From the NCBI GenBank assembly GCA_963821365.1, contig CAWGDT010000026.1, positions 19,295 to 83,294 on the forward strand: a stretch of DNA of 64,000 nt, read 5' to 3'. A program made the position numbers and the translations under genes. Origin of the DNA: an uncultured Actinomycetes bacterium. GTDB lineage: Bacteria > Actinomycetota > Thermoleophilia > Gaiellales > Gaiellaceae. The number at the start of each line of letters is the position of its first letter. Positions within the stretch are counted from its first letter, which is position 1. Below are positions 1-64,000 of this stretch, piece by piece. The notes beneath the pieces were generated by a model that was not told the origin of the DNA, did not search any database, and was given only the letters and a program-made list of their open reading frames with translations.

Positions 1-111
1 GCTGACGACCGCGCTCGCGAGGTGGCTCATCGAGCCGGAGCGGTCGAGGACGAATGCGACGTGGAGCGCGTCGCCCTTCGGGGTCTTGCCGTTCTTGCTG
101 TTCTTGGCCAT
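1..111 (-). CDS. vWA domain-containing protein, N-terminal part (runs off the window edge)
   Basis: Hand translation from ATG at 111: MAKNSKNGKTPKGDALHVAFVLDRSGSMSHLASAVVS. Contains the MIDAS DxSxS motif (DRSGS) after a hydrophobic strand. Purine-rich RBS (aaggaagagg) upstream. Not in the supplied ORF track. Confidence 0.8.
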   Translation of the reverse strand, partial: MAKNSKNGKTPKGDALHVAFVLDRSGSMSHLASAVVS

Positions 112-238
112 TGGCGCCTCTTCCTTAGGGGTCGAAGAGGAGTCAGTCCCGGGCCGCGCGGATCTTACGTCAGCTGTCGCGCCGGACGGTGACGGCGGAG
201 CCCTCGAGTCCCGAGGTACCGTTTGCCACGACGCGGCG

Positions 239-817
239 TCAGGCGCCTGGGTCAGCGCCGAGGAAGAGCGCGTCGACCTCGTCCGGCGGGTCTGGCTCGG
301 ACGTCGACGCCGAGAGGGTCGGCAGCTCGCTCGGGTCGAAGAGCTTGTCGGCGCGGTACATCGGCTTCGCCTGAACGAGCATCGTGTCGATGCGCGGTGC
401 GATCAGCGACCAGCGCGGACGGCCCAGGAGGCCGGTGATCGCGTCCCACACGGACGCCGCGACGCGCGACGGATCGAGGACGCCGCCTTCCAGCTGTTGG
501 TAGTAGCGGCGCACCTTCGGGCGAGCCTCCGGTGGGACATCGCACGCCGTGACGATCGCGTCGACCACGTCGTCGACCTTGAGCGCCTTCGCGACGCGTG
601 CGCGCGTCATCGGCGGGTCGTCGAGCGAGCGCACGTATGCGAGCGACTCGTCCGTGGGCGCGCGGCGCGGGGCGCGGAGCAGGAACGTCTCGATCAGCGG
701 CGCCAGCTCGTCCGCGCGGTCGCCGGCCTTCGCCAGCGTGCCCTCGACGTCGAGCGGCTCGCCGCGGGCGTGCCGGCGCGCGAGCTCGTCGAGCAGGGTG
801 TCGAGCTCGACCTTCAT
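239..817 (-). CDS. Hypothetical soluble protein, candidate anti-sigma/XRE-like HTH partner of the adjacent sigma factor
   Basis: MKVELDTLLDELARRHARG... Its ATG overlaps the reconstructed sigma stop (ATGA). The central RARVAKALKVDDVVDAI...KVRRYYQQLEGG segment looks like an XRE-type HTH. No transmembrane segment. Confidence 0.65.
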   Translation of the reverse strand: MKVELDTLLDELARRHARGEPLDVEGTLAKAGDRADELAPLIETFLLRAPRRAPTDESLAYVRSLDDPPMTRARVAKALKVDDVVDAIVTACDVPPEARPKVRRYYQQLEGGVLDPSRVAASVWDAITGLLGRPRWSLIAPRIDTMLVQAKPMYRADKLFDPSELPTLSASTSEPDPPDEVDALFLGADPGA

Positions 818-1351
818 TCCTCGAGCCACTCTCGCAACTTCGCCTTGTTCCGGCTGATCGCCTGGTACACCGCGTTCGGCTTCTTGTCGAGTCGCTCGGC
901 GATCTCGGCGGGCTCGAGCGCCCTCGAGGTACGAGAGCCGGGCGACCTCGCCGTCGCCGGGCGGCAGCGTCGCGACGAACTGCTCGAGCGTCACCTGGAT
1001 GACGATGTCGGCCGCCGCGTCGATGTCGGCGCCGTCCGGCTCGAGGAACTCGTGCTCGTACCAACCCGGCTCGTGCCAGCCGTTGCAGACCCAGCCGATC
1101 ACGCTGTGGACGATGACGCGGAACGGAAACCGGCCGTCGCGATGCTTCCCCGCCTTGAGCTCGCGCCACAACCGCTCGCAGACCGCCTGAGCCGCGTCCT
1201 CGCCGACCGGGCCGCCCAGCTTCGTGACGCAGCGCCCGCGGATCGTCTCGACCCAGCCCGCGAGCAGGAGCTGGACTTCCCCGTTTTCCAGCAGTCGCTT
1301 GTCCTCGGCATCTCGCGCATCGCTCATCGAGAGGTGAGTCACGTCGGACAC
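814..1351 (-). CDS. ECF-type sigma-70 factor-like protein with an apparent +1 frameshift near 919
   Basis: Region-2-like EDAAQAVCERLWR. Removing one base near 919 gives a region-4 HTH, LSYLEGLEPAEIAERLDKKPNAVYQAISRNKAKLREWLEE*, ending at 814. TAAGAT lies 6 nt before GTG 1351. Confidence 0.65.
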
Positions 1352-1395
1352 GGGCGGATCTTACGAAGCGCCGGCGCTACGCCTGCGACCGCCGA

Positions 1396-1674
1396 CTACT
1401 CGGCGTAGTACTCCCGCCACTTACGCTCCATCGCGGCGTTGTCCTCGATCCGGGCCTGGCGGATGGCGTCCGTTGCGCTGATGTCCGACCTCGCCTTGCC
1501 CTTGAGGATCCCGCGGAGCGCCTCGATCGGGTTCTCGGACACCGGTCGGAGAATGATCCGCTCGCCCTCGTCGATGATGAGCACGCTCGAGGCGCCCCAG
1601 CGCCTGCGGATCTCCGCGGGGATCGATATCCGGCCGGAGCTCGTGATCCGATGTCGCCAAACCTTGGGCTCCAT
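1396..1674 (-). CDS. AbrB/MazE/SpoVT-family DNA-binding protein
   Basis: MEPKVWRHRITSSGRISIPAEIRRRWG...VLIIDEGERIILRPV matches the swapped-hairpin motif (GRIxIPxExR). It is the C-terminal 92 aa of the listed 1396..2271 ORF. Confidence 0.85.
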   Translation of the reverse strand: MEPKVWRHRITSSGRISIPAEIRRRWGASSVLIIDEGERIILRPVSENPIEALRGILKGKARSDISATDAIRQARIEDNAAMERKWREYYAE

Positions 1675-1746
1675 GTCGGCATTGTGCTCCTTCCGTAAGA
1701 CGCTAGGCCCTCGCGGCGGACTCCTTGGAGACGAAAGGAGAACGCC

Positions 1747-2682
1747 ATGCCACTCGACACCTTCCAGCTCGGCGAGCCCGTGGAGCACCGCGGGATCGTC
1801 GTCACACCGCTCTTCCCGAAGCAGGACCCGGTCGCGGCGTACATCACGCTCGACGAGGCGCTGCCGCGCGGGTTCCACATCGACGAGACGTCCGACGCGG
1901 GGTCCGTGCCGGAGCTCGTCGTCGAGAACCCGACGGACGCGCGGGTGCTGCTCTACGACGGCGAGGAGCTCGTCGGCGCCAAGCAGGACCGGATCCTCAA
2001 CGTGAGCGTCCTCGTCGAGGCGGGCGCGAAGCTGCCGATCCCCGTCTCGTGCGTCGAGCAGGGCCGCTGGCACCGGCGCAGCGCCGCGTTCGGGTCTGCC
2101 GACCACATCTCGCACTCGCACCTCCGGCGCCGCAAGGCGCAGATGCTCGCGGCGCAGCCACTCGCCCTCGGCGCCGCCCAGGGCGAGGTGTGGGACGAGC
2201 TGAACGCGAAGCAGACGCGCATGCGCGTCGACTCCGACACGTCGGCCAGCCGGGACACGTTCGAGGCGCACCGGGGCGCGCTCCGCGCGCTCGAGGGTGC
2301 GTTCGCGCTCGTTCCCGGACAGTGCGGCGCGGTGCTCGCGCTCGGCGACGACCTGTGCCTCGACGCGGTGTCGCGGCCCGACGCGTTCGCGCTCCTCTGG
2401 CCGAAGCTCAGGGCCGGGTACCTGCTCGACGCGCTCGAGCGGCTCGACGGCCGTGCGACGTCGGTCGAGCGCATCTCGGCGTTCGTCGACGAGGTGTCGG
2501 CGGCGCGCGCGACACGCGGGCCGTCGGCGGGGCTCGGCGAGGACGTGCGCCTCCGCGGCACCGGCGTGATCGGGTCGGGGCTCGCGCTCGCGGAGGAGAC
2601 GATCCAGCTCTCCGCCTTCACGAGCGACGACGGCGGCGAGCGGGCCTTCGGACGGATCGCGCGGCCGAGCCGGCGCCGCTGA
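1747..2682 (+). CDS. ARPP-1 family (DUF6569) protein
   Basis: YITLDEAL...GSVPELVVEN...VLLYDGEELVGAKQDRILNVSVLV...IPVSCVEQGRW is the pattern I recall for this family. Good RBS (gaaaggag). Confidence 0.8.
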   Translation: MPLDTFQLGEPVEHRGIVVTPLFPKQDPVAAYITLDEALPRGFHIDETSDAGSVPELVVENPTDARVLLYDGEELVGAKQDRILNVSVLVEAGAKLPIPVSCVEQGRWHRRSAAFGSADHISHSHLRRRKAQMLAAQPLALGAAQGEVWDELNAKQTRMRVDSDTSASRDTFEAHRGALRALEGAFALVPGQCGAVLALGDDLCLDAVSRPDAFALLWPKLRAGYLLDALERLDGRATSVERISAFVDEVSAARATRGPSAGLGEDVRLRGTGVIGSGLALAEETIQLSAFTSDDGGERAFGRIARPSRRR

Positions 2683-2692
2683 GCCCGAGGAT

Positions 2693-2785
2693 CGGCCGCG
2701 CCGCCGCGACGCTCGCCCGACGACATGTCGGCAGGATCTCTCGGGGGAGAGATCCCGGGGCGGGCGATCGCCGGCGGCGCGGCCG
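2693..2785. other. Nested inverted-repeat intergenic structure
   Basis: 14-bp outer stem (2693-2706/2772-2785), 7-bp stem (2713-2719/2761-2767), inner 9-bp hairpin GGATCTCTC-GGGG-GAGAGATCC (2734-2755) and palindrome CGACATGTCG (2721-2730). Confidence 0.6.
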
Positions 2786-2824
2786 GTGCAGACCAGCAGC
2801 GGCCGCCGATTACACTCGGCGGCC

Positions 2825-3562
2825 GTGACCTACTGCCTCGCGATGCGGCTCGAGGAGGGGCTCGTGTTCCTCTCCGACACGCGCACGAACGCGGGGCTCG
2901 ACGACGTCAGCACGTACCGGAAGCTCCACGTCTTCCGGCCCGCAGCGGACCGGCTGCTCGTCCTCCAGTCCGCCGGCAATCTCGCGACGACGCAGGAGGT
3001 GCTCGATCGCATCGCGGCCGACCTCGAGGCGGGCGACGGGCGCGAGAGCCTCGCCACGGTCGGCCACCTGTTCGAGGCTGCGCTGTACGTCGGTCGTCTC
3101 GGCAGAGAGGTGGCCGACGGGCATCGGGAGGCGCTCGGCGACGGCGGGACGGCGACGTTCATCCTCGGCGGTCAGATCGGCGAGGCCGCGCCGGACATCC
3201 TGCTCGTCTATCCGGAGGGGAACTACATCCGCGCCTCCGACGACCGGCCGTTCCTCCAGATCGGCGAGAGCAAGTACGGCAAGTTCATGCTCGACGTCGC
3301 AGTCCTCGCACAGACCGATCTCCCGACGTCGCTCAAGATCGCCCTGGGCTCGATGATGAGCACGGCGCGCGCGAACCTCTCCGTCGGTCCGCCCTACGAC
3401 GCCGCCGTCTACCGAAACGGCAGCTTCGACCTCGACGAGCACCGGTTCACGGCCGAGTCGACCGTCCTCGGCGAGCTGCGCGAGGTCTGGGAGCGGAACA
3501 TCCTGGAAGCCGTCGGCCAGCTCCCGGACGTCCAGCTGTCCGAGCAGCGGGCCGACGGCTGA
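2825..3562 (+). CDS. Anbu proteasome-type protease (Ntn hydrolase)
   Basis: (M)TYCLAMRLEEGLVFLSDTRTNAG...YRKLHVF...SAGNLATTQ...QIGESKYGK. Catalytic Thr1 is exposed after Met removal. Confidence 0.9.
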   Translation: MTYCLAMRLEEGLVFLSDTRTNAGLDDVSTYRKLHVFRPAADRLLVLQSAGNLATTQEVLDRIAADLEAGDGRESLATVGHLFEAALYVGRLGREVADGHREALGDGGTATFILGGQIGEAAPDILLVYPEGNYIRASDDRPFLQIGESKYGKFMLDVAVLAQTDLPTSLKIALGSMMSTARANLSVGPPYDAAVYRNGSFDLDEHRFTAESTVLGELREVWERNILEAVGQLPDVQLSEQRADG

Positions 3563-3572
3563 GCGGCGCGGG

Positions 3573-4310
3573 CTAGTCCACGTCGGCCCCCCGCATCGTC
3601 TCGAGGGCACCCCGCAGGATCCGCGAGATCTGCATCTGCGAGACGCCGAGGCGGCTCGCGATCTCGTCCTGCGTCAGGTCGGCGAAGAAGCGGAGGTAGA
3701 CGACCATCCGCTCGCGGCGATCGAGGCAGGCGAGGCGGTCGGTCACGTCCGCCCGGGCTTCCGAGCGGCGGAGCTCCGACACAGGCGACGGCAGGTCGCT
3801 CTCGAGCGGGACGACGCCTGCCGTGGCCGCCTCCGCGGCCGCCTCCTCGCCCACTCCCGCCCGCTCCGCCAGCGCCGCGAGGCCCGGCTCGGTGCCCGTC
3901 TCCGCCCGCGCCTCGTCCGCGAGAGCCCGCAGCCGCGACCGCAGCTCGTGCACCGGCTCGGGGAGACGGAGACAGGACGAGCGGTCGCGGAGGTGATGGC
4001 GGATCTCGCCGGCGACGACCGCACCGGCATAGGCCTGGAAAGGCACGCCGCGCCGCGGGTCGAATCGCCGGATCGCCTTCAGCAGCCCGACGACGCCCTC
4101 CTGGACGAGGTCGTCGACCTGGTCGGGATGCGCCGCGTGCCTCCGCGCGAGGTGACGGACGAGCCCGAGGTGCCCGGTCACGAGCGCGTCGAGCGCGTCG
4201 GGATCGTCGTGCTCGCGCACGGCGGAGACGAGCCGTGCATCGCGGCCGTTCCGCTCGTCGTCGGCGGTGCGGGCCGCCGGCATGTGCCGGCGGCCCGTCC
4301 CCTCTGTCAC
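3573..4310 (-). CDS. SigB/SigF-type (group 3) sigma-70 factor
   Basis: DDLVQEGVVGLLKAIRRFDPRRGVPFQAYA...GEIRHHLRD, and region 4 DLTQDEIASRLGVSQMQISR. Confidence 0.9.
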   Translation of the reverse strand: MTEGTGRRHMPAARTADDERNGRDARLVSAVREHDDPDALDALVTGHLGLVRHLARRHAAHPDQVDDLVQEGVVGLLKAIRRFDPRRGVPFQAYAGAVVAGEIRHHLRDRSSCLRLPEPVHELRSRLRALADEARAETGTEPGLAALAERAGVGEEAAAEAATAGVVPLESDLPSPVSELRRSEARADVTDRLACLDRRERMVVYLRFFADLTQDEIASRLGVSQMQISRILRGALETMRGADVD

Positions 4311-4335
4311 CGCGTTCCCTTCACGTCCTCCTTTC

Positions 4336-5802
4336 TCAGCACGGCTTGCACCGCTCCGGAGCCGGCTTCCGGGGGAACGGCACGAGGGCGAGGTTCAGCG
4401 CGCCCTCCTGCTTCGCGACGGACGCGGCGTGCGCGGTCTGCTCCGTCTGGTTGTCGTTCGACGCCGACTGCGTCTGGTCGACGTCGCCGCCCGTGGCGTC
4501 GCCCGAGCGCGCGTCGCCGCTGTGCTCCGGCTTGCCGGGCTTCGGCTTGGCCTTGCCGCAGCCGGGCTTGGGCTTCGGCTGCGGATGCCCGGAGGGCTTG
4601 CAGCAGCCACCGCCGGCGGTTGCGTCACCGGTCGTGGCGTCGCCGCCGACACCCTTCTGCGACTGCTCGTTCGACTGGCCGGTGTGGTTCGAGTTCCCGG
4701 CCCAGGCGTCGCCCGAGCTGTTCGTGTTGGACTGCTCGACGTCACCTGTCTTGCAGTGCCAGGCGACGCAGACCGGCGCGGCGACGTTCACCGGCGCGAT
4801 CTGGATCGCTTTCGACTTGGCGTATGCGTCCTGCGACGTCGAGTTCGAGTTGGACGCCGACTGCGACTGCGTGACGTCGCCGCCGTAGGCGTTCCCGCTC
4901 GTCGCATCGCCCGCCGAGCCACAGCAGCTGCCCGAACCGGTGGTTGCGTCACCGGTCGAGGCGTCGCCGCCGTAGCCCTGCTGGGCTCTGCTCGTTCGAC
5001 TGGCCGGTGGTGTTCTTGTTCCCGGCCCACGCGTCGCCCGAGCTGTTCGCGTTCGACTGCTCGACGTCGCCCGTCGTGCAGTACACCGCGACGCAGACCG
5101 GCACGGATGCGTTCACCGGAAGCGTCTGCTCGGCCTTCGACTTCGCCGACGCGGTCTGCGTCGTCTCGTTCGAGTTCGAGGCCGTCTGGGACTGCGTGAC
5201 GTCGCCCCCGGGGCGTCGCCGGACGTCGCATCGCCGGAGCCGCCGGTGGTTGCGTCACCGGTGGTGGCGTCGCCGCCGACACCCTTCTGGGACTGCTCGT
5301 TCGACTGGCCGGTCTTGTTGACGTTCCCGGCCCACGCGTCGCCCGAGCTGTTCGTGTTCGACTGCTCGACCGAGCCCGTGTCGCACGACACCGCGACACA
5401 GATCGGCACAGCGACGTTCACGGGCAGCGTCTGCTCGGCCTTCGACTCCGCAGACGCCTCCTGCGACGTCGTGTTCGAGTTCGTCGCTTCCTGCGACTGG
5501 GTGACGTCGCCGCCGTAGGCGTCGCCGCTCGTCGCATCGCCCGCCGAGCCACAGCAGCTGCCCCCGCCGGTGGTTGCGTCACCGGTCGAGGCGTCGCCGC
5601 CGTAGCCCTGCTGGCTCTGGTCGTTCGACTGCCACGTTCCGTTCGCGTTCGACGCGGACGCGTCTCCCGCGGTGTTCGTGTTCTGCTGGGTCGTCCCGGT
5701 GACCGTTTGCACAACGCCTCCGAGACCACCGCCTGCCGCCGCAGGGCTCACCCCGACGGTCAGTGCGATACACGTGATCGCAGCGATCACATACCGCTTC
5801 AT
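4336..5802 (-). CDS. Secreted Q/N/S/T/G-rich repeat protein (amyloid/beta-solenoid-like) with two compensating frameshifts near 5212 and 4985
   Basis: Signal peptide MKRYVIAAITCIALTVGVSPAAA. About three ~95-aa repeats containing QSNxNSSGDAWAGN, GGDVTQSQ and PVNxAVPxCVAxxC. The start and end segments share a frame, with the middle segment shifted. Confidence 0.75.
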
Positions 5803-5869
5803 GTCGTTTCTCCTTTCGAGCTCGTTGAGACCCGGGCGGATGCCCGGATCGACCGGAAGCGCGCGGGCG

Positions 5870-7168
5870 CTATCCGGGGAGCTCGAGCGAGAAGACGAGC
5901 GGTGCCGGCCTCACGCGATCCGCGAGCGCACGCACACGCCAGCGGATCGCGGGCGCAACGAGCCGGAACGGCCTCGTCGTGACCGCGGTGGTGGAGGAAG
6001 GCGAGTGTCCGCCGCTTCCGGCGGACGAAGTCGAGAGAAGCACCGCGCCGACCGCGAAGAGGCCGCCGAGGAAGGCGAGATCGAGGCCGCGCGGGATCAT
6101 CGGTCCTGACCGGGTGATGGCGGTCGCACGCGCGGAGGGCGCGAGGTCACGGGCCGACACGGCCGACGACCATCCGGGCGCGCCGGAGGTCGCCGCTTCG
6201 TCACCGGCCGGCAGGGGGCGCGCCGGAGCGACGCCCGCGAGCGTCGGCCACGCCGGCGGGGCGCCGCCCGCCCCGCCGGGCGCGGCCGAGCTGCTCGCCG
6301 GCACCTGGTCGTCGCGCGTGCCGGCGGCCGTCTCGGCGCCGTCGGGCGCGACGGCGCCGGTCGGAAGGTCGCCTGCGACGGTGACCACGATGGTCGTGGC
6401 GGCGGTCGCGGTCTTCTGCGCGACGGGCACGATCGTCTGCGCTATCGGCGCGGCTGTCCGCGCAACCGGCGCGGTCGTCCGCGCGACCTTCGTGACCACG
6501 CGCGAGACGACCGGAGCCGTCGACCTTACGACCGGAGCCGTCGCCCCCACGACCGGCGTCACGGTGTCCCCGACGACGGCTGCTGCCTGCTCGACGACCG
6601 GCGCCGTGGTCTCTGCGACCGCCGCGACGACCGGCGCAGCAGTCTCGGCCACCGTGCGGACGACGGGTGCGGCCGCGTCGGCCGCCGTACGGACGACAGG
6701 CGCAGCGGTCTCGGCCACGGTCCTGACCACGGGCGCCGCGGTCTCCGCCGCGGTGCGGACGACCGGCGCGGTCGCCTTCGCAGCCGCCTCGACGACCGGA
6801 GCGGCCGCCTGCGCGACCGGCGCGACGACGGCCGCGGCCTGCTCGACGACGGGCTCGACGGCCTGGGCGACCGGCGTCACCGCCTGGGTGACAGGGGCTG
6901 CCGCCTGGACGACCGGCGCTGCCGCCTGCGTGACGGGGGCTGCCGCCTGGGTAACGGGCGCGGCCGCCTGCGTCACGGGCGCCGCAGCCTGCGTGACCGG
7001 CGCAACCGCGTTCGTGACCGGCGCCACAGCCTGGGTGACCGGCGCGACAGCCTGGGTGACCGGCGCGACGGCACCGGAGAGGAGCCCGTCGCCGGCCGAG
7101 GCATTGCCGGCGCAGACGAACGCCGCGAGTGTCGCGGCTGGAAGCACCAGGGATTTCGGTCGTCTCAT
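5870..7168 (-). CDS. Secreted or membrane A/V/P/T-rich repeat protein
   Basis: Signal peptide ending in ASA, APVTQA(V/A) heptads, APVVRTxAETA 11-mers, a late hydrophobic segment (LAFLGGLFAVGAVLL) and C-terminus SLELPG. Confidence 0.75.
   Translation of the reverse strand: MRRPKSLVLPAATLAAFVCAGNASAGDGLLSGAVAPVTQAVAPVTQAVAPVTNAVAPVTQAAAPVTQAAAPVTQAAAPVTQAAAPVVQAAAPVTQAVTPVAQAVEPVVEQAAAVVAPVAQAAAPVVEAAAKATAPVVRTAAETAAPVVRTVAETAAPVVRTAADAAAPVVRTVAETAAPVVAAVAETTAPVVEQAAAVVGDTVTPVVGATAPVVRSTAPVVSRVVTKVARTTAPVARTAAPIAQTIVPVAQKTATAATTIVVTVAGDLPTGAVAPDGAETAAGTRDDQVPASSSAAPGGAGGAPPAWPTLAGVAPARPLPAGDEAATSGAPGWSSAVSARDLAPSARATAITRSGPMIPRGLDLAFLGGLFAVGAVLLSTSSAGSGGHSPSSTTAVTTRPFRLVAPAIRWRVRALADRVRPAPLVFSLELPG
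6410..7066 (-). repeat. Coding tandem repeats of 21 bp (7 aa) and 33 bp (11 aa)
   Basis: Ten consecutive APVTQAV/APVTQAA-type heptads, followed by about six APVVRT(A/V)AETA-type 11-mers and further degenerate units. Confidence 0.85.
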
Positions 7169-7291
7169 CGCGATGGCCTGATCGTACGAACCGGTTCCAG
7201 CGAAGGGAATACCGGCGTGGGCGCCGTTTCAAACATCCGTTCCCCGCCGTCGGGCGAGCGTCGAGGCCGGGCAGGCTGGTCTACTACCGCC

Positions 7292-8722
7292 GTGATCCTG
7301 GCCATCGACCAGGGGACGACCGGGACGACCTGCCTCGTCGTCGACGACGAGCTGCGCGCGATCGGGCGCGGGTACCGGGAGATCCGGCAGTCGTTCCCTC
7401 AGCCGGGGTGGGTCGAGCACGATCCCGAGGAGATCTGGGCGAGCGTCGAGCAGACCGCCGCCGAGGCGCTCGCCGCGGCAGGCATCCGCGCGAGCGACCT
7501 GGCGGCGATCGGGATCACGAACCAGCGCGAGACGACGGTCGTCTGGGAGCGGGCCACCGGGCGGCCCGTGCATCCGGCGATCGTGTGGCAGGACCGGCGT
7601 ACGGCGGAGCGCTGCGCCGAGCTGCCGTCGCAGCTGATCCGCGAGCGGACCGGGCTCGTCCCCGACCCGTACTTCTCGGCCACGAAGCTCGAGTGGATCC
7701 TCGCGCGCAGCGAGCTCGGGGCGGGTGAGCTTGCGTTCGGGACGGTCGACTCGTGGCTCACCTGGAAGCTGACGGGCGGCGCCGCGCACGTCACCGACGT
7801 GACGAACGCATCGCGGACGATGCTCCTCGATCTCGCCGCCGGCGCCTGGGACGACGAGCTGCTGGCGCTGTTCGGCGTCGACCGGGCGGTCCTCCCACAG
7901 GTCGTACCGTCGTCCGGTGTCGTCGCCGAGGCGTCGCTCCTGGGTGCGCAGGTCCCGATCGCGGGGATCGCCGGCGACCAGCAGGCGGCGCTCTTCGGCC
8001 AGGGCTGCTTCGTCCCCGGCGAGGCGAAGGCGACGTACGGGACGGGGACGTTCGTGCTCGTCGCGCTCGGCGAGGAGCCTGGTGAGCCGGCGGCGGGGTT
8101 GCTGACGACGGCCGCGGCGGTCGCCCCCGGCACCGCCCGGCGATTCGCGGCAGAGGGCTCGGTGCTCGTGGGCGGCGCAGCGCTGCAGTGGCTCCGCGAC
8201 GGGCTCGGCGTGATCGCGTCGGCGGCGGAGAGCGAGCGGCTCGCGACGAGCGTCGACTCGAGCGGCGGCGTGACGTTCGTCCCCGCGCTCACAGGGCTCG
8301 GGTCGCCGCAGTGGCGGCCCGACGCGCGAGGGCTGATCTGCGGGCTGACGCGCGGGACGACGCGCGCCCACCTCGTGCGAGCGGCACTCGAGGCGGTCGC
8401 GCATCAGGTCGCGGACGTGCTCGACGCGCTGCCGCTCGACGTCGCGGTGCTGCGGGCGGACGGCGGCGCGACCGCCAACGGCTTCCTGATGCAGCTTCAG
8501 GCCGACCTGCTCGGCTGCCCCGTCGAGGTCGCAGCCGACGCGGACGCGACCGCGCTCGGCGCGGCCGCGCTGGCCGGGCTCGGCGCCGGGACCTGGTCGA
8601 GCCCCGACGAGGTCACGGCCATGATCCGCCGCGGAGCGCGGTACGAGCCGCGGATGCCGCGTGAGGACGTCGAACGCCTGCGTGGCGCGTGGCGCGACGC
8701 GCTGCGCCGCGTGCTCGTGTAG
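7292..8722 (+). CDS. glpK: Glycerol kinase
   Basis: ILAIDQGTTGT, QPGWVEHDPEEIW, GITNQRETT, WQDRRT, PYFSATK, GDQQAALFGQ, KATYGTG, VPALTGLGSP, DGGATAN. Confidence 0.93.
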   Translation: MILAIDQGTTGTTCLVVDDELRAIGRGYREIRQSFPQPGWVEHDPEEIWASVEQTAAEALAAAGIRASDLAAIGITNQRETTVVWERATGRPVHPAIVWQDRRTAERCAELPSQLIRERTGLVPDPYFSATKLEWILARSELGAGELAFGTVDSWLTWKLTGGAAHVTDVTNASRTMLLDLAAGAWDDELLALFGVDRAVLPQVVPSSGVVAEASLLGAQVPIAGIAGDQQAALFGQGCFVPGEAKATYGTGTFVLVALGEEPGEPAAGLLTTAAAVAPGTARRFAAEGSVLVGGAALQWLRDGLGVIASAAESERLATSVDSSGGVTFVPALTGLGSPQWRPDARGLICGLTRGTTRAHLVRAALEAVAHQVADVLDALPLDVAVLRADGGATANGFLMQLQADLLGCPVEVAADADATALGAAALAGLGAGTWSSPDEVTAMIRRGARYEPRMPREDVERLRGAWRDALRRVLV

Positions 8723-8809
8723 GGCTAGCCGTACCCCACGACGCCGGTTCGCTCCCGGTCCAGCCCGGTGGACGGCAGCCACCCTCGGAGGAGCGATCCG
8801 AAGGAGGCG

Positions 8810-10282
8810 ATGAGCGTGGAGACGACGAGCGCGGTCGACGGCGGCGTGTTCGGCGGGGAGCGGCGGAGGTGGTGGACGCTCGCGGCGGTGTCGCTCGGGC
8901 TCTTCATGATCATGCTCGACAACACGGTCGTGAACGTCGCGCTGCCGTCGATCCAGGACTCGCTCGGGCTGTCGCTGTCCGAGCTGGAATGGGTCGTGAC
9001 CGGCTACGCGCTCACGTTCGCCGCGTTCATGCTGACCGGCGGCAAGCTCGCCGACCTGCTCGGGCGCCGGCTCGTGTTCGTCGCGGGTCTCGTCGTGTTC
9101 ACAGCCGCCTCGCTCGCGTGCGGCCTCGCAGGCAGCGCCGACATGCTGATCGGCGCCCGCGTCGTCCAGGGAATCGGCGCGGCGCTGATGAACCCGGCAA
9201 CGCTCTCGATCATCACCGCGACGTTCCCGCCGCGCCAGCGCGGCACGGCGATCGGCATCTGGGCGGGCGTCTCGGCGCTCGCGCTCGCCATCGGGCCGCT
9301 CGTCGGAGGTCTTCTCTCCGAGCACGTCGACTGGAGCTGGATCTTCTTCGTCAACGTCCCCGTCGGCGTGATCGCGGTCGTCGCCGCGTTCGTCTTCATC
9401 GACGAGTCGCGCGACAGGTCGAGCAACCAGCGCCCGGACGTCGCCGGGCTCGTCACCTCGGGCGTGGGGCTCTTCGCGCTGACGTACGCGCTGATCGAGG
9501 CGAACAGCCACGGGTGGGGCTCCACCCGCATCATCGCCGCGTTCGCCCTGGCGGGAGCCTCGCTGGCGACGTTCGTCGCGCTCGAGTTGCGGCAGCGGCG
9601 GCCGATGCTCGACCTGACGCTGTTCCGCAACCCGACCTTCTCGGGCGCGAACGTGTCGATGCTGCTCGTGGCGCTGGCGATGTTCGGCGTGTTCTTCTAC
9701 GTCTCGCTCTACGTGCAGCAGATCCTCGGCTACTCACCGGTGGAGGCGGGTGCGAGCTTCCTCCCCGCGACCATCCTGATCGCGGCGCTCTCGCCGCAGA
9801 TCGGCCGTCTCGTCGACCGCGTCGGCTCTCGCTGGCTGACGGGAGGCGGCATGACGCTGCTCGCGCTCTCGCTCGTGGTCTTTTCGCGGCTCGGCACCGG
9901 CTCGGGCTACTGGGACATCCTCCCGGGTCTCGTGCTGATGGGCGTCGGCATGGCGCTGACGATGACGCCGACGACCGCAGCAGCGATGAGCTCCGTCCCC
10001 CGCGACCAGGCGGGCGTCGGCTCCGCCGTCCTGAACAGCATGCGCCAGGTCGGCGGCTCGCTCGGTATCGCGGTCACCGGGGCGATCGTCGCGCACGTGA
10101 GCGCGGCGTCGCTGGCCGCGGGGGACACTCGACCGGACGCGTTCGTCCACGGCTTCCAGCGCGGTCTCGAGGTAGCTGCCGCGATCGCGCTCGCGGGCGC
10201 GGTAGTCGCGGTCGCGACGATGCGGACGCACCGGCAGCGCGAGCTTCCGGTCGAGGAGCCGGCACTTCAGGAAGCAGCGTGA
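8810..10282 (+). CDS. DHA2-family 14-TMS MFS efflux transporter
   Basis: MIMLDNTVVNVALPSI, GGKLADLLGRR, GPLVGG, WSWIFFVNVPVG. RBS aaggagg before ATG 8810. Confidence 0.92.
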   Translation: MSVETTSAVDGGVFGGERRRWWTLAAVSLGLFMIMLDNTVVNVALPSIQDSLGLSLSELEWVVTGYALTFAAFMLTGGKLADLLGRRLVFVAGLVVFTAASLACGLAGSADMLIGARVVQGIGAALMNPATLSIITATFPPRQRGTAIGIWAGVSALALAIGPLVGGLLSEHVDWSWIFFVNVPVGVIAVVAAFVFIDESRDRSSNQRPDVAGLVTSGVGLFALTYALIEANSHGWGSTRIIAAFALAGASLATFVALELRQRRPMLDLTLFRNPTFSGANVSMLLVALAMFGVFFYVSLYVQQILGYSPVEAGASFLPATILIAALSPQIGRLVDRVGSRWLTGGGMTLLALSLVVFSRLGTGSGYWDILPGLVLMGVGMALTMTPTTAAAMSSVPRDQAGVGSAVLNSMRQVGGSLGIAVTGAIVAHVSAASLAAGDTRPDAFVHGFQRGLEVAAAIALAGAVVAVATMRTHRQRELPVEEPALQEAA

Positions 10283-10311
10283 GGTTCGCGCCGCGGTCGG
10301 AAACGGCCGGA

Positions 10312-10388
10312 GGTGTCCGACTTCAAGTCGGACACCGAGCGGCCCCGACGCGGCTGCACGCGGACGTGTCCGACTTCAAGTCGGACAC
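10312..10388. repeat. Pair of REP-like palindromes
   Basis: GGTGTCCGAC-TTCAA-GTCGGACACC (10312-10336) and GTGTCCGAC-TTCAA-GTCGGACAC (10366-10388), lying between convergent genes. Confidence 0.8.
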
Positions 10389-10397
10389 CTGGGATGC

Positions 10398-10727
10398 TCA
10401 GGCGCGCTGGACGCTCACCGCGGTCCCGTACGCGGCGACCTCGGTCATGTTGCTCCCGAGCTCGTTGCAGTCGAAGCGCATCGCGATCACGGCGTTGGCG
10501 CCCGCCTCGCGCGCAGCGTCGCGGAGCCGCTCGACCGCCTGCAGGCGGCTGTCCGCGAGCATCTTCGTGTAGCCCTTCACCTCGCCTCCGACCAGCCCCT
10601 TGAGGCTCGCGCCGATGTCCGCGCCGATGTTTCGGCTGCGGACGGTGAGGCCGAAGACCTCGCCGTAGACCTGGGCGACCCTGTAGCCGGGCAGGTCGTT
10701 CATGGTGGTGACGATCATGTCGGACAT
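10398..10727 (-). CDS. YbjQ (UPF0145) family protein
   Basis: IVTTMNDLPGYRV...GEVFGLTVRSRNIG...GGEVKGYTKML...GANAVIAMRFD...EVAAYGTAV. Confidence 0.93.
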   Translation of the reverse strand: MSDMIVTTMNDLPGYRVAQVYGEVFGLTVRSRNIGADIGASLKGLVGGEVKGYTKMLADSRLQAVERLRDAAREAGANAVIAMRFDCNELGSNMTEVAAYGTAVSVQRA

Positions 10728-10971
10728 GCGCTCTCCCTCTCGGTTGTGGCGGGCGTCGCCACGACGCTACCGAGCCGAGCAGGCATGCGACAGCGGGCCG
10801 GGCGGCGGCGGCCCGGACCGCTCGTCTGCACGGGGGACGCGGCGCAGGCAAGCCGCGCCCCCCGCGTAGTGCGGCGTACGGTACGACGTGCTCCGGCCCG
10901 CAGGCATCGTCCGTTCGGACGAGGCGAGCGGAGGAGGTGTCCCCGGCACCGTCGTCGTGCAGACTGGGCGT

Positions 10972-11391
10972 GTGGCGACCATGCAGGACCTCGACGAGCT
11001 CGCGCTCGCGATGCCGCAGGCGACCAAGGGTGTCTCCGACGACGGGCGCCCCTCCTATGCGGTGCACGGCAAGGTCTTCTGCTGGCACCGGAGCCCGCGG
11101 CCGGACGCGGTCGACGCCGAGACGGGCGAGCGCCTCGACGACGTGCTCGTGTTCAACGTCGCCGATCTCGGCGAGAAGGAGATCATGCTCGCCGACGAGC
11201 GCGGCGTGCTCTTCACGACGCCGCACTGGAACGGGTACAAGGCGGTGCTGATGCGAATCGGAGACCTCGAGCGCATCGACCGCGAGGAGCTGCGCGACCT
11301 CGTCGGCGAGGCGTGGCTGACCCGGGCGCAGAAACGGGTCGCAAAGGCGTGGCTCGCCGAGCAGGGGATCGACGCGGAGGCGAGCGGCTAG
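10972..11391 (+). CDS. MmcQ/YjbR-family protein
   Basis: ELALAMPQAT...GRPSYAVHGKVF...FTTPHWNGYKAVL...ELRDLVGEAW. Confidence 0.85.
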   Translation: MATMQDLDELALAMPQATKGVSDDGRPSYAVHGKVFCWHRSPRPDAVDAETGERLDDVLVFNVADLGEKEIMLADERGVLFTTPHWNGYKAVLMRIGDLERIDREELRDLVGEAWLTRAQKRVAKAWLAEQGIDAEASG

Positions 11392-11533
11392 GGAGTCGAG
11401 GCGCGCTCGGGACTTGCTCTCGTATGCCGCACGCAGACATGTCACACTCGTCACGAGGACGGAAGATCCTGGCGTGACGCTCCGTCTCGTGGGAAGGTGC
11501 CGCACCCTGCGGCGATGACAGAAGGGAGGCTCC

Positions 11534-12757
11534 ATGGAGAGCACTGGGACGGGCGCAGCGGCGATGCTCGTCGGCTCGGCCGAGGACGTAGGGGAACGTC
11601 CGGACGCCGCCACGATCACGCTCGAGCGCGAGGAGATCGAGGAGGCGCTGGCGTCCGACGCGCCACTCGACCTGATCCTCTCGGTGAAGGCAGGGGACGG
11701 CGAGCCGCGCGACCTGCGCGTCGCCTGGCAGCGCGGAGACCTCGAGACCGTGCTCGGAAACGTCGACGCGGGCCCCGTGACGTTCTCGTTCGACCGGGCC
11801 GAGCTCTCCAAGGCGCTCGAGCACCCGGACTTCGAGGGGCACGGGATGCGCGAGATCGTGCTGCTCGTCGCGGCCGCGTCGTCCTCGGCTGCGCTGATGG
11901 CCTCGACCGCGTCGGCCCAGGTCCTCGACGCAGGCGGCGGCGGGAACATCGGGGCCGTCATGGACGTGAGCGGAGGCGGCAGCGGCGCAGGCTCCGTCAT
12001 GGACGTGAGCGGAGGCGGCAGCGGCGCAGGCTCCGTCATGGACGTGAGCGGAGGCGGCAGCGGCGCAGGCTCCGTCATGGACGTGAGCGGAGGCGGCAGC
12101 GGCGCAGGCTCCGTCATGGACGTGAGCGGAGGCGGCAGCGGCGCAGGCTCCGTCATGGACGTGAGCGGTGGCGGCAGCGGTGCCGGGGCAGCAGTCGTCC
12201 CGGGCCACGACGAGGCGTCGACCGCAAGCGCTCTCGGCGCCGGTGGCGTGGTCGTCCCCGGGCACGACGAGGCTGCGACGGCGGGCGTGCTCGCGGCGTC
12301 GGCGGCGACGCACGACGAGGCCGGCTCGACCGCCCGCGGCATCGGTCAGACGGTGCCGGGGAACGACGAGGCGACGCTGATGGCTCGCGGTGTCGACCCG
12401 GCGATCGCGACCGCGATCGGCAGCGGCGATGCCACGACGGCGCGCGACCTCGCGACGCCGGCAATCCACGACGAGGCGGGCCTCCAGGCTCGCGGCGTCG
12501 GTCAGACGGTGCCGGGGAACGACGAGGCGACGCTCATCGACCGCGGCATCGACCCCGCGATCGCGACCGCGATCGGGACGGGCGACGCGACGACTGCGCG
12601 CGATCTCGCGACACCGGCCACGGCGGACTCCGGGACGTCGTTCGAGCTGCCGTCGGTCGACGCCGGAACCGCGGCGGTCGTCGGTGGGCTCGCAGGCGCG
12701 GGGCTGCTCGTCCTCGGCGGCGCGTTCGCCGTTCGTAGGCGGGTCACGCCCGTCTGA
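11534..12757 (+). CDS. Hypothetical membrane-anchored repeat protein
   Basis: Acidic N-terminal domain, internal signal-like stretch (IVLLVAAASSSAALMASTASA), 13-aa and 52-aa repeats, then a C-terminal TM helix followed by RRR. RBS gggagg. Confidence 0.75.
   Translation: MESTGTGAAAMLVGSAEDVGERPDAATITLEREEIEEALASDAPLDLILSVKAGDGEPRDLRVAWQRGDLETVLGNVDAGPVTFSFDRAELSKALEHPDFEGHGMREIVLLVAAASSSAALMASTASAQVLDAGGGGNIGAVMDVSGGGSGAGSVMDVSGGGSGAGSVMDVSGGGSGAGSVMDVSGGGSGAGSVMDVSGGGSGAGSVMDVSGGGSGAGAAVVPGHDEASTASALGAGGVVVPGHDEAATAGVLAASAATHDEAGSTARGIGQTVPGNDEATLMARGVDPAIATAIGSGDATTARDLATPAIHDEAGLQARGVGQTVPGNDEATLIDRGIDPAIATAIGTGDATTARDLATPATADSGTSFELPSVDAGTAAVVGGLAGAGLLVLGGAFAVRRRVTPV
11957..12190 (+). repeat. 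39-bp tandem repeat (VMDVSGGGSGAGS), five identical copies plus one variant
   Basis: Unit gtcatggacgtgagcggaggcggcagcggcgcaggctcc starts at 11957, 11996, 12035, 12074 and 12113, with a variant at 12152. Confidence 0.95.
12308..12619 (+). repeat. 156-bp (52-aa) tandem duplication
   Basis: Two copies of HDEAG..ARG(I/V)GQTVPGNDEATL..RG(V/I)DPAIATAIG.GDATTARDLATPA, with cacgacgag at 12311 and 12467. Confidence 0.9.
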
Positions 12758-12768
12758 CGCGCAGGCTT

Positions 12769-12803
12769 GCCGGAGGGCCGCTGGGTGGCGGCGGCCCTCC
12801 GGC
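12769..12803. terminator. Hairpin between convergent genes, probable bidirectional terminator
   Basis: 13-bp perfect stem GCCGGAGGGCCGC/GCGGCCCTCCGGC with a 9-nt loop and no clear U-tract. Confidence 0.6.
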
Positions 12804-12875
12804 GTCGGCCTCATCCCCTCGGCGAGGAGCATGCGGTGAGCTCGTGGCCGTCGGACCTTGAGTCTGCGCTTGCGC

Positions 12876-13508
12876 TCAGCGGTGGCGCCAGCGGGACTCG
12901 AGCGTTGCCATGTCGAGGCGCTCTGCCGCTTCGAGGGCCTTCCAGGCAGCCTTGCGGGTGTCCTTGCCGATCGCGCCGCGGAAGAGCCACTTGCGAACGA
13001 GCCGTCCCAGGGGAAGCTCGCGCGTCGGCACGGGCGTGCGGCCCGGCGAGAGGTAGAGCGCGAGCGTCAGCCGCTTGACGAGCGCCGGGTCCGCGGGGCG
13101 GCCGGTCTCCTGCTCGAGTCGGTGCGCGACGAGCGAGCCGAGGACGCGCACCTCGCGCACGCCGGCGCGGAGCGTCACGACGAGCGAGGCGGTCGTGCTG
13201 GCGACGAGCACCCAGGGGACCCGCGGGAGGAACCGCGAGCTCCGGGCGAGCGTCCGCACGACAGGGGTCGCGATCATCGCGACGCGCTGGACACGGTCCG
13301 CCACGTCCTCGGTGTCGTCGTCGAGGGCAATCAGTCGCTTGCCCTCCACCGCCGACGTGACGCGCTCGGGGCTCAGGAGAATCCGGTCGATCAGCTGGTC
13401 GAAGAGCCCGCCGACGGCGTCGAGCAATCTGCGGTCGCGTTCCGGCTCCGGATCCGGGACGCGCGTCGCGAGCGTTCCCTCTGGCAGGTCGGGGAGCTTC
13501 GGCGCCAT
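12876..13508 (-). CDS. Hypothetical protein
   Basis: MAPKLPDLPEGTLATRVPDPEPERDRRLLDAVGGLFDQLIDRILL... Plausible composition, GC3-rich frame, directly downstream of the PLDc_N-like gene. Confidence 0.7.
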   Translation of the reverse strand: MAPKLPDLPEGTLATRVPDPEPERDRRLLDAVGGLFDQLIDRILLSPERVTSAVEGKRLIALDDDTEDVADRVQRVAMIATPVVRTLARSSRFLPRVPWVLVASTTASLVVTLRAGVREVRVLGSLVAHRLEQETGRPADPALVKRLTLALYLSPGRTPVPTRELPLGRLVRKWLFRGAIGKDTRKAAWKALEAAERLDMATLESRWRHR

Positions 13509-13513
13509 CGCTC

Positions 13514-13738
13514 TCACGTTGCCACGGGCCGCCGGCCGACGATCAGGTAGAGCGGTGGTCCGATCGGCTGTACGAAGACCGCCGCGCACCAGAGCGCCTT
13601 CGGGCCGCGAACGAGCTCACCGGGCCGGCGGAGGAGGTCGCGCAGCGAGTAGGCCGTCACGACGACCTCGGCGAGCCCTCCGGCGAGGATCGCCGCTCGG
13701 GCACCAGGGGAGAGCTCCGACCAGCGCTTCTTCGCCAC
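13514..13738 (-). CDS. Small membrane protein, PLD nuclease N-terminal (PLDc_N)-like
   Basis: MAKKRWSEL...YSLRDLLRRPGELVRGPKALW...VQPIGPPLYLIVGRR matches the two-helix PLDc_N pattern (RGPKxxW...GPxxYxxxGR). Confidence 0.75.
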   Translation of the reverse strand: MAKKRWSELSPGARAAILAGGLAEVVVTAYSLRDLLRRPGELVRGPKALWCAAVFVQPIGPPLYLIVGRRPVAT

Positions 13739-13797
13739 GCCGACACGGTACCGACACGCGTCTGGGGCGATGCCGGCCGGGAATCCCCGGGAGAACG

Positions 13798-13827
13798 CAG
13801 AGAGCCCGGCATCCGCCGGGCTCTCTG
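13798..13827 (-). terminator. Probable intrinsic terminator of the MFS gene
   Basis: 12-bp perfect stem CAGAGAGCCCGG/CCGGGCTCTCTG with a 6-nt loop, 18 nt past the stop codon. Confidence 0.65.
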
Positions 13828-13844
13828 GTCTCGAGCGAGAGGTC

Positions 13845-15296
13845 CTACGCGGCTTCGGCGAACGCCGGCTCCGCATCCGTCTCATAGGCCGGGGCGACCG
13901 CGAGCTCGTCCTTGCGGACCAGCACGAGCGAGGCGAGAACGCCGATCGCCGCGACGCCTGCACCGACCCAGAACGCCGCCTGGAAGCCGGACGTGAGCGC
14001 CTGCGGCACTGCGTCGCCGGCCTTCGCCGCGTCGGTCGTGTGCGCGACCGCCACCGACGAGAGCACGGCGATGCCGAGCGCGCCGCCGATCTGCTGCGAC
14101 GTGTTGATCAGGCCGGACGCGAGGCCCGCATCCTTCGCCTGGATGCCCGCGAGCGCCGCGATCGAGATCGAGACGAACGCGAACGCCATCCCCATCGCGA
14201 TCACGAGGAAGCCGGGCAGGAGGTCGCCGAGGTACGAGCCGCCGACCGACACCTGCGTGAAGTACAGGAGGCCGACGGTCAGCAGGCTCATCCCCGTCAC
14301 GAGCACGGGCTTGACGCCGACGCGGGTCACGAGCTGCTGCGCGACCATCGCCCAGACGATCGACGTGCCGGCGACGGCGATGTACGCGATGCCCGTCTCG
14401 AGCGGCGAGTACCCGAGCACCTGCTGCATGTAGAGCGTCAGCATCAGGAACATCGAGAAGAGCGCCGTGCCGAGGATGAACCCGGCGATGTTCGCGCCCG
14501 CGACCGTCTTGATCCGGAAGATCGAGAACGACATCAGCGGGTGCTCGGCGACCGTCTCGCGGACGACGAAGCCGACGAGCAGCGCGGCGGCCGCGGCGAA
14601 GACGCCGATCGTCCGCCCGGAGCTCCAGCCCCAGTCGTTCGCCTGCGTGATCCCGAACACCGCCGCCGAGAGGCCGCCGGTGACGAGCACGGCACCGAGC
14701 GCGTCGAAGCCCTTCGTCGTGATGTCGCGGCTCTCACCGAGGAGCACGGGCGCGAGCGCCAGCGCGGTGATCCCGACCGGGATGTTGAGGAAGAAGATCC
14801 ACTCCCAGCTCAGGAGGTCGGTGAAGACGCCGCCGAGCAGCACGCCCGCGGCGGCCCCGAAGCCGCCCACCGCGCCCCAGACGCCGAGCGCGATGTTGCG
14901 CTCCTTCCCTTCCGCGAAGGTCGTCATGAGGATCGAGAGCGCCGCCGGGGCGATGATCGCCGCGCCGAGGCCCTGGACGGCCCGGGCGCCGATCAGCGAG
15001 GACTCGCTCCACGCGAGCGCCGCGAGGAGCGAGGCCGACGTGAACACGACGAGCCCCACGATGAACATGCGCCGACGGCCGAGGATGTCGGCGGCGCGCC
15101 CGCCCAGGAGCAGGAAGCCCCCGAAGACGAGCGCGTAGGCGCTGATCACCCACTGGAGGTTCTCCTGCGAGAAGCCCAGGTCGACCTTGATCGACGGGAG
15201 GGCGACGTTCACGATCGCAATGTCGAGGACGAGCATGAACTGGACGACGCTCAGGAGCGCCAGCGCAAACCACTTGTGTTTTCCGGTAGCAACCAT
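13845..15296 (-). CDS. DHA2-family 14-TMS MFS transporter
   Basis: FMLVLDIAIVNVALPSI, LLLGGRAADILGRRR, ERNIALGVWG, WEWIFFLNIPVG. Confidence 0.92.
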   Translation of the reverse strand: MVATGKHKWFALALLSVVQFMLVLDIAIVNVALPSIKVDLGFSQENLQWVISAYALVFGGFLLLGGRAADILGRRRMFIVGLVVFTSASLLAALAWSESSLIGARAVQGLGAAIIAPAALSILMTTFAEGKERNIALGVWGAVGGFGAAAGVLLGGVFTDLLSWEWIFFLNIPVGITALALAPVLLGESRDITTKGFDALGAVLVTGGLSAAVFGITQANDWGWSSGRTIGVFAAAAALLVGFVVRETVAEHPLMSFSIFRIKTVAGANIAGFILGTALFSMFLMLTLYMQQVLGYSPLETGIAYIAVAGTSIVWAMVAQQLVTRVGVKPVLVTGMSLLTVGLLYFTQVSVGGSYLGDLLPGFLVIAMGMAFAFVSISIAALAGIQAKDAGLASGLINTSQQIGGALGIAVLSSVAVAHTTDAAKAGDAVPQALTSGFQAAFWVGAGVAAIGVLASLVLVRKDELAVAPAYETDAEPAFAEAA

Positions 15297-15358
15297 GCGT
15301 GCGTCACCTTTCCGTTCGCTTGATGACCCGACGCTAGCCCTACACTTGCTAATCGAAA

Positions 15359-15415
15359 GTACGGTCTTCCGTACAAAGAGTGCGGACAACCGAACCCTCA
15401 CCGAGGGCATACAAT
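15359..15415 (+). promoter_or_regulatory. Divergent promoter region with inverted repeat and -10 box
   Basis: GTACGG-TCTT-CCGTAC (15359-15374) in an AT-richer patch. TACAAT at 15410-15415 lies 6 nt before GTG 15422. Confidence 0.5.
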
Positions 15416-15421
15416 GCGGGT

Positions 15422-16097
15422 GTGAAGCGCTACGGCCAGTACTGCCCCGTCGCACACGCGCTCGACCAGATCGGCGACCGCTGGGAGCTGCTCGTGGTCC
15501 GGGAGCTGATGCTCGGCCAGCGGCGGTACACCGATCTAGCCGACGCGCTGCCGGGGATCGGCTCGAACATCCTCGCCTCGCGCCTGCGTGACCTCGAGAG
15601 CGCCGGCATCGTGCGCAAGACGAAGCTGCCGCCTCCGTGGGCGGTGACCGTGTACGAGCTCACCGAGCACGGCCGGGAGCTCGAGCCGGTGCTTCGCTCG
15701 CTCGCCCGGTGGGGCGCCAGCACGCTCGGCGCACCGGACCCGGGCGACTGCTGGAGCATGTACGCCGTGCACGTCCGCTTCCGGCCGGAGGCCGCGGTGG
15801 ACGGCACCTACGAGATCCGCTTCGTCGACGGCGAGACGATCTCGATGCACGTCGCCGACGGCGACCTCGTCGCGAGGAAGCTGCCCGCCGAGACACCCGA
15901 CCTCGTGGTCGAGGCGCAGCCGGAGGCGCTGCACGGGCTCATCCAGGGATCCGTCAGCAGGCGGGAAGCACTCGCCGACGGGCACGTGCGCATCCTCGCC
16001 GGCTCGGAGCAGCAGCTCTGGGACCTCGTGGCCATGTTCGCGCCGGCCGAAGCCGACACTGCGGCCGAAGCCGGACACGGCCGTCGCGGCGGCGTAG
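15422..16097 (+). CDS. HxlR-family winged-helix regulator with SCP2-like C-terminal domain (apparent +1 frameshift near 16073)
   Basis: YGQYCPVAHALDQIGDRWELLVVREL...RRYTDL...LPGIGSNILASRLRDL...YELT. Removing one G in the second gccgaagccg(g)acac copy gives ...AEADTAVAAA* ending at TAG 16097. Confidence 0.85.
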
Positions 16098-16192
16098 GGT
16101 CGGGCCGCGCGGGCGGCACCGGCGCGGGTCTTGCAGCACGCCCACGGTGTCGTCGCGTACCCGCCGACGTGCTTCCCGGGCATGATCACGTC

Positions 16193-16672
16193 GTGGCAGC
16201 GAGGTCACGAGACGTCCAGGACGGACAGCGCGAACGGGCCATGCAATTCGTCGTCAACTCGCTCGCGGCGAAGGCGCAGTCGGTCGCGGAGATCGAGCAG
16301 AAGCTCGCCGGGCGGGGCGTGCCGCCCGACATCGCCGAGGCCGTGATCGCCGAGGCGCTGCGGCTTCGCTACCTCGACGACGCCGAGCTGGCGGGACAGC
16401 TCGCCCGCGGGTTCCGCGACCGACGGTACGGCCGGCGCCGGGCGGCCGCGGCGATGCGGCGACGTGGCCTGCCGCCGGAGCGACGCGACGCGGCGCTCGA
16501 GGCGGCTTTCGAGGACGCCGACGAGGCGTCCCTTGCGGCCGCCGCGCTCGGATCGAGGCGGATCACGGACGCGAAGGACGAGCGCCGAGCCGTGGCCTTC
16601 CTCCTGCGCCGCGGGTTCTCGACCGGCGCGGCGTGGTCGGCCGTCCGGACTCGAGCCGCGGGAGACACGTGA
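16193..16672 (+). CDS. recX: Regulatory protein RecX
   Basis: SVAEIEQKLAGRG...LRYLDDAELA...YGRRRAAAAMRRRGL...RAVAFLLRRGFS. The start is uncertain (16193 GTG or 16241 ATG). Confidence 0.8.
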   Translation: MAARSRDVQDGQRERAMQFVVNSLAAKAQSVAEIEQKLAGRGVPPDIAEAVIAEALRLRYLDDAELAGQLARGFRDRRYGRRRAAAAMRRRGLPPERRDAALEAAFEDADEASLAAAALGSRRITDAKDERRAVAFLLRRGFSTGAAWSAVRTRAAGDT

Positions 16673-16758
16673 GCGAGCGTTGCCGGGCGACCCGGTCCTC
16701 CTCTGCTGGGTCGGCGGCCGCTTCACGTTCGCGGCCGAGCAGCTCCAGCGCCCGGGCG

Positions 16759-17400
16759 TCAGCCGGCGTCCCCGTCCGCCTGAAGCGACGCGAGCGCCTC
16801 GCGCAAACGGGCGACCTCCGATTCGAGCGCGGCGACCCGCGCCGAGAGGTCGGTGGCGGGAAGCGCCGAGACTGGGGTCGGCTGACCACCCGCCGTCCCC
16901 CGCACGCTCGCGCCCTCCTCCCCGCCGAGCAGGTGGCGATACCGCTCCTCCTTCTGCCCGGGACGACGATCGAGCCGCTCGACCAGGTCGCGCTGCGCGA
17001 GCCGATCGAGTGTCTCGTGGATCTCGTCGAGCCCGGAGAACGCGTGCAGCCGCCCCGTCCGCTGGTTCAGCTCGCCCGGCGTCTGCGGCCCCCGCAGCAT
17101 GAGGATGCACAGCACCGCGACCTCGTCTCGTGCGAGGCCGAGCGCCTCGTCGAAGAGCTGCCGGTACTTCGCCGCCCGGCTCCCTGCACCGCTCGCGAGC
17201 CTCGTCCAGCCGCGGCGCGCGAGCCGCTGGAGCGCCTCGTGGATCTCACCCTCGTCGTAGGCGACGATCGGGTCGCGGTTGGTCGTCTGGTTGCAGGCCA
17301 GGCGAAGCGCGTTCAGCGAGAGCGGATACTGGTCGGGCGTCGTCCGCTGCTTCTCGAGGAGGCAGCCGAGCACGCGGAGCTCGACGGGATCGGCGTCCAC
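16759..17400 (-). CDS. YceH/DUF480 family protein
   Basis: ELRVLGCLLEKQRTTPDQYPLSLNALRLACNQTTNRDP...LMLRGPQTPGEL...RPGQKEERYRHLLG. Confidence 0.92.
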   Translation of the reverse strand: MDADPVELRVLGCLLEKQRTTPDQYPLSLNALRLACNQTTNRDPIVAYDEGEIHEALQRLARRGWTRLASGAGSRAAKYRQLFDEALGLARDEVAVLCILMLRGPQTPGELNQRTGRLHAFSGLDEIHETLDRLAQRDLVERLDRRPGQKEERYRHLLGGEEGASVRGTAGGQPTPVSALPATDLSARVAALESEVARLREALASLQADGDAG

Positions 17401-17421
17401 GGGCGAAGCGTACGCTGCGCC

Positions 17422-17922
17422 ATGTCCGTGGACATCCCCATTCGCGACAGCTACCGGGTCGCCGACGGCCTCCTGGCCGGCGAGTACCCGGGGTCGACAG
17501 ACCCCGACGAGGCCGCACGCCGGCTTCGGGCCTTCGCACGACACGGGGTCACCCTCTTCGTCGACCTGACGCATCCTTCCGACCCGCTCGAGCCGTACGA
17601 CCGTCTGCTCGACGGTGACGCGACGCGAGTCGCCCATCCGATCGTCGACTTCGGGACGACCACCGTGCCGCACATGGTGAGGATCCTCGACGACGTCGAC
17701 GCGGCGATCGACGGCGGCGGCATCGCGTACGTGCACTGCTGGGGTGGGATCGGCCGGACGGGCACCGCCGTAGGCTGCTGGCTGATGCGCCACGGGCTCG
17801 ACGGCGGCGACCCGATCCGCCGGATCGCGGAGCTCCGCCGCGACGTGTCTGACGCGTACGTCGCATCCCCCCAGACGTCTGCGCAGCGTGCGATGGTTCG
17901 CGCGTGGAAGCGGGGTCGCTGA
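17422..17922 (+). CDS. Dual-specificity/protein-tyrosine phosphatase-like protein
   Basis: LLAGEYPG, and the CX5R P-loop VHCWGGIGRTG. Confidence 0.88.
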   Translation: MSVDIPIRDSYRVADGLLAGEYPGSTDPDEAARRLRAFARHGVTLFVDLTHPSDPLEPYDRLLDGDATRVAHPIVDFGTTTVPHMVRILDDVDAAIDGGGIAYVHCWGGIGRTGTAVGCWLMRHGLDGGDPIRRIAELRRDVSDAYVASPQTSAQRAMVRAWKRGR

Positions 17923-18437
17923 GCGCGCTCGTCGACGCAGTGCTGCCGCGTGCCTGGATGCGCGAGTCGGCATGGCACGGCGAGGTCCACTGGCGCTGCG
18001 TCACGGCGACGGCGCTCGCACTGGCCGCGGTGGACGAGCGCGTCGACCGCTCGCTCGTCTTCTGCTTCGGGCTGCTCCACGACACGCGGCGCGAGAACGA
18101 GGCCGTCGACCCGAAGCACGGGCCGCGAGCCGCCGAATTCGCAGGCACCCTCCGCGAGGAGGGGGTGCTGCTCCTGACCGCGGAGCGCTTCGCCGCTCTC
18201 ACAGAGGCGCTCCGGTTGCACTCGGACGGACAGGTCTCGCCCGACCCGACCATCGGCACGTGCTGGGATGCCGACCGGCTGCACCTCCCTCGCGTGTCGA
18301 TCGAGCCAGACCCCGCCTTCCTCTCGACGCGCGCCGCGCAGGGACCAGCACGGCTGTCCGACGCGGAGGCGCTTCGCAGGGACGGCCCGCCGGAGTGGGA
18401 CGCGCTGGTCGGGCTCGTTTCCGCGCCGCGCGCTTGA
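17904..18437 (+). CDS. HD-domain protein
   Basis: HGEVHW...LLHDTRRENE...HGPRAA...H...CWDADRLHL gives the H...HD...D metal ligands. Overlaps the phosphatase stop. Confidence 0.8.
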   Translation: MEAGSLSALVDAVLPRAWMRESAWHGEVHWRCVTATALALAAVDERVDRSLVFCFGLLHDTRRENEAVDPKHGPRAAEFAGTLREEGVLLLTAERFAALTEALRLHSDGQVSPDPTIGTCWDADRLHLPRVSIEPDPAFLSTRAAQGPARLSDAEALRRDGPPEWDALVGLVSAPRA

Positions 18438-18563
18438 CACCTGGATCGGCACGGGCCGACCAGGCGCTCCCGGTTCACGGGGCGGCGGACGTCGTCGTCG
18501 CCGTCACGGAGATGGCACGAAGTCGGCACAGACACGGCACACGTTCGGCTGCACGCTTTCGTC

Positions 18564-18860
18564 ATGGACGACGAGCACTGCATCGAGCACGCCGTCGACG
18601 GAGCGGAGCCGTCGACCGGCAGCCGGCCCGAGGACGGGCCGTTCCCGGCATCGGTGCCCAGCTGGATCGCGCTGCCGGTCGGGCGGGCCGAGACGGGCCC
18701 GTCGATCGCGGAGCTCGTCGAGGCCGTCCGCGCCGCCGGCGGAATGGTCGGAGGGGACGCGCTGTTCGATCCCCGCTACGAGCCCGAGATGCGCCGCTTC
18801 CTGATCAGGGCGCTGGAGATGGAGGGGATTCCGGTCCCGAAGGGAGGTGGTACGCCATGA
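18564..18860 (+). CDS. Hypothetical 98-aa protein
   Basis: Almost all codons end in G or C in this frame. No family recognised. The 3' end overlaps the convergent GNAT gene. Confidence 0.5.
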   Translation: MDDEHCIEHAVDGAEPSTGSRPEDGPFPASVPSWIALPVGRAETGPSIAELVEAVRAAGGMVGGDALFDPRYEPEMRRFLIRALEMEGIPVPKGGGTP

Positions 18861-19338
18861 GGAGCGCGTCCAGGGCGACGCCGTCGCGAAGGTAGTGGCG
18901 TCGGCGAAGGCCTTCGCGCTCGAACCCGAAGCCCTCGTACAACCGAATCGCCGGCTCGTTCCAGGGAAACACGTGAAGCTCGAGCTTGCTGACGCCGACC
19001 GCACGAGCCCAGCCGACGGCCGCCTCGATGAGCGCGCGCCCGATGCCCCTGCGTCGATGGCTCGCCGCGACCATCATCCCGAGGTCCGCGACGTGGACGC
19101 TCGCCGGATGCGGGTCCCTCGCAAGAGAGAGGCGTCCGACGATCCGGTCGCCGTCGAGCGCGACGAGAACCGCGGCGTCGGCGTGACGACGTACCGCCTT
19201 CAGGTAGCGGCGCTCGTCGGCCACGGGCCGCCATGCCTCGGTCGTCAGGAGCCAGCCCTCCGGCTCCTGGCCGATCGTGGCCGCGAGCGCCACGAGCGCC
19301 GCCGCGTCCGACCCCTCGGCGTGCCTGATGGCGATCAC
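18805..19338 (-). CDS. GNAT family N-acetyltransferase
   Basis: IRHAEGSDA...LGMMVAASHRRRGIGRALI...KLELHVFPWNEPAIRLYEGFGFEREG. Confidence 0.9.
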   Translation of the reverse strand: MIAIRHAEGSDAAALVALAATIGQEPEGWLLTTEAWRPVADERRYLKAVRRHADAAVLVALDGDRIVGRLSLARDPHPASVHVADLGMMVAASHRRRGIGRALIEAAVGWARAVGVSKLELHVFPWNEPAIRLYEGFGFEREGLRRRHYLRDGVALDALLMAYHLPSGPESPPSPAP

Positions 19339-20705
19339 GCGACCACGACTCCATGACCCCCGCGGCGCGGGTCGCCGGCGGCGCCGAGGACGCCGTTCGC
19401 GCGACGCTCCACGGCCGAGACGCCCCCGAAGAACAGGTTGCGGCCCGACCAGCGGCGGACGTCGAATCCGTCGTCCTCGAGCGCGAGCGCGACGTCGTCC
19501 GCCCAACCGCCCTCGACGTGTGCGGTCTCGCCGTCCACGTGCAGGCGAGCGCGCGAGATGGCCTCGGCGACGGGCAGGCCCTGACCGACGACCGCCTCGA
19601 CGACCTGGAGGATGGCACCCGCCAGCCTGACCGAGCCTGCGCTTCCCGCGACGAGCCGCGGCGCGCCTTCCTCGTCGAGGACCAGGGTCGGCGTCATCAT
19701 GCTCGGCAGCCGGGCACCGGCTTCGCGCGGCTCGTCGCCGATGACGTCGAGCTCGCCGAGCATGTTGTTGAGCTGGAAACCCTGCCGGAACACGCCCGAG
19801 CCCGACCCGAGCGTCGAAGACAGGCCGACCGCAGCGCGGTCGCCGTCGACGACCGAGACGTGCGTCGTCCCCGTGGGGCGCGCACCGGCGGCGAGGCCGT
19901 CGGCCCCGTAGGCTCGGGCGAGCGCCGCGGCGAGCGCGCGCGCCTCGGCAGCCGAGCCCGGCCGGCCCCGTTCCTGCGCGTCCAGCGCCGAGAGGCCCGC
20001 CTGGACGATCGCGCCGCCGCGCGAGGGCTCCGGCGTCGTGAGAACCGTCGTGCCGGCAAACGTCCCCTCGAGCGGGGTCTCCTCGTTGACGCGGTATCGC
20101 TCGATGTCCTCGGCGAGCTCCGGGAGCAGGATCGCGACGGCCTCCGCACCGGCATCCCGGAGCAGTCGGAGCGTGGGCACGAGATCGGTCGCGTCGATCT
20201 GCCCGGGCGTGCCGTAGATGGTCCGCCCGCCGGGCTCTCGCTGCAGGATCGGCAGGAGGATCTCGTGGAGGAATGCCTGCGCCTCCGTCGCCGCGAACGG
20301 ACGGGCCGCGAGCTCGAGCGCGGGAACGAAGAGCGACGGCCACGGCAGGCGGCCGCGTCGCTCGTGCGACTCCTGCAGCCCTGAGAGAAGCCCCGGCACG
20401 GCAACGGACGCCTCGCCCACGTGGAACACCTGGGAGGAGGCGTCGGCGAAGTCGATCTCCACCTCGTCCATGGCCCCGCCCGGCGCGGATGGGACTGCGA
20501 AGAAGCAGTCGAGCACCGACGGCGTCCCGCCTGGCTCGTCGAGGATGACGAAGCCGCCGCCGCACGGCCCCGTCAGCGGGCCCTCCGTCACGAACGCGGC
20601 GAAGACCGCGGCCAGGGCTGCGTCGACGCAGGTCCCTCCCTCGCGCAGCGCCCAGGCACCGGCTTCTGCCGTGTGTCGGTTTCCGGCTGCGACGGCACCG
20701 CGCAT
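19335..20705 (-). CDS. Gamma-glutamyltransferase family protein
   Basis: GAVAAGNRHTAEAG...VDAA...GPCGGGF...VAVPG, autocleavage site GTTHVSVVD, NNMLGE, SMMTPT, GDPRRGG. Confidence 0.9.
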   Translation of the reverse strand: MRGAVAAGNRHTAEAGAWALREGGTCVDAALAAVFAAFVTEGPLTGPCGGGFVILDEPGGTPSVLDCFFAVPSAPGGAMDEVEIDFADASSQVFHVGEASVAVPGLLSGLQESHERRGRLPWPSLFVPALELAARPFAATEAQAFLHEILLPILQREPGGRTIYGTPGQIDATDLVPTLRLLRDAGAEAVAILLPELAEDIERYRVNEETPLEGTFAGTTVLTTPEPSRGGAIVQAGLSALDAQERGRPGSAAEARALAAALARAYGADGLAAGARPTGTTHVSVVDGDRAAVGLSSTLGSGSGVFRQGFQLNNMLGELDVIGDEPREAGARLPSMMTPTLVLDEEGAPRLVAGSAGSVRLAGAILQVVEAVVGQGLPVAEAISRARLHVDGETAHVEGGWADDVALALEDDGFDVRRWSGRNLFFGGVSAVERRANGVLGAAGDPRRGGHGVVVA

Positions 20706-20719
20706 GCAGTGAGCGTAAA

Positions 20720-21087
20720 CAGAGCTGGAGCACGAGGAGGCGGCGCGCTCGGGCCGGGCAGTCGTGCCCCGTTCCCCGGGCGTCCGGCCCGAGCCAGTAC
20801 GCGACGCTTGCCCGCCAGTCGGCGTGGAACGCAAGGTGCGTCGCCCCGAGCAGCCGCCCATCGCGCACGATGCCGAGCTCCGCGACTGTTCCGGCGTTCC
20901 AGCATGCTTCAGCCTCGGCGAGTAGCTCGTCGGCGGCGGCCACGGTGAACGGGTCGGGGAGCGTGGTCCAGCGGAGGATCGCAGGGTCTCGACAAGCGTC
21001 GGCGATCGCGTCGCGGTCGTTCGACGCCAGCCTCCGGAGCTCGAACTCCCCGTCGCGCAGCGTCAGCGTTTTCGGGAGAAGCGGCAC
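20720..21087 (-). pseudogene. 3'-truncated RimJ/RimL-type GNAT acetyltransferase
   Basis: [21 protein letters not shown]...DPAILRWTTLPDPFT...ASVAYWLGPDARG. It then loses frame and runs into the GGT -10 box and start. The C-terminal third is absent. Confidence 0.6.
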
Positions 21088-21130
21088 GTCCGATGCACCG
21101 TAGCCGGTCGCCCGCCCTCGGTCAGGCCGC

Positions 21131-22687
21131 TCAGCGGAGGAAGCTCGGCAGCTCGCGCTCCGCTTCGCTCGTGGCGCGCGGGCTGCGCCGACGTCGCCAT
21201 CGCCGTCGCGACCGGGCGTGAAGGATGTGCGACGCGCGCGCCGAGGCCGGTCGCCACGACCGTCACCCAGACCTGGCCGGTCAACCGCTCGTCGACCGTC
21301 GCGCCGAAGATGATGTTCGTCTCGTCGGTCGCCGCATGGCGCACGACCTCGGCCGCCTCGTTCACCTCGAGGAGCGTCAGGTCGTCGCCGCCCGCGATGG
21401 AGAGCAGGATGCCCCGCGCTCCGACGATCTCGGTGTCGATCAGCGGCGAGCGGAGTGCGCGCTCGGCGGCCTCGCGGGCGCGGTTCTCGTGAGCCTCCGA
21501 GTAGCCGATCCCCATCAGCGCCGAGCCGGCGTCCGTCATCACGGTGCGCACGTCCGCGAAGTCGAGGTTGATGAGGCCGGGCATCGTGATCAGGTCGCAG
21601 ATCCCCTGGACGCCCTGGCGGAGCACGTCGTCGGCGATGCGGAACGCGTCGATCATGGACGTCGAGCGGTCGAGCACCTCGAGCAGCCGGTCGTTGGGGA
21701 TCACGATCACGGTGTCGCACGCCGCGCGGAGAGCCTCGACACCGCTCTCGGCGGCCAGCTTGCGACGCGTGCCCTCGAACTTGAACGGCGTCGTGACGAT
21801 CCCGACGGTGAGGGCGCCGAGCTCGCGCGCGATCCGGGCGACCACCGGTGCAGCACCAGTGCCGGTGCCGCCGCCCTCGCCCGCGGTCACGAACACCATG
21901 TCGCTCCCGCGCAAGGCTGCGCGCACGTGGTCGTAGCCGTCCTCGGCCGCGCGACGACCCGTCTCGGGGTCGGCCCCAGAGCCGAGGCCCTGGGTGATCG
22001 CCTCACCGATGTGGATCTTCACCGGCGCGTCGGAGAGCTCGAGCTGCTGCGCGTCGGTGTTGACCGCGACGAAGTCGACCTGGGCGATGCCGGCATCCAT
22101 CATCCGGTTCACGGCATTGATCCCTGCCCCGCCGACACCTGCCACGCGGATCACGGCGAGATAGGAGGCGACGTCGCCCGCGACGTGGAGGCGTGGCGCG
22201 CTCTCGGGCATCGGCGTCACGAAGCGGCTCGCGGGCGGCGCGTACGGCTCGGCGCGCTCGGGTGCCACCTCGACGCGCGGCCCGCGCGCAGGGATGGGCT
22301 GCGGCTCCGCGGACGGCGGAACGAGCTCGACGACCTCCGCGACGGGCTCCTCGACGACAGGCTCGACGGCCGGCTCGGGGTCGGGCACCGCGGCGACGGG
22401 CGACTCGGCCGGCTCGGGACGAGCGACCTCGAAGTCGTAGACGTGCTCGACCGTGGCTTCGAGCTCGGTCTCGACGCGGGAGATCGACGTGGGCTCGCTG
22501 TCCGAGCGGAGGCTGCTGCCCGGTCGCGGGAGGCGCCGTCTGAGCCTCCGGAGCCGAGCGGCTCGGCGGCGCGGGGCGGCGGCGGTGCGTCCGCGTCGGG
22601 CTCGCCCTGTGCTCGTTGTGCCGCCTCCGTTGCGCGGAACAGCTCCGCGAGCGGGCCTTCACGCATGCTTGCGCGCTTGCGCGCCAT
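21131..22687 (-). CDS. ftsZ: Cell division protein FtsZ with long N-terminal extension (frameshifts near 22500-22580 and 21180-21240)
   Basis: [53 protein letters not shown]. The conserved C-terminal peptide ELPSFLR* ends at 21131 in another frame. The extension [21 protein letters not shown] starts at ATG 22687 with RBS aaggagg. Confidence 0.85.
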
Positions 22688-23660
22688 CCTCGGCCTCCTT
22701 CGCCGCAACGATCTCGCGCGCCAGCTCGCGGTAGGCCTCCGCGGCGGCGCCGGACGGGTCGTACTTCAGGACGGAGCTGCCCTTGACGGGCGCCTCCGCG
22801 TAGCGAACGGTCTTGCGAATCCTGGTGCGATAGACGAGCTCGCCGAAGTTCTCCTCGAGGATCTCGATCGCCTCGCGCGAGTGCAGCGTCCGGCCGTCGA
22901 ACATCGTGGCGACGATCCCCTCGACCCCGACGTTCGGATTGAGGTTCTCCCGCACCATCGCGAGCGTGTTCTCGAGCTGGACGAGCCCACGCAGCGACAG
23001 GTACTCGCACTGCACCGGGACGATCACGCCGGTGGCCGCGACGAACGCGTTGATCGTGAGCAGCCCGAGCGACGGCGGCGTGTCGATGAGCACGTAGTCG
23101 TAGGAGGCGCGCACCTCGGCGAGCGTCTTCTCGAGCGAGCGCTCGCGGCCGATCATCGCGCTCAGCGCAAGCTCCGCGCCCGCGAGATCGATCGACGCGA
23201 CGGCGAGGTCGACCTCCCGCTGCTCGATCACCTCGGAGATCGGGATCTTGTGGACGAGCACGTCGAACATCGATCGCTCGATCACGTCGGGATTGAGGCC
23301 CTGGCTCATCGTCAGGTTGCCCTGCGGGTCGAGGTCGATGATCAGGACCCGGTACCCCATCTCGTGCAGCGCGACGCCGAGATTGAGCGTGGTCGTGGTC
23401 TTCGCGACGCCGCCCTTCTGGTTTGCGAGCGCGATGACGCGCGTCGCCGTGCCTTGCCGTCCCGGCGCGGCATCGTCCCGGTCGGTCGCAGGAGACGCGA
23501 TCGGCGTGACGCTCGCAGGCTCCGGCTCGGGCACCGGCTCGCTCACCACGAGCGGCTCCACGAGCGGCTCGACGAGCGGCGCGGCGGCCGCCGTGTCGTC
23601 CACCGGCTTGGCCGCAGGCTGCGCCCCGCCAGACCGGGGCAAGAGTCGGATGAGTCCCAT
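22659..23660 (-). CDS. ParA/Soj-family ATPase with A/P-rich N-terminal extension
   Basis: IALANQKGGVAKTTT (deviant Walker A), DLDPQGN, IDTPPSLGLLTINA, PVQCEYLSLRG, TRIRKTVRYAEAP. Confidence 0.92.
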   Translation of the reverse strand: MGLIRLLPRSGGAQPAAKPVDDTAAAAPLVEPLVEPLVVSEPVPEPEPASVTPIASPATDRDDAAPGRQGTATRVIALANQKGGVAKTTTTLNLGVALHEMGYRVLIIDLDPQGNLTMSQGLNPDVIERSMFDVLVHKIPISEVIEQREVDLAVASIDLAGAELALSAMIGRERSLEKTLAEVRASYDYVLIDTPPSLGLLTINAFVAATGVIVPVQCEYLSLRGLVQLENTLAMVRENLNPNVGVEGIVATMFDGRTLHSREAIEILEENFGELVYRTRIRKTVRYAEAPVKGSSVLKYDPSGAAAEAYRELAREIVAAKEAEDGAQARKHA

Positions 23661-23707
23661 GACCACGCCTCGTTCACCGCGGTCCACCCGACTCCTTCAC
23701 GCGACCG

Positions 23708-24661
23708 TCAATCCTCCCCATCCCAGTAGTCGAGCACATCGAGCCGGCCGATCAGGCCGATCCCCCGGATGTTCACCTTGCCGGAGCGAGGGTAGTACGT
23801 CACGTCCCGCGGGTCACGCGTTCCGTACGCGAGCACCCGGAACCCGCTCTCGCCGGCGCGGAGCGCATGCGCGCGTCCCGTCCCCGCCGGCCGTGCCACG
23901 GTGCTGCCCGTCCGGACGGGCAGCGACTCGTGCTCGCCTCCGAAGCGAGGGTGTGGCCAGAGCTCGATGGACCCCGTGCCGTCGAGGACGACGAAGATCT
24001 CCTCCTCGGCACTGTGGGCGTGCGGTGGGTTGAGAAGCTTCCCGGGGGGCACCTCGTACAACCTGAGCCCCGTCTTGAGCGACCCTGCGGCGCGCCCCAG
24101 GTCGCGGACGGAATGCGCGACCGTCTCGCCTGCGCGAACCGTGGGATCGATGTCGACCGCGTTCACGATCCGCCCGGGTCGTTCGGACAGCTCGCCGACC
24201 TCCGGCGCGCCGACGGCGATCTCACGCGTCCACGGGTGGTCCTCGGGCCTCCCCTCGAGCACCCATGTCGGGCCGAGCCACGACACCCCGGCCCGCGGGA
24301 GCAGCGTGTTCGCCGCGTAGTGCCGCTCGCCGAAGGCGAGGACGTCGAGCCCGTCGGCGCCGGCCCGGAGCGTGTGCGCGTGTGCGAGCGCGAGATGCAC
24401 GAGGCAGTCCCCCGGCCCGACCGCGTACGCGGCTTCGCCGGAGCCCTCGGCCTGGACGGAGACGCCCGATCCGTCGAGGACGAAGAAGATCTCCTCCTCG
24501 GAGCCCTCGAGGTGGAGCGGCGTCGACCATTTGTCGGGATCGATCCGGATCCGCCTGACCCCGACCCACTCCGACTCCTCGCCGGTGAGCGACTGCCAGT
24601 GACCCGAGATGTGGCCCGATCCGCGGTGGACGGCGTCGACGTCGTCCCAGTGTGAGATCAC
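23708..24661 (-). CDS. Bicupin (two cupin domains) protein
   Basis: STPLHLEGSEEEIFFVLDGSG and NPPHAHSAEEEIFVVLDGTG. Confidence 0.85.
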   Translation of the reverse strand: MISHWDDVDAVHRGSGHISGHWQSLTGEESEWVGVRRIRIDPDKWSTPLHLEGSEEEIFFVLDGSGVSVQAEGSGEAAYAVGPGDCLVHLALAHAHTLRAGADGLDVLAFGERHYAANTLLPRAGVSWLGPTWVLEGRPEDHPWTREIAVGAPEVGELSERPGRIVNAVDIDPTVRAGETVAHSVRDLGRAAGSLKTGLRLYEVPPGKLLNPPHAHSAEEEIFVVLDGTGSIELWPHPRFGGEHESLPVRTGSTVARPAGTGRAHALRAGESGFRVLAYGTRDPRDVTYYPRSGKVNIRGIGLIGRLDVLDYWDGED

Positions 24662-24864
24662 GCCCGGATCATGTCACGCGCCAACGCCTGCCGTAACCGC
24701 GCCACGGCGACGTCACCGGCATCACCTCCTTCGACCCGGACCCACGCCTCCGCCTCCTGGAGGAGGGCGCGGAGCTCCCCGAGCAGCTCGACCGGGCCCG
24801 CGTTCGCCCGTCGCATGGACTCGATCCGCTCGAACCGCTCGAGGACGCTCCGTGCTTCCTCCAT
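24658..24864 (-). CDS. Hypothetical 68-aa helical protein
   Basis: MEEARSVLERFERIE...LQEAEAWVRVEGG. Its stop overlaps the cupin start by 4 nt. Confidence 0.65.
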   Translation of the reverse strand: MEEARSVLERFERIESMRRANAGPVELLGELRALLQEAEAWVRVEGGDAGDVAVARLRQALARDMIRA

Positions 24865-24960
24865 GCAGCGACGGTAGCCCCGAGCCTGTCACGGGTGTGC
24901 GCCGTCTTCGTGCCGTCTCGGTGACGGGTTCTCCACAACCCCGAGGCGCGTGCGCGGCCG

Positions 24961-26187
24961 CTACGACGCGACGCGAAGCCGGGCGGGCCCGCCGAGCCCC
25001 AGCAGCATCCGATCGAGCCGCACGACGAGCGCGGGCCGGTCGCCGTCGCGGAGCACCTCGACGAGGGCGCGCCGGACCGCGTCCCCGGCGGCCGCGGTCG
25101 CCTCTCCGCCGTCCGCGAGGGCGGCGAGAGCGCCGTGGAGCGCCTCGCGCCGTTCTCCGTCGGTCTCGAGCAGCACCGCCGCTCGCAGCGGCCAGGTCGT
25201 CCCGAGCAGCGCGTCGAGCGACGAGCGGAGCTGCTCGGAGCGGAACGGCTCGTGCTGGAAGAGCGAGAGCTCCCACCGATCGAGCGCCTCGGCGAGGTTC
25301 GTGTCGGCGTCGGCGAGCCCGAGCCGAATGAGCAGCTCCGCCGCGAGCGGGGCGCGGAACTCGTCCAGCCTCGTCGCCTCGCCCGGGGGCTGCGTCGCCG
25401 CGATCGGGAGCACCGGGCGGATCCCGTACGGCCGGCCGTCGAGCGTCTCGAACAGCACCGGGCCGGCCGCGAGAGGGGCGGCCGTCGCGAGCCGGATCGC
25501 GGACACCGCGTCCGCGATCTCCGCGGGCGCATCGGGGACGTCCTCCCCGGCGCCGAGCGCCGCGCGCAGCTCGACGACGCAGTAGCGGTCTGCCTCGCGG
25601 CCGAACCCCTGCGGGAGGAGACCCTTGGCCTCCGGCCAGTGGCGGGCGAGCTCCCCGTCCGCGACCGCCCGCACGCGAAGCGACGCGCCGAGCTCGCGCT
25701 GGACGCCGGTCGAGATCCCGACGAGCGGGGCCACGGCGGCATACGTACGGCGCTGGCCGAAGAGCGAAAGCTCGAGCTCCGCGTAGGAGCGGTCGAACGA
25801 CTCGTCGTCCCAGTCGAAGCCGCCGCATGCCTCCGCGACGCGGATCAGCAGGTCGACGAGAACGGTCCGGAAGAGCGCGTCGTCCTCGGACGGGTCACGG
25901 CCCGCGTGCGCGCGCGCGTAGATCGCCGCCGCGGGCTCGCGCGCGAGCTCCTCCAGGGCGATCAGGGCGTCTTCGCGGCCGCGGAGCCGTGGAGCGCGGT
26001 CCTCGACGAAGTCGCGGACGAGGGGCCGGTACTCGTAGAGCGCGGGGCCTGCCTTCCCCTCGTGCTCCTCGAAGGCGAACGGCAGCGACTCGCCCGCGTC
26101 GTCCAGCTCGCGCACGAGGTAGGCGAACGCGCCGAGGGTGAAGGCCCGAAGCGCGAGGTGGAGCTGCGGCGAGCGTGGAGCCACCAC
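24961..26187 (-). CDS. Hypothetical ~408-aa protein
   Basis: Long GC3-rich frame from VVAPRSPQLHLALRAF to RLRVAS*. No confident family assignment. Confidence 0.7.
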   Translation of the reverse strand: MVAPRSPQLHLALRAFTLGAFAYLVRELDDAGESLPFAFEEHEGKAGPALYEYRPLVRDFVEDRAPRLRGREDALIALEELAREPAAAIYARAHAGRDPSEDDALFRTVLVDLLIRVAEACGGFDWDDESFDRSYAELELSLFGQRRTYAAVAPLVGISTGVQRELGASLRVRAVADGELARHWPEAKGLLPQGFGREADRYCVVELRAALGAGEDVPDAPAEIADAVSAIRLATAAPLAAGPVLFETLDGRPYGIRPVLPIAATQPPGEATRLDEFRAPLAAELLIRLGLADADTNLAEALDRWELSLFQHEPFRSEQLRSSLDALLGTTWPLRAAVLLETDGERREALHGALAALADGGEATAAAGDAVRRALVEVLRDGDRPALVVRLDRMLLGLGGPARLRVAS

Positions 26188-26230
26188 GACAGCTACTCGG
26201 CGGGAAGGCCGATCCCTGCCCGAAACGCCC

Positions 26231-26974
26231 TCAGGGACCGCGCTGGCACGAGGCGCACCAGTAGGCGGTGCGATTCGCGTCGCCGAGCCCGCGCGAGCGG
26301 ACCGGGGCGCCGCAGCGCGGGCACGGCCGCCCTGCCCGGCGATAGACAGCGCGCGGCGAGCGCGCGCCGCGGACCGACTCGAGCATCGCCGCGCGCGCCC
26401 AGGTGAGCCCGTCCTCGAGCTCGTCGTCCGTCGCCGAGTCAAGCGCGAGCCACGGCGACAGACGCGCCCGCCAGAGAAGCTCCGCCAGCCACATGTTGCC
26501 GATGCCCGAGACAACCCTCTGATCGACGAGGACATCGCCCAGCAGCCGGCCCGAATCGACGGCCCTGAGCCTGGCCACGACGTCATCGACCCGGGTCGTC
26601 TCGGCCAGGAGGTCGGGCCCGAGCCGACCTGCGCGACCGTCGTCGAGCGTGAGCACGGGGCCGTTCCACTGCGTGGCTTCGAACCGCGGTGTCGACAGGA
26701 CGAGCCAGGGCGATCCGCTCCACGCCCGGCCGTTCCGCTCGCGCACCCGCCAGCGGCCGTTCATCCGCAGGTGGCTGCGCACCGTCACGCCGCCCTCGAA
26801 CCGGAGCAGCAGGTGCTTCCCGATCGCCTCGACGGACTCGAGGACGCGCCCGTCGACGGCGCGCGCCACGCCGGTTGCGAGGCCGCGCGGGCTCGGCGAC
26901 GACGCATCGACGCGCTGTCCGACGAGCGCCTGGAGCCGGGCGGCGACCCGGTGGAGCGAGTCACCCTCGGGCAT
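26231..26974 (-). CDS. nei: Fpg/Nei-family DNA glycosylase (endonuclease VIII-like)
   Basis: N-terminal MPEGD, GKHLL, HLRMNG, LGPDLL, DQRVVSGIGN (H2TH), zinc finger CPRC...WCASCQ. Confidence 0.9.
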   Translation of the reverse strand: MPEGDSLHRVAARLQALVGQRVDASSPSPRGLATGVARAVDGRVLESVEAIGKHLLLRFEGGVTVRSHLRMNGRWRVRERNGRAWSGSPWLVLSTPRFEATQWNGPVLTLDDGRAGRLGPDLLAETTRVDDVVARLRAVDSGRLLGDVLVDQRVVSGIGNMWLAELLWRARLSPWLALDSATDDELEDGLTWARAAMLESVRGARSPRAVYRRAGRPCPRCGAPVRSRGLGDANRTAYWCASCQRGP

Positions 26975-27632
26975 CGGCGGCGCGCACCCGAGCGAGGCGG
27001 GCCATACCGCTCTCGTCGAGGAGCACGGTCTTCCCCCGGGAGAGCTCGACGAAGCCGCGATCCTCGGCATCACGGAGCACCCGGTTGACGGTCGCCCGCG
27101 ACGCGCCGGCGAGCGCCGCGATCTCCTCCTGGATCAGCGGGATCGTGACGGGCGGCGAGCCTCCGTAGACGCGGGCGAGCTCGAGCACCCGCCGGGCGAC
27201 GCGAGTCTCCGCATCGACGGTATAGGACTCGACGAGGCGTTCGGAGAGAAATGCGACGTGCTCGGCGAGGACGCGGACGAGCACCTCGTCGACCGACGGA
27301 TGCTCGCGCGCGAGGCGCCGCAGCTCCGATCCGCGGAGCACGAGCGTCTCGCCCGCCTCGAGCGCGCTCACCGTCGCGCTCCGCTCGGCGCCGGTCACCA
27401 CCGCGAGCTCGCCGAACGTCTCCCCCGGGCCGCGGATCGCGAGCGCCACGACGTCCCCAAGCGCGGTGGTGATCCGGATGTCGAAGCGCCCTTTCGCCAC
27501 GAGGTGGACCGCGTCGGCAGGGTCGTGGTGGTGGAAGACCACCTCGCCGCGCCGGTACGTGCTGCGACGCGCGAGCGAGAGCACGGCCCGCACGTCCTCG
27601 CCGGGGATCCCCTCGAAGAGTCGCCATTCCAT
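26961..27632 (-). CDS. Crp/Fnr-family transcriptional regulator
   Basis: cNMP-binding GPGETFGELA...RSATVSAL and HTH LIQEEIAALAGASRATVNRVL. Confidence 0.92.
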   Translation of the reverse strand: MEWRLFEGIPGEDVRAVLSLARRSTYRRGEVVFHHHDPADAVHLVAKGRFDIRITTALGDVVALAIRGPGETFGELAVVTGAERSATVSALEAGETLVLRGSELRRLAREHPSVDEVLVRVLAEHVAFLSERLVESYTVDAETRVARRVLELARVYGGSPPVTIPLIQEEIAALAGASRATVNRVLRDAEDRGFVELSRGKTVLLDESGMARLARVRAADARG

Positions 27633-27636
27633 GTTG

Positions 27637-27652
27637 TGTCACAAGCGTTACA
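27637..27652. promoter_or_regulatory. Putative CRP-type binding site
   Basis: TGTCA-CAAGCG-TTACA is 8/10 to TGTGA-N6-TCACA. It lies between the crp gene and the divergent secreted-protein gene. Confidence 0.5.
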
Positions 27653-27708
27653 CATCGTGTGTCGCAACGGAGAACGACGGCCGGCGGACGGCCTCATAGC
27701 CTCGGCGC

Positions 27709-28329
27709 ATGGTCGAACGGTCGAGGAGGACGCAGGACATGAACGAGATCACGAAGGCACGGATGTTGCTGACGACCGCGGCGCTCGCCGCCGTCGCAGC
27801 GTTTTTCGCCGGTGGGGCGAACGCGAAGCTCATGGACGTGGACGGCGGGACGGCGAACGGCGCCGCCACCGTCCCGTCCGGGCCGGGGACGATCCCGTAC
27901 CTCAGCCACGGGATCGGCGTCGACGAGTCCCTGTGGAGCGGCGCGGCGCAGACGCAGCTCTCCGGCGTCCACGCGGCGCTTCAGCGTGACCGGTCGGAGA
28001 CGACGTCGTCCGCCGTCGAGCCCGGCACCATCCCGTACCTCAGCCACGGGATCGGCGTCGACGCGAGCCAGTTCAGCGGCCTGCCGTCACGCGGGCTCAC
28101 CGGTGACTCACCGCTGACACGGGTCTCGGCTCCCGAGCCCGCGGGCCTCACCGGCGACTCGGCAGCCACCCGCTACCCCGGCACGGTCGGCACGGCGGCG
28201 GCGTCCGGCGACAGCGAGCTGGACTGGACGTGGTTCGGGGCCGGCACCGGCATGGCCGCGCTACTCGCCGCAGCAATCGCGGGCGTCGTGTTGACGACGC
28301 GGCGGCGCGGCGGGGTTGCACTCCCGTAG
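27709..28329 (+). CDS. Secreted protein with internal repeats and C-terminal membrane anchor
   Basis: Signal peptide ending ANA, two PGTIPYLSHGIGVD repeats, two GLTGDS repeats, then DWTWFGAG, a TM helix and RRR. Start is 27709 (leaderless) or 27739 (RBS). Confidence 0.75.
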   Translation: MVERSRRTQDMNEITKARMLLTTAALAAVAAFFAGGANAKLMDVDGGTANGAATVPSGPGTIPYLSHGIGVDESLWSGAAQTQLSGVHAALQRDRSETTSSAVEPGTIPYLSHGIGVDASQFSGLPSRGLTGDSPLTRVSAPEPAGLTGDSAATRYPGTVGTAAASGDSELDWTWFGAGTGMAALLAAAIAGVVLTTRRRGGVALP

Positions 28330-28353
28330 ACCGTCCGACACGGGAACCGGAGC

Positions 28354-28383
28354 GGGGCGATTGGGGGATCGCCCCGTTTCGTT
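28354..28383 (+). terminator. Probable intrinsic terminator
   Basis: GGGGCGAT-TGGGGG-ATCGCCCC followed by GTTTCGTT, about 25 nt after the stop. Confidence 0.55.
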
Positions 28384-28440
28384 GGACCGACCGGCGCACA
28401 TCCGGGCGGGAACCGCACAGCCACTCGGCAACTCGAGGTC

Positions 28441-28476
28441 TTGGCACAGAGTTGGCACAGAGTTGGCACGAAGTTG
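28441..28476. repeat. 11-bp-period direct repeat
   Basis: TTGGCACAGAG TTGGCACAGAG TTGGCACGAAG TTG. Confidence 0.85.
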
Positions 28477-28599
28477 TCGTCAACGTTGCCTCGCTGGACG
28501 ATAGAATAGAAAGTGGGTGGTGGGATGGGGTGCCCCAACGGAGCGGCGCAAAGAGCGAACTTCGAGGCCGCCCGTCCCGCCTCGCGTGTCCCCGCCAGG

Positions 28600-28658
28600 G
28601 CCCGCCGCGGGCCGGCGAGGCATCAGGGTCGGATGACCGCCCGCCGCGGGCCGGCGAG
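28600..28658. repeat. 20-bp direct duplication spanning the lhr stop
   Basis: GCCCGCCGCGGGCCGGCGAG at 28600-28619 (outside lhr) and 28639-28658 (inside the lhr 3' end). Confidence 0.8.
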
Positions 28659-31600
28659 AAACCCCGCCTCGACGAGAAGCGGCAGGGCGTCGCTCTCGAC
28701 GACCGGGCGGCCGTCGAAGCGCTCGACCGAGAGCCGCCGCCCGCGATCGGCTCTCACCCACTCCACCAGCGCCGCGAGCGCGGGCCGCAGCCACTCCGGG
28801 TCGGGGTCGCGCAGAGGAAGCAGCGAGCGGCCGCCGCGCTCGACGTAGAGCGCCGCCTCACCGCCCAGCAGCACGACGTGGGCGCCCGCCACGCGCGCGG
28901 CGCGCGCCGCCGCGCGCTTCGGCCAGGGCAGGACGCCGCCGTACGGCTGCGCCGGCTCGGCGGCGGCGAGCACGAGTGCCTCTCGACTGTCGGCGTCCCG
29001 CAGCTCGCGGACCCGCTCGACGGCGCCCGGGAGCGCGAACTGCGCACCCCCGAGACCTTCCACGAAGTATCCGCGCCGGCAGGCGCCGACGGTCTCGAGG
29101 GCTCGAAGCTCTGCGTAGACGGCGCCGTACCCGCCCGCGATCCCCTCGGCGCGCACGCCGTCGCGGGTGACGATTCCCTGCCGCTCGAGCAGCAGCTCTG
29201 CAAGCGCACGGCGGTCGGACGTCGCCTCGAACAGCCGTCTCGCGAGCGACCACCGGCCGGCCGTCGCGACGTCGCCCGAGACACGCGAGCGCGAGAAGCG
29301 GCGGGGACGACGCTCGGCGGCGGGGATGCCGTAGCGGCGCTTCGCCCTGAGAGGCGCCCAGGCGTCGTTCGTCACCTCGCCGTTCCAGACGAGCTCCCAG
29401 AGCACGGGCAGCACGTCCGCGACGTCGCCGCCGACGGCCGCGACGAGGTCCGGCCAGAACTCGGCGCTCCGCGCCAGCACGGCGCGAACCGTGTCGTGCA
29501 TCGGTCCCGAGAGCGGCTCCGGCGGACCCGGCGGCCCGAGCAGGGGGGCGTCCTCCCGGTAGTACAGCGCGACGCGGTCGAGGCCGGCGCCGACCCATAC
29601 GACCTCCCCGGACGCGCAGAGCTGGTCGAGCGAGGCAGGCTGGTACCCGGGCACACGCCGGGGCAGGATCTCCGCCTCCCAGAGCGCGACCGGAAGCGCC
29701 AGCCCCTGCAGCGGGACCAGCGCCTCGCGCAGCGTCGCCCTGCGGTCGATCCCGTGCCAGGAGGGCAGGAAGCGACCGAGCGCCTGCTGCTCCGCCGGCT
29801 CGACCTGCCGGCGCAGCACGGCGAGCGAGGCTCGGCGGATCCGCCGGAGGACGTCCGGGTCGCACCATTCCCGCTCGATGCCGCCGGGGCGGAGCTCGCC
29901 GCGGACGAGGAGGTCGCGCGCCTCGAGCACGGCGAGCATCCCCTCGGCGTCGCCCGCCTCGAGGGCGAACCTCGACGCGGCGTCGCGGGTCGTGAACGGG
30001 CCGCGAGAGCGCGCGTAGCGCAGCAAGACGCGCTCGACGGCGTCCTCGGCCGGCTCCAGGAACGACTCCGGGAGACCGCCGGGCGGCATCACGCCGAAGG
30101 CATCGCGGTAGAGCCCCGCGTCCTCGGCGGCGATCACGGCCTCCGCGGTGCCGATACGAGCGCGGAATGCGCGCCGCTCGCGGACGAGCGTCTCCGCGAA
30201 CCCGGGGTCGAGCTCGCCCTCGCGCAGGTCGCCGACCCGCCGGAGCAGGTCGTGCAGCTCGTCCGCGTTCCGCGGTTGCGGCACGAGCGAGCCCTCGACC
30301 TCGGCCAGCGCCCCCGGGTCGATCAGCTCGCGGAGCTCCTCCTGGCCGAGCAGCTCGCGCAGCAGCTCGCGGTCGAGCGAGAGCGCCTGCGCGCGACGCT
30401 CCGCGGCCGGGGTGTCGTCCTCGTACATGTACGTGGCGACGTAGTCGAAGAGCAGCGAGGCGGCCATCGGCGACGCCGACGGCGTCTCGACCTCGACGAG
30501 GTCGAGCTCCCGCGTCTGGAGGCCGCGGAGGATCCCGCGGAGCGCGGGCAGGTCGAAGACGTCCTGGAGGCACTCGCGGTACGTCTCGAGGACGATCGGG
30601 AACGAGCCGTACTTGCGCGCGACCTCGAGGAGGCTCTGGGCCTTGAGCCGCTGCTGCCAGAGCGGCGTCCGCTGCCCGGGCCTGCGGCGGGGGATCAGCA
30701 GAGCGCGCGCGGCGTTCTCACGGAACCGCGCGCCGAAGAGCGCCGTCGAGCCGACCTCCTGGACGACGAGGTCCTCGAGCTCCTGCGGCTCGACGAGCAG
30801 GTCGGCGAGCGCCGGCGGCGCGTCGGCGTCCGGGAAGTGGAGCGCGATTCCGTCGTCGGACCAGAGCGACTGCACCTCGGCGCCGAGCGTGTCGCGCAGG
30901 CGCGCCGCCAGCGCCATCGCCCACGGGGCGTGGACGCGCCCGCCGAAGGGCGTGAGGACGCAGACGCGCCAGTCGCCGATCTCGTCACGGAAGCGCTCCA
31001 CCACGATCGTCCTGTCGGTCGGTAGCGCTGAGCTGCGTTGCTGCTCGCGCAGGAACGCCAGCAGGTTGCGCGCGGCGAGTCCGTCGAGGTGGTAGTCCTC
31101 GCGGAGCCGCTCCGCTGCCGTCGCGTCGGAGAGCGCGGCGATCTCACGCGAAGCTGCCCCGATCCGCGCACCCAGCTCGTACGGCCGCCCCACGCCCTCG
31201 CCCTTCCAGAACGGCACCGCGCCGGGAACGCCGGGCGCGGGAGAGACGAGCACGCGGTCGCGCGTGATCTCCTCGATCCGCCACGTCGAGGCGCCGAGCA
31301 TGAAGGTCTGCCCTTCGCGCGCCTCGTAGACCATCTCCTCGTCGAGCTCGCCGACGCGGCCGCCGCCGTCGACCTGGAAGACGCCGAAGAGCCCGCGGTC
31401 GGGAATCGTGCCCGCGTTCGTCACGGCGAGCCTGCGCGCGCCGGTGCGGCCGCGGATCACGCCGCCCGTGCGGTCCCACACGATCCGCGGGCGCAGCTCG
31501 GCGAACTCGTCGGACGGGTAGCGGCCCGCGAGCATGTCGAGCACGTTCTCGAGCTGCTCCCGCGCCAGCTCCGAGAACGGATACGCGCCGCGGACGAGCC

Positions 31601-32909
31601 GGTGCAGATCGTCGACCGCGATCTCCTCGTCGGCGCAGATCGCGACGATCTGCTGCGCGAGGACGTCGAGCGGGTTCCGCGGGATCGCGGTCTCCTCGAT
31701 CGCGCCTTCGCGCATCGCCTTCGCGACGACGGCGCACTCGAGCAGGTCGGCGCGGAACTTCGGGAAGATCCGCCCCTTCGACGTCGCGCCGAGCTCGTGC
31801 CCCGCCCGGCCGACCCGCTGGAGGCCGCGCGCGACCGACTTCGGGCTCTCCACCTGGATGACGAGGTCGACGGCCCCCATGTCGATCCCGAGCTCGAGGC
31901 TCGAGGTCGCGACGAGGCACGGGATCCGGCCTGCCTTGAGGTCCTCCTCGATCAGCACCCGCTGCTCGCGTGCCAGCGAGCCGTGGTGCGCGCGCGCTAC
32001 TTCTGCCTCCGCGATCTCGTTGATCCGCAGGGCGAGCCGCTCGGCGAGGCGGCGGTTGTTGACGAACACGATCGTCGAGCGATGCGCGCGCACGAGCTCG
32101 AGGAGCGCCGGGTAGATCGAGGGCCAGATCGAGCGCGACGTCGCCTCGTAGCCGGAGTCCATCTCGACCCCGTCGGGCATCACCGGCTGCGACAGCGGCC
32201 GCGACGAGGTCCCGAGCTCGCGCATGTCCTCGACCGGGACGACGACCTCGAGGTCGAGCTCCTTGCTCTGGCCCGCGTCGACGAGCGCGATCTCGCGGTC
32301 CGGCCCGGCCACCCACCGGCCGATCTCGGCGAGCGGGCGCTGCGTGGCCGAGAGGCCGATCCGCTGGAACGGCTGCTCGGCGACGCGCTCGAGCCGCTCG
32401 AGCGAGAGCGAGAGGTGCGCCCCGCGCTTCGTCCCGGCGACGGCATGGACCTCGTCGAGGATCACTGTCTCGACCGTCTTCAACAGGTCGCGGCCCCGCG
32501 ACGTGAGCAGGAGGTAGAGCGACTCGGGCGTCGTGATCAGGATGTCGGGCGGGGTGCGCAGCATCCGCTCGCGGTCGCGCTGCGGCGTGTCACCGGTCCG
32601 CACCCCCACCGAGAGCGACGAGCCGATCCCGACGAGCGGGCCGCGGAGGTTCCGCTCGATGTCGTAGTTGAGCGCCTTGAGCGGCGAGACGTACAGGAGC
32701 CTCATGCCGGCGCCCGGCGCGTCGTTCAGCCGGTCGAGGCCGAGGAGGAACGCCGCCAGCGTCTTCCCCGACCCGGTCGGCGCCTGGACGAGGACGTGGC
32801 CGCCGGACGCGATCGCCGGCCAGGCCAGCGCCTGCGCGGGTGTCGGCGCCCCGAACGCGCGCTCGAACCAGGCTCCCGTCCTCGGAGAGAGCGTGCGGAG
32901 TGGATCCAC
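28623..32909 (-). CDS. lhr: Lhr-family ATP-dependent helicase, long form with C-terminal domain
   Basis: APTGSGKT, YVSPLKAL, GDTPQ, ITTPESL, DEVH, LSAT, HHGSL, ATSSLELGID, QRVGRAGH, GELDEEMV, GEVTND, GYFVEGLGGAQFA. Confidence 0.95.
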   Translation of the reverse strand: MDPLRTLSPRTGAWFERAFGAPTPAQALAWPAIASGGHVLVQAPTGSGKTLAAFLLGLDRLNDAPGAGMRLLYVSPLKALNYDIERNLRGPLVGIGSSLSVGVRTGDTPQRDRERMLRTPPDILITTPESLYLLLTSRGRDLLKTVETVILDEVHAVAGTKRGAHLSLSLERLERVAEQPFQRIGLSATQRPLAEIGRWVAGPDREIALVDAGQSKELDLEVVVPVEDMRELGTSSRPLSQPVMPDGVEMDSGYEATSRSIWPSIYPALLELVRAHRSTIVFVNNRRLAERLALRINEIAEAEVARAHHGSLAREQRVLIEEDLKAGRIPCLVATSSLELGIDMGAVDLVIQVESPKSVARGLQRVGRAGHELGATSKGRIFPKFRADLLECAVVAKAMREGAIEETAIPRNPLDVLAQQIVAICADEEIAVDDLHRLVRGAYPFSELAREQLENVLDMLAGRYPSDEFAELRPRIVWDRTGGVIRGRTGARRLAVTNAGTIPDRGLFGVFQVDGGGRVGELDEEMVYEAREGQTFMLGASTWRIEEITRDRVLVSPAPGVPGAVPFWKGEGVGRPYELGARIGAASREIAALSDATAAERLREDYHLDGLAARNLLAFLREQQRSSALPTDRTIVVERFRDEIGDWRVCVLTPFGGRVHAPWAMALAARLRDTLGAEVQSLWSDDGIALHFPDADAPPALADLLVEPQELEDLVVQEVGSTALFGARFRENAARALLIPRRRPGQRTPLWQQRLKAQSLLEVARKYGSFPIVLETYRECLQDVFDLPALRGILRGLQTRELDLVEVETPSASPMAASLLFDYVATYMYEDDTPAAERRAQALSLDRELLRELLGQEELRELIDPGALAEVEGSLVPQPRNADELHDLLRRVGDLREGELDPGFAETLVRERRAFRARIGTAEAVIAAEDAGLYRDAFGVMPPGGLPESFLEPAEDAVERVLLRYARSRGPFTTRDAASRFALEAGDAEGMLAVLEARDLLVRGELRPGGIEREWCDPDVLRRIRRASLAVLRRQVEPAEQQALGRFLPSWHGIDRRATLREALVPLQGLALPVALWEAEILPRRVPGYQPASLDQLCASGEVVWVGAGLDRVALYYREDAPLLGPPGPPEPLSGPMHDTVRAVLARSAEFWPDLVAAVGGDVADVLPVLWELVWNGEVTNDAWAPLRAKRRYGIPAAERRPRRFSRSRVSGDVATAGRWSLARRLFEATSDRRALAELLLERQGIVTRDGVRAEGIAGGYGAVYAELRALETVGACRRGYFVEGLGGAQFALPGAVERVRELRDADSREALVLAAAEPAQPYGGVLPWPKRAAARAARVAGAHVVLLGGEAALYVERGGRSLLPLRDPDPEWLRPALAALVEWVRADRGRRLSVERFDGRPVVESDALPLLVEAGFLAGPRRAVIRP

Positions 32910-32994
32910 GTCGCGAGCGTAGCCCTCCGCGGCCCGCGCGAGCGTACGGCCGACCGTACGACGGAGTCGACCGACGGCGTCGTATGCTCCGGCC

Positions 32995-34414
32995 GTGGCG
33001 TTCGACGTCGCGGTCGTCGGTGGCGGCACCGCCGGGTGCGTCGTCGCGGCGCGGCTGTCGGAGGATCCCGACCGGCGCGTCTGCCTGATCGAGGCCGGGC
33101 CCGACTACGGCCCTCGCACGTCCGGCGCCTGGCCCGACGATCTTCTCGATCCGCGCTCGTTCACGTTCACGCACGACTGGGGCACGGGCGGCGAGGACGA
33201 CCGCTCGCTCGGCGCGCGGGTGATCGGCGGCTGCTCGACACACAACGCCTGCATGGCGGTGATCGGATCCCCCGCGGACTACGACGAGTGGGGACCGGAA
33301 TGGAGCCACGAGGCCTTCGCGCCCTACCTGCGGCGCGCACGCGAGATGCTCCGCGTGCTGCCTGCCAACACGCCCGAGCCCGCACCCCTGCACGTCGCCT
33401 TCCTCGAGGCCGCCGGCGAGGCGGGGTTCCCCCTGCTCGACGACCCCGACGATCCGGTGCAGCCGGTCGGCAGAGCGACGCTTCCGTCGAACGTGGTCGA
33501 GGGGACGCGCTGGAACGCGGCGTTCGCGTACCTCGAGGCAGCCCGGGGACGCCCCAACCTCAGCGTCCTGGCGGGCACGACGGTCGACCGCCTGGCGCTG
33601 GACGGGAAGCGGGCGGCGGGCGCGGTCACGGCGGCGGGAGAGCGGATCGACGCCGATCGTGGTGGTCGTCGCGGCCGGGGCGTACTTCACGCCGGCGATC
33701 CTGCTGCGAAGCGGCATCGGGCCCGAGGACGAGCTCGCCCGCCACGCGATTCCCGTCGTCGAGGCGCTTCCCGTCGGCCAGCGCCTGCTCGATCACCACG
33801 GCACCGGGATCGGCTGGGAGCGGACCTCCGCGCTCGATCGTGAGACCGCCGCCCACGTCGCCCGCACCGGCGCGCTCTTCCGCCCGCACGCGCTCGTCAA
33901 GGCGGCGAGCACGACGTGCGCTCCGGACGCCTGGGACCTCCACGTGCTCTCGTGGGCGAGCCCGTCCGAGGACGGCTCGGGCTACGAGGCGGGCATGAGC
34001 GTCTTCCACATGAAGCCGGCATCGGCGGGTCGCGTCGGGCTGCGCTCGCGCGACCCCTCCGCGCTGCCGGTGGTCGAGCGCGGGTTCCTCCGCGACCCGG
34101 ATGACCTGGGCGTCGTCGTGGAGGGGCTCGAGCTCGCGCGCGACCTGGCCGCGCGGGCCCCGCTCGCGCGCCTGCTCGGCCCGGAGCGCGCGCCCGGCTC
34201 GGAGGATCTCTCCGCGTACGTCCGCCATAGCATTCGCAACTACTTCCACCCCGCGGGGACGTGCGGGGTCGGCCGCGTCGTCGACCCGGAGGGTCGCGTG
34301 CTCGGGGTCGAGGGTCTCGTCGTCGCCGACGCCTCGATCATGCCCACCATCCCGCGTGCCAACACGAACGTCACGACGGTCGCGATCGCCGAACGCCTCG
34401 CCGAGACGATCTGA
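32995..34414 (+). CDS. GMC-family FAD oxidoreductase (apparent frameshift near 33661)
   Basis: DVAVVGGGTAG, IEAG, IGGCSTHN in the first frame. AAGAYFTPAILLRSGIG, YFHPAGTC, ADASIMP, NTNVT in the second. Confidence 0.88.
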
Positions 34415-34438
34415 GCGAGGTCGTGCATCATCGAGGTC

Positions 34439-35317
34439 GTGACCTACTCGATCGTCGGGCGCGATCCCGAGACCCGCGAGCTCGGCGTGGCGGTGCAGTC
34501 GCGCGCGTTCAATACCGGCGCGGCGTGCGCGTGGGCGGAGGCGGGCGTCGGCGCGGTCGCGACGCAGTCCTTCACCGAGCGCCGGTACGGGCCGCGCGGG
34601 CTTGCACTGCTGGCCGACGGCCGCGATCCGATCGAGGCTCTCGACGAGCTGCTCGCGGCGGACGAGAGCCGCGAGATCCGGCAGGTCGCCTTCCTCGACG
34701 CCCGCGGGACGACGGCGGCGCACACGGGCGAGAGCTGTATTCCGCAGGCTGGCCATCTGAGCGACCTCGACGTCAGCGTCCAGGGGAACATGCTCCGCTC
34801 CGCGGACGTCTGGCCGGCGATGCGCGAGGCGTTCGACGCGACGGCCGGCACGCTGGCGGCGCGGCTTCTCGCGGCACTCGACGCCGCCGAGGCCGCGGGC
34901 GGCGACTGGCGCGGCCGGCAGGCCGCGGGGCTCGTCGTCGTCGCGGGCGAGCGCGACGAGCAGCCGTCGGTCGACCGCGTCTTCGACCTCCGCGTCGACG
35001 ACCACGAGGAGCCGCTCCGAGAGCTCCGGCGTCTCCATCGACTCGCGGCGGGCTACCGGCGCAGGAACCGCATCGACGAGACCGCCGTCCCCGCGGAGGA
35101 GCGCGAGGCGGCACTCGAGGCCGGGCTGCGCGACGACGAGGCGGCCCTCGCCGCATTGTTCGCCCACGCCCGCCGCGGCGAGGCCGACGAGGCCGTCGCG
35201 CTGATCGGAGAGCTCGTCGACGCCGAGCCGATGTCGATGCAGGCCTTCGAGCGCTACGAGGCGCTCGGCCTCATGCCACCCGGCCTGCTCGATGCCGTCC
35301 GCGCTCGCTCAGCCTGA
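34439..35317 (+). CDS. DUF1028 domain protein (Ntn-hydrolase-like)
   Basis: TYSIVGRDP...LGVAVQS...GVGAVATQ...RQV...AHTG...QGNML...AGGDWRG.QAA...DLRVDDH. Confidence 0.9.
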   Translation: MTYSIVGRDPETRELGVAVQSRAFNTGAACAWAEAGVGAVATQSFTERRYGPRGLALLADGRDPIEALDELLAADESREIRQVAFLDARGTTAAHTGESCIPQAGHLSDLDVSVQGNMLRSADVWPAMREAFDATAGTLAARLLAALDAAEAAGGDWRGRQAAGLVVVAGERDEQPSVDRVFDLRVDDHEEPLRELRRLHRLAAGYRRRNRIDETAVPAEEREAALEAGLRDDEAALAALFAHARRGEADEAVALIGELVDAEPMSMQAFERYEALGLMPPGLLDAVRARSA

Positions 35318-35716
35318 CCAGGGGTCGAGCCAGGGCACGCCGAGGCGCTTCGCCGTCGTCGTGTCGCGCGAGACGACGACCAGGCCCAGGACGAGCGCGG
35401 TCGCGGCCTGGAGGCCGTCGACCACCGGGAGCGGGCCATCGACGCGTAACCGTCCCCACGCCTCGGCGATCTCCTCCGAGACCGGGAGAATGCGATCCGC
35501 GAACCGTTCGCGCAGGTCGGCGAGCCACGACGTGAGCCCGGCGCTCCGTATCGGATCCCGCGTCCGAAGGCGCTCCGCGCTGAACCGGAGCTCGCCCAGC
35601 ACGAGCACGCTGACGTAGATCGACTCCGGCGCGACCCGTTCGTACCAGCCGACGACGTTCGGGCTCGGGGCCGGCTTGCGGAGCTCCGACAGAACGTTCG
35701 TGTCGATCAGGTGCAT
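35309..35716 (-). CDS. vapC: VapC/PIN-domain toxin
   Basis: LIDTNVLSEL...SVLVLGEL...VVDGLQAATA...VVSRD. Confidence 0.9.
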   Translation of the reverse strand: MHLIDTNVLSELRKPAPSPNVVGWYERVAPESIYVSVLVLGELRFSAERLRTRDPIRSAGLTSWLADLRERFADRILPVSEEIAEAWGRLRVDGPLPVVDGLQAATALVLGLVVVSRDTTTAKRLGVPWLDPWSG

Positions 35717-35961
35717 CAGAAGAGGTCGATCTCGCGGCCCGTGTCCTGCGGCCGCTCGAGATCGAGATCGTCGATCGGCGGCATCGTCATCAGGAACTCC
35801 TTGAAGCTCATCGTCGTCCCGGTGAGCCGCCGGTACTCACCGACGTCGAGGACCACCACCGCCGACTTCCCGTTGCGCGTCACGAACTGCGGCCCTTCCT
35901 CGAGCGCACGCCGCACGACCTCGCTGAAGCGCTGCTTCGCTTCCTGGAGCTGCCACGTCAT
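35716..35961 (-). CDS. Phd/YefM-family antitoxin
   Basis: MTWQLQEAKQRFSEVVRRALEEGPQFVTRNGKSAVVVL. Its stop abuts the toxin start. Confidence 0.9.
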   Translation of the reverse strand: MTWQLQEAKQRFSEVVRRALEEGPQFVTRNGKSAVVVLDVGEYRRLTGTTMSFKEFLMTMPPIDDLDLERPQDTGREIDLF

Positions 35962-35984
35962 GGCTGCAAGCCTAACCTGAGCCA

Positions 35985-36000
35985 TCTAGACTGTCTAGAC
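35985..36000. promoter_or_regulatory. Putative toxin-antitoxin operator
   Basis: Two TCTAGA palindromes in tandem (TCTAGAC-TG-TCTAGAC) about 24 nt upstream of the antitoxin start. Confidence 0.5.
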
Positions 36001-36036
36001 TTTTTGACAGACTCGGCTCCCGGCTAGGATCGGCGC

Positions 36037-36603
36037 ATGGCCTCCCCCGACCGCCTGCACTTCACCGGCGACGACGAGGCTGACGCGCTCATCGCGACGG
36101 ATCCGCTCGCGCTCCTGATCGGCTTCGCGCTCGACCAGCAGGTCACGGTGCAGACCGCCTTCGCAGGGCCGCTCAAGCTCCGCCAGCGGCTCGGGTCGCT
36201 CGAGGCAGCGGCGATCGCCGCCACCGACCCCGCGGAGCTCGAGGCGCACTTCCGGCAGCCGCCGGCGATCCACCGCTTCCCCGGCTCGATGGCGAAGCGC
36301 GTCCACGACCTCTGCCGGCACGTGGCCGACGAGTACGACGGGCACGCGGAGCGCGTCTGGACGGAGGCGAAGGACGCGAATGACCTCGAGCGCCGGATCC
36401 GCGCGCTCCCCGGCTTCGGCGACATGAAGGTCATGGCGCTCTCCGCCGTCCTCGCGAAGCGCTTCGCCGTCGCCGTTGCCGAGCCGCTCGCACCGAGCTT
36501 CCCGACGCTCGGCGACGTCGACTCCGTCGAGGCGCTGCACGCCTACCAGGCCGCGAAGCGCGCTTACCGCAGCGCCCGTCGAACTGAAGTGCGAAGCTCG
36601 TAG
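36037..36603 (+). CDS. HhH-GPD-type base excision repair family protein
   Basis: DPLALLIGFALDQQV...AFAGP...PPAIHRFPGSMAKRV...LPGFGDMK...DV.S...YQAAKR. Confidence 0.88.
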   Translation: MASPDRLHFTGDDEADALIATDPLALLIGFALDQQVTVQTAFAGPLKLRQRLGSLEAAAIAATDPAELEAHFRQPPAIHRFPGSMAKRVHDLCRHVADEYDGHAERVWTEAKDANDLERRIRALPGFGDMKVMALSAVLAKRFAVAVAEPLAPSFPTLGDVDSVEALHAYQAAKRAYRSARRTEVRSS

Positions 36604-36906
36604 TACCGCGCCCGCTGCGAGCCCGACGCGCGCCATGTGCCGACCCACCCAGGTTCGGGGCCATTGGGCGCGAGCGGAGCGCCGGTGAGATGCTCTCCCA
36701 CGCTTCTGACGCCCGACGTCGATGGTCTCGTTCACTGGATCCATCGACTTCCGCGCCGCGTGAGCGTTCATGCCATCGTGTCGCCGACGCGGGCGGCCTC
36801 TTCCCGGAAGCCACTGCTGATCGCCCGTCTGCGTGACGCTCAAAATGTAAGCAGCGAGAGCCGGAGCGTCCAGCTGCCAAGCGAGCGGCCGGCGTCACAC
36901 GCATCG

Positions 36907-37131
36907 TCAGTCGTCCGATTCGGAGCCGGCCGAGCCGTCGTCGCCCCCCGTCGTCTGGGCGGGCGCGGTCGACGTCGTGGTGATCGTGGTACGCGGGCTC
37001 AGCCTTCCGGCGGGCTGGGGATCACGACTTGCGTACCCGAGCAGCACGACGTTCACGCCGATCGCGGCGGCGACGAGCAACGCCGCGGCGGCCGCGATGA
37101 GAAGCACCCGCGCCGGCCGGCCGTGCATCAT
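36907..37131 (-). CDS. Small single-pass membrane protein with Thr-rich and acidic tail
   Basis: VLLIAAAAALLVAAAIGVNVVLLGY TM segment. The start overlaps the reductase stop (TGATG). Confidence 0.55.
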   Translation of the reverse strand: MMHGRPARVLLIAAAAALLVAAAIGVNVVLLGYASRDPQPAGRLSPRTTITTTSTAPAQTTGGDDGSAGSESDD

Positions 37132-38276
37132 CAGGCGGCGAGGAGCTCCGGGGCGAGCTTGCGGCGGAACGCACCGACCTGCTGGGGGCGGTTGACGAGC
37201 AACGCAGCGACGAGACTCCCGTCCTGCGCGAGGTACCGAGCCGCGAGCGAGGTCTCATCTCCGTCGAGGACGATTCGCTCCCATCCCTCCGCGGAGCCTA
37301 CGTGCTGAAGCCTGAGGCCGAACTGGTCGGACCAGAAGTACGGAGTCGGCCTGGCCTCCAGGCCCCGGCCGAGGATGGCCCGGGCGACCGCGGTCGCCTG
37401 CCAGGCGGCGCCCGTCCAGTGTTCGAAACGCACGTGGCGCGAATGCTCGGCGCTCCACGAGGCAGTGACGTCACCACAGGCGTAGACGTTCGGGAGCCGC
37501 GTGCGGCCGCCTTCGTCCGTCTCGATCGGGCCGGGGTCGCCCAGCAGGAGCTCACCGGCGGGTTCGGCGCCCACGGCGACGAGGACGAGGTCGCGTTCGA
37601 GCTCCGTCCCGTTCGAGAGGCGGAGACCGCGGAGCGTTCCGTCGCTCCGGCGGAGGACCCTCTCGACGCCGGCCTCGAGCCTGAGGTCGACACCGTGCTC
37701 CCGGTAGCGGTCGGCGAGGAGGCGGCCGACCTCCGGCCCGAGCGTCCGCTCGAACGGCTGGCTCGCGAGATCGATGATCGCCACGTCGACCCCTAGCCCG
37801 ACCGCGGTCGAGGCAACCTCAGTGCCGACGAAGCCCGATCCGACGATCGCGAGGCGCCTGCCGGGAACGAGCTCGGCACGCAATCGCCACGCGTCGTCGA
37901 GTGTCCGGAGGACGTGGACGCCGCTGCCGCCGAAGGCTGCCGGCCGCCGGGCCCGGGCTCCGGTCGCGAGCACGAGCGCATCCCACACGAAGTCGCCGCG
38001 AGCCGTGCTCGCGAGCCGGCGCATCGTGTCGATCCGCTCCACCCGGACCCCGAGCTCGAGGTCGATCTCGAGGTTTGTCCAGGCGATCGGAGCCCGGAGA
38101 AGGAGTTCCTCGCGGGTGCCCGCGAGGAACTCCTTCGAGAGGGCAGGCCGCTCGTAGGGCGGATGTGGTTCTTCGCCGACGAGAGTGATCGATCCGTCGA
38201 AGCCCTCCGCGCGGAGCGTCTGCGCGCAGCGGCTACCCGCCAGGCCGGCGCCGACGATGACGACGCGTCCGGACAT
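37131..38276 (-). CDS. NAD(P)H-ferredoxin reductase (putidaredoxin reductase-like)
   Basis: VVIVGAGLAG, PYERPALSK, LATGARAR, GSGFVGTEVA, YACGDV, EHW, PYFWSDQF. Confidence 0.92.
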   Translation of the reverse strand: MSGRVVIVGAGLAGSRCAQTLRAEGFDGSITLVGEEPHPPYERPALSKEFLAGTREELLLRAPIAWTNLEIDLELGVRVERIDTMRRLASTARGDFVWDALVLATGARARRPAAFGGSGVHVLRTLDDAWRLRAELVPGRRLAIVGSGFVGTEVASTAVGLGVDVAIIDLASQPFERTLGPEVGRLLADRYREHGVDLRLEAGVERVLRRSDGTLRGLRLSNGTELERDLVLVAVGAEPAGELLLGDPGPIETDEGGRTRLPNVYACGDVTASWSAEHSRHVRFEHWTGAAWQATAVARAILGRGLEARPTPYFWSDQFGLRLQHVGSAEGWERIVLDGDETSLAARYLAQDGSLVAALLVNRPQQVGAFRRKLAPELLAA

Positions 38277-38482
38277 CAGGCTGCCTGCCTGCCGCGCTCG
38301 TCGTAGACAGCGATCGCGCCCATGGGACACGACGCGGCGGCTTCGAGGACGGCGTCGTTGTCCGTCTCGGCCTCGTGCACGGCGGCGATGCCGTCGGAGC
38401 CGAGGACGAAGGACCGAGAGGCAAGCTCTGCGCAGCTTCCAAAGCCGCTACAAAGCGACCGGTCTATCTCGATGCGATACAC
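38276..38482 (-). CDS. Single-cluster ferredoxin, probably [3Fe-4S]
   Basis: IDRSLCSGFGSC...CPMGAI. The middle Cys of CxxCxxC is replaced by Phe. Confidence 0.9.
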   Translation of the reverse strand: MYRIEIDRSLCSGFGSCAELASRSFVLGSDGIAAVHEAETDNDAVLEAAASCPMGAIAVYDERGRQAA

Positions 38483-39023
38483 GAGTTTCTCCTTTCATTG
38501 GCGGGACGAGTGCGCGCCACGCGGTGGCTGCCACGACTGCACCGACAGCTCCGCCGTAGAGGCCGAGAGCCCAGGGCTGGCTGCTGTCGGTTCCGGCCGT
38601 CAGGCCGTGCACGGTGGCGAGGCCGAAGATGAGATACGTGGCCCAATGCAGCCGCCGCCAGTTGCGCACCCCGATGCGTCTCCGGAGCGAGAACGAGGCG
38701 TAGACGACCACCATCAGCTCGGCTGCGAGCACTCCGAGACCCGTCCACAGCGGACGGTAGGGAGCCAGGCCGGGCACGAGCAGGCTGCCGATCCCGATGT
38801 GCACTGTGCTGTCCAGGACGAGCGCCGACGCGTGCGCGAGGATCGCGCCGAGTCCGAGCATGGCGAGGAAGCGGTGGATGTCGGCGACCGTCGCCGCCTT
38901 CAGCGCCGCCCCGAACGGTCGCGCCTTGAGCACGAGCCCGGCCAGCACCGACGAGGTCAGCAACGCGTAGGCGAGAAGGCCGCTCGACCGGGCAAGGATC
39001 CAGAACGTGGGGTCGGTCTTCAT
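38448..39023 (-). CDS. Ferric-reductase-like (MsrQ-like) haem-b transmembrane protein
   Basis: WILARSSGLLAY...L(A)GL, with four membrane His residues (DIHRFL, LAHAS, WRRLHW, TVHGL). Confidence 0.85.
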   Translation of the reverse strand: MKTDPTFWILARSSGLLAYALLTSSVLAGLVLKARPFGAALKAATVADIHRFLAMLGLGAILAHASALVLDSTVHIGIGSLLVPGLAPYRPLWTGLGVLAAELMVVVYASFSLRRRIGVRNWRRLHWATYLIFGLATVHGLTAGTDSSQPWALGLYGGAVGAVVAATAWRALVPPMKGETRVSHRDRPVAL

Positions 39024-39895
39024 GCGAGCCCGCCCGCGAGAAGCGTCCGGCCGTCGAGCGTGACGAGCAAGGCGGGCGCCGCGGTGGCGTTCGCCTCGCG
39101 TTCGGCCTCCTCTGCTCCGGCGAGGAAGAGGGCTTTCGCTCGCACCTCCGCGTCCGTGGCCGTCGCTGCGACGGCAGTCACGCGGAGAAGGTCCCCTGTA
39201 GCCGGCAGGCCGGTGGCGGGGTCGATGATGTGGTGGAACTCCTCGCTCCCCCGCGTCCAGTGGCGACGGTCGCGGCCGGAGGTCGCGACCGCACCGTCGC
39301 CGAGTTCGAGCGTGAGCGTGCCGTCGCCGGTGTCGAGCCCGATCGGCCATCCACCGCCGCTGGCCGCGATGTCGCCGCCGGCGTCGACCAGGCACGGGCC
39401 GAGCTCACCGAGGATCCTCGCGGCGCGATCCACCGCGTATCCCTTGGCGATCCCTCCGAGATCGAGGTGGACACCGGGATCGAGCTCGATCCTCCGCGTC
39501 TTGCGATCCACGTGGACCGAGCCCGCGCAGCGGACAGCCGTGGACTTCCGGGGACTGCCGTCGCGCCCGTCGGCGGACGCCACCTCCTCGAACGTGCGGT
39601 GGTAGCCGGCGGCGACGAGTGCGTCGTGCACCGTCGGGTCGAAGCGGCCGCCCGTCCGATGCCTGGCGGTGAGTGCGAGATCGACGACCTCGAGCAGCTC
39701 TGGCCCGACCCGCAGCGTCCCCCGTCGGTTGAGCTCCGAGAGCTCCGAGTCGGGATCGAACCGCGAGAAGATGGTCTCCAGGCGGCGCACTTCCCACTGG
39801 GCCTCGGCCATCGCGCGAAGTGCCTCGGGACGGGGCCGCGCTTTCAAGAAGAGCTCGCAGTCGGTGCCCATCGCGCGGAAGCGGCGACGCAACAT
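39020..39895 (-). CDS. apbE: FAD:protein FMN transferase (ApbE family), no signal peptide
   Basis: FRAMGT, FSRFDPDSELSELN, FDPTV, DLGGIAKG, DAGGDI, ATSG, HHIIDPATG, AEVRAKA. Confidence 0.92.
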   Translation of the reverse strand: MLRRRFRAMGTDCELFLKARPRPEALRAMAEAQWEVRRLETIFSRFDPDSELSELNRRGTLRVGPELLEVVDLALTARHRTGGRFDPTVHDALVAAGYHRTFEEVASADGRDGSPRKSTAVRCAGSVHVDRKTRRIELDPGVHLDLGGIAKGYAVDRAARILGELGPCLVDAGGDIAASGGGWPIGLDTGDGTLTLELGDGAVATSGRDRRHWTRGSEEFHHIIDPATGLPATGDLLRVTAVAATATDAEVRAKALFLAGAEEAEREANATAAPALLVTLDGRTLLAGGLA

Positions 39896-40197
39896 CACGA
39901 GCTCCTCGTGGTGGTGATCGGTGGAAGGTGCACGATGCGCACCGTAGGGGCGGGCGCGGCCTGCGCTACGGCCTGGGCGGCGATCTGGGCGGCGCGGTTG
40001 GCGGCCGCCCGCCGAGCCACGATGAGCTGGACGAGCTTGGCGTCGCGCTGGAGACGCTGCTGACGCTGCCCGAGAGCAGCGACCCGCGGATCCGGCGCCG
40101 GCGTCACCCAGGGGCGAGCCGCGATTCCCGCCCACGCGACGAAGAACACGATGATCGCGGCGGACGCCGTGTAGAGCCGGAGGACGTGGTTAGTCAT
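39895..40197 (-). CDS. Small N-anchored membrane protein ending in TTTRSS
   Basis: TM segment LYTASAAIIVFFVAWAGIAA, a coiled segment, then ...LPPITTTRSS*. The stop overlaps the apbE start. Confidence 0.7.
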   Translation of the reverse strand: MTNHVLRLYTASAAIIVFFVAWAGIAARPWVTPAPDPRVAALGQRQQRLQRDAKLVQLIVARRAAANRAAQIAAQAVAQAAPAPTVRIVHLPPITTTRSS

Positions 40198-40555
40198 CTC
40201 CGCCCGCCTCTCCGAGCTCCCCGTCGTGCCCGTCGGTGCTGTGCTCGCCGTCGTCGCCTTGGTCGCCCTGGGACGCCGAGGTGGGCGACGCGGGCGAGCG
40301 GACGTACAGGACACCGGGCGACGTGGATCGAGTCGCGACCTTCTGCGCCTTCGCGGCCGCCTTCGGCAGCACCGCGAGCTGGTGGCGCAGCTGTGCTTCG
40401 AGGCGGTCGAGCGAGCGCGCCCGGGCCGAGACCTGCGCAGTCGGGGCCGGCTCGGACGCGACACCGAGCTGCACGCTACGACTGAGGGCGAAGAATCCCG
40501 CGACGACGGCGGCGCCGAGCAGGACGACGATCGAGAATCGGTGCTTGCGAGCCAT
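40190..40555 (-). CDS. Small N-anchored membrane protein with acidic His-containing tail
   Basis: MARKHRFSIVVLLGAAVVAGFFAL...QGDQGDDGEHSTDGHDGELGEAGGDD*. RBS ggagg. Confidence 0.7.
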   Translation of the reverse strand: MARKHRFSIVVLLGAAVVAGFFALSRSVQLGVASEPAPTAQVSARARSLDRLEAQLRHQLAVLPKAAAKAQKVATRSTSPGVLYVRSPASPTSASQGDQGDDGEHSTDGHDGELGEAGGDD

Positions 40556-40627
40556 CGGATACCTCCGGGTCGTGCTGGCGAGTGCTTCGACCGTAGGAGG
40601 CGCCGCGCAAGCCCGGGGCCAGGCGGA

Positions 40628-40654
40628 GGTAAGGCATGGTGAGGCCTGGGTAAG
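40628..40654. promoter_or_regulatory. Triple direct repeat, putative OmpR-family response regulator site
   Basis: GGTAAG, GGTGAG and GGTAAG at 40628, 40638 and 40649 (10-11 bp period), in the divergent intergenic region. Confidence 0.55.
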
Positions 40655-40706
40655 TCTTTCGGCGGGCTTGACCGCCGCGAGCGGCCACGCATGCGACGAT
40701 CCGCTC

Positions 40707-41363
40707 GTGCAGATCCTGATCGTCGAGGACGACGACGCGATCGCGAAGCCGCTCGCAGCGGGGCTCGAGCGTGAGGGCTTCGACGTGATCCGCGTCTCGA
40801 ACGGGGAAGATGCTCTCGGGGCGGCCGTGCCCGATCTCGTCCTCCTCGACCTCCGCCTGCCCGGCATGGACGGAACCGAGGTGTGTCGGCGGCTGCGTGC
40901 GCGCTCGGACGTGCCGATCATCGTCGTGACCGCCAAGGGCGAGGAGGTCGACCGTGTGGTCGGCCTCGAGCTCGGCGCCGACGACTACATCGTGAAGCCG
41001 TTCGGGTTTCGTGAGCTGCTGGCGCGGATTCGCGCGGTGATGCGCCGGGCGCGCCCCGGCACCGACCGCGCACAAATCCACGTCGGGTCACTGGAGATCG
41101 ACGTTCGGGGGCGGAGGGCGACCATGGGAGACGACCCGCTGAACCTGACGACGAAGGAGTTCGACCTGCTCGCGCTGCTCGCGTCCGAGTCGGGCGACGT
41201 CGTCTCGCGCCAACGGATCCTGCGCGAGGTGTGGGACACCGAGTGGTTCGGGCCGACCAAGACCGTCGACGTCCACGTCGCCTCGTTACGGAAGAAGCTC
41301 GGCGACCCGGGCTGGATCGAGACCGTACGCGGCATCGGGCTGCGACTCGTCGCCCGTCCGTGA
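40707..41363 (+). CDS. OmpR/PhoB-family response regulator
   Basis: ILIVEDD, DLVLLDLRLPGMDG, LTAK, GADDYIVKPF, LTTKEFDLL, VDVHVASLRKKL, IETVRGIG. Confidence 0.95.
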   Translation: MQILIVEDDDAIAKPLAAGLEREGFDVIRVSNGEDALGAAVPDLVLLDLRLPGMDGTEVCRRLRARSDVPIIVVTAKGEEVDRVVGLELGADDYIVKPFGFRELLARIRAVMRRARPGTDRAQIHVGSLEIDVRGRRATMGDDPLNLTTKEFDLLALLASESGDVVSRQRILREVWDTEWFGPTKTVDVHVASLRKKLGDPGWIETVRGIGLRLVARP

Positions 41364-42727
41364 CCCGGCGCCTCCTCGCAAGCTACGTTGTCCTCGCGCT
41401 CGTCGTCCTCGCCCTACTCGAGGTGCCGCTCGCCGTCTCGTTCGCGCGTAACGAGCGGCACGACCTGACGACCAAGGTCGAGCGCGATGCCGTGGCCATC
41501 GGCTCTCTCTCGGAAGACGTGCTCGAGCGCGGCGTGTCCGCTCCACCGGCGCTCGACGCGCTCGCCGCGCGGTATGCGCGCGACACCGGCGGCCGGGTCG
41601 TCGTCGTCGATGCCAAGGGGCGCAGCGTCGTCGACTCGGCCGGGACCATCCGAGGCGACTTCTCCACGCGGCCCGAGATCCGGACCGCTCTGGGAGGAAC
41701 CGTCGCCACCGGCGTTCGTCACTCGAACACCCTCGGCACCGACCTGCTCTACGTCGCGGTCCCCGTCGCCTCGAGCGGTGTCGTCCACGGCGCTGTGCGA
41801 ATCACGTATCCGATGGCCGAGGTCGATGCGCGCATCCACCGCTACTGGCTGATCCTCGCGGCGATCGCCGTCGTCGTCCTCGCGATCGCGGTTGCGCTCG
41901 GCTTCGGCTTCGTGCGCTGGATCACGACGCCGCTCCGACGGATCGAGACCGCTGCCGGGGAAGTCGCCAGAGGGAACCTTCTGGCGCGGGCGCCGCTCGA
42001 CGGCCCGCCGGAGCTGCAGCAGCTCGCCCGCGAGTTCAACGACATGGTCGTCAAGCTCGACGCGCTCCTTCGCTCCCAGGACGAGTTCGTCGCCGATGCG
42101 TCGCACCAGCTCCGCACGCCGCTGACGGCGCTCCGCCTTCGTCTCGAGAACCTCGCTCGAGAGGACGGCACGAGGAGCGACGAGCTCGAGCCGGCGATCG
42201 TCGAGGTGGAGCGGTTGAGCTCCCTCGTCGACGGGCTCCTGACGCTCGCCCGGGCGGATCGCGCAACGAGCGAGCCGGTCGTCCTCGATGTCGGCGCGGC
42301 CATCGCCGAGCGGGTCGAAGCGTGGTCGGCGCTGGCCTCGGAGCAGACGGTGCAGCTCTCGGCGCAGGTCGAAGGCCGGCCGTTCGCCGCCGTCACTGCA
42401 GGGCGGATCGAGCAGGTCCTCGACAACCTGCTCGCGAACGCACTCGACGTCTCACCGGCAGGCTCGAGCGTGGACGTCACTGCTGCCCGGTCGGGGAGGT
42501 GGGTCGAGATCGCGGTCCGCGATCGTGGTCCGGGAATGACGGCCGGAGAGATCGACCGCGCGTTCGACCGCTTCTGGCGCTCCGGCGCAGGAAACGAGGG
42601 CTTTGGTCTCGGCCTTACGATCGTCCATCGGCTCGTGCGAGCGGATGGGGGCGAGATCGAGCTCTGCCCGCGGCCCGACGGAGGGCTCGAGGCGCTCGTC
42701 CGGCTTCGGTCCGCAACCAGGACGTAA
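41360..42727 (+). CDS. HAMP-domain sensor histidine kinase
   Basis: Two TM helices, H-box DASHQLRTPL, N-box LDNLLANA, G-boxes DRGPG and GLGL. Confidence 0.93.
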   Translation: MTRRLLASYVVLALVVLALLEVPLAVSFARNERHDLTTKVERDAVAIGSLSEDVLERGVSAPPALDALAARYARDTGGRVVVVDAKGRSVVDSAGTIRGDFSTRPEIRTALGGTVATGVRHSNTLGTDLLYVAVPVASSGVVHGAVRITYPMAEVDARIHRYWLILAAIAVVVLAIAVALGFGFVRWITTPLRRIETAAGEVARGNLLARAPLDGPPELQQLAREFNDMVVKLDALLRSQDEFVADASHQLRTPLTALRLRLENLAREDGTRSDELEPAIVEVERLSSLVDGLLTLARADRATSEPVVLDVGAAIAERVEAWSALASEQTVQLSAQVEGRPFAAVTAGRIEQVLDNLLANALDVSPAGSSVDVTAARSGRWVEIAVRDRGPGMTAGEIDRAFDRFWRSGAGNEGFGLGLTIVHRLVRADGGEIELCPRPDGGLEALVRLRSATRT

Positions 42728-43027
42728 CCATGCCTCGCGCCAGGGGTGGCGCCGTGCTAGCGAAGCAAATCGGGCGTGACACTGCTCTGTTGGATGAGGG
42801 TCACGATCACGCTCGTCGAATCCGGCGGAGGCACTGAGGTGCGGTGCGTGAGGGGCTACCGCCTCGTGTGTCGATCGCCGGTAGCGAGATGGCTGGCAGT
42901 CGTCACTCGCGAGGCCGGCCGAACTCGGCGAAGAGAGATCGAGGGAGACTCGCCCGCGCCAGTGTGCTGGCTTCGGGCGGGAGCACTTTCCGGGGGCCGG
43001 ATGATTGGTCGCGTAGGCTGACCAACG

Positions 43028-43768
43028 TTGCTGGAGCCAAACGTCGTCACGGTGTTCGTTGCTGCGCTCGTGACGGCGTTGGCGACCGGGCTTGGCGCGC
43101 TGCCGCTTGTCTTCGTCCGCTCTGCCGGCCGGTTCGTGCTGGGTGCGGCGAACGCAATCGCAGCCGGTGTGATGCTCGCGGCGAGCGTCAGCCTTTCGTT
43201 GCAGGGCGTCGATCGAAGCCTATGGCGCACCGCGGTCGGCGTTGCGCTGGGAATCTGCTTCGTGCTGGCGACGGAGCGCTACCTCCAGCACGACCATGGA
43301 CACGCGATCGGATCGTTGAGAGGCGAGGACGCGCGGAAGGCGCTGCTGATCGTCGGCGTCATGACGGTCCATTCCGCGGCCGAAGGAATCGGCGTCGGAG
43401 CTGCATTCGCCGACGGATCGACACTTGGTCTACTGATCACGATCGCAATCACGGTGCACAACATCCCCGAAGGGCTCGCGATCAGCCTCGTGCTCGTTCC
43501 TCGCGGCACCTCGGTCAGCGCAGCGGCGGGATGGAGCATCTTCTCGAGCCTGCCACAGCCACTCCTCGCCGTTCCCGCGTTCCTGTTCGTTGACACGTTC
43601 ACGTCGATCCTCCCCGTCGGGTTGGGATTTGCGGCAGGCGCAATGGTGTGGATGGTGCTCGGGGAACTGCTCCCCGAGGCGCTCGAAACGGCGCCGGCAA
43701 GGGTTGTCGCCCTTGCCGGCGGTGCCGCATTTGCGCTCATGCTCGGCTTCCAGCTCCTGTTGTCGTAG
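43028..43768 (+). CDS. ZIP-family (GufA-like) divalent metal transporter
   Basis: ATGLGALP, MTVHSAAEG, HNIPEGLAI, GFAAGAM. Confidence 0.92.
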   Translation: MLEPNVVTVFVAALVTALATGLGALPLVFVRSAGRFVLGAANAIAAGVMLAASVSLSLQGVDRSLWRTAVGVALGICFVLATERYLQHDHGHAIGSLRGEDARKALLIVGVMTVHSAAEGIGVGAAFADGSTLGLLITIAITVHNIPEGLAISLVLVPRGTSVSAAAGWSIFSSLPQPLLAVPAFLFVDTFTSILPVGLGFAAGAMVWMVLGELLPEALETAPARVVALAGGAAFALMLGFQLLLS

Positions 43769-43963
43769 CAGCTACCAGCTCTGCCCTCGGATACCGAGAC
43801 CGGCTCTCGAGGAAGGCCCAGCCGCGCCGAGCCGAGCCGAAGATCGGCCCGCGGGGAGGGTGTCTGGCTCGATTCCGTGCGGACCGAAGCCGCCGCCGCG
43901 GTGATCGCACGCCTGACTGCCGAAGCCCCACCTGGCTATCCGGGGGGGAGTAGGGTCTTCCGC

Positions 43964-45294
43964 GTGCGTGGGAGCTTCGTCGCTCGGGACGTCGGGCCCG
44001 CGGCGATCGTGTTTCTCGTGTGCGTTTGGGGCCTCGTGTGGCTCGTGGCCCGACCCCGGGAGAATCGAGCGGGAGCTACGCGGGACAGTTCCTGGGGGCG
44101 GAGTCGGTCCTGCTGCTCTCGATCGCCCTCGTCCTCATCAGCACGCTTCCATGGGTCGAGGAATGGTTCGACGGGATCGACCGGGCGGCGATCTGGCATC
44201 GCCGCGTTGCAATCGCCGGGCTGATCCTCCTGGCTCCGCACATTCTGCTGTCGAGCAGCCCACACGGCACCACGCTCGGCGGACCGCTGGGCGCGATCGG
44301 TGCGATCGGCCTCCTGACGCTCGTCGTGTGGGCGATCGTGCCGCGCTGGCAGTCGGTTGTGCCTGCGCCGTTACGTGGCGTCATACGGACAGCGCGCGAC
44401 GCACCCGGCGTCCGTGACATCCGTCGCATCCTCGGCGGGTACGAGCGCTGGCGGCTCGTGCATCGCACGACCGGCCTCTTCGTCACCGCGGGCTTCGTCC
44501 ACGGCGTGCTCGACGGAACACCGTTCCACCACATGCCGGTCCTGAGGTGGAGTTACGTCGCAGTCGGCGCTGTCGGCGTTGTGTTCTACGTCTACCGAGA
44601 GCTGCTGGCCCGTTTCTTCCTGTCGCTGCACGACTACCAGGTCGAGGCGGTCCGTGCGATCGACCGCAGCTTGGTCGAAGTGGCTCTAAGACCGATTGGT
44701 CGCAGCGTCGACTTCGTCCCCGGCCAATTCGCGATGGTCTATTTCGAAGCGAAAGACGGCTGGCACCGACATCCTTTTACCATCTCCAGCGCTCCCGATG
44801 AGAATGTCCTCCGCGTCACCGTTAAGGCACTGGGCGACTACACGGCGCGGCTGCAGGAGCTCATCGAGCCCGGAATGCCCGCCGTTGTCGGAGGCCCACA
44901 CGGACGCTTCAGCCACTGGAAGGGGACCGACCAGCAGGTCTGGATCGCAGGCGGCGTCGGCGTGGCACCGTTTCTGAGCTGGCTCCGTGCGCTTACCGGT
45001 CAGTTGCCACATCGGGTCGATTTCTATTACAGCGCCGACGGAGCTCCGCCTTTCGCAGACGAGATACGCGCGATCGCCGACCGCAACCCGTCACTGCACG
45101 CCCACCTCATCGACACCAGCGTGGACGGCCGCCTTACCACCGAGCGCGTTCTCAGCGCCGCAGCGGGTGACCCGCGCAGACTGTCCGTCTTCATGTGCGG
45201 GCCACAGGGGATGCTGCGCACCTTCCAGACACAGCTGCGGCGCGCAGGCGTCCCGCGAAGACAGATCCACCGGGAATACTTCGACTGGCGATAA
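43964..45294 (+). CDS. Ferric-reductase-like membrane domain fused to FAD/NAD-binding FNR domain (apparent frameshift near 44057)
   Basis: Haem His residues (IWHRR, APHIL, LVHRT, FVHG), HPFTIS, KALGDYT, GPHGRF, AGGVGVAPF, MCGP, REYFDWR. The first TM helix is in the neighbouring frame starting at GTG 43964. Confidence 0.85.
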
Positions 45295-45530
45295 CGACTC
45301 CGCGACCGCCAGCAGATCCGCCGTACGATCTCACCGCTGCGTGATCATCGCCCGAGAACGAGGCGCTGCACCGAAGACCGAGGAGCAGCATGGCAGGAGG
45401 CGCGGGCTGATCGACCATACTTGGTCGCGCGCCCACTCCGCCAGGGCGGCTCGTCGAGCCTCCACTCAACCACGAGGAGCGAGATGACTGAGAGCCAGCC
45501 TTCGGCGTTCCGCCAGTCCTCGCTAGAACC

Positions 45531-46121
45531 ATGGAGACCTCGCGCCTGGAGTTCTTCGCCGACGCCGTCTTTGCGATCGCGGCGACGCTTCTGATCATCG
45601 ACGTCTCGGTCGACGCACCGGGCGGCGAGCTCGGCGCGGCGCTCAAACACTCATGGCCCCAATACGCGGCGTACTTCGTCTCGTTCCTCCTGATCGCCGT
45701 CTGGTGGGTGAATCACCACGCCTTCATGGCGGTGATCGAGCGCGCGGACCGCACCTTCCTCTTCGCGAACATCGCGCTCCTCGCGTGCGTCGCTTTCCTC
45801 CCGTTCCCCACGCGACTTGTGGCCGAGCACTTCCGTGACGACGGTCTGCAGGCCGCTGCGCTCACCTATGGCCTGACGGTGACCGCCGCAGCGATTTGCG
45901 CCGTGTCCTTATGGTTCTACGCCGCGAGAAGACGTCGCCTGATCGCCGAGGAAGCCGACCAGCGCACTGTTGACGCGCTGTCGCGCGCTCTCTTGCCGGC
46001 TGTGCCGATCAATGCCGCGGCGACCCTCGTCGCCATCTGGAGCCCGTACACGTCGCTCGCGCTCTTCGCCGCAATCTCGTTCTTCTACGTGCTCGGCAGC
46101 TCGCTGTTCGGACGCGGCTAG
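45531..46121 (+). CDS. TMEM175-family channel protein
   Basis: SRLEFFADAVFAIAATLL, YFVSFLLIAVWWVNHH, AFLPFPT. Confidence 0.88.
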   Translation: METSRLEFFADAVFAIAATLLIIDVSVDAPGGELGAALKHSWPQYAAYFVSFLLIAVWWVNHHAFMAVIERADRTFLFANIALLACVAFLPFPTRLVAEHFRDDGLQAAALTYGLTVTAAAICAVSLWFYAARRRRLIAEEADQRTVDALSRALLPAVPINAAATLVAIWSPYTSLALFAAISFFYVLGSSLFGRG

Positions 46122-46150
46122 ATGTAGCTCGACGCGCACAGCCTCGGTCC

Positions 46151-46606
46151 TCACCAGGGAGCGATCGTGATTCCACCCCACTCCTCGGGCGCGCAGTCCC
46201 GCAGGGTCTGGGTGAGTTCCCACCGGTGACCGGCAGGGTCCTCGAGGACGCCCGAACGCTCACCGTACTCGTACGTCGTCAACTCCTCGACCACACGCGC
46301 ACCACAGTCACGGGCGCGAGTGAAGGCCGCATCGACGTCGGGCACGCGCACCTTGATCAGGTGTGTCGCGACGCTCCCGCTTGGCGCGACTCGATCACGG
46401 CCGACCTCCGCGACCACGACGGCGCCGTCTGTTCCGACACGCAGCTGCGCGCGGTGCGACTGACCGATCCGTACCCGCTCCTCGAGCCCGAACGCGGCCT
46501 CCAGCCACGCCACGGCCGCTCGCACGTCCGGATAGACGAGCACGGGAGTCACCGTGGTGGGCGGCGCAGAACGATTGCTCAACACGGCCGAGACACTAAC
46601 GGCCAC
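46151..46606 (-). CDS. VOC/glyoxalase-bleomycin resistance family protein
   Basis: VTPVLVYPDVRAAVAWLEAAFG...VPDVDAAF...YGERSGVLEDPAGHRWEL. Confidence 0.88.
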   Translation of the reverse strand: MAVSVSAVLSNRSAPPTTVTPVLVYPDVRAAVAWLEAAFGLEERVRIGQSHRAQLRVGTDGAVVVAEVGRDRVAPSGSVATHLIKVRVPDVDAAFTRARDCGARVVEELTTYEYGERSGVLEDPAGHRWELTQTLRDCAPEEWGGITIAPW

Positions 46607-46747
46607 CTCGCTCAGGCGTCATCCCCCGGAGACTGGCGCATGCCACGATGCGCTGGGTTCGGGACGCGGTTTCGAGGTCGACGCCGGGCGCGAGAGCCGC
46701 TTCGGGTGGCGTTCCAGCCGCGTCCCCCGAGGCTAGGCTCGACCGCG

Positions 46748-47005
46748 ATGGACTCCAGGCGGCGGACGCTACCTGCGCTCGGTTGGGCGGCGCTCGCGAC
46801 TGGCGCGGTCGGGTACGTCTTGACGTTCTACGTGCGGTCCGAGCTGTGGCCGTGGGTCGGGATGGTGCTCATGCTGCTCGCTCCGTTGCTGGCGGTCGGG
46901 GCCATCGCCCGTTCTCGCCGGCCGCTGACGGCCGTCGTCGCCGTACTGGCGGCAGTCCCGCTCGCAATCCTCGTCTGGGCTGTGTGGCACTGGCTCTCGA
47001 CGTAG
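46748..47005 (+). CDS. Small three-TM membrane protein
   Basis: MDSRRRTLPALGWAAL... with three hydrophobic segments. TAGGCT -10-like box upstream. Confidence 0.6.
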   Translation: MDSRRRTLPALGWAALATGAVGYVLTFYVRSELWPWVGMVLMLLAPLLAVGAIARSRRPLTAVVAVLAAVPLAILVWAVWHWLST

Positions 47006-47212
47006 CGAGCCGATCGTACGCGCGAAGGGGGCCGAAGAGGTGCGGTACCTTCTTCGCGGTGCAGTCCGAAAGGCCTGACCGTCGGCGCGTCTGACCCTGA
47101 CGTACGCTGGAGCCCTCATGGCTGACCTCCGTTCTGATGGACGAGTCGTCGGGCAGGCGCGGAAGCGCGCGCAGAGGGCGGAGCGCCGCGCCCGCGCTGC
47201 AGCCGGCCCGTA

Positions 47213-48322
47213 GTGCCGGTCGAGCTGACGACGCTCACGGACGGCGGCCAGCCGGCGTCGCGGGTGGCGGCGCAGATCGCGGCGTTCCTGAGCGACGCAC
47301 GCGAGAGCCTCGACCTCGCGCTCTACGACGTCCGGCTCGAGACGGAGGCCGGCGCGCTCGTCCTCGCGTCGCTCCTCGCGGCGTACCAGCGCGGCGTCCG
47401 TGTCCGCCTGCTGTTCGACGTCGACCACCCGGGCCCGATCCCGGTGCCGCCGCCGCCGGAGACGCGACCCGAGGCGATCGAGGCGCTGCCGGTCGAGACA
47501 CGCGGGGTTGCGGGCGTCCCGGACCTGATGCACCACAAGTTCTGCGTCCGCGACGGGCGCGACGTCTGGACCGGCTCGATGAACTGGACGGAGGACTCGT
47601 GGACCCGTCAGGAGAACGTCGTCGTCCGGGTGCTCGGCTCGGAGCGGCTCGCCTTCGCGTTCACGCTGGCGTTCGAGCAGCTCTGGGAGCGCGGCGCCGT
47701 CCAGGGCACCGGCACCGTCGAGCCGCGGCCGGTCGAGCTCGAGGGCGGGATCACGGTGCGGCCCTGGTTCACGCCGGGGAACGGGGAGGCGCTCTCCCAT
47801 CGCGTGGCGAAGCACGTCGGGCGCGCGCGACGGCGCGTCCGCATCGCGTCACCCGTGCTGACGGCGGGGCCGATCCTGGGCACGCTCGTCGAGGTCGTCA
47901 ACGAGGGGCGCTGCCGCGTCGTCGGCGTCGTCGACAACACGCAGGTCGAGGACGTCCTGCGCCAGTGGGGACGCAACCGCGTGAGCGCCTGGAAGATCCC
48001 GCTGCTCCACACGATCGTCTCGAAGGCCGGGTTCTCCGGCAAGCCGTCCACGCCCTGGTCGCGCGACGGAGTGCAGGACTTCATGCACGCCAAGGTGGTC
48101 GTGTGCGACGACGTCTCGTTCGTCGGCTCGTTCAACTTCTCCCGCTCGGGCGAGCGGAACGCGGAGAACGTCGTCGAGATCCGGGACCCGGCGACCGCCG
48201 ACACCCTGGCCCGCTACGTCGAGGACGTCGCCGCCCGCTACCCACACGCGACCCTGCCCGACCTCCCGCCCGCCACCGCCGGGGAGGAGGAACTGCGCGT
48301 CGCGCCGAATCTTCGACCATGA
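47213..48322 (+). CDS. Phospholipase D superfamily protein with two HKD motifs
   Basis: MHHKFCVRD...TGSMNWT and MHAKVVVCD...VGSFNFS. Confidence 0.9.
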   Translation: MPVELTTLTDGGQPASRVAAQIAAFLSDARESLDLALYDVRLETEAGALVLASLLAAYQRGVRVRLLFDVDHPGPIPVPPPPETRPEAIEALPVETRGVAGVPDLMHHKFCVRDGRDVWTGSMNWTEDSWTRQENVVVRVLGSERLAFAFTLAFEQLWERGAVQGTGTVEPRPVELEGGITVRPWFTPGNGEALSHRVAKHVGRARRRVRIASPVLTAGPILGTLVEVVNEGRCRVVGVVDNTQVEDVLRQWGRNRVSAWKIPLLHTIVSKAGFSGKPSTPWSRDGVQDFMHAKVVVCDDVSFVGSFNFSRSGERNAENVVEIRDPATADTLARYVEDVAARYPHATLPDLPPATAGEEELRVAPNLRP

Positions 48323-48714
48323 GCATGCAGGCATCCACCACCGGCCCTCTCGGGCAACCGCGCGGCATCGCCTTCGCGATCGTGATGGCGATCATCACCA
48401 TCGGCATCTACTCGCTCTACTGGGTGTTCAAGACCCAGGACGAGGTGAAGGAGCACTCCGGCATCGGCGTCGGCGGCGTCATCGGGCTCGTGATCTACAT
48501 CGTCGTCTCGCCCGTGACCTGGTTCCTGATCCCGTCCGAGGTCGGGAAGATGTTCAAGGCCGATGGCCGCGAGGCGCCGTTCACCGGCTGGACGGGGCTG
48601 TGGCTGCTCCTCCCGCTGATCGGGGCCTTCGTCTGGTTCATCAAGGTTCAGGGCGCGCTCAACCGCTACTGGGAGAGCAAGGCCGGCTCGTCCCTGACGC
48701 CGGCCGTCGTCTAG
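48319..48714 (+). CDS. DUF4234-family membrane protein
   Basis: IITIGIYSLYWVFKTQDEVK...WFIKVQGALNRYW. Confidence 0.85.
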   Translation: MSMQASTTGPLGQPRGIAFAIVMAIITIGIYSLYWVFKTQDEVKEHSGIGVGGVIGLVIYIVVSPVTWFLIPSEVGKMFKADGREAPFTGWTGLWLLLPLIGAFVWFIKVQGALNRYWESKAGSSLTPAVV

Positions 48715-48717
48715 CAC

Positions 48718-48793
48718 GGTGTCGGACTTCGGTCCGACACCCGACGCCCACTGACCGCTCTCGCCGAGGGTGTCCGACTCGAAGTCGGACACC
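48718..48793. repeat. Second pair of REP-like palindromes
   Basis: GGTGTCGGAC-TTCG-GTCCGACACC (48718-48741) and GGTGTCCGAC-TCGAA-GTCGGACACC (48769-48793), lying between convergent genes. Confidence 0.8.
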
Positions 48794-48821
48794 CTCGGGC
48801 CTCAGCCCGCGACCCCGCCGA

Positions 48822-50003
48822 TCAGGCGACGCCGGCGAGGAGGAAGGCCCGCGACTCCCGGAGCATCTCGCGGGCGATCACGAGGCGCTGCACCTCCTGC
48901 GTGCCCTCGTAGATCTGGGTGATCTTCGCGTCGCGCATGAACCGCTCGACGGGGTACTCCTTGACGTAGCCGTAGCCGCCGAGGATCTGCACCGCCTCGG
49001 TCGCGACCTCCATCGCGACGTCGCCGCACATGAGCTTCGCCATCGCCGACGCCTTCGTGAGCTCGGCCTCGGGAACGCCCGCGTCGGCCATCTGCCCGAA
49101 GCGGTAGAGGAGCCCGCGCGCCGCCTCGGTTCTCGTCTCCATGTCGGCGAGCTTCGCCGCGATCAGCTGGTGCTCTGCGATCGGCTTCCCCATCGTCTCG
49201 CGCGTCCGCGCGTACTCGAGCGCGTAGTCGGTCGCGCCCTGGGCGATGCCGAGCGCCTGCGCGGCCACACCGGGCCGCGAGCGGTCGAGGATCCGCATCG
49301 CGAGCTTGAAGCCGGTGCCCTCCCCGCCGAGCCGGTTCGCCTCGGGGACGCGGCAGGCATCGAACACGAGCTCGCCCGTCGTCGAGCCGGCGATCCCCAT
49401 CTTCTCCTCCAGCCGCGCGACCTCGAATCCCGGCGTGTCGGGCTCGACGAGGAACGCCGAGATCCCCGCATGCCCGCCGTCGGGATCGGTCTTCGCAAAC
49501 ACGGTGTAGAGCCCCGCGACGCCGGCGTTGGTGATGAACCGCTTCGTCCCGTCGAGCACGTACTCGCCGTTGTCGCGCCGCGCGACGGTGCGCATCGCGG
49601 CGGAGTCCGAGCCGGAACCCGCCTCGGTGAGAGCGTACGCAGCGAGCACCTCGCCCGAGGCGAGGCGCGGGAGCCAGGCCGCCCGCTGCTCGTCCGAGCC
49701 GCCGAGCTTCAGCCCGAGCGAGCCGAGCTCCTGCACCGCGAGGATCAAACCGCTCGTGGCGCACACCTTCGAGACCTCCTCGATCGCGACGAGCGAGAGG
49801 AGCGTCCCCGTCCCGGTGCCTCCGACGTCCTCGCCGAAGAAGAGGCCGAAGATCCCCTGGTCGCGGAAGAGCTCGACGACGTCCCAGGGGAACTCGTGCG
49901 ACGCGTCGATCTCCGCCGCGCGCGGCGCGATCCGCTCACGCGCGAGCGTCCGCACGAGCTCGCGCAGCTCGCGCTGCTCCTCGCTCAGGACGTCCCAGGG
50001 CAC
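48822..50003 (-). CDS. Acyl-CoA dehydrogenase
   Basis: AYALTEAGSGSD, GTKRFITN, KMGIAGS, LDRSR, AVQILGGYGYVKEYPVERFMRDAKITQIYEGT. Confidence 0.95.
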   Translation of the reverse strand: MPWDVLSEEQRELRELVRTLARERIAPRAAEIDASHEFPWDVVELFRDQGIFGLFFGEDVGGTGTGTLLSLVAIEEVSKVCATSGLILAVQELGSLGLKLGGSDEQRAAWLPRLASGEVLAAYALTEAGSGSDSAAMRTVARRDNGEYVLDGTKRFITNAGVAGLYTVFAKTDPDGGHAGISAFLVEPDTPGFEVARLEEKMGIAGSTTGELVFDACRVPEANRLGGEGTGFKLAMRILDRSRPGVAAQALGIAQGATDYALEYARTRETMGKPIAEHQLIAAKLADMETRTEAARGLLYRFGQMADAGVPEAELTKASAMAKLMCGDVAMEVATEAVQILGGYGYVKEYPVERFMRDAKITQIYEGTQEVQRLVIAREMLRESRAFLLAGVA

Positions 50004-50121
50004 GGGCCAAAGTCTAGGGCTGCTGGGCGAAGTGGATGGGGGCGAGCGGCGGAGCTGGCACCTGCGGCGCCGCAAGGCGACGCCTTCAGGGATCTGCCCC
50101 GCCGCAGGCGGGGATCAAGCC

Positions 50122-50149
50122 GCACGAATCCGCTCCGGCGGATTCGTGC
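50122..50149 (-). terminator. Hairpin downstream of the DUF4242 gene
   Basis: 12-bp perfect stem GCACGAATCCGC/GCGGATTCGTGC with a 4-nt loop. A second 7-bp hairpin lies at 50097-50113. Confidence 0.55.
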
Positions 50150-50162
50150 TTGGCGAGCAGGT

Positions 50163-50426
50163 TCAACCGGCGATGACCTCGGCCGGCACGAACTTGCTCA
50201 CCTCGACGATCTTGTCGGCGGGCACGTTCGCGCGGCGCGCCGCCTCGAGGATCGCGTCCGGCGAGGGCGCCTCGTAGAGGCAGTAGGTACGAAGCTTGTC
50301 GGCCGCGATGAACGAGAACAGCCAGCTGACGCCCTCGTCCGCGTTGACCGCGTCGATCGAGCGGACGTCGTCGGCGGTGAGGTCGAGCTGGTCGGCGAAC
50401 TTCCGCTCGATGACGTACAGGGGCAT
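50163..50426 (-). CDS. DUF4242 (SCO4226-like) protein
   Basis: YVIER...GVSWLFSF...RTYCLYEAPSPDAILEAARR..PADKIVEV. Confidence 0.88.
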   Translation of the reverse strand: MPLYVIERKFADQLDLTADDVRSIDAVNADEGVSWLFSFIAADKLRTYCLYEAPSPDAILEAARRANVPADKIVEVSKFVPAEVIAG

Positions 50427-50449
50427 CGCCGAATCCTACGCCCTCGCGC

Positions 50450-53428
50450 TCACTCCGGGACGATCCCGTGCCGGAGGGCATAGCCCGCCGCCTCGGTGCG
50501 GTTGGCGCAGCGCGTCTTGCGGAGGATCGAGCGGATGTGGTTCGCGGCGGTGTGCTCGCTGATGTGGAGCACGCGACCGATCTCGCGATTCGAGCGGCCC
50601 CGCGTCAGCTCCACGAGGATCTCGACCTCACGCGGGCTGAGGCCGTGCGGCAGCGTCGCGGTCGGCTCGACGTCCGTCCCGAGCTCGGCCGCCCGCCGGG
50701 CGAGCCCCGGCAGCCCGATCGTCTTCGCGAGCCCGAGCGCGAGCCCGAGCTGGCCGCGCGCGTGCGACCGGTCGTCGCCGGCGTTCCGGGCGAGGAGCAT
50801 GCGCGCGTACCCGTACGCCGTGTGGGCGAGCCACGTCCGCGCGCCGAGCCGGGTGTTGAGGGCGAGGGCCGCGCGGAAGTGCTCCTCGGCGCGCTCCCAG
50901 TCGCCGAGCACCGCCGCTGTCATGCCGAGGTACCGGTCCATCGCGCCGTAGCACGCGACGAGGTGGCCGATCATGACGTTGCTGCCGGAGTACGCGGCAA
51001 GCTCCGGGTAGAGCACCGCCGCGGCCTCCACGTCACCGAGCACCGCGCACGCGTCGGCGAGGTAGACGAGCGAGGCGAGCCAGAGCGACGGCCGCAGGGC
51101 CCCGAGCCCCGTGTCGAGGATCCGATCCAGCTCGCGCCGCGCGTCGTCCTCCATGCCGAGCTCCGCGAGCAGGGCCACGAGCCCGGGGCCCCACGCGCTC
51201 TCGCGCGTCTCCGCGTCGAGCAGGCGGACGACGGGCGCCAGCTCGGCCAGACGCCCCTGCTCGCGCCGGAGACCGAACATCTGGATCGCGAAGGTGCCGG
51301 ACGCGTCCCTGCCGGTCAGGAGCCTCCCCCACTCCTGCGACCGCCTCGCCGCGACCTCCGCGGCGGGGAGGTCGCCGTCGCAGAGGGCGATCGCCGCCGC
51401 GTAGTGCTCGGCGACGTGGTGGTGGAACGGCTGGCTCAGCCGCTTCGCGATCGAGTGGAGCTGCGCGATCGCCTCGCGGGCCGCGTCGTGGTCGCAGAGC
51501 ACCACGTACGACGGCGCGAGCCAGGAAAGCGCCTCGCTCTCGATCTCGACGTCGTCGAGCTCGCGCCCGATCTCGCGCGCCTCGAGGAGCATCCGGTTGA
51601 CGTCCTCGTTCGTGGAGCTGCCCCGCGCCCAGTACGCCGTGGCGAGGGTCGCGCCGAGCGTGCGCGCATCGCCGCGGCGCCGGGACATCGCGATCGACTC
51701 GTCACGCGCAAGCGCCGCACGGCTCGACTCGCCGCGGAGCTCGAGGGCGCGGGCGAGGCCGCTGAGCACGCGTGCACGGAGCTCCGAGTCGTCCTGCTCG
51801 AGCGCCGCGGCCGCCTCGCCGAGACGGTCGACCGACTCGGCGTCGTGCATGGCCGGGCGCCACGCCGCCTGCTCGAACCCGATCGCCGCGCGGGCGAGCG
51901 CTTCGGGGTCACCCAGCGAGCGCGCGAGCTCGGCCGCACGCGAGAACGCGTCGAGTGCGGCATCAGCGTGGCCCGCCCGATGGCAGGCGTCCCCCAGGCG
52001 AAGCATGACGTCGGCCCGTTCCCCCGGGTCGCGGACGCCGAGCTCGAGGGCGACGCGGAAACGGTCCTCCGCCTCGCCGAACGCAAGCGCCCGGACGGCC
52101 GAGTCCGCCGCGAGCAGGTTGTAGTCGACCGCCCGCTCGACGCCGCCGATCGGTGCGGCCGCGGCGTAGTGGTGCGCGAGCGCGGCGAGCACCGCACGGC
52201 TGTCGCCCTGCGGGCGGCCGGCCTCGAGCGCCTCGGCGACGAGGAGGTGGATCTCGGCCTTGCGCGAGGCCGAGAGCCTGTCGGTGACGGCCCGCCGGAC
52301 GAGCTCGTGCGCGAAGCGGTAGGCGAGGCGACCGCCGGGCTCCTCGACGAGCAGCCCGTTGCCGACGGCCTCGTCCACGGCGTCGAGCAGGATCGGCTCA
52401 GGGACGACGTGCGTGCGCCGCACGGTGTCGAGCTCGAAGTCGGCCCCCGCGACGGCGGCGAGCGCGAGCACCTCGTTCGCCTCGCCGGAGAGGCGCACGA
52501 GGCGCTGGCTGACGACCTCCCGCACGGTGGTCGGCGCGCCGAGCTCGGCGGCAGGGCGCGCCAGACGCGCCCACCCAGGCCCGATCTCGATCGCCCCCGA
52601 GTCGAGCAGCTCTCGCCAGAGCTCGGTGACGAGAAAGGCGTTTCCGCCCGTGAGGCCCTCCATCGCCGAGCGGAGCTCGGGGGCAGGCTCGACCGCGGCC
52701 GCGAGGCGCACGAACTCCGCGATCTCGTCGTCGGACAGCCCGCCCAGGCGGATCCGCACGACGCCCTCCGTGCGGTACACGTCGACGAGCGTCTCGGCGA
52801 GCGCTTCCGGCACGTCCGCGTCGGCGTCGCGGAAGGTCGCGACGAGGAGCATGCGCGCGGCCGCGCCGGAGCGGACGAGGTGACGCAGGAGCTGCAGCGT
52901 GGAGGCGTCCGCCCAGTGGACGTCCTCGAGCACGACGAGGAGCGGCGCCTCGGAGCTGATCCCGACGAGCAGGTCGGTGACCGCCGTGTGCAGGCGGTGG
53001 CGCTCGGTGTCCGCGTCGGAGGCGGCCGGCGCGGGAAACCCGCCGACGCGGGCCTCGAGCTCGGGCAGGAGCCGGGTCAGCTCGCCGGCGGTCGCGCCGA
53101 GGTGGCGCCGGAGCGTCTCGGGGTCGGCGTGCCGGACGAGGTGCTCGAGCGCGGACGCGAAGGGTCGGTACGGCGAGCCGACGACGCCGTCGCAGTCGCC
53201 GTAGAGCACCGTCGCGCCCTCCTCGGCGACCCCACGGGCGAGCTCGCGCACGAGCCGGCTCTTGCCCGACCCCGGATCGCCGGCGACGAACGCGGCGCGG
53301 CGTCCCTCCCCGGCGGCGCGGGGCAGGAGGGCCCGCAGCGTCGCGAGCTCGTGCGTCCGCCCCGCGAAGGCGAACGCCGGCGAGAGCCGAAGCGGCCCCG
53401 GAAGCGGTGGTGTGGCCGCGATGCCCAT
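50450..53428 (-). CDS. Large LuxR-family regulator (AAA/STAND ATPase, TPR-like helices, HTH)
   Basis: FAGRTHEL, Walker A GDPGSGKS, Walker B VLEDVHWAD, TGGNAFLV, and C-terminal LSPREVEIL..GRSNREIGRVLHISEHTAANH. Confidence 0.92.
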   Translation of the reverse strand: MGIAATPPLPGPLRLSPAFAFAGRTHELATLRALLPRAAGEGRRAAFVAGDPGSGKSRLVRELARGVAEEGATVLYGDCDGVVGSPYRPFASALEHLVRHADPETLRRHLGATAGELTRLLPELEARVGGFPAPAASDADTERHRLHTAVTDLLVGISSEAPLLVVLEDVHWADASTLQLLRHLVRSGAAARMLLVATFRDADADVPEALAETLVDVYRTEGVVRIRLGGLSDDEIAEFVRLAAAVEPAPELRSAMEGLTGGNAFLVTELWRELLDSGAIEIGPGWARLARPAAELGAPTTVREVVSQRLVRLSGEANEVLALAAVAGADFELDTVRRTHVVPEPILLDAVDEAVGNGLLVEEPGGRLAYRFAHELVRRAVTDRLSASRKAEIHLLVAEALEAGRPQGDSRAVLAALAHHYAAAAPIGGVERAVDYNLLAADSAVRALAFGEAEDRFRVALELGVRDPGERADVMLRLGDACHRAGHADAALDAFSRAAELARSLGDPEALARAAIGFEQAAWRPAMHDAESVDRLGEAAAALEQDDSELRARVLSGLARALELRGESSRAALARDESIAMSRRRGDARTLGATLATAYWARGSSTNEDVNRMLLEAREIGRELDDVEIESEALSWLAPSYVVLCDHDAAREAIAQLHSIAKRLSQPFHHHVAEHYAAAIALCDGDLPAAEVAARRSQEWGRLLTGRDASGTFAIQMFGLRREQGRLAELAPVVRLLDAETRESAWGPGLVALLAELGMEDDARRELDRILDTGLGALRPSLWLASLVYLADACAVLGDVEAAAVLYPELAAYSGSNVMIGHLVACYGAMDRYLGMTAAVLGDWERAEEHFRAALALNTRLGARTWLAHTAYGYARMLLARNAGDDRSHARGQLGLALGLAKTIGLPGLARRAAELGTDVEPTATLPHGLSPREVEILVELTRGRSNREIGRVLHISEHTAANHIRSILRKTRCANRTEAAGYALRHGIVPE

Positions 53429-53431
53429 TCG

Positions 53432-53449
53432 ATGATCAGATCTGATCAT
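53432..53449. promoter_or_regulatory. Perfect 18-bp palindrome, candidate operator
   Basis: ATGATCAGATCTGATCAT between the divergent LuxR and FAD-oxidase genes. Confidence 0.6.
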
Positions 53450-53554
53450 TGCGCATCGGCGAGGTCCGGCGAAGTCAGTCAGGCCCGGTCATGACAGGAC
53501 GGACGCCCACTCGTACCCTCGTTGCGACCGTTCCAGAGGACGAGGAGGAGACGT

Positions 53555-54956
53555 ATGTCCACGACCATCTCCGCGCTCGACAGCGCGCGCGCCGAGCTCA
53601 CGTCGTTCGGCGACCGGCTCGTGGGGCCGGACGACGCCCGCTACGACGAGTCCCGCACGCTGTTCAACGCGATGATCGACAAGCGCCCCGCGCTGATCGC
53701 GTACTGCACGAGCGCGGACGACATCGCGGCCGCGATCCGCTTCGCGCGGGAGCACGACCTGACGCTCGCCGTCCGCGGAGGCGGGCACAACGGCGGGGGC
53801 CTCGCGAGCGTCGACGACGGGGTCGTGATCGACCTGTCGCCGCTCAAGGAGGTTTCGGTCGACCCGTCAGCGCAGACCGTGCGCGTCGGCGGCGGCTGCG
53901 TCTGGGGCGAGGTCGACGCCGCGACCGGGCCGCACAACCTGGCCGTGCCGACGGGGATCATCTCCTCGACCGGGGTCGGCGGGCTGACGCTCGGTGGCGG
54001 CCACGGCTACCTCGCGCGCCGTCACGGCCTGACCGTCGACAACCTGCTCTCCGCGAAGATGGTGCTCGCGAACGGGTCGCAGGTGACGGCGAGCGCGGAG
54101 GAGAACCCCGACCTCTTCTGGGCGATCCGCGGCGGCGGCGGCAACTTCGGCGTCGTCACGGAGTTCACGTTCCGGGCGCACCCGCTCGAGACGATCGTCG
54201 GAGGGCCGACCTTCTGGGCAATCGAGGATGCGGACGAGCTTCTCGCCGCGTACCGGGAGTGGCTGCCCTCGGCGCCGCGCAACGTGATGGGGTTCTTCAA
54301 CTTCCACACGATCCCGCCGGTGAAGGAGGCGTTCCCCGAGGAGCTCCACCTACGCAAGGTGTGCGGCGTCGTCTGGTGCATCGACGCCTCGGACGAGGAG
54401 GCGGAGAAGGCGATGGCGCCGCTGCTCTCGCTCGCCGAGCCGCTGCTCCACGGCGTGCAGCGGATGCCGATCGCGGCGCTCAACGCGCGCGTTCGACGGG
54501 CTGTACGGCCCCGGCGACCAGTGGTACTGGCGCGGCGCCTTCCTGCGCGAGATCCCCGACGAGGCGATCGCGCTGAACCGGGAGTGGAACGAGCGGATGC
54601 CCGGGTTCAAGGCCGGGACCCATTTCTACCCCGTCGACGGGGCCGTCAACGACGTGGCGCTCGAGGACACCGCGTTCGGCTACCGCGACGCGACCTGGTC
54701 TCAGGTCTTCATCGGCTGCGATCCCGACCCCGGGTCGGCCTCCGCGGTGCGCGACTGGACGATCGGCTACCACGAGGCCATCGTCCCGTACTCGGCGGGC
54801 GCGTCGTACGTCAACTTCATGATGGACGACGAGGGCCAGGCGCGCGTGAAGGCGACCTACGGGGCGAACTACCCGCGCCTCGCGCAGATCAAGGCGGCGT
54901 ACGACCCGGACAACGTGTTCAGGGTCAACCAGAACATCCTGCCGGCCAGCGCCTGA
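53555..54956 (+). CDS. FAD-binding oxidoreductase, VAO/BBE family (apparent frameshift near 54490)
   Basis: RGGGHN covalent-FAD motif, GVGGLTLGGG, DLFWAIRGGGGNFGVVT, and the C-terminal BBE segment YVNF...YDPDNVFRVNQNI. Confidence 0.92.
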
Positions 54957-54979
54957 CGACAGGACAGATCGGGGGGCAA

Positions 54980-55006
54980 GGGCTGGCCCCGGGGAGGGGC
55001 CAGCCC
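54980..55006. terminator. Hairpin between convergent genes
   Basis: 11-bp stem GGGCTGGCCCC/GGGGCCAGCCC with a 5-nt loop. Confidence 0.5.
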
Positions 55007-55010
55007 GTCC

Positions 55011-56015
55011 TTACGGCAGGCCGGGAACCGAGAGCCGCCCGAGCGCCGCGGCCGCGGTCAGCGCGACCGCGGCGGCCGCGACGAAGAGCGCGGTCACCTC
55101 GGTCGGTCGATCGGCGCGGCCGAGGCGCGAGCCGAGGTTGCGGTAGGCCGACTCGAGCGCCTTGGCCGAGCGCGCGGCGAAGTACTCGCCGCCGGTCGTC
55201 TCGGAGATCGCCCGCAGCGTGGCGCGGTCGGGCACGCGGTTGAAGCCGAAGCCCCCGTACCCCCCGAAGCCCCCGCCCGCGTCCGGCCGATCCGTTCCGA
55301 GCGCCACGGTGAAGACCGGGATCCCCGCCTCCGCCGCGCGCGCGGCCCCCTCCGCCGGGGGAAGCAGCCCGCGGTTCTGACGCCCGTCGGAGAGGAAGAG
55401 GATCGTCACGGCGCCCTTGGCCGTGGTCGGGGTCGTCCGCGCCGCCGGCGACCTGCCCGGCTCGGCGAACGCGTCCCGCGCCAGCTCCACGGCACGCGCC
55501 AGCGCGTCGCCGATCGCGGTGCCGCCGCCGGCCTGCCAGCGCGTGATCGACGCGACCGAGCGACGGAGCCGCGCCCGGTCGTGGGTCGGCGTCGCCGCCA
55601 CGCTCACGTCGCCCGCGAACGTCACGAGCCCGATGCGCAGCTTCGGCGGTGCCCGGTCGAGGAACGCCTGCGCGGCGACCTTCGCGGCACCGAGGCGCGT
55701 CGGCGCGACGTCGCGGGACAGCATCGAGCGGGACGTGTCCACGACGAGGACGACGGTCGCGTTCTCGACCGGCGCGGACCGGTTCACGTGCGGGCCCGCG
55801 ACGCCGATGCAGAGCAGCGCGAGGGCGGCGGCGAACACCGCCGCCGCCGCGTGTCGCCGCGCCCGCGCCGGGCGGGAGGCGACGGCACGGAGCACCTCGA
55901 GATTGGTGTAGCCGACGACGTACCGCGGCCGGCGACGGGACACGACGACGTACGCGCCGGCGAGCGCGGAGAGCGCGACGAGCGAGAGCAGCGCCAGCGG
56001 GCGGTCGAAGCTCAA
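55011..56015 (-). CDS. BatA-like membrane vWA domain protein
   Basis: N-terminal TM (FDRPLALL), MIDAS VDTSRSM, PTRL, GTAIGDAL, LSDG, C-terminal TM. Confidence 0.88.
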   Translation of the reverse strand: MSFDRPLALLSLVALSALAGAYVVVSRRRPRYVVGYTNLEVLRAVASRPARARRHAAAAVFAAALALLCIGVAGPHVNRSAPVENATVVLVVDTSRSMLSRDVAPTRLGAAKVAAQAFLDRAPPKLRIGLVTFAGDVSVAATPTHDRARLRRSVASITRWQAGGGTAIGDALARAVELARDAFAEPGRSPAARTTPTTAKGAVTILFLSDGRQNRGLLPPAEGAARAAEAGIPVFTVALGTDRPDAGGGFGGYGGFGFNRVPDRATLRAISETTGGEYFAARSAKALESAYRNLGSRLGRADRPTEVTALFVAAAAVALTAAAALGRLSVPGLP

Positions 56016-56095
56016 GCGATCCTCCGGTTCGGGACTCGATCGTAGCGTCCGGCACGATCGGCCAGCGAGCCGAGCAGCCCCGATAGGCTCACCGC

Positions 56096-57622
56096 GTGAT
56101 CGTCGAGAACGGCGTGGTGCGGACGATGGACCCGTCGCTGCCGACTGCGGCCGCGCTCGCGATCGCGGGGGAACGCATCGTGGGCGGCGTCGGGACGCAC
56201 GAGAGCGCGCTCCCGACGCCCGAGCGGGCCGACCTGCGCGGACGCTGCGTCGTCCCGGCCTTCACGGACTCCCACGTCCACTTCCCGACCTGGTCGCTCG
56301 CCCGCACCGACGCCCAGCTGGAGGGCGCCGGGTCGCTCGCCGAGGCTCTTGCACGCGTGGATGCGCACCCGGCGCGCGGCGAATGGGTCCGCGGCCACGG
56401 GTGGCGCGACGCCGCCTGGGAGGCGCACCCGTCACGCCAGTCGCTCGACGAGGTGACGGGGGATCGGCCGGCCGCGCTCTGGTCGAAGGACTACCACTCG
56501 CTCTGGCTCAACACCGCCGCGCTCGCCCGTGCCGGCGGCGACCTCGAGGTACGCGGCGGCGTCGTCGAGCGCGACGCGACCGGCGAGCCCACGGGCGTGC
56601 TGCGCGAGGAGTCGGCGTGGCGCTTCCGCGAGAAGCACGTCGCCGTCTCCGAGGACGAATGGGTCGCCGCCACCCGCGAGGGGCTCCGTGTCGCGAACGA
56701 GCGCGGCGTCGCCGCGATCCACGACAAGGACGGCTGGCTCGGGGCACACACGATCTTCGGCCGGATCCACGAGACCGGCGGGCTGACCGTGCGCGTCTGG
56801 CAGTCGCTCCCGGCCGAGCACGCCGGGAGGCTCCGCGAGCTCGGCCTGCGCTCGCGGATCGGCGACGACTTCCTTCGCCTCGGCTACCTGAAGACGTTCA
56901 TGGACGGCACGCTCGGGTCGCAGACCGCGTGGATGCTGGACGGGAGCGGCGTCTGCATCACGAGCGGCGAGGAGCTCGCGGAGCTCGTGCGCGCTGCCGC
57001 GGCGGCGGGATGGCCCGTGGGCGTGCACGCGATCGGCGACCGCGCGAACCGCGAGGCGCTCGACGCGTTCGAGGCGACCCGCGACGTCTGGCAGCCCCTC
57101 GGGCTGCGGCAGCGGATCGAGCACGCGCAGTGTCTCGACCCCGACGACCTCCCGCGCTTCGCGGAGCTCGGCGTCGCCTGCTCCGTGCAGTTCAGCCACG
57201 CGCCGTCGGACCGCGACCTCGCGGAGCGGTTCTGGGGAGACCAGCTCGACGGCACGTATGCGTTCGGGACGCTGCTCCGCAGCGGGGCGGTCGTCGCGAA
57301 CGGCTCGGACGCGCCGGTCGAGGAGCTCGACCCGCTCGCCGGCATCGCCGCCGGTGTGCTGCGCACGATCGACGGGCGCGCGGCCTGGCGCCCCGAGGAG
57401 GCGGTGACCGTCGAGGAGGCGCTCCATGCGACGACCGTGGCGCCCGCCTGGCTCGCAGGCGACGAGCGCCGCCGCGGGAAGCTCCTGCCGGGATTCCTCG
57501 CCGATCTCGTCGTGCTCGACCGTGACCCGGTGACCGTCCCGGCGGACGAGCTCCGAGAGGTGCGCGTGGTCGCGACGATGGTCGGCGGCCGCTGGGTGCA
57601 CAACCCGCCGCCCTGGGACTAG
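56096..57622 (+). CDS. Amidohydrolase 3 (YtcJ-like)
   Basis: DLRGRCVVPAFTDSHVH, DYHSLWLN, TGVLRE, DGTLGSQTA, HAIGDRA, RIEHAQ, GSDAPV, ADLVVLD. Confidence 0.92.
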   Translation: MIVENGVVRTMDPSLPTAAALAIAGERIVGGVGTHESALPTPERADLRGRCVVPAFTDSHVHFPTWSLARTDAQLEGAGSLAEALARVDAHPARGEWVRGHGWRDAAWEAHPSRQSLDEVTGDRPAALWSKDYHSLWLNTAALARAGGDLEVRGGVVERDATGEPTGVLREESAWRFREKHVAVSEDEWVAATREGLRVANERGVAAIHDKDGWLGAHTIFGRIHETGGLTVRVWQSLPAEHAGRLRELGLRSRIGDDFLRLGYLKTFMDGTLGSQTAWMLDGSGVCITSGEELAELVRAAAAAGWPVGVHAIGDRANREALDAFEATRDVWQPLGLRQRIEHAQCLDPDDLPRFAELGVACSVQFSHAPSDRDLAERFWGDQLDGTYAFGTLLRSGAVVANGSDAPVEELDPLAGIAAGVLRTIDGRAAWRPEEAVTVEEALHATTVAPAWLAGDERRRGKLLPGFLADLVVLDRDPVTVPADELREVRVVATMVGGRWVHNPPPWD

Positions 57623-57651
57623 GCACGGCTCTGCGCGGGTAGGGTTCCCGC

Positions 57652-58302
57652 GTGCGCACCGCCTCCGCCGCAGTCGCCGCGCTGGTCGCGTGCGCGCTCC
57701 TCGCCGGTACGGCGTCGGCGGGAGGATCCGCACGTCCCCGCGTGACCCTGTTCGGCGACTCGGTCGCGGCCGCGCTCTCCTATCAGGCAACGGCGCGGAA
57801 GACGCTCGGGAAGGGTCTCGACCTGGAGATCGACGCGAAGGTCTGCCGCCGCCTCGCCGAGACCGGCTGCCCGTACAAGGGCGATCGCCCCCAGAGCGTC
57901 CTCTCGCTCGTGACGCAGCCCGCGCGGCCGCTCGGGAGCGTCGTCGTGATCGACGTCGGCTACAACGACGTGCCCTCCGACTACGGCGCCGACATCGACC
58001 GGGTGATGCAGGCGCTCGTGCGGCAGAACGTCACGACCGTGATCTGGGTGACGATGCAGGAGCGGCGCGTGCTCTACCGGACGACGAATGCCGCGATCCA
58101 CGCGGCCGCCAGGCGCTGGCCCCAGATCCGGGTTGCCGACTGGGACGACGCCAGCGCCGGAAGGCCCAGGTGGTTCGTGGACGACGGGCTCCACCTGACG
58201 TCGGCGGGCGCCGTCGGGCTCGCACAGTTTCTCCGGCCGCTCGTCCTCGCCTGGACGTGCACCGCGCAGTGCCTGCGGCGAATCGCCGAGCCTTCCGATT
58301 GA
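57652..58302 (+). CDS. Secreted SGNH/GDSL-like hydrolase-fold protein
   Basis: Signal peptide, FGDSV (block I), VGYND (block III), DGLH (block V). Confidence 0.75.
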   Translation: MRTASAAVAALVACALLAGTASAGGSARPRVTLFGDSVAAALSYQATARKTLGKGLDLEIDAKVCRRLAETGCPYKGDRPQSVLSLVTQPARPLGSVVVIDVGYNDVPSDYGADIDRVMQALVRQNVTTVIWVTMQERRVLYRTTNAAIHAAARRWPQIRVADWDDASAGRPRWFVDDGLHLTSAGAVGLAQFLRPLVLAWTCTAQCLRRIAEPSD

Positions 58303-58349
58303 GCGTGGCCGCCCTGGAAACGGCGGCAATGGCCCGTACACTTCGTGAC

Positions 58350-58715
58350 ATGGCCACACCCGCCGATACCGCTCGGACGATGCTTCCGGTGCACCAGGCC
58401 GGGCAGTGCTCGGTGGCGGCGACCGGCGAGATCGTCGGGTCGAAGTGGACGGTCCTGATCGTCCACGACCTCTCCGAAGGGCCGCGCCGGTTCACCGCGC
58501 TCGAGCACGCCTGTGCAGGCATCAGCCCGAGGACGCTCGCCGAGCGGCTGCGCTGGCTCGAGGCGGAGGGCATCGTCGTCCGCCGCAGCTACGCCGAGTC
58601 GCCGCCTCGCGTGGAGTACGAGCTGACGCAGAAGGGCGAGGCGCTGAAGCCGATCATCGACGAGATGCGCCGCTTCGGCCACGACTGGCTCGGCTGCCCG
58701 GTGCACCCGGACTGA
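58350..58715 (+). CDS. HxlR-family transcriptional regulator
   Basis: CSVAATGEIVGSKWTVLIV...RRFTAL...ISPRTLAERL...SPPRVEYELT. Confidence 0.92.
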   Translation: MATPADTARTMLPVHQAGQCSVAATGEIVGSKWTVLIVHDLSEGPRRFTALEHACAGISPRTLAERLRWLEAEGIVVRRSYAESPPRVEYELTQKGEALKPIIDEMRRFGHDWLGCPVHPD

Positions 58716-58727
58716 CGGCCGCCGGGG

Positions 58728-60024
58728 TCAGGCACCTGTCGGTGCCGGCTCCCGAGCGCCCCACAGGCGCACCAACTCGACGCACGTCGCCGCCGCGGCG
58801 GCCATGTCCTGGACGGACGCCCACTCGCGCACCGAGTGGTAGTGCTGCCCGCCGGTGAAGAGGTTCGGGGTGGGAAGGCCCTTCTCGGTCAGCCGTGCGC
58901 CGTCGGTGCCGCCGCGGATGATGCTGTGGACGGGCTCCACCCCGGCGCGGCGGATCGCCTCCTCGGCGGCCTCGATGATCTCCGGATGCCGGTCGAGGGC
59001 CGTTCGCATGTTCCGGTACTGCTCCTCGACCGCGAGCTCGAACGAGGCGCGCGGGTCGCGACCGACGACCTCCGCCGCGATCGCGCGGACGAGCGCGACG
59101 TGCTCCTCGAGCTTCGCGTCGTCGTGGTCGCGCGCGATGAGCCAGAGCGTCGCCCGCGACGCGGTGCCCGTGAGCCGCTCGGGGTGGACGTAGCCCTCGC
59201 GGTCCTCCGTCGTCTCCGGCGACAGGCCCTCGCGCGGCAGCGCGGCGATCACGTCCGCCAGCAGCTTGAGGGCGTTCACCAGCCGTCCCTTCGCCGTCCC
59301 GGGATGGACGCCGACGCCGTCGACCGTGAGGACGAGCTGGTACGCGGAGAAGGTCTCCGTCTCGACCTCCCCGAGCCCGGAGCCGTCGAACGTGTACGCG
59401 AGGTCGGCGCCGAACGCGGCGAGGTCGAAGTGATCGGTGCCGCGCCCGACCTCCTCGTCGACGGTGAACGCGATCCGCGCCGTCGCCCTCGGCCCGATCC
59501 TCCGCGAGGAGCCGCCGCGCCGCCGCGACGATGATCGCGACTCCGGCCTTGTCGTCGGCGCCGAGAAGCGTCGTGCCGTCGCTCGTCACGAGGTCGTGGC
59601 CGAGCTTGTCCGCGAGGCTCGGCATGTCCGCGGGGTCGAGCACCTGCGCGGTGTCGCCCGGGAGCACGATCGGCTCCCCCGCCCAGGCACGGTGGAGGAT
59701 CGGCGCGACGCCCTGCCCCGGGGCGGCGGGCGACGTGTCGACGTGTGCGATCAGCCCGACGGTCGGCGCATGCGCGACCGTGCCCGGCACGGTCGCGAAG
59801 ACGTACCCCGGCTCGGTCAGCTCGACGTCGTCGAGGCCGATCTCTCGGAGCTCCTCGACGAGCAGGCGCGAGAGATCGAGCTGCCTGGCGGTCGACGGGT
59901 ACGTCGTCGACGTGGGATCGGCCTGCGTGTCCACCGCGACGTAGCGCAGGAAGCGCTCGAGGACCTCGTCGGCGAGCTCCTCCGCGAGGACGCCCGCGTA
60001 GCGGGCGTCAGCCAAGTTGGCCAA
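58728..60024 (-). CDS. pepT: Peptidase T (apparent +1 frameshift near 59493)
   Basis: ERFLRYVAVDTQ, IAHVDTS, TTLLGADDKAG, then across the shift RIAFTVDEEVG...ETFSA...GVHPGTAKG...EGYVH, IRGGTDG, PNLFTGG. Confidence 0.9.
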
Positions 60025-61342
60025 GTCGCCGCAGCAGCTCGGCGGTCGCCTCGAGGCCCTCGCGGAGCGCCGAGGCCGGGATGTGCTCGTTCGGCGAGTG
60101 CATCTGCGCCGTCGGCCGGGCGAACCCCGTCACGATCGCGGGAAGACCACGGGCGACGAGCGACGCGACCACGGGGATCGAGCCGCCCGAGCGGACGAGC
60201 ACCGGCCGCGCGCCGAGGACGTGCTCGAACGCATCCTGCGCCAGCACGACGGCCCGCGCCCCGGGATCGACGTACCCGGGCTCGCCCGTCGACCAGAGCT
60301 CGACGTCGACGGTCGCGCCCTCGGGCGCGGCGTCACGCAGCAGCCGCTCGAACACCGGTGCCATCGCCGCGGTCGTCTGTCCGGGTGCCAGCCGCATCGA
60401 GACGTTTGCCCGCGCCTCGACCGGCAGGACGGTCTTCTGGAGACGCGGCGAGCCGCCTTCGATGCCGTTGACGGTGACGGACGGCTCGGCCGTCGTCCGC
60501 AGCCTGAACTCCTCGGCGGCGCGCGTGTCGTTCGGGCGGGCGCCGTCGGCGGCGAGCTCCTCGGCGCCCGGCGGGAGCACGCCCCAGCCCGCGAGCTCCT
60601 CCTCGGTCGGGGGCACGATCCCTGCGCGGAGCGCCTCGGGCAGGCGGCCGTCCGGCCCCGAGACGACGGCGGCGAGCATCTGCATCAGCGCGTGCGTCGC
60701 GGTGAGCGCCGCGCCGCCGTAGACACCCGAATGAAGGTCGCGCTCGCCCGTGCGGACGGTCACGTGGAAGTAGCACATGCCGCGGAGCGCGGTGCAGAAC
60801 GACGGCAGGGTCTCGGTCGCGTAGCCGCCGTCGAGGATCACCGCCACGTCGCCGGGATGGGCGTCCTCGTTCACCCAGTCGATGACCGAGTGCCCGCCGA
60901 CCTCCTCCTCCGCGTCGATCGCGAAGCGCACGGTCACCGGCAGCTCGCCGGCGGCGGCGAGCAGCCGCGTCGCCTCGAGCGCCATGAAGAGGTGTGCCTT
61001 GTCGTCGGCGACGCCGCGAGCGACGAGCCAGCCGTTCCGCTCGGTGAGCGTCCAGGGGTCCGATTCCCAGAGCTCGAGCGGGTCGGGCGGCTGGACGTCG
61101 AGGTGCGCGTAGACGAGCACGGTGGGCGCTCCGGAGCCGGCCGACGCGGGAACCTCGCCGACCACGAGCGGCCGCTCGCCGCGTTCCTGGATCTCGACCG
61201 TGCCTCCCGCCGCGCGGATCCGCTCGGCGACCCAGCCCGCCGCACGGCGAACGTCGTCTGCGTGCGCCGGGTCGGCGCTCACCGACGGGATCGCGATCAG
61301 CTCGGCGAGCTCCGCGACCAGCTCCTCGTGCGGGGGGATCAC
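60008..61342 (-). CDS. M20 family dipeptidase
   Basis: IPSVSAD, YAHLDVQPPDP, ARGVADDKA, EEEVG, LHSGVYGG, GGSIPVV, HSPNE. Confidence 0.92.
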   Translation of the reverse strand: MIPPHEELVAELAELIAIPSVSADPAHADDVRRAAGWVAERIRAAGGTVEIQERGERPLVVGEVPASAGSGAPTVLVYAHLDVQPPDPLELWESDPWTLTERNGWLVARGVADDKAHLFMALEATRLLAAAGELPVTVRFAIDAEEEVGGHSVIDWVNEDAHPGDVAVILDGGYATETLPSFCTALRGMCYFHVTVRTGERDLHSGVYGGAALTATHALMQMLAAVVSGPDGRLPEALRAGIVPPTEEELAGWGVLPPGAEELAADGARPNDTRAAEEFRLRTTAEPSVTVNGIEGGSPRLQKTVLPVEARANVSMRLAPGQTTAAMAPVFERLLRDAAPEGATVDVELWSTGEPGYVDPGARAVVLAQDAFEHVLGARPVLVRSGGSIPVVASLVARGLPAIVTGFARPTAQMHSPNEHIPASALREGLEATAELLRRLGQLG

Positions 61343-61381
61343 GCGGGCGATCGTACCCGCGGGGCGGCGACGGGATCGCGC

Positions 61382-62518
61382 TTACGCGACGTCGCGGACG
61401 GCGGCCGCGTCGGCGAGCGCACGGAGCTTCTTGAGGCTCTGGTGCTCGATCTGGCGGATCCGCTCGCGCGTGACGTTGAACGCGCGCCCGACCTCGTCGA
61501 GCGTGCGCGGCTGCTGGCCGTCGAGCCCGTAGCGGAGCTCGAGCACCTGCCGCTCGCGCGGCGAGAGCGCGCCGAGGATCGAGCGCAGAGCCTCACGGCG
61601 CATCGTCACCTCGGCCGCCTCGTCGGGAAGCGGCTCGGACTCGTCGGTGAGGAAGTGGCCGAACTCGGACTCCTCCTCGTCGCCGACCGGCTTCTCGAGC
61701 GATACCGGCGTTTGCGCGCTGCGCTTGATCTGCTCGACCTCCTCGACCGGCAGGTCGAGGTCGGCGGCGATCTCCAGCGCCGTCGGCTCGCGTGCGAGCT
61801 CGGCGCGGAGCTTGCGCTCCGAGCGGCTGATCTTGTTGAGCTTCTCGACGACGTGCACCGGCATGCGGATCGTCCGGCCCTTGTCGGCGATCGCGCGCGC
61901 GACGGCCTGCCGGATCCACCATGTCGCATAGGTCGAGAACTTGAACCCCTTGCGCCAGTCGAACTTCTCTGCCGCGCGGACGAGCCCGATCGTGCCCTCC
62001 TGGATCAGGTCGAGGAACGGCAGCCCCTGGTTTCGGTAGCGCTTCGCGATCGAGACGACCAGGCGGAGGTTCGCCTCCACCATTGCCTGCTTCGCGGAGT
62101 GGTCGCCGGCCTCGATCCGCTTCGCGAGCTCGACCTCCTGCGCCGCGGTGAGGAGCGGCACCTTGCCGATGTCCTTGAGGAAGAGCTGCAGCGTGTCGGT
62201 CGAGATCTCCGGCTCGGCCGCCTCCCACGCGCGCTCGCTCTCCGCCTCGGCGGCGTCCGGGGCGACGACCTCGATCTGCTCCTCGTCGAGCGCGTCGTAG
62301 AACGCATCGATCTGCGCCGCGTCGAGGTCGAGCTCGTCGAGCGCGAGCGCGACCTCGTCCGCGTCGAGGCGCCCCTGCACGCGTCCCGACTCGAGCAGGG
62401 CGCGTCCCTCGTCGGTGACCAGCACGACGTCGGGCGCCGCCGCCGCCGGCCGTTCGCGTTCGTTGCCTGCTGCGCTCAGGACCGCCCCTTCCGTCGCGTC
62501 GCTCGATACGGTAGCCAC
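61382..62518 (-). CDS. RpoD/SigA-family sigma-70 factor with region 1.1
   Basis: [83 protein letters not shown]. Confidence 0.93.
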
Positions 62519-62552
62519 GAAGTCTCCGCTCCGTCAAAAATCCGCGCCGGCA

Positions 62553-63518
62553 TCAGACACCCGCCTTGTCGAGCGTGTCGAGGTACTTCCGCGCCTCCTG
62601 GGCGAGCGGCGACCCCGGCTCGACGGTCGTCGCGCGCACGAGCTGCGTCCGCGCCTCCTTCACCTCGCCCGACCAGAGGAGAAGCAGGCCGAGGTGGAAC
62701 CGCACCGTCGCCTTGTCCGGAAAGCGTCGCGTGAGCGGGCCGAGGCGCGAGAACGCGTCCGCCGGCCGCGCCTTGTCGAAGCGGCCGACGGCGGCGGCGA
62801 CCTGCGCCTCGGCGTCCGCCGGCGCCTCGCGCGCGGCCCGCGCGAAGACGCGCTCCGCCGACCGCTGCATCCCGAGCCGCTGCAGGGCGACGCCGTACAG
62901 GAGCTTCCCCTCGACCGTCCCGTCCGCGCCCCGGCGCAGCAGGTCGAGCTGCTGCGCGGGCGGCAGGCCCTCGAGCGCGCCCGGCAGCGGCGCGGTCGTC
63001 ACGAAGACCGGGAGGCCCTTCGCGTACTCGGGATGGAGCAGGTTGCCTGCGACGACCGCGTAGGCGGTGTCGGGCTCCGAGGCCGCCGCGGCACGCCAGG
63101 CCTCCTGCGCGCCCGGGAGGCCCGACCAGAAGAGCGCGACGCCGAGGTTGAGCTGCACGACGGCGTCCTGCGCGTGGAGGCCGGCAAGCCGGTTCATGCG
63201 GTCGACGGTGCCCTTCGGCCAGGACGCGAACGCCTGGCCGACGCGGCCCTCGACGGAGTCGATCCCCGCGAACGCCCGTGCCGCCTCGACCCGCTTGCCG
63301 GCCGCGTAGAGCCGCTCGGCGCGGCGCAGAGCGACCGCTTGCGGGTCGACCCGCACCCCGAGCTCGAACGTCAAGGGCGGTGCCCCCTTGCGGGCCTTCG
63401 GCGCCGGCGCGGCGCTCTCGACCGGATCGGTCTGGAGTGCGACGACTCCGACGACGAGCGCCACCGCGGCGACTGCGGCCGCGGCGGTGACGGCAACGAC
63501 CCGGGCGAACGGCGACAC
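62553..63518 (-). CDS. Membrane-anchored TPR-like protein
   Basis: N-terminal TM followed by Ala-rich paired helices (LNLGVALFW, YGVALQRLG, FHLGLLL). Confidence 0.75.
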   Translation of the reverse strand: MSPFARVVAVTAAAAVAAVALVVGVVALQTDPVESAAPAPKARKGAPPLTFELGVRVDPQAVALRRAERLYAAGKRVEAARAFAGIDSVEGRVGQAFASWPKGTVDRMNRLAGLHAQDAVVQLNLGVALFWSGLPGAQEAWRAAAASEPDTAYAVVAGNLLHPEYAKGLPVFVTTAPLPGALEGLPPAQQLDLLRRGADGTVEGKLLYGVALQRLGMQRSAERVFARAAREAPADAEAQVAAAVGRFDKARPADAFSRLGPLTRRFPDKATVRFHLGLLLLWSGEVKEARTQLVRATTVEPGSPLAQEARKYLDTLDKAGV

Positions 63519-63663
63519 GGCGCCACGGTAGCCGCGCGCTGCGCGGTGCGGGTCACGCGCGGATCCCGTCTCCCCTCGCGAGCTGCCATCACCATTCCGG
63601 ACGGACGGCCGGCCCGCGGTCTTCCACGCGCCCGACCTGCATACCGCTATATTCGGGAAAGTA

Positions 63664-64000
63664 ATGCCGACCTATCGCGAGCTCCTCGCCGCCGCACGCG
63701 CCGAGATCGACGAGATCTCGACGCCCGAGGCACGTGCGCTGCTCGACCGCGACGGCGGCGACGCTCCGCTCTTCGTCGACGTCCGCCCGCGCGACGAGTG
63801 GGACGAGGGCCATCTTCCCGGCGCGCTGCATCTGCCGCGGAACAATCTCGAGTCGCGGGTCGAGACCCTGATCACGGACAAGTCGCGCCCGCTCGTCGTG
63901 TACTGCCAGAGCGGCACACGCTCCGCCTTCGCGACGAAGACCCTCCACGAGCTCGGCTACGAGAACGCGATCAACCTCTCCGACGGGTTCGCCGGCTGGA
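63664..64000 (+). CDS. Rhodanese-domain protein, probably the N-terminus of a rhodanese-MoeB/ThiF fusion (runs off the edge)
   Basis: Hand translation: MPTYRELLAAARAEIDE...VDVRPRDEWDEGHLPGALHLPR...VVYCQSGTRS...LSDGFAGW. Not in the ORF track. The MoeB part would lie outside the window. Confidence 0.8.
   Translation, partial: MPTYRELLAAARAEIDEISTPEARALLDRDGGDAPLFVDVRPRDEWDEGHLPGALHLPRNNLESRVETLITDKSRPLVVYCQSGTRSAFATKTLHELGYENAINLSDGFAGW

Follow-up and report, generated by a model that had tools for sequence, protein, structure and literature searches.

The stretch of 64,000 nucleotides analysed here (the window) holds a parA-ftsZ operon that lies on the chromosome of a Gaiella-like bacterium of the Gaiellales (Thermoleophilia), and the make-up of this gene pair suggests a system for positioning the division site in which FtsZ itself would be the partner of the ParA ATPase. 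As the best explanation, to which we give an even chance, we propose that a short peptide at the N-terminus of FtsZ would dock on the Soj-type ParA encoded with it and activate the ATPase, and that FtsZ would be the cargo of this ParA. The fusion of an activator peptide to FtsZ had been put forward in an earlier note made from the letters of the sequence; the fusion, the coupling to parA and the activator-like features of the peptide are all found, but the peptide is not the whole story, since the same extension of FtsZ holds two further conserved motifs. The coordinates of the features are collected in Table 1.

Table 1. Features of the parA-ftsZ locus, in positions of the window
Feature	Position	Strand	Basis or remark
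parA-like gene (Soj-type deviant Walker A ATPase)	22659..23660	-	ORF call and Pfam/PDB/NCBIfam comparison
ParA deviant Walker A motif NQKGGVAKTTTT, signature lysine included	23388..23423	-	motif scan
Shine-Dalgarno sequence AAGGAGG for ftsZ	22694..22700	-	inside parA coding sequence, 6 nt before ftsZ ATG 22687
Dual-coding overlap, 29 nt (ParA C-terminus ...GAQARKHA and stop; FtsZ N-terminus in the other frame)	22659..22687	-	
ftsZ, ~515 aa once repaired, broken by five single-base indels in the assembly	21131..22687	-	ORFs and orthologue alignment
FtsZ N-terminal 25-residue basic peptide (residues 1-25), candidate ParA-binding/activating element	22613..22687	-	conservation
Linker 1, hypervariable, Pro/Glu/Ala-rich, two private +1 insertions	22458..22612	-	orthologue alignment
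Second conserved motif of the extension, 10 residues	22428..22457	-	invariant in two orthologue alignments
Third conserved motif, 29 residues, directly before the globular core	22164..22250	-	orthologue alignments
FtsZ globular core (YLAVIRV...GGGTGTG...VVATGLG)	21237..22163	-	ORFs, orthologue alignment, motif scan
C-terminal linker, variable, three private single-base indels	21155..21236	-	comparison with intact relative
FtsZ C-terminal tail ELPSFLR and stop, conserved	21131..21154	-	orthologue alignment

An ftsZ gene overlapping the 3′ end of parA and starting behind a strong ribosome-binding site had been described in the earlier note, and both observations hold in the window as well as in its relatives. 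The AAGGAGG sequence stands at the 6-nt spacing from the first ATG of ftsZ in 79 of the 83 sequences from the window and the related loci, and the 29-nt overlap is common to about 90% of the related loci in which the upstream gene is readable. The linkage to parA is near-universal: directly upstream of ftsZ in 75 loci lies the gene of an ATPase with the KGGxxKT pattern, ending 29 nt (rarely 11 or 1) inside ftsZ, and the loci in which this upstream pattern is missing are contig ends or carry frameshifts. Since the strong ribosome-binding site of ftsZ lies inside parA and the two genes share 29 nt, parA and ftsZ are translationally coupled.

The product of the second gene is FtsZ. An orthologue 91% identical to the repaired protein of the window (P0001) scores 409.5 bits with TIGR00065 ftsZ (cut-off 295.2), the Pfam families PF00091 (Tubulin) and PF12327 (FtsZ_C) are recorded for all 120 orthologue matches, and the repaired 515-aa protein is covered at 100% by over 100 clusters of FtsZ proteins 500-530 aa long, several of them named Gaiella sp. 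FtsZ; the match to these orthologues is far beyond chance. The intact tubulin-like core and the ELPSFLR tail noticed earlier were both located, with the GTP-binding signature GGGTGTG at 21875-21855, and the tail is the canonical docking peptide for FtsZ partners.

In the window, ftsZ is without an uninterrupted frame, owing to five private single-base indels. The earlier note had called for at least one indel correction in the N-terminal linker; the frame is indeed broken there, but a single correction is insufficient. Relative to an intact relative (96% DNA identity), one base is inserted at about 22558 and another at about 22501 in the N-terminal linker, and the C-terminal linker shows -1 at 21238, +1 at 21213 and +1 at 21187; between about 22558 and about 22501 a third frame reads 18 residues as in an orthologue (P0002). 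Taken as given, a sequence with five uncompensated single-base indels could be that of a genuine pseudogene in the source organism, a reading to which we attach hardly any weight: all five indels fall in low-complexity linkers, the core, 100% conserved at invariant positions, is free of them, and more than 100 orthologues are intact. Furthermore, the window and its two closest relatives differ from one another by scattered indels of single bases, as in error-prone long-read assemblies, and an independent short-read-derived contig is without the base at 22504. Because of these last two observations, the five frameshifts are most likely assembly errors and not biology. The public contigs matching the region come from related strains only, none of them with more than 33% of the sampled words, and one of the five indels is absent there. 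A single open reading frame running from the peptide through the linker into FtsZ is seen in intact relatives. In public annotations, these FtsZ genes are sometimes given a start at Met8 or divided at frameshifts, so that the N-terminal feature is hidden.

The N-terminal extension of FtsZ in the window is about 170-175 aa long and rich in Pro, Glu and Ala, in agreement with the composition first noticed for its linker. Across orthologues it measures about 100-185 aa and keeps one order, namely the 25-residue peptide, a hypervariable linker, two short conserved motifs and then the FtsZ core. The first of these two motifs, of the TVEH type, is present in 55 of 68 complete orthologues, and the MPExxPRLH centre of the other is kept in the divergent orthologues sampled; these motifs could be the real partner sites, or they could bind other proteins. 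The peptide itself hardly varies across 120 FtsZ clusters and 81 different versions of its DNA. Such conservation of the first 25 codons might be thought to reflect a constraint on the nucleic acid (the parA overlap, mRNA structure or translational coupling) with no function of the peptide, given that the first 29 nt also encode the end of ParA and that a conserved ribosome-binding site lies just upstream. Codons 10-25, however, lie beyond the overlap and each occur in 2-7 synonymous forms with their amino acids fixed, hypervariability setting in from residue 26, and for these reasons the peptide is under protein-level selection. Within the overlap, moreover, it is the ParA residues that vary (GA[QKE][AT]R[KEQD][HD]A) and the FtsZ residues that are nearly invariant. 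Since synonymous variation goes with fixed amino acids, the explanation by nucleic-acid constraint is largely refuted, and we judge it extremely improbable.

The upstream gene encodes a protein of 333 aa from the ATG at 23660, or of 342 aa from an alternative GTG at 23687, with its stop at 22659; the N-terminal 80 aa or so form a Pro/Glu/Val-rich extension. The motif NQKGGVAKTTTT is the sole deviant Walker A motif of this kind found by motif scan in the 64-kb window, and both the KGGxxK[ST] pattern with its signature lysine and the fold family place the protein in the ParA/MinD superfamily. In Pfam it matches AAA_31 (8e-57) and CbiA (2e-26), together with ParA and MipZ, and its relatives in the PDB are Soj and ParA structures in the range of 1e-41 to 5e-58, the best being those of M. 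smegmatis (4pfs/5if9, 5e-58) and T. thermophilus Soj (1wcv, 1e-52). In an NCBIfam scan the protein fell below every equivalog cut-off, with 119.1 bits against 180 for the ParA_partition family NF041546, 105.4 against 348 for RepA (TIGR03453) and 60 against 212.9 for bacterial MinD (TIGR01968), so that it is a member of none of these three. Inspection of the translation showed a charged C-terminus and no membrane-targeting helix there. It is thus a ParA-family protein outside the curated partition equivalogs and, judged by its sequence, Soj-like rather than MinD-like.

The Pfam MipZ match (45 bits against a gathering score of 20.7) deserves attention, MipZ dimers being known to act directly on FtsZ. 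The ParA could be a MipZ-like inhibitor of FtsZ assembly, and the peptide might only recruit ParA to FtsZ, or FtsZ to ParA on the nucleoid, as a nucleoid-occlusion device with neither ATPase activation nor transport of the Z-ring as a cargo. The architecture would fit recruitment equally well, but what specifically marks an activator, by PMC7993993, is a basic peptide at the N-terminus with a flexible linker behind it. Moreover, the MipZ match is far weaker than that to AAA_31, and the Soj structures are the closest relatives. We consider this reading improbable.

The N-terminal peptides of ParB, MinE, PomX and McdB are docking and activating elements for their ATPases. In PMC7993993, the generic features of ParA/MinD activator peptides are a short length, a position at the extreme N-terminus, a basic character and a flexible or unstructured region behind. 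By this description, the peptide of FtsZ shares the traits of ATPase-activating partners, which are a functional class and not a homology family: it stands at the extreme N-terminus, carries six Arg or Lys residues (R3, K4, R5, R9, R18 and R25) and is nearly invariant. Further traits of the class are found in the hypervariable Pro/Glu/Ala linker, a coil in the low-confidence model described below, and in the parA gene upstream in the 75 loci. As its most likely function, the FtsZ peptide would bind ParA, stimulate its ATPase and serve in positioning.

The same data leave room for a different partner of the peptide. In an AF2 model of the repaired FtsZ (18-row alignment, mean pLDDT 40.8, low confidence), residues 2-10 and 12-26 form helices, with coil throughout the remainder of the extension; for the second helix the hydrophobic moment is 0.47, comparable with the values of established membrane-targeting helices such as those of MinD and FtsA, and residues 1-25 have a net charge of +3. 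The peptide could accordingly be a membrane amphipathic helix, a basic patch that binds DNA directly or the place where another divisome component docks, with parA upstream only for the co-expression of chromosome partitioning with division and a ParB encoded elsewhere as the true activator. A Soj-like ParA could well be a canonical partition ATPase, and N-terminal peptides of FtsZ with other roles are known, for instance the conserved peptide that Anabaena needs for normal polymerisation (PMC6175996). Against this, the helix 12-26 holds only three large hydrophobic residues (L13, L16 and F17), a parB is absent from the 64-kb window and, in the related loci, from the surrounding 6-10 kb or so, and the exact 29-nt overlap is kept across the whole order. 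Furthermore, the genes of ParA/MinD ATPases almost always adjoin that of their partner. We regard a partner other than ParA as unlikely, less so than a MipZ-like inhibition. If the genomes are without a separate canonical parAB pair, ParB and not FtsZ could activate this ParA, and the adjacency of the genes might reflect co-expression.

The peptide is encoded in at least 460 GTDB species genomes, 80 of which were fetched and examined. All 80 are Gaiella, Gaiellaceae, Gaiellales or Thermoleophilia MAGs, or are labelled only to phylum or class, and in essentially all the complete cases among them the peptide heads an FtsZ of 434-530 aa with parA directly upstream. A profile of the extension gave 417 matches in 1.84 billion representative proteins; the 150 of these that were listed are FtsZ N-terminal fragments, frameshifted calls, ParA-FtsZ read-throughs and a few chimeric short contigs, with no convincing independent small protein carrying the peptide among them. 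The statement in the earlier note that small proteins starting with an RRxSxPGAxELFR motif follow orphan actinomycete ParAs was not confirmed, the informative matches among those listed being FtsZ N-termini, fragments or chimeric contigs. A tblastn search found the peptide on no plasmid, and its profile has no match among PDB chains at E≤10.

The pair is flanked upstream by genes for a cupin, two hypothetical proteins, Crp and Lhr and downstream by those for a GNAT protein and a gamma-glutamyltranspeptidase. The location of ftsZ outside a dcw cluster, as first noted, is seen both in the window, where Pfam scans of 30 ORFs revealed no mur, ftsQ/W, sepF or parB, and in three relatives, whose annotations show none of these genes within 10 kb of the orthologous ftsZ in both directions. 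Around the pair, in the window and the related loci, no further gene for division or partition was found to be conserved. A link to ScpA was also considered: the EGPL of the peptide resembles the FEGPLDLLL motif of actinobacterial ScpA, whose gene in Mycobacterium comes after an orphan parA. This idea was dropped, the resemblance being a probable coincidence, because no ScpA motif was found in the window or in the related loci and because the hydrophobic pattern after EGPL differs. Our literature search returned nothing on FtsZ extensions or parA-ftsZ coupling in Gaiella or Thermoleophilia.

Comparison with known systems helps to place the pair. With ParA-ParB (Soj-Spo0J) it shares a Soj-type ATPase whose best PDB relatives include that of T. 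thermophilus, genes that are adjacent and co-oriented, and a candidate partner whose very N-terminus is a short basic peptide, with a flexible region behind it. In an ungapped alignment anchored at Met1, the peptide has 6 identities in 20 positions with residues 1-20 of T. thermophilus Spo0J (M1, R3, K4, G11, A14 and L16), a weak likeness (shuffle p of about 0.01) to a comparator chosen after the fact. The peptide is carried here by FtsZ, however, and not by ParB; the 175-aa extension has no Pfam match at E≤10, hence neither a ParB N-terminal (CTPase) nor an HTH domain, and the system does not imply a parS. As its cargo it would have a cytoskeletal polymer, where ParA-ParB has a centromere complex.

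A closer parallel is offered by PomXYZ of Myxococcus xanthus. According to PMC7993993, PomX is a polymer whose activating element is a basic peptide of 22 residues at its N-terminus, with an unstructured Ala/Pro-rich region behind it; this arrangement of peptide, linker and polymer is closely matched by the FtsZ described here. In Myxococcus a nucleoid-bound ParA-type ATPase positions the Z-ring, as it would here if our proposal is right. The Myxococcus activators PomX and PomY, however, are distinct from FtsZ, which they then recruit, whereas here the peptide is in FtsZ, and no PomX or PomY homologue is evident beside the parA-ftsZ pair.

MipZ of Caulobacter and MinCDE are likewise systems in which ATPases of the ParA/MinD family decide where FtsZ assembles. 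MipZ differs in being activated and localised by ParB and in acting on the FtsZ core, and MinD in needing a C-terminal membrane helix, MinC and MinE, whereas the ParA of the window ends in a charged C-terminus. In the parA-ftsZ pair, the effect on the Z-ring may be positive, as with PomXYZ, or inhibitory, as with MipZ. The FtsZ of heterocyst-forming cyanobacteria also has a conserved N-terminal peptide, which is needed for normal function (PMC6175996) and resembles ours as a lineage-specific conserved extension of FtsZ. The two peptides have unrelated sequences, a coupled ParA gene is not described for the cyanobacteria, and the role proposed for the cyanobacterial peptide is in polymerisation and divisome contacts (PMC6175996).

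The Corynebacterineae provide another point of comparison. PldP (Cg1610)/Rv1708 is a Soj-like orphan ATPase with DNA-binding residues that is found at the division site; its deletion causes a division-placement phenotype, ParB gives no stimulation and its partner is not yet known (PMC3989709; bioRxiv 10.1101/2025.07.02.662783). It resembles the ParA of the window as an actinobacterial Soj-like ATPase, a likeness drawn from literature descriptions, but pldP is not reported beside ftsZ. The FtsZ of M. tuberculosis is not known to have such an N-terminal extension.

Under the explanation that we favour, the FtsZ peptide would dock on the co-encoded ParA and activate its ATPase. FtsZ polymers would display many copies of the peptide and could be carried as cargo by ParA-ATP bound to the nucleoid, and Z-ring placement would be tied to the nucleoid with no adaptor protein in between. 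More tentatively, and with the balance leaning somewhat against it, the Gaiellales may have a minimal positioning system of two proteins, in which the FtsZ polymer, at once cargo and multivalent activator, would turn over ParA-ATP on the nucleoid and be brought to mid-nucleoid by a flux like that of ParB-parS or PomXY, without Min, Noc, MipZ or a Pom adaptor. Such a system would be open to in vitro study with ParA, DNA, ATP and either FtsZ or the 25-residue peptide.

The placement of the Z-ring in bacteria without Min or nucleoid occlusion, a group that includes most Actinobacteria, is a long-standing question. Every ParA/MinD-based Z-ring positioner that we know of (MinCDE, MipZ-ParB, PomXYZ) uses separate adaptor proteins; here an activator-like peptide lies within FtsZ itself, translationally coupled to the ATPase, in an arrangement kept throughout an order of soil bacteria that are very abundant, in at least 460 species-level genomes. 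The parA-ftsZ system may also explain the target of orphan ParA-like division proteins such as PldP. If our proposal is true, and if the ParA described here is an orthologue of PldP/Rv1708, then FtsZ or a divisome protein would be the long-sought class of partner of the actinobacterial orphan ParA-like division proteins.

The ftsZ gene of the window opens, within the end of a ParA-family gene, with a basic peptide that forms the first 25 residues of the protein (see the table below), an arrangement described in the earlier note and borne out by the window ORFs and the public orthologues. A search of 5.8 billion proteins with the window FtsZ after repair of its five indels (the repaired protein, 515 aa) gave more than 100 clusters, 498-546 aa in length, that span 100% of it with 72-91% identity; several of these bear the name "cell division protein FtsZ [Gaiella sp.]". 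Residues 1-25 were identical or nearly so in 120 matches, apart from a few gene calls with a Met8 start or a frameshift. A profile search with the extension, i.e., the part of FtsZ ahead of the globular core, matched 417 representatives among 1.84 billion; the peptide was present in all 150 matches listed of these 417, with conservative variants only (K4N/R, S7T, R18K, A19K/R).

Features of the parA-ftsZ pair and of its surroundings (window positions)
Feature	Position	Strand	Remark
ParA-family ORF	ATG 23660 (alternative GTG 23687) to TGA 22661-22659	minus	ORF reading
ParA deviant Walker A motif		minus	NQKGGVAKTTTT, read from ParA ORF
ParA Pro/Glu/Val-rich repeat region (EPLVEPLV...)	23480-23640		first ~80 residues
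ftsZ start ATG1	22687	minus	29 bases ahead of parA stop; opens peptide frame
Ribosome-binding AAGGAGG	22700-22694	minus	6-nt spacing to ftsZ ATG
Extension part i		minus	invariant peptide, residues 1-25
Extension part ii			hypervariable Pro/Glu/Ala linker
Extension part iii	22428-22457	minus	second motif, 10 residues; variants TVEHVHDF, TVEHVPDF, TVEHAPPF, TVEHVPTW
Extension part iv			second linker
Extension part v	22164-22250	minus	third motif, 29 residues; core MPExxPRLH
FtsZ core, complete	downstream of peptide	minus	GGGTGTG and VVATGLG; frame same as parA
FtsZ tail ELPSFLR and stop	stop 21133-21131	minus	frame differs from that of core
Three co-oriented genes directly upstream of parA	23708-26586	minus	~407-aa hypothetical, 68-aa protein (24658-24864), 317-aa cupin
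HxlR-type HTH and RecX domains	15353-16669	plus	one stop-to-stop ORF
ARPP-1 domain protein	1699-2679	plus	ARG and rhodanese-phosphatase-superfamily-associated, 9e-83
AAA_16/TPR/LuxR-type regulator	50453-53488	minus	1012 aa
Sigma-70 family genes	3576-4394 and 61385-62533

A scan with one genome per GTDB species found the peptide encoded in at least 460 genomes. The 80 that were fetched are Gaiella, Gaiellaceae, Gaiellales and Thermoleophilia MAGs, or MAGs labelled only Actinomycetota or Actinomycetes; in essentially every complete locus the peptide is the N-terminus of a 434-530-aa FtsZ, and in 75 loci the end of a KGGxxKT ATPase gene falls within ftsZ, the overlap being 29 nt long in most (about 90% of these 75) and 11 or 1 nt long in a small number. 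The loci lacking such a gene end are contig ends or frameshifts. The AAGGAGG stands 6 nt ahead of ATG1 in 79 of 83 sequences, the window included. Both the conservation of the peptide and its linkage to parA, points that the earlier note had left for checking, were thus found. The small proteins next to ParA that it mentions as having a like N-terminus were not confirmed. Public gene calls often mask the peptide (proteins P0042, P0047, P0048, P0098 and P0135; P0137, P0145, P0168 and P0250; P0179, P0249 and P0258): some give FtsZ a Met8 start, some are frameshift read-throughs of the ParA C-terminus and FtsZ N-terminus, and some short contigs fuse the highly conserved peptide-coding stretch to unrelated genes, e.g., acyl-CoA dehydrogenase, probably through chimeric assembly.

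The conservation lies at the protein level. Among 81 distinct DNA versions, codons 10-25, past the parA overlap, each use 2-7 synonymous codons with fixed residues, and from codon 26 the sequence becomes hypervariable (7-13 different residues per position). This synonymous variation essentially excludes an RNA-level cause. Where the two genes overlap (29 nt), FtsZ is near-invariant in its residues and the ParA C-terminus varies (GA[QKE][AT]R[KEQD][HD]A), therefore the FtsZ frame is the more constrained one. Judged from these codon patterns, the target of selection is the peptide and not the RNA, and translation from ATG1 is supported.

The window copy of ftsZ is itself broken, and the breaks were mapped by alignment to L003, the closest intact relative (96% DNA identity), whose 518-aa FtsZ (P0001) is 91% identical to the repaired protein. 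The earlier note had asked for at least one indel fix; a fix is indeed needed, but the alignment gives five. Two single-base insertions lie in the N-terminal linker (at ~22558 and ~22501), and the third frame between them encodes 18 residues exactly matching the linker of a further orthologue, P0002; an in-frame 3-nt deletion is found at 22571-22579. In the C-terminal linker, -1 at 21238, +1 at 21213 and +1 at 21187 place its segments and ERELPSFLR in three different frames. In this stretch of 72% G+C, the third-codon-position GC plot shows one coding frame from ~22530 to ~21270, both ends being ambiguous. A true pseudogene is unlikely, since the five indels are private to the window relative to L002 and L003 (the two closest public loci), the region carries indels like those of error-prone assemblies over 20 kb and the base at 22504 is absent from one independent contig of a public soil or urban metagenome. 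All five spare the core and fall in linkers that are hypervariable and of low complexity; together with their private nature and the missing base, this makes it most likely, on sequence grounds, that the natural ftsZ is unbroken and that the breaks arose in assembly. Over ~20 kb (11400-32700) the window, L002 and L003 differ mutually by dozens of uncompensated single-base indels, whose scatter resembles error-prone long-read metagenome assemblies; the Lhr helicase is split in L002, the cupin in L003, and ftsZ is broken in the window, each of these genes being whole in another assembly.

In complete orthologues the extension measures 97-186 aa. Its second motif was found in 55 of 68 of them, and the MPExxPRLH core of the third is retained in the divergent orthologues sampled; both could be additional partner sites. 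No part of the extension, these motifs included, matched Pfam (E<=10) or PDB. The AF2 model, which is poor (mean pLDDT 40.8, shallow alignment), places helices at residues 2-10 and 12-26 and leaves the rest of the extension as coil.

The ATPase matches the Pfam families AAA_31 (8e-57), CbiA, ParA and MipZ, and its nearest solved structures are two M. smegmatis ParA-like proteins (4pfs and 5if9, 5e-58), a "ParA family protein" (8ray) and T. thermophilus Soj (1e-52), MinD structures matching far less well (1e-12 to 1e-14). It remains under every NCBIfam equivalog cut-off (ParA_partition 119 vs 180; bacterial MinD 60 vs 213). Because of the Soj-like matches, the weak MinD matches and a charged C-terminus without membrane helix, it is a Soj-type ParA that probably binds the nucleoid. 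The arginine which we take to be equivalent to the DNA-binding R189 of B. subtilis Soj (LDARTNL) is present (FDGRTLH). The N-terminal region, which differs in length from that of L003 by 36 nt in frame and is therefore variable, is probably disordered.

No division, cell-wall or partition genes accompany the pair in the window or in three relatives. As the earlier note had observed, there is no dcw context: the 30 ORFs scanned with Pfam across the 64-kb window (sigma factors, transporters, regulators, peptidases) include no mur, fts, sepF or parB gene, and a motif scan of the window gave a single deviant Walker A protein and a single FtsZ. The gene order in three relatives is Lhr helicase, Crp, 407-aa hypothetical, 68-aa hypothetical, cupin, ParA, FtsZ, GNAT and gamma-glutamyltranspeptidase. 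Of 81 loci compared, 68 have the transpeptidase downstream of ftsZ and 51 have the cupin; with ParA, FtsZ and the upstream hypotheticals, these are the only genes that recur. Where the upstream hypothetical and Crp genes lie, ORF clusters are shared by 67 and 45 of the 81 loci, respectively; neither the 407-aa nor the 68-aa protein belongs to a Pfam family. The HxlR-type HTH and RecX are two separate adjoining genes in relatives, and the window ORF may be a read-through or an indel fusion.

One account (PMC7993993) describes ParB, SopB, ParG, MinE, PomX, McdB and TlpT as unrelated partners of ParA/MinD ATPases, each of which carries at its very N-terminus a short basic peptide that suffices to stimulate the cognate ATPase; PomX, a polymer-forming protein, has an Ala/Pro-rich unstructured region behind its peptide. 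All the generic features of this class are seen in the Gaiellales FtsZ peptide, i.e., a position at residue 1, six Arg/Lys and a flexible linker behind, on a polymer-forming protein whose gene is translationally coupled to that of the ATPase. Aligned ungapped from Met1 with the 20-residue activating peptide of T. thermophilus Spo0J (sequence checked against PDB 1vz0), it shares 6 of 20 residues (M1, R3, K4, G11, A14, L16; shuffle p ~0.01); since this comparator was picked after the fact, the likeness in sequence is suggestive only. The target of the peptide could instead be the membrane, DNA or some other protein of the divisome, parA being upstream for co-expression only, and the hydrophobic moment of its helix (0.47) is compatible with a membrane role.

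In its logic the system resembles both ParAB and PomXYZ and belongs to neither: unlike ParAB, the FtsZ extension has no ParB domains (Pfam), and neither PomX nor PomY is apparent beside the pair. The nearest actinobacterial analogue, likened by published description, is PldP/Rv1708, an orphan Soj-like ATPase with septal localisation and an effect on division placement, which is not stimulated by ParB and whose partner is still to be found (PMC3989709; bioRxiv 10.1101/2025.07.02.662783). Heterocyst-forming cyanobacteria also have conserved N-terminal FtsZ peptides (PMC6175996), unrelated in sequence and without ParA link. The literature covered by the search has nothing on Gaiella or Thermoleophilia FtsZ, nor on parA-ftsZ coupling.

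While the observation of the earlier note stands, its reading as an activator peptide fused to FtsZ is thus supported in part, and by analogy with known partners we give about an even chance to the following mechanism. The FtsZ peptide would bind the nucleoid-associated ParA dimer in its ATP-bound state and, once docked, would probably raise its ATPase activity; FtsZ assemblies would then act as cargo of ParA, and the outcome could be either positive placement of the PomXYZ type or local inhibition of the MipZ type.
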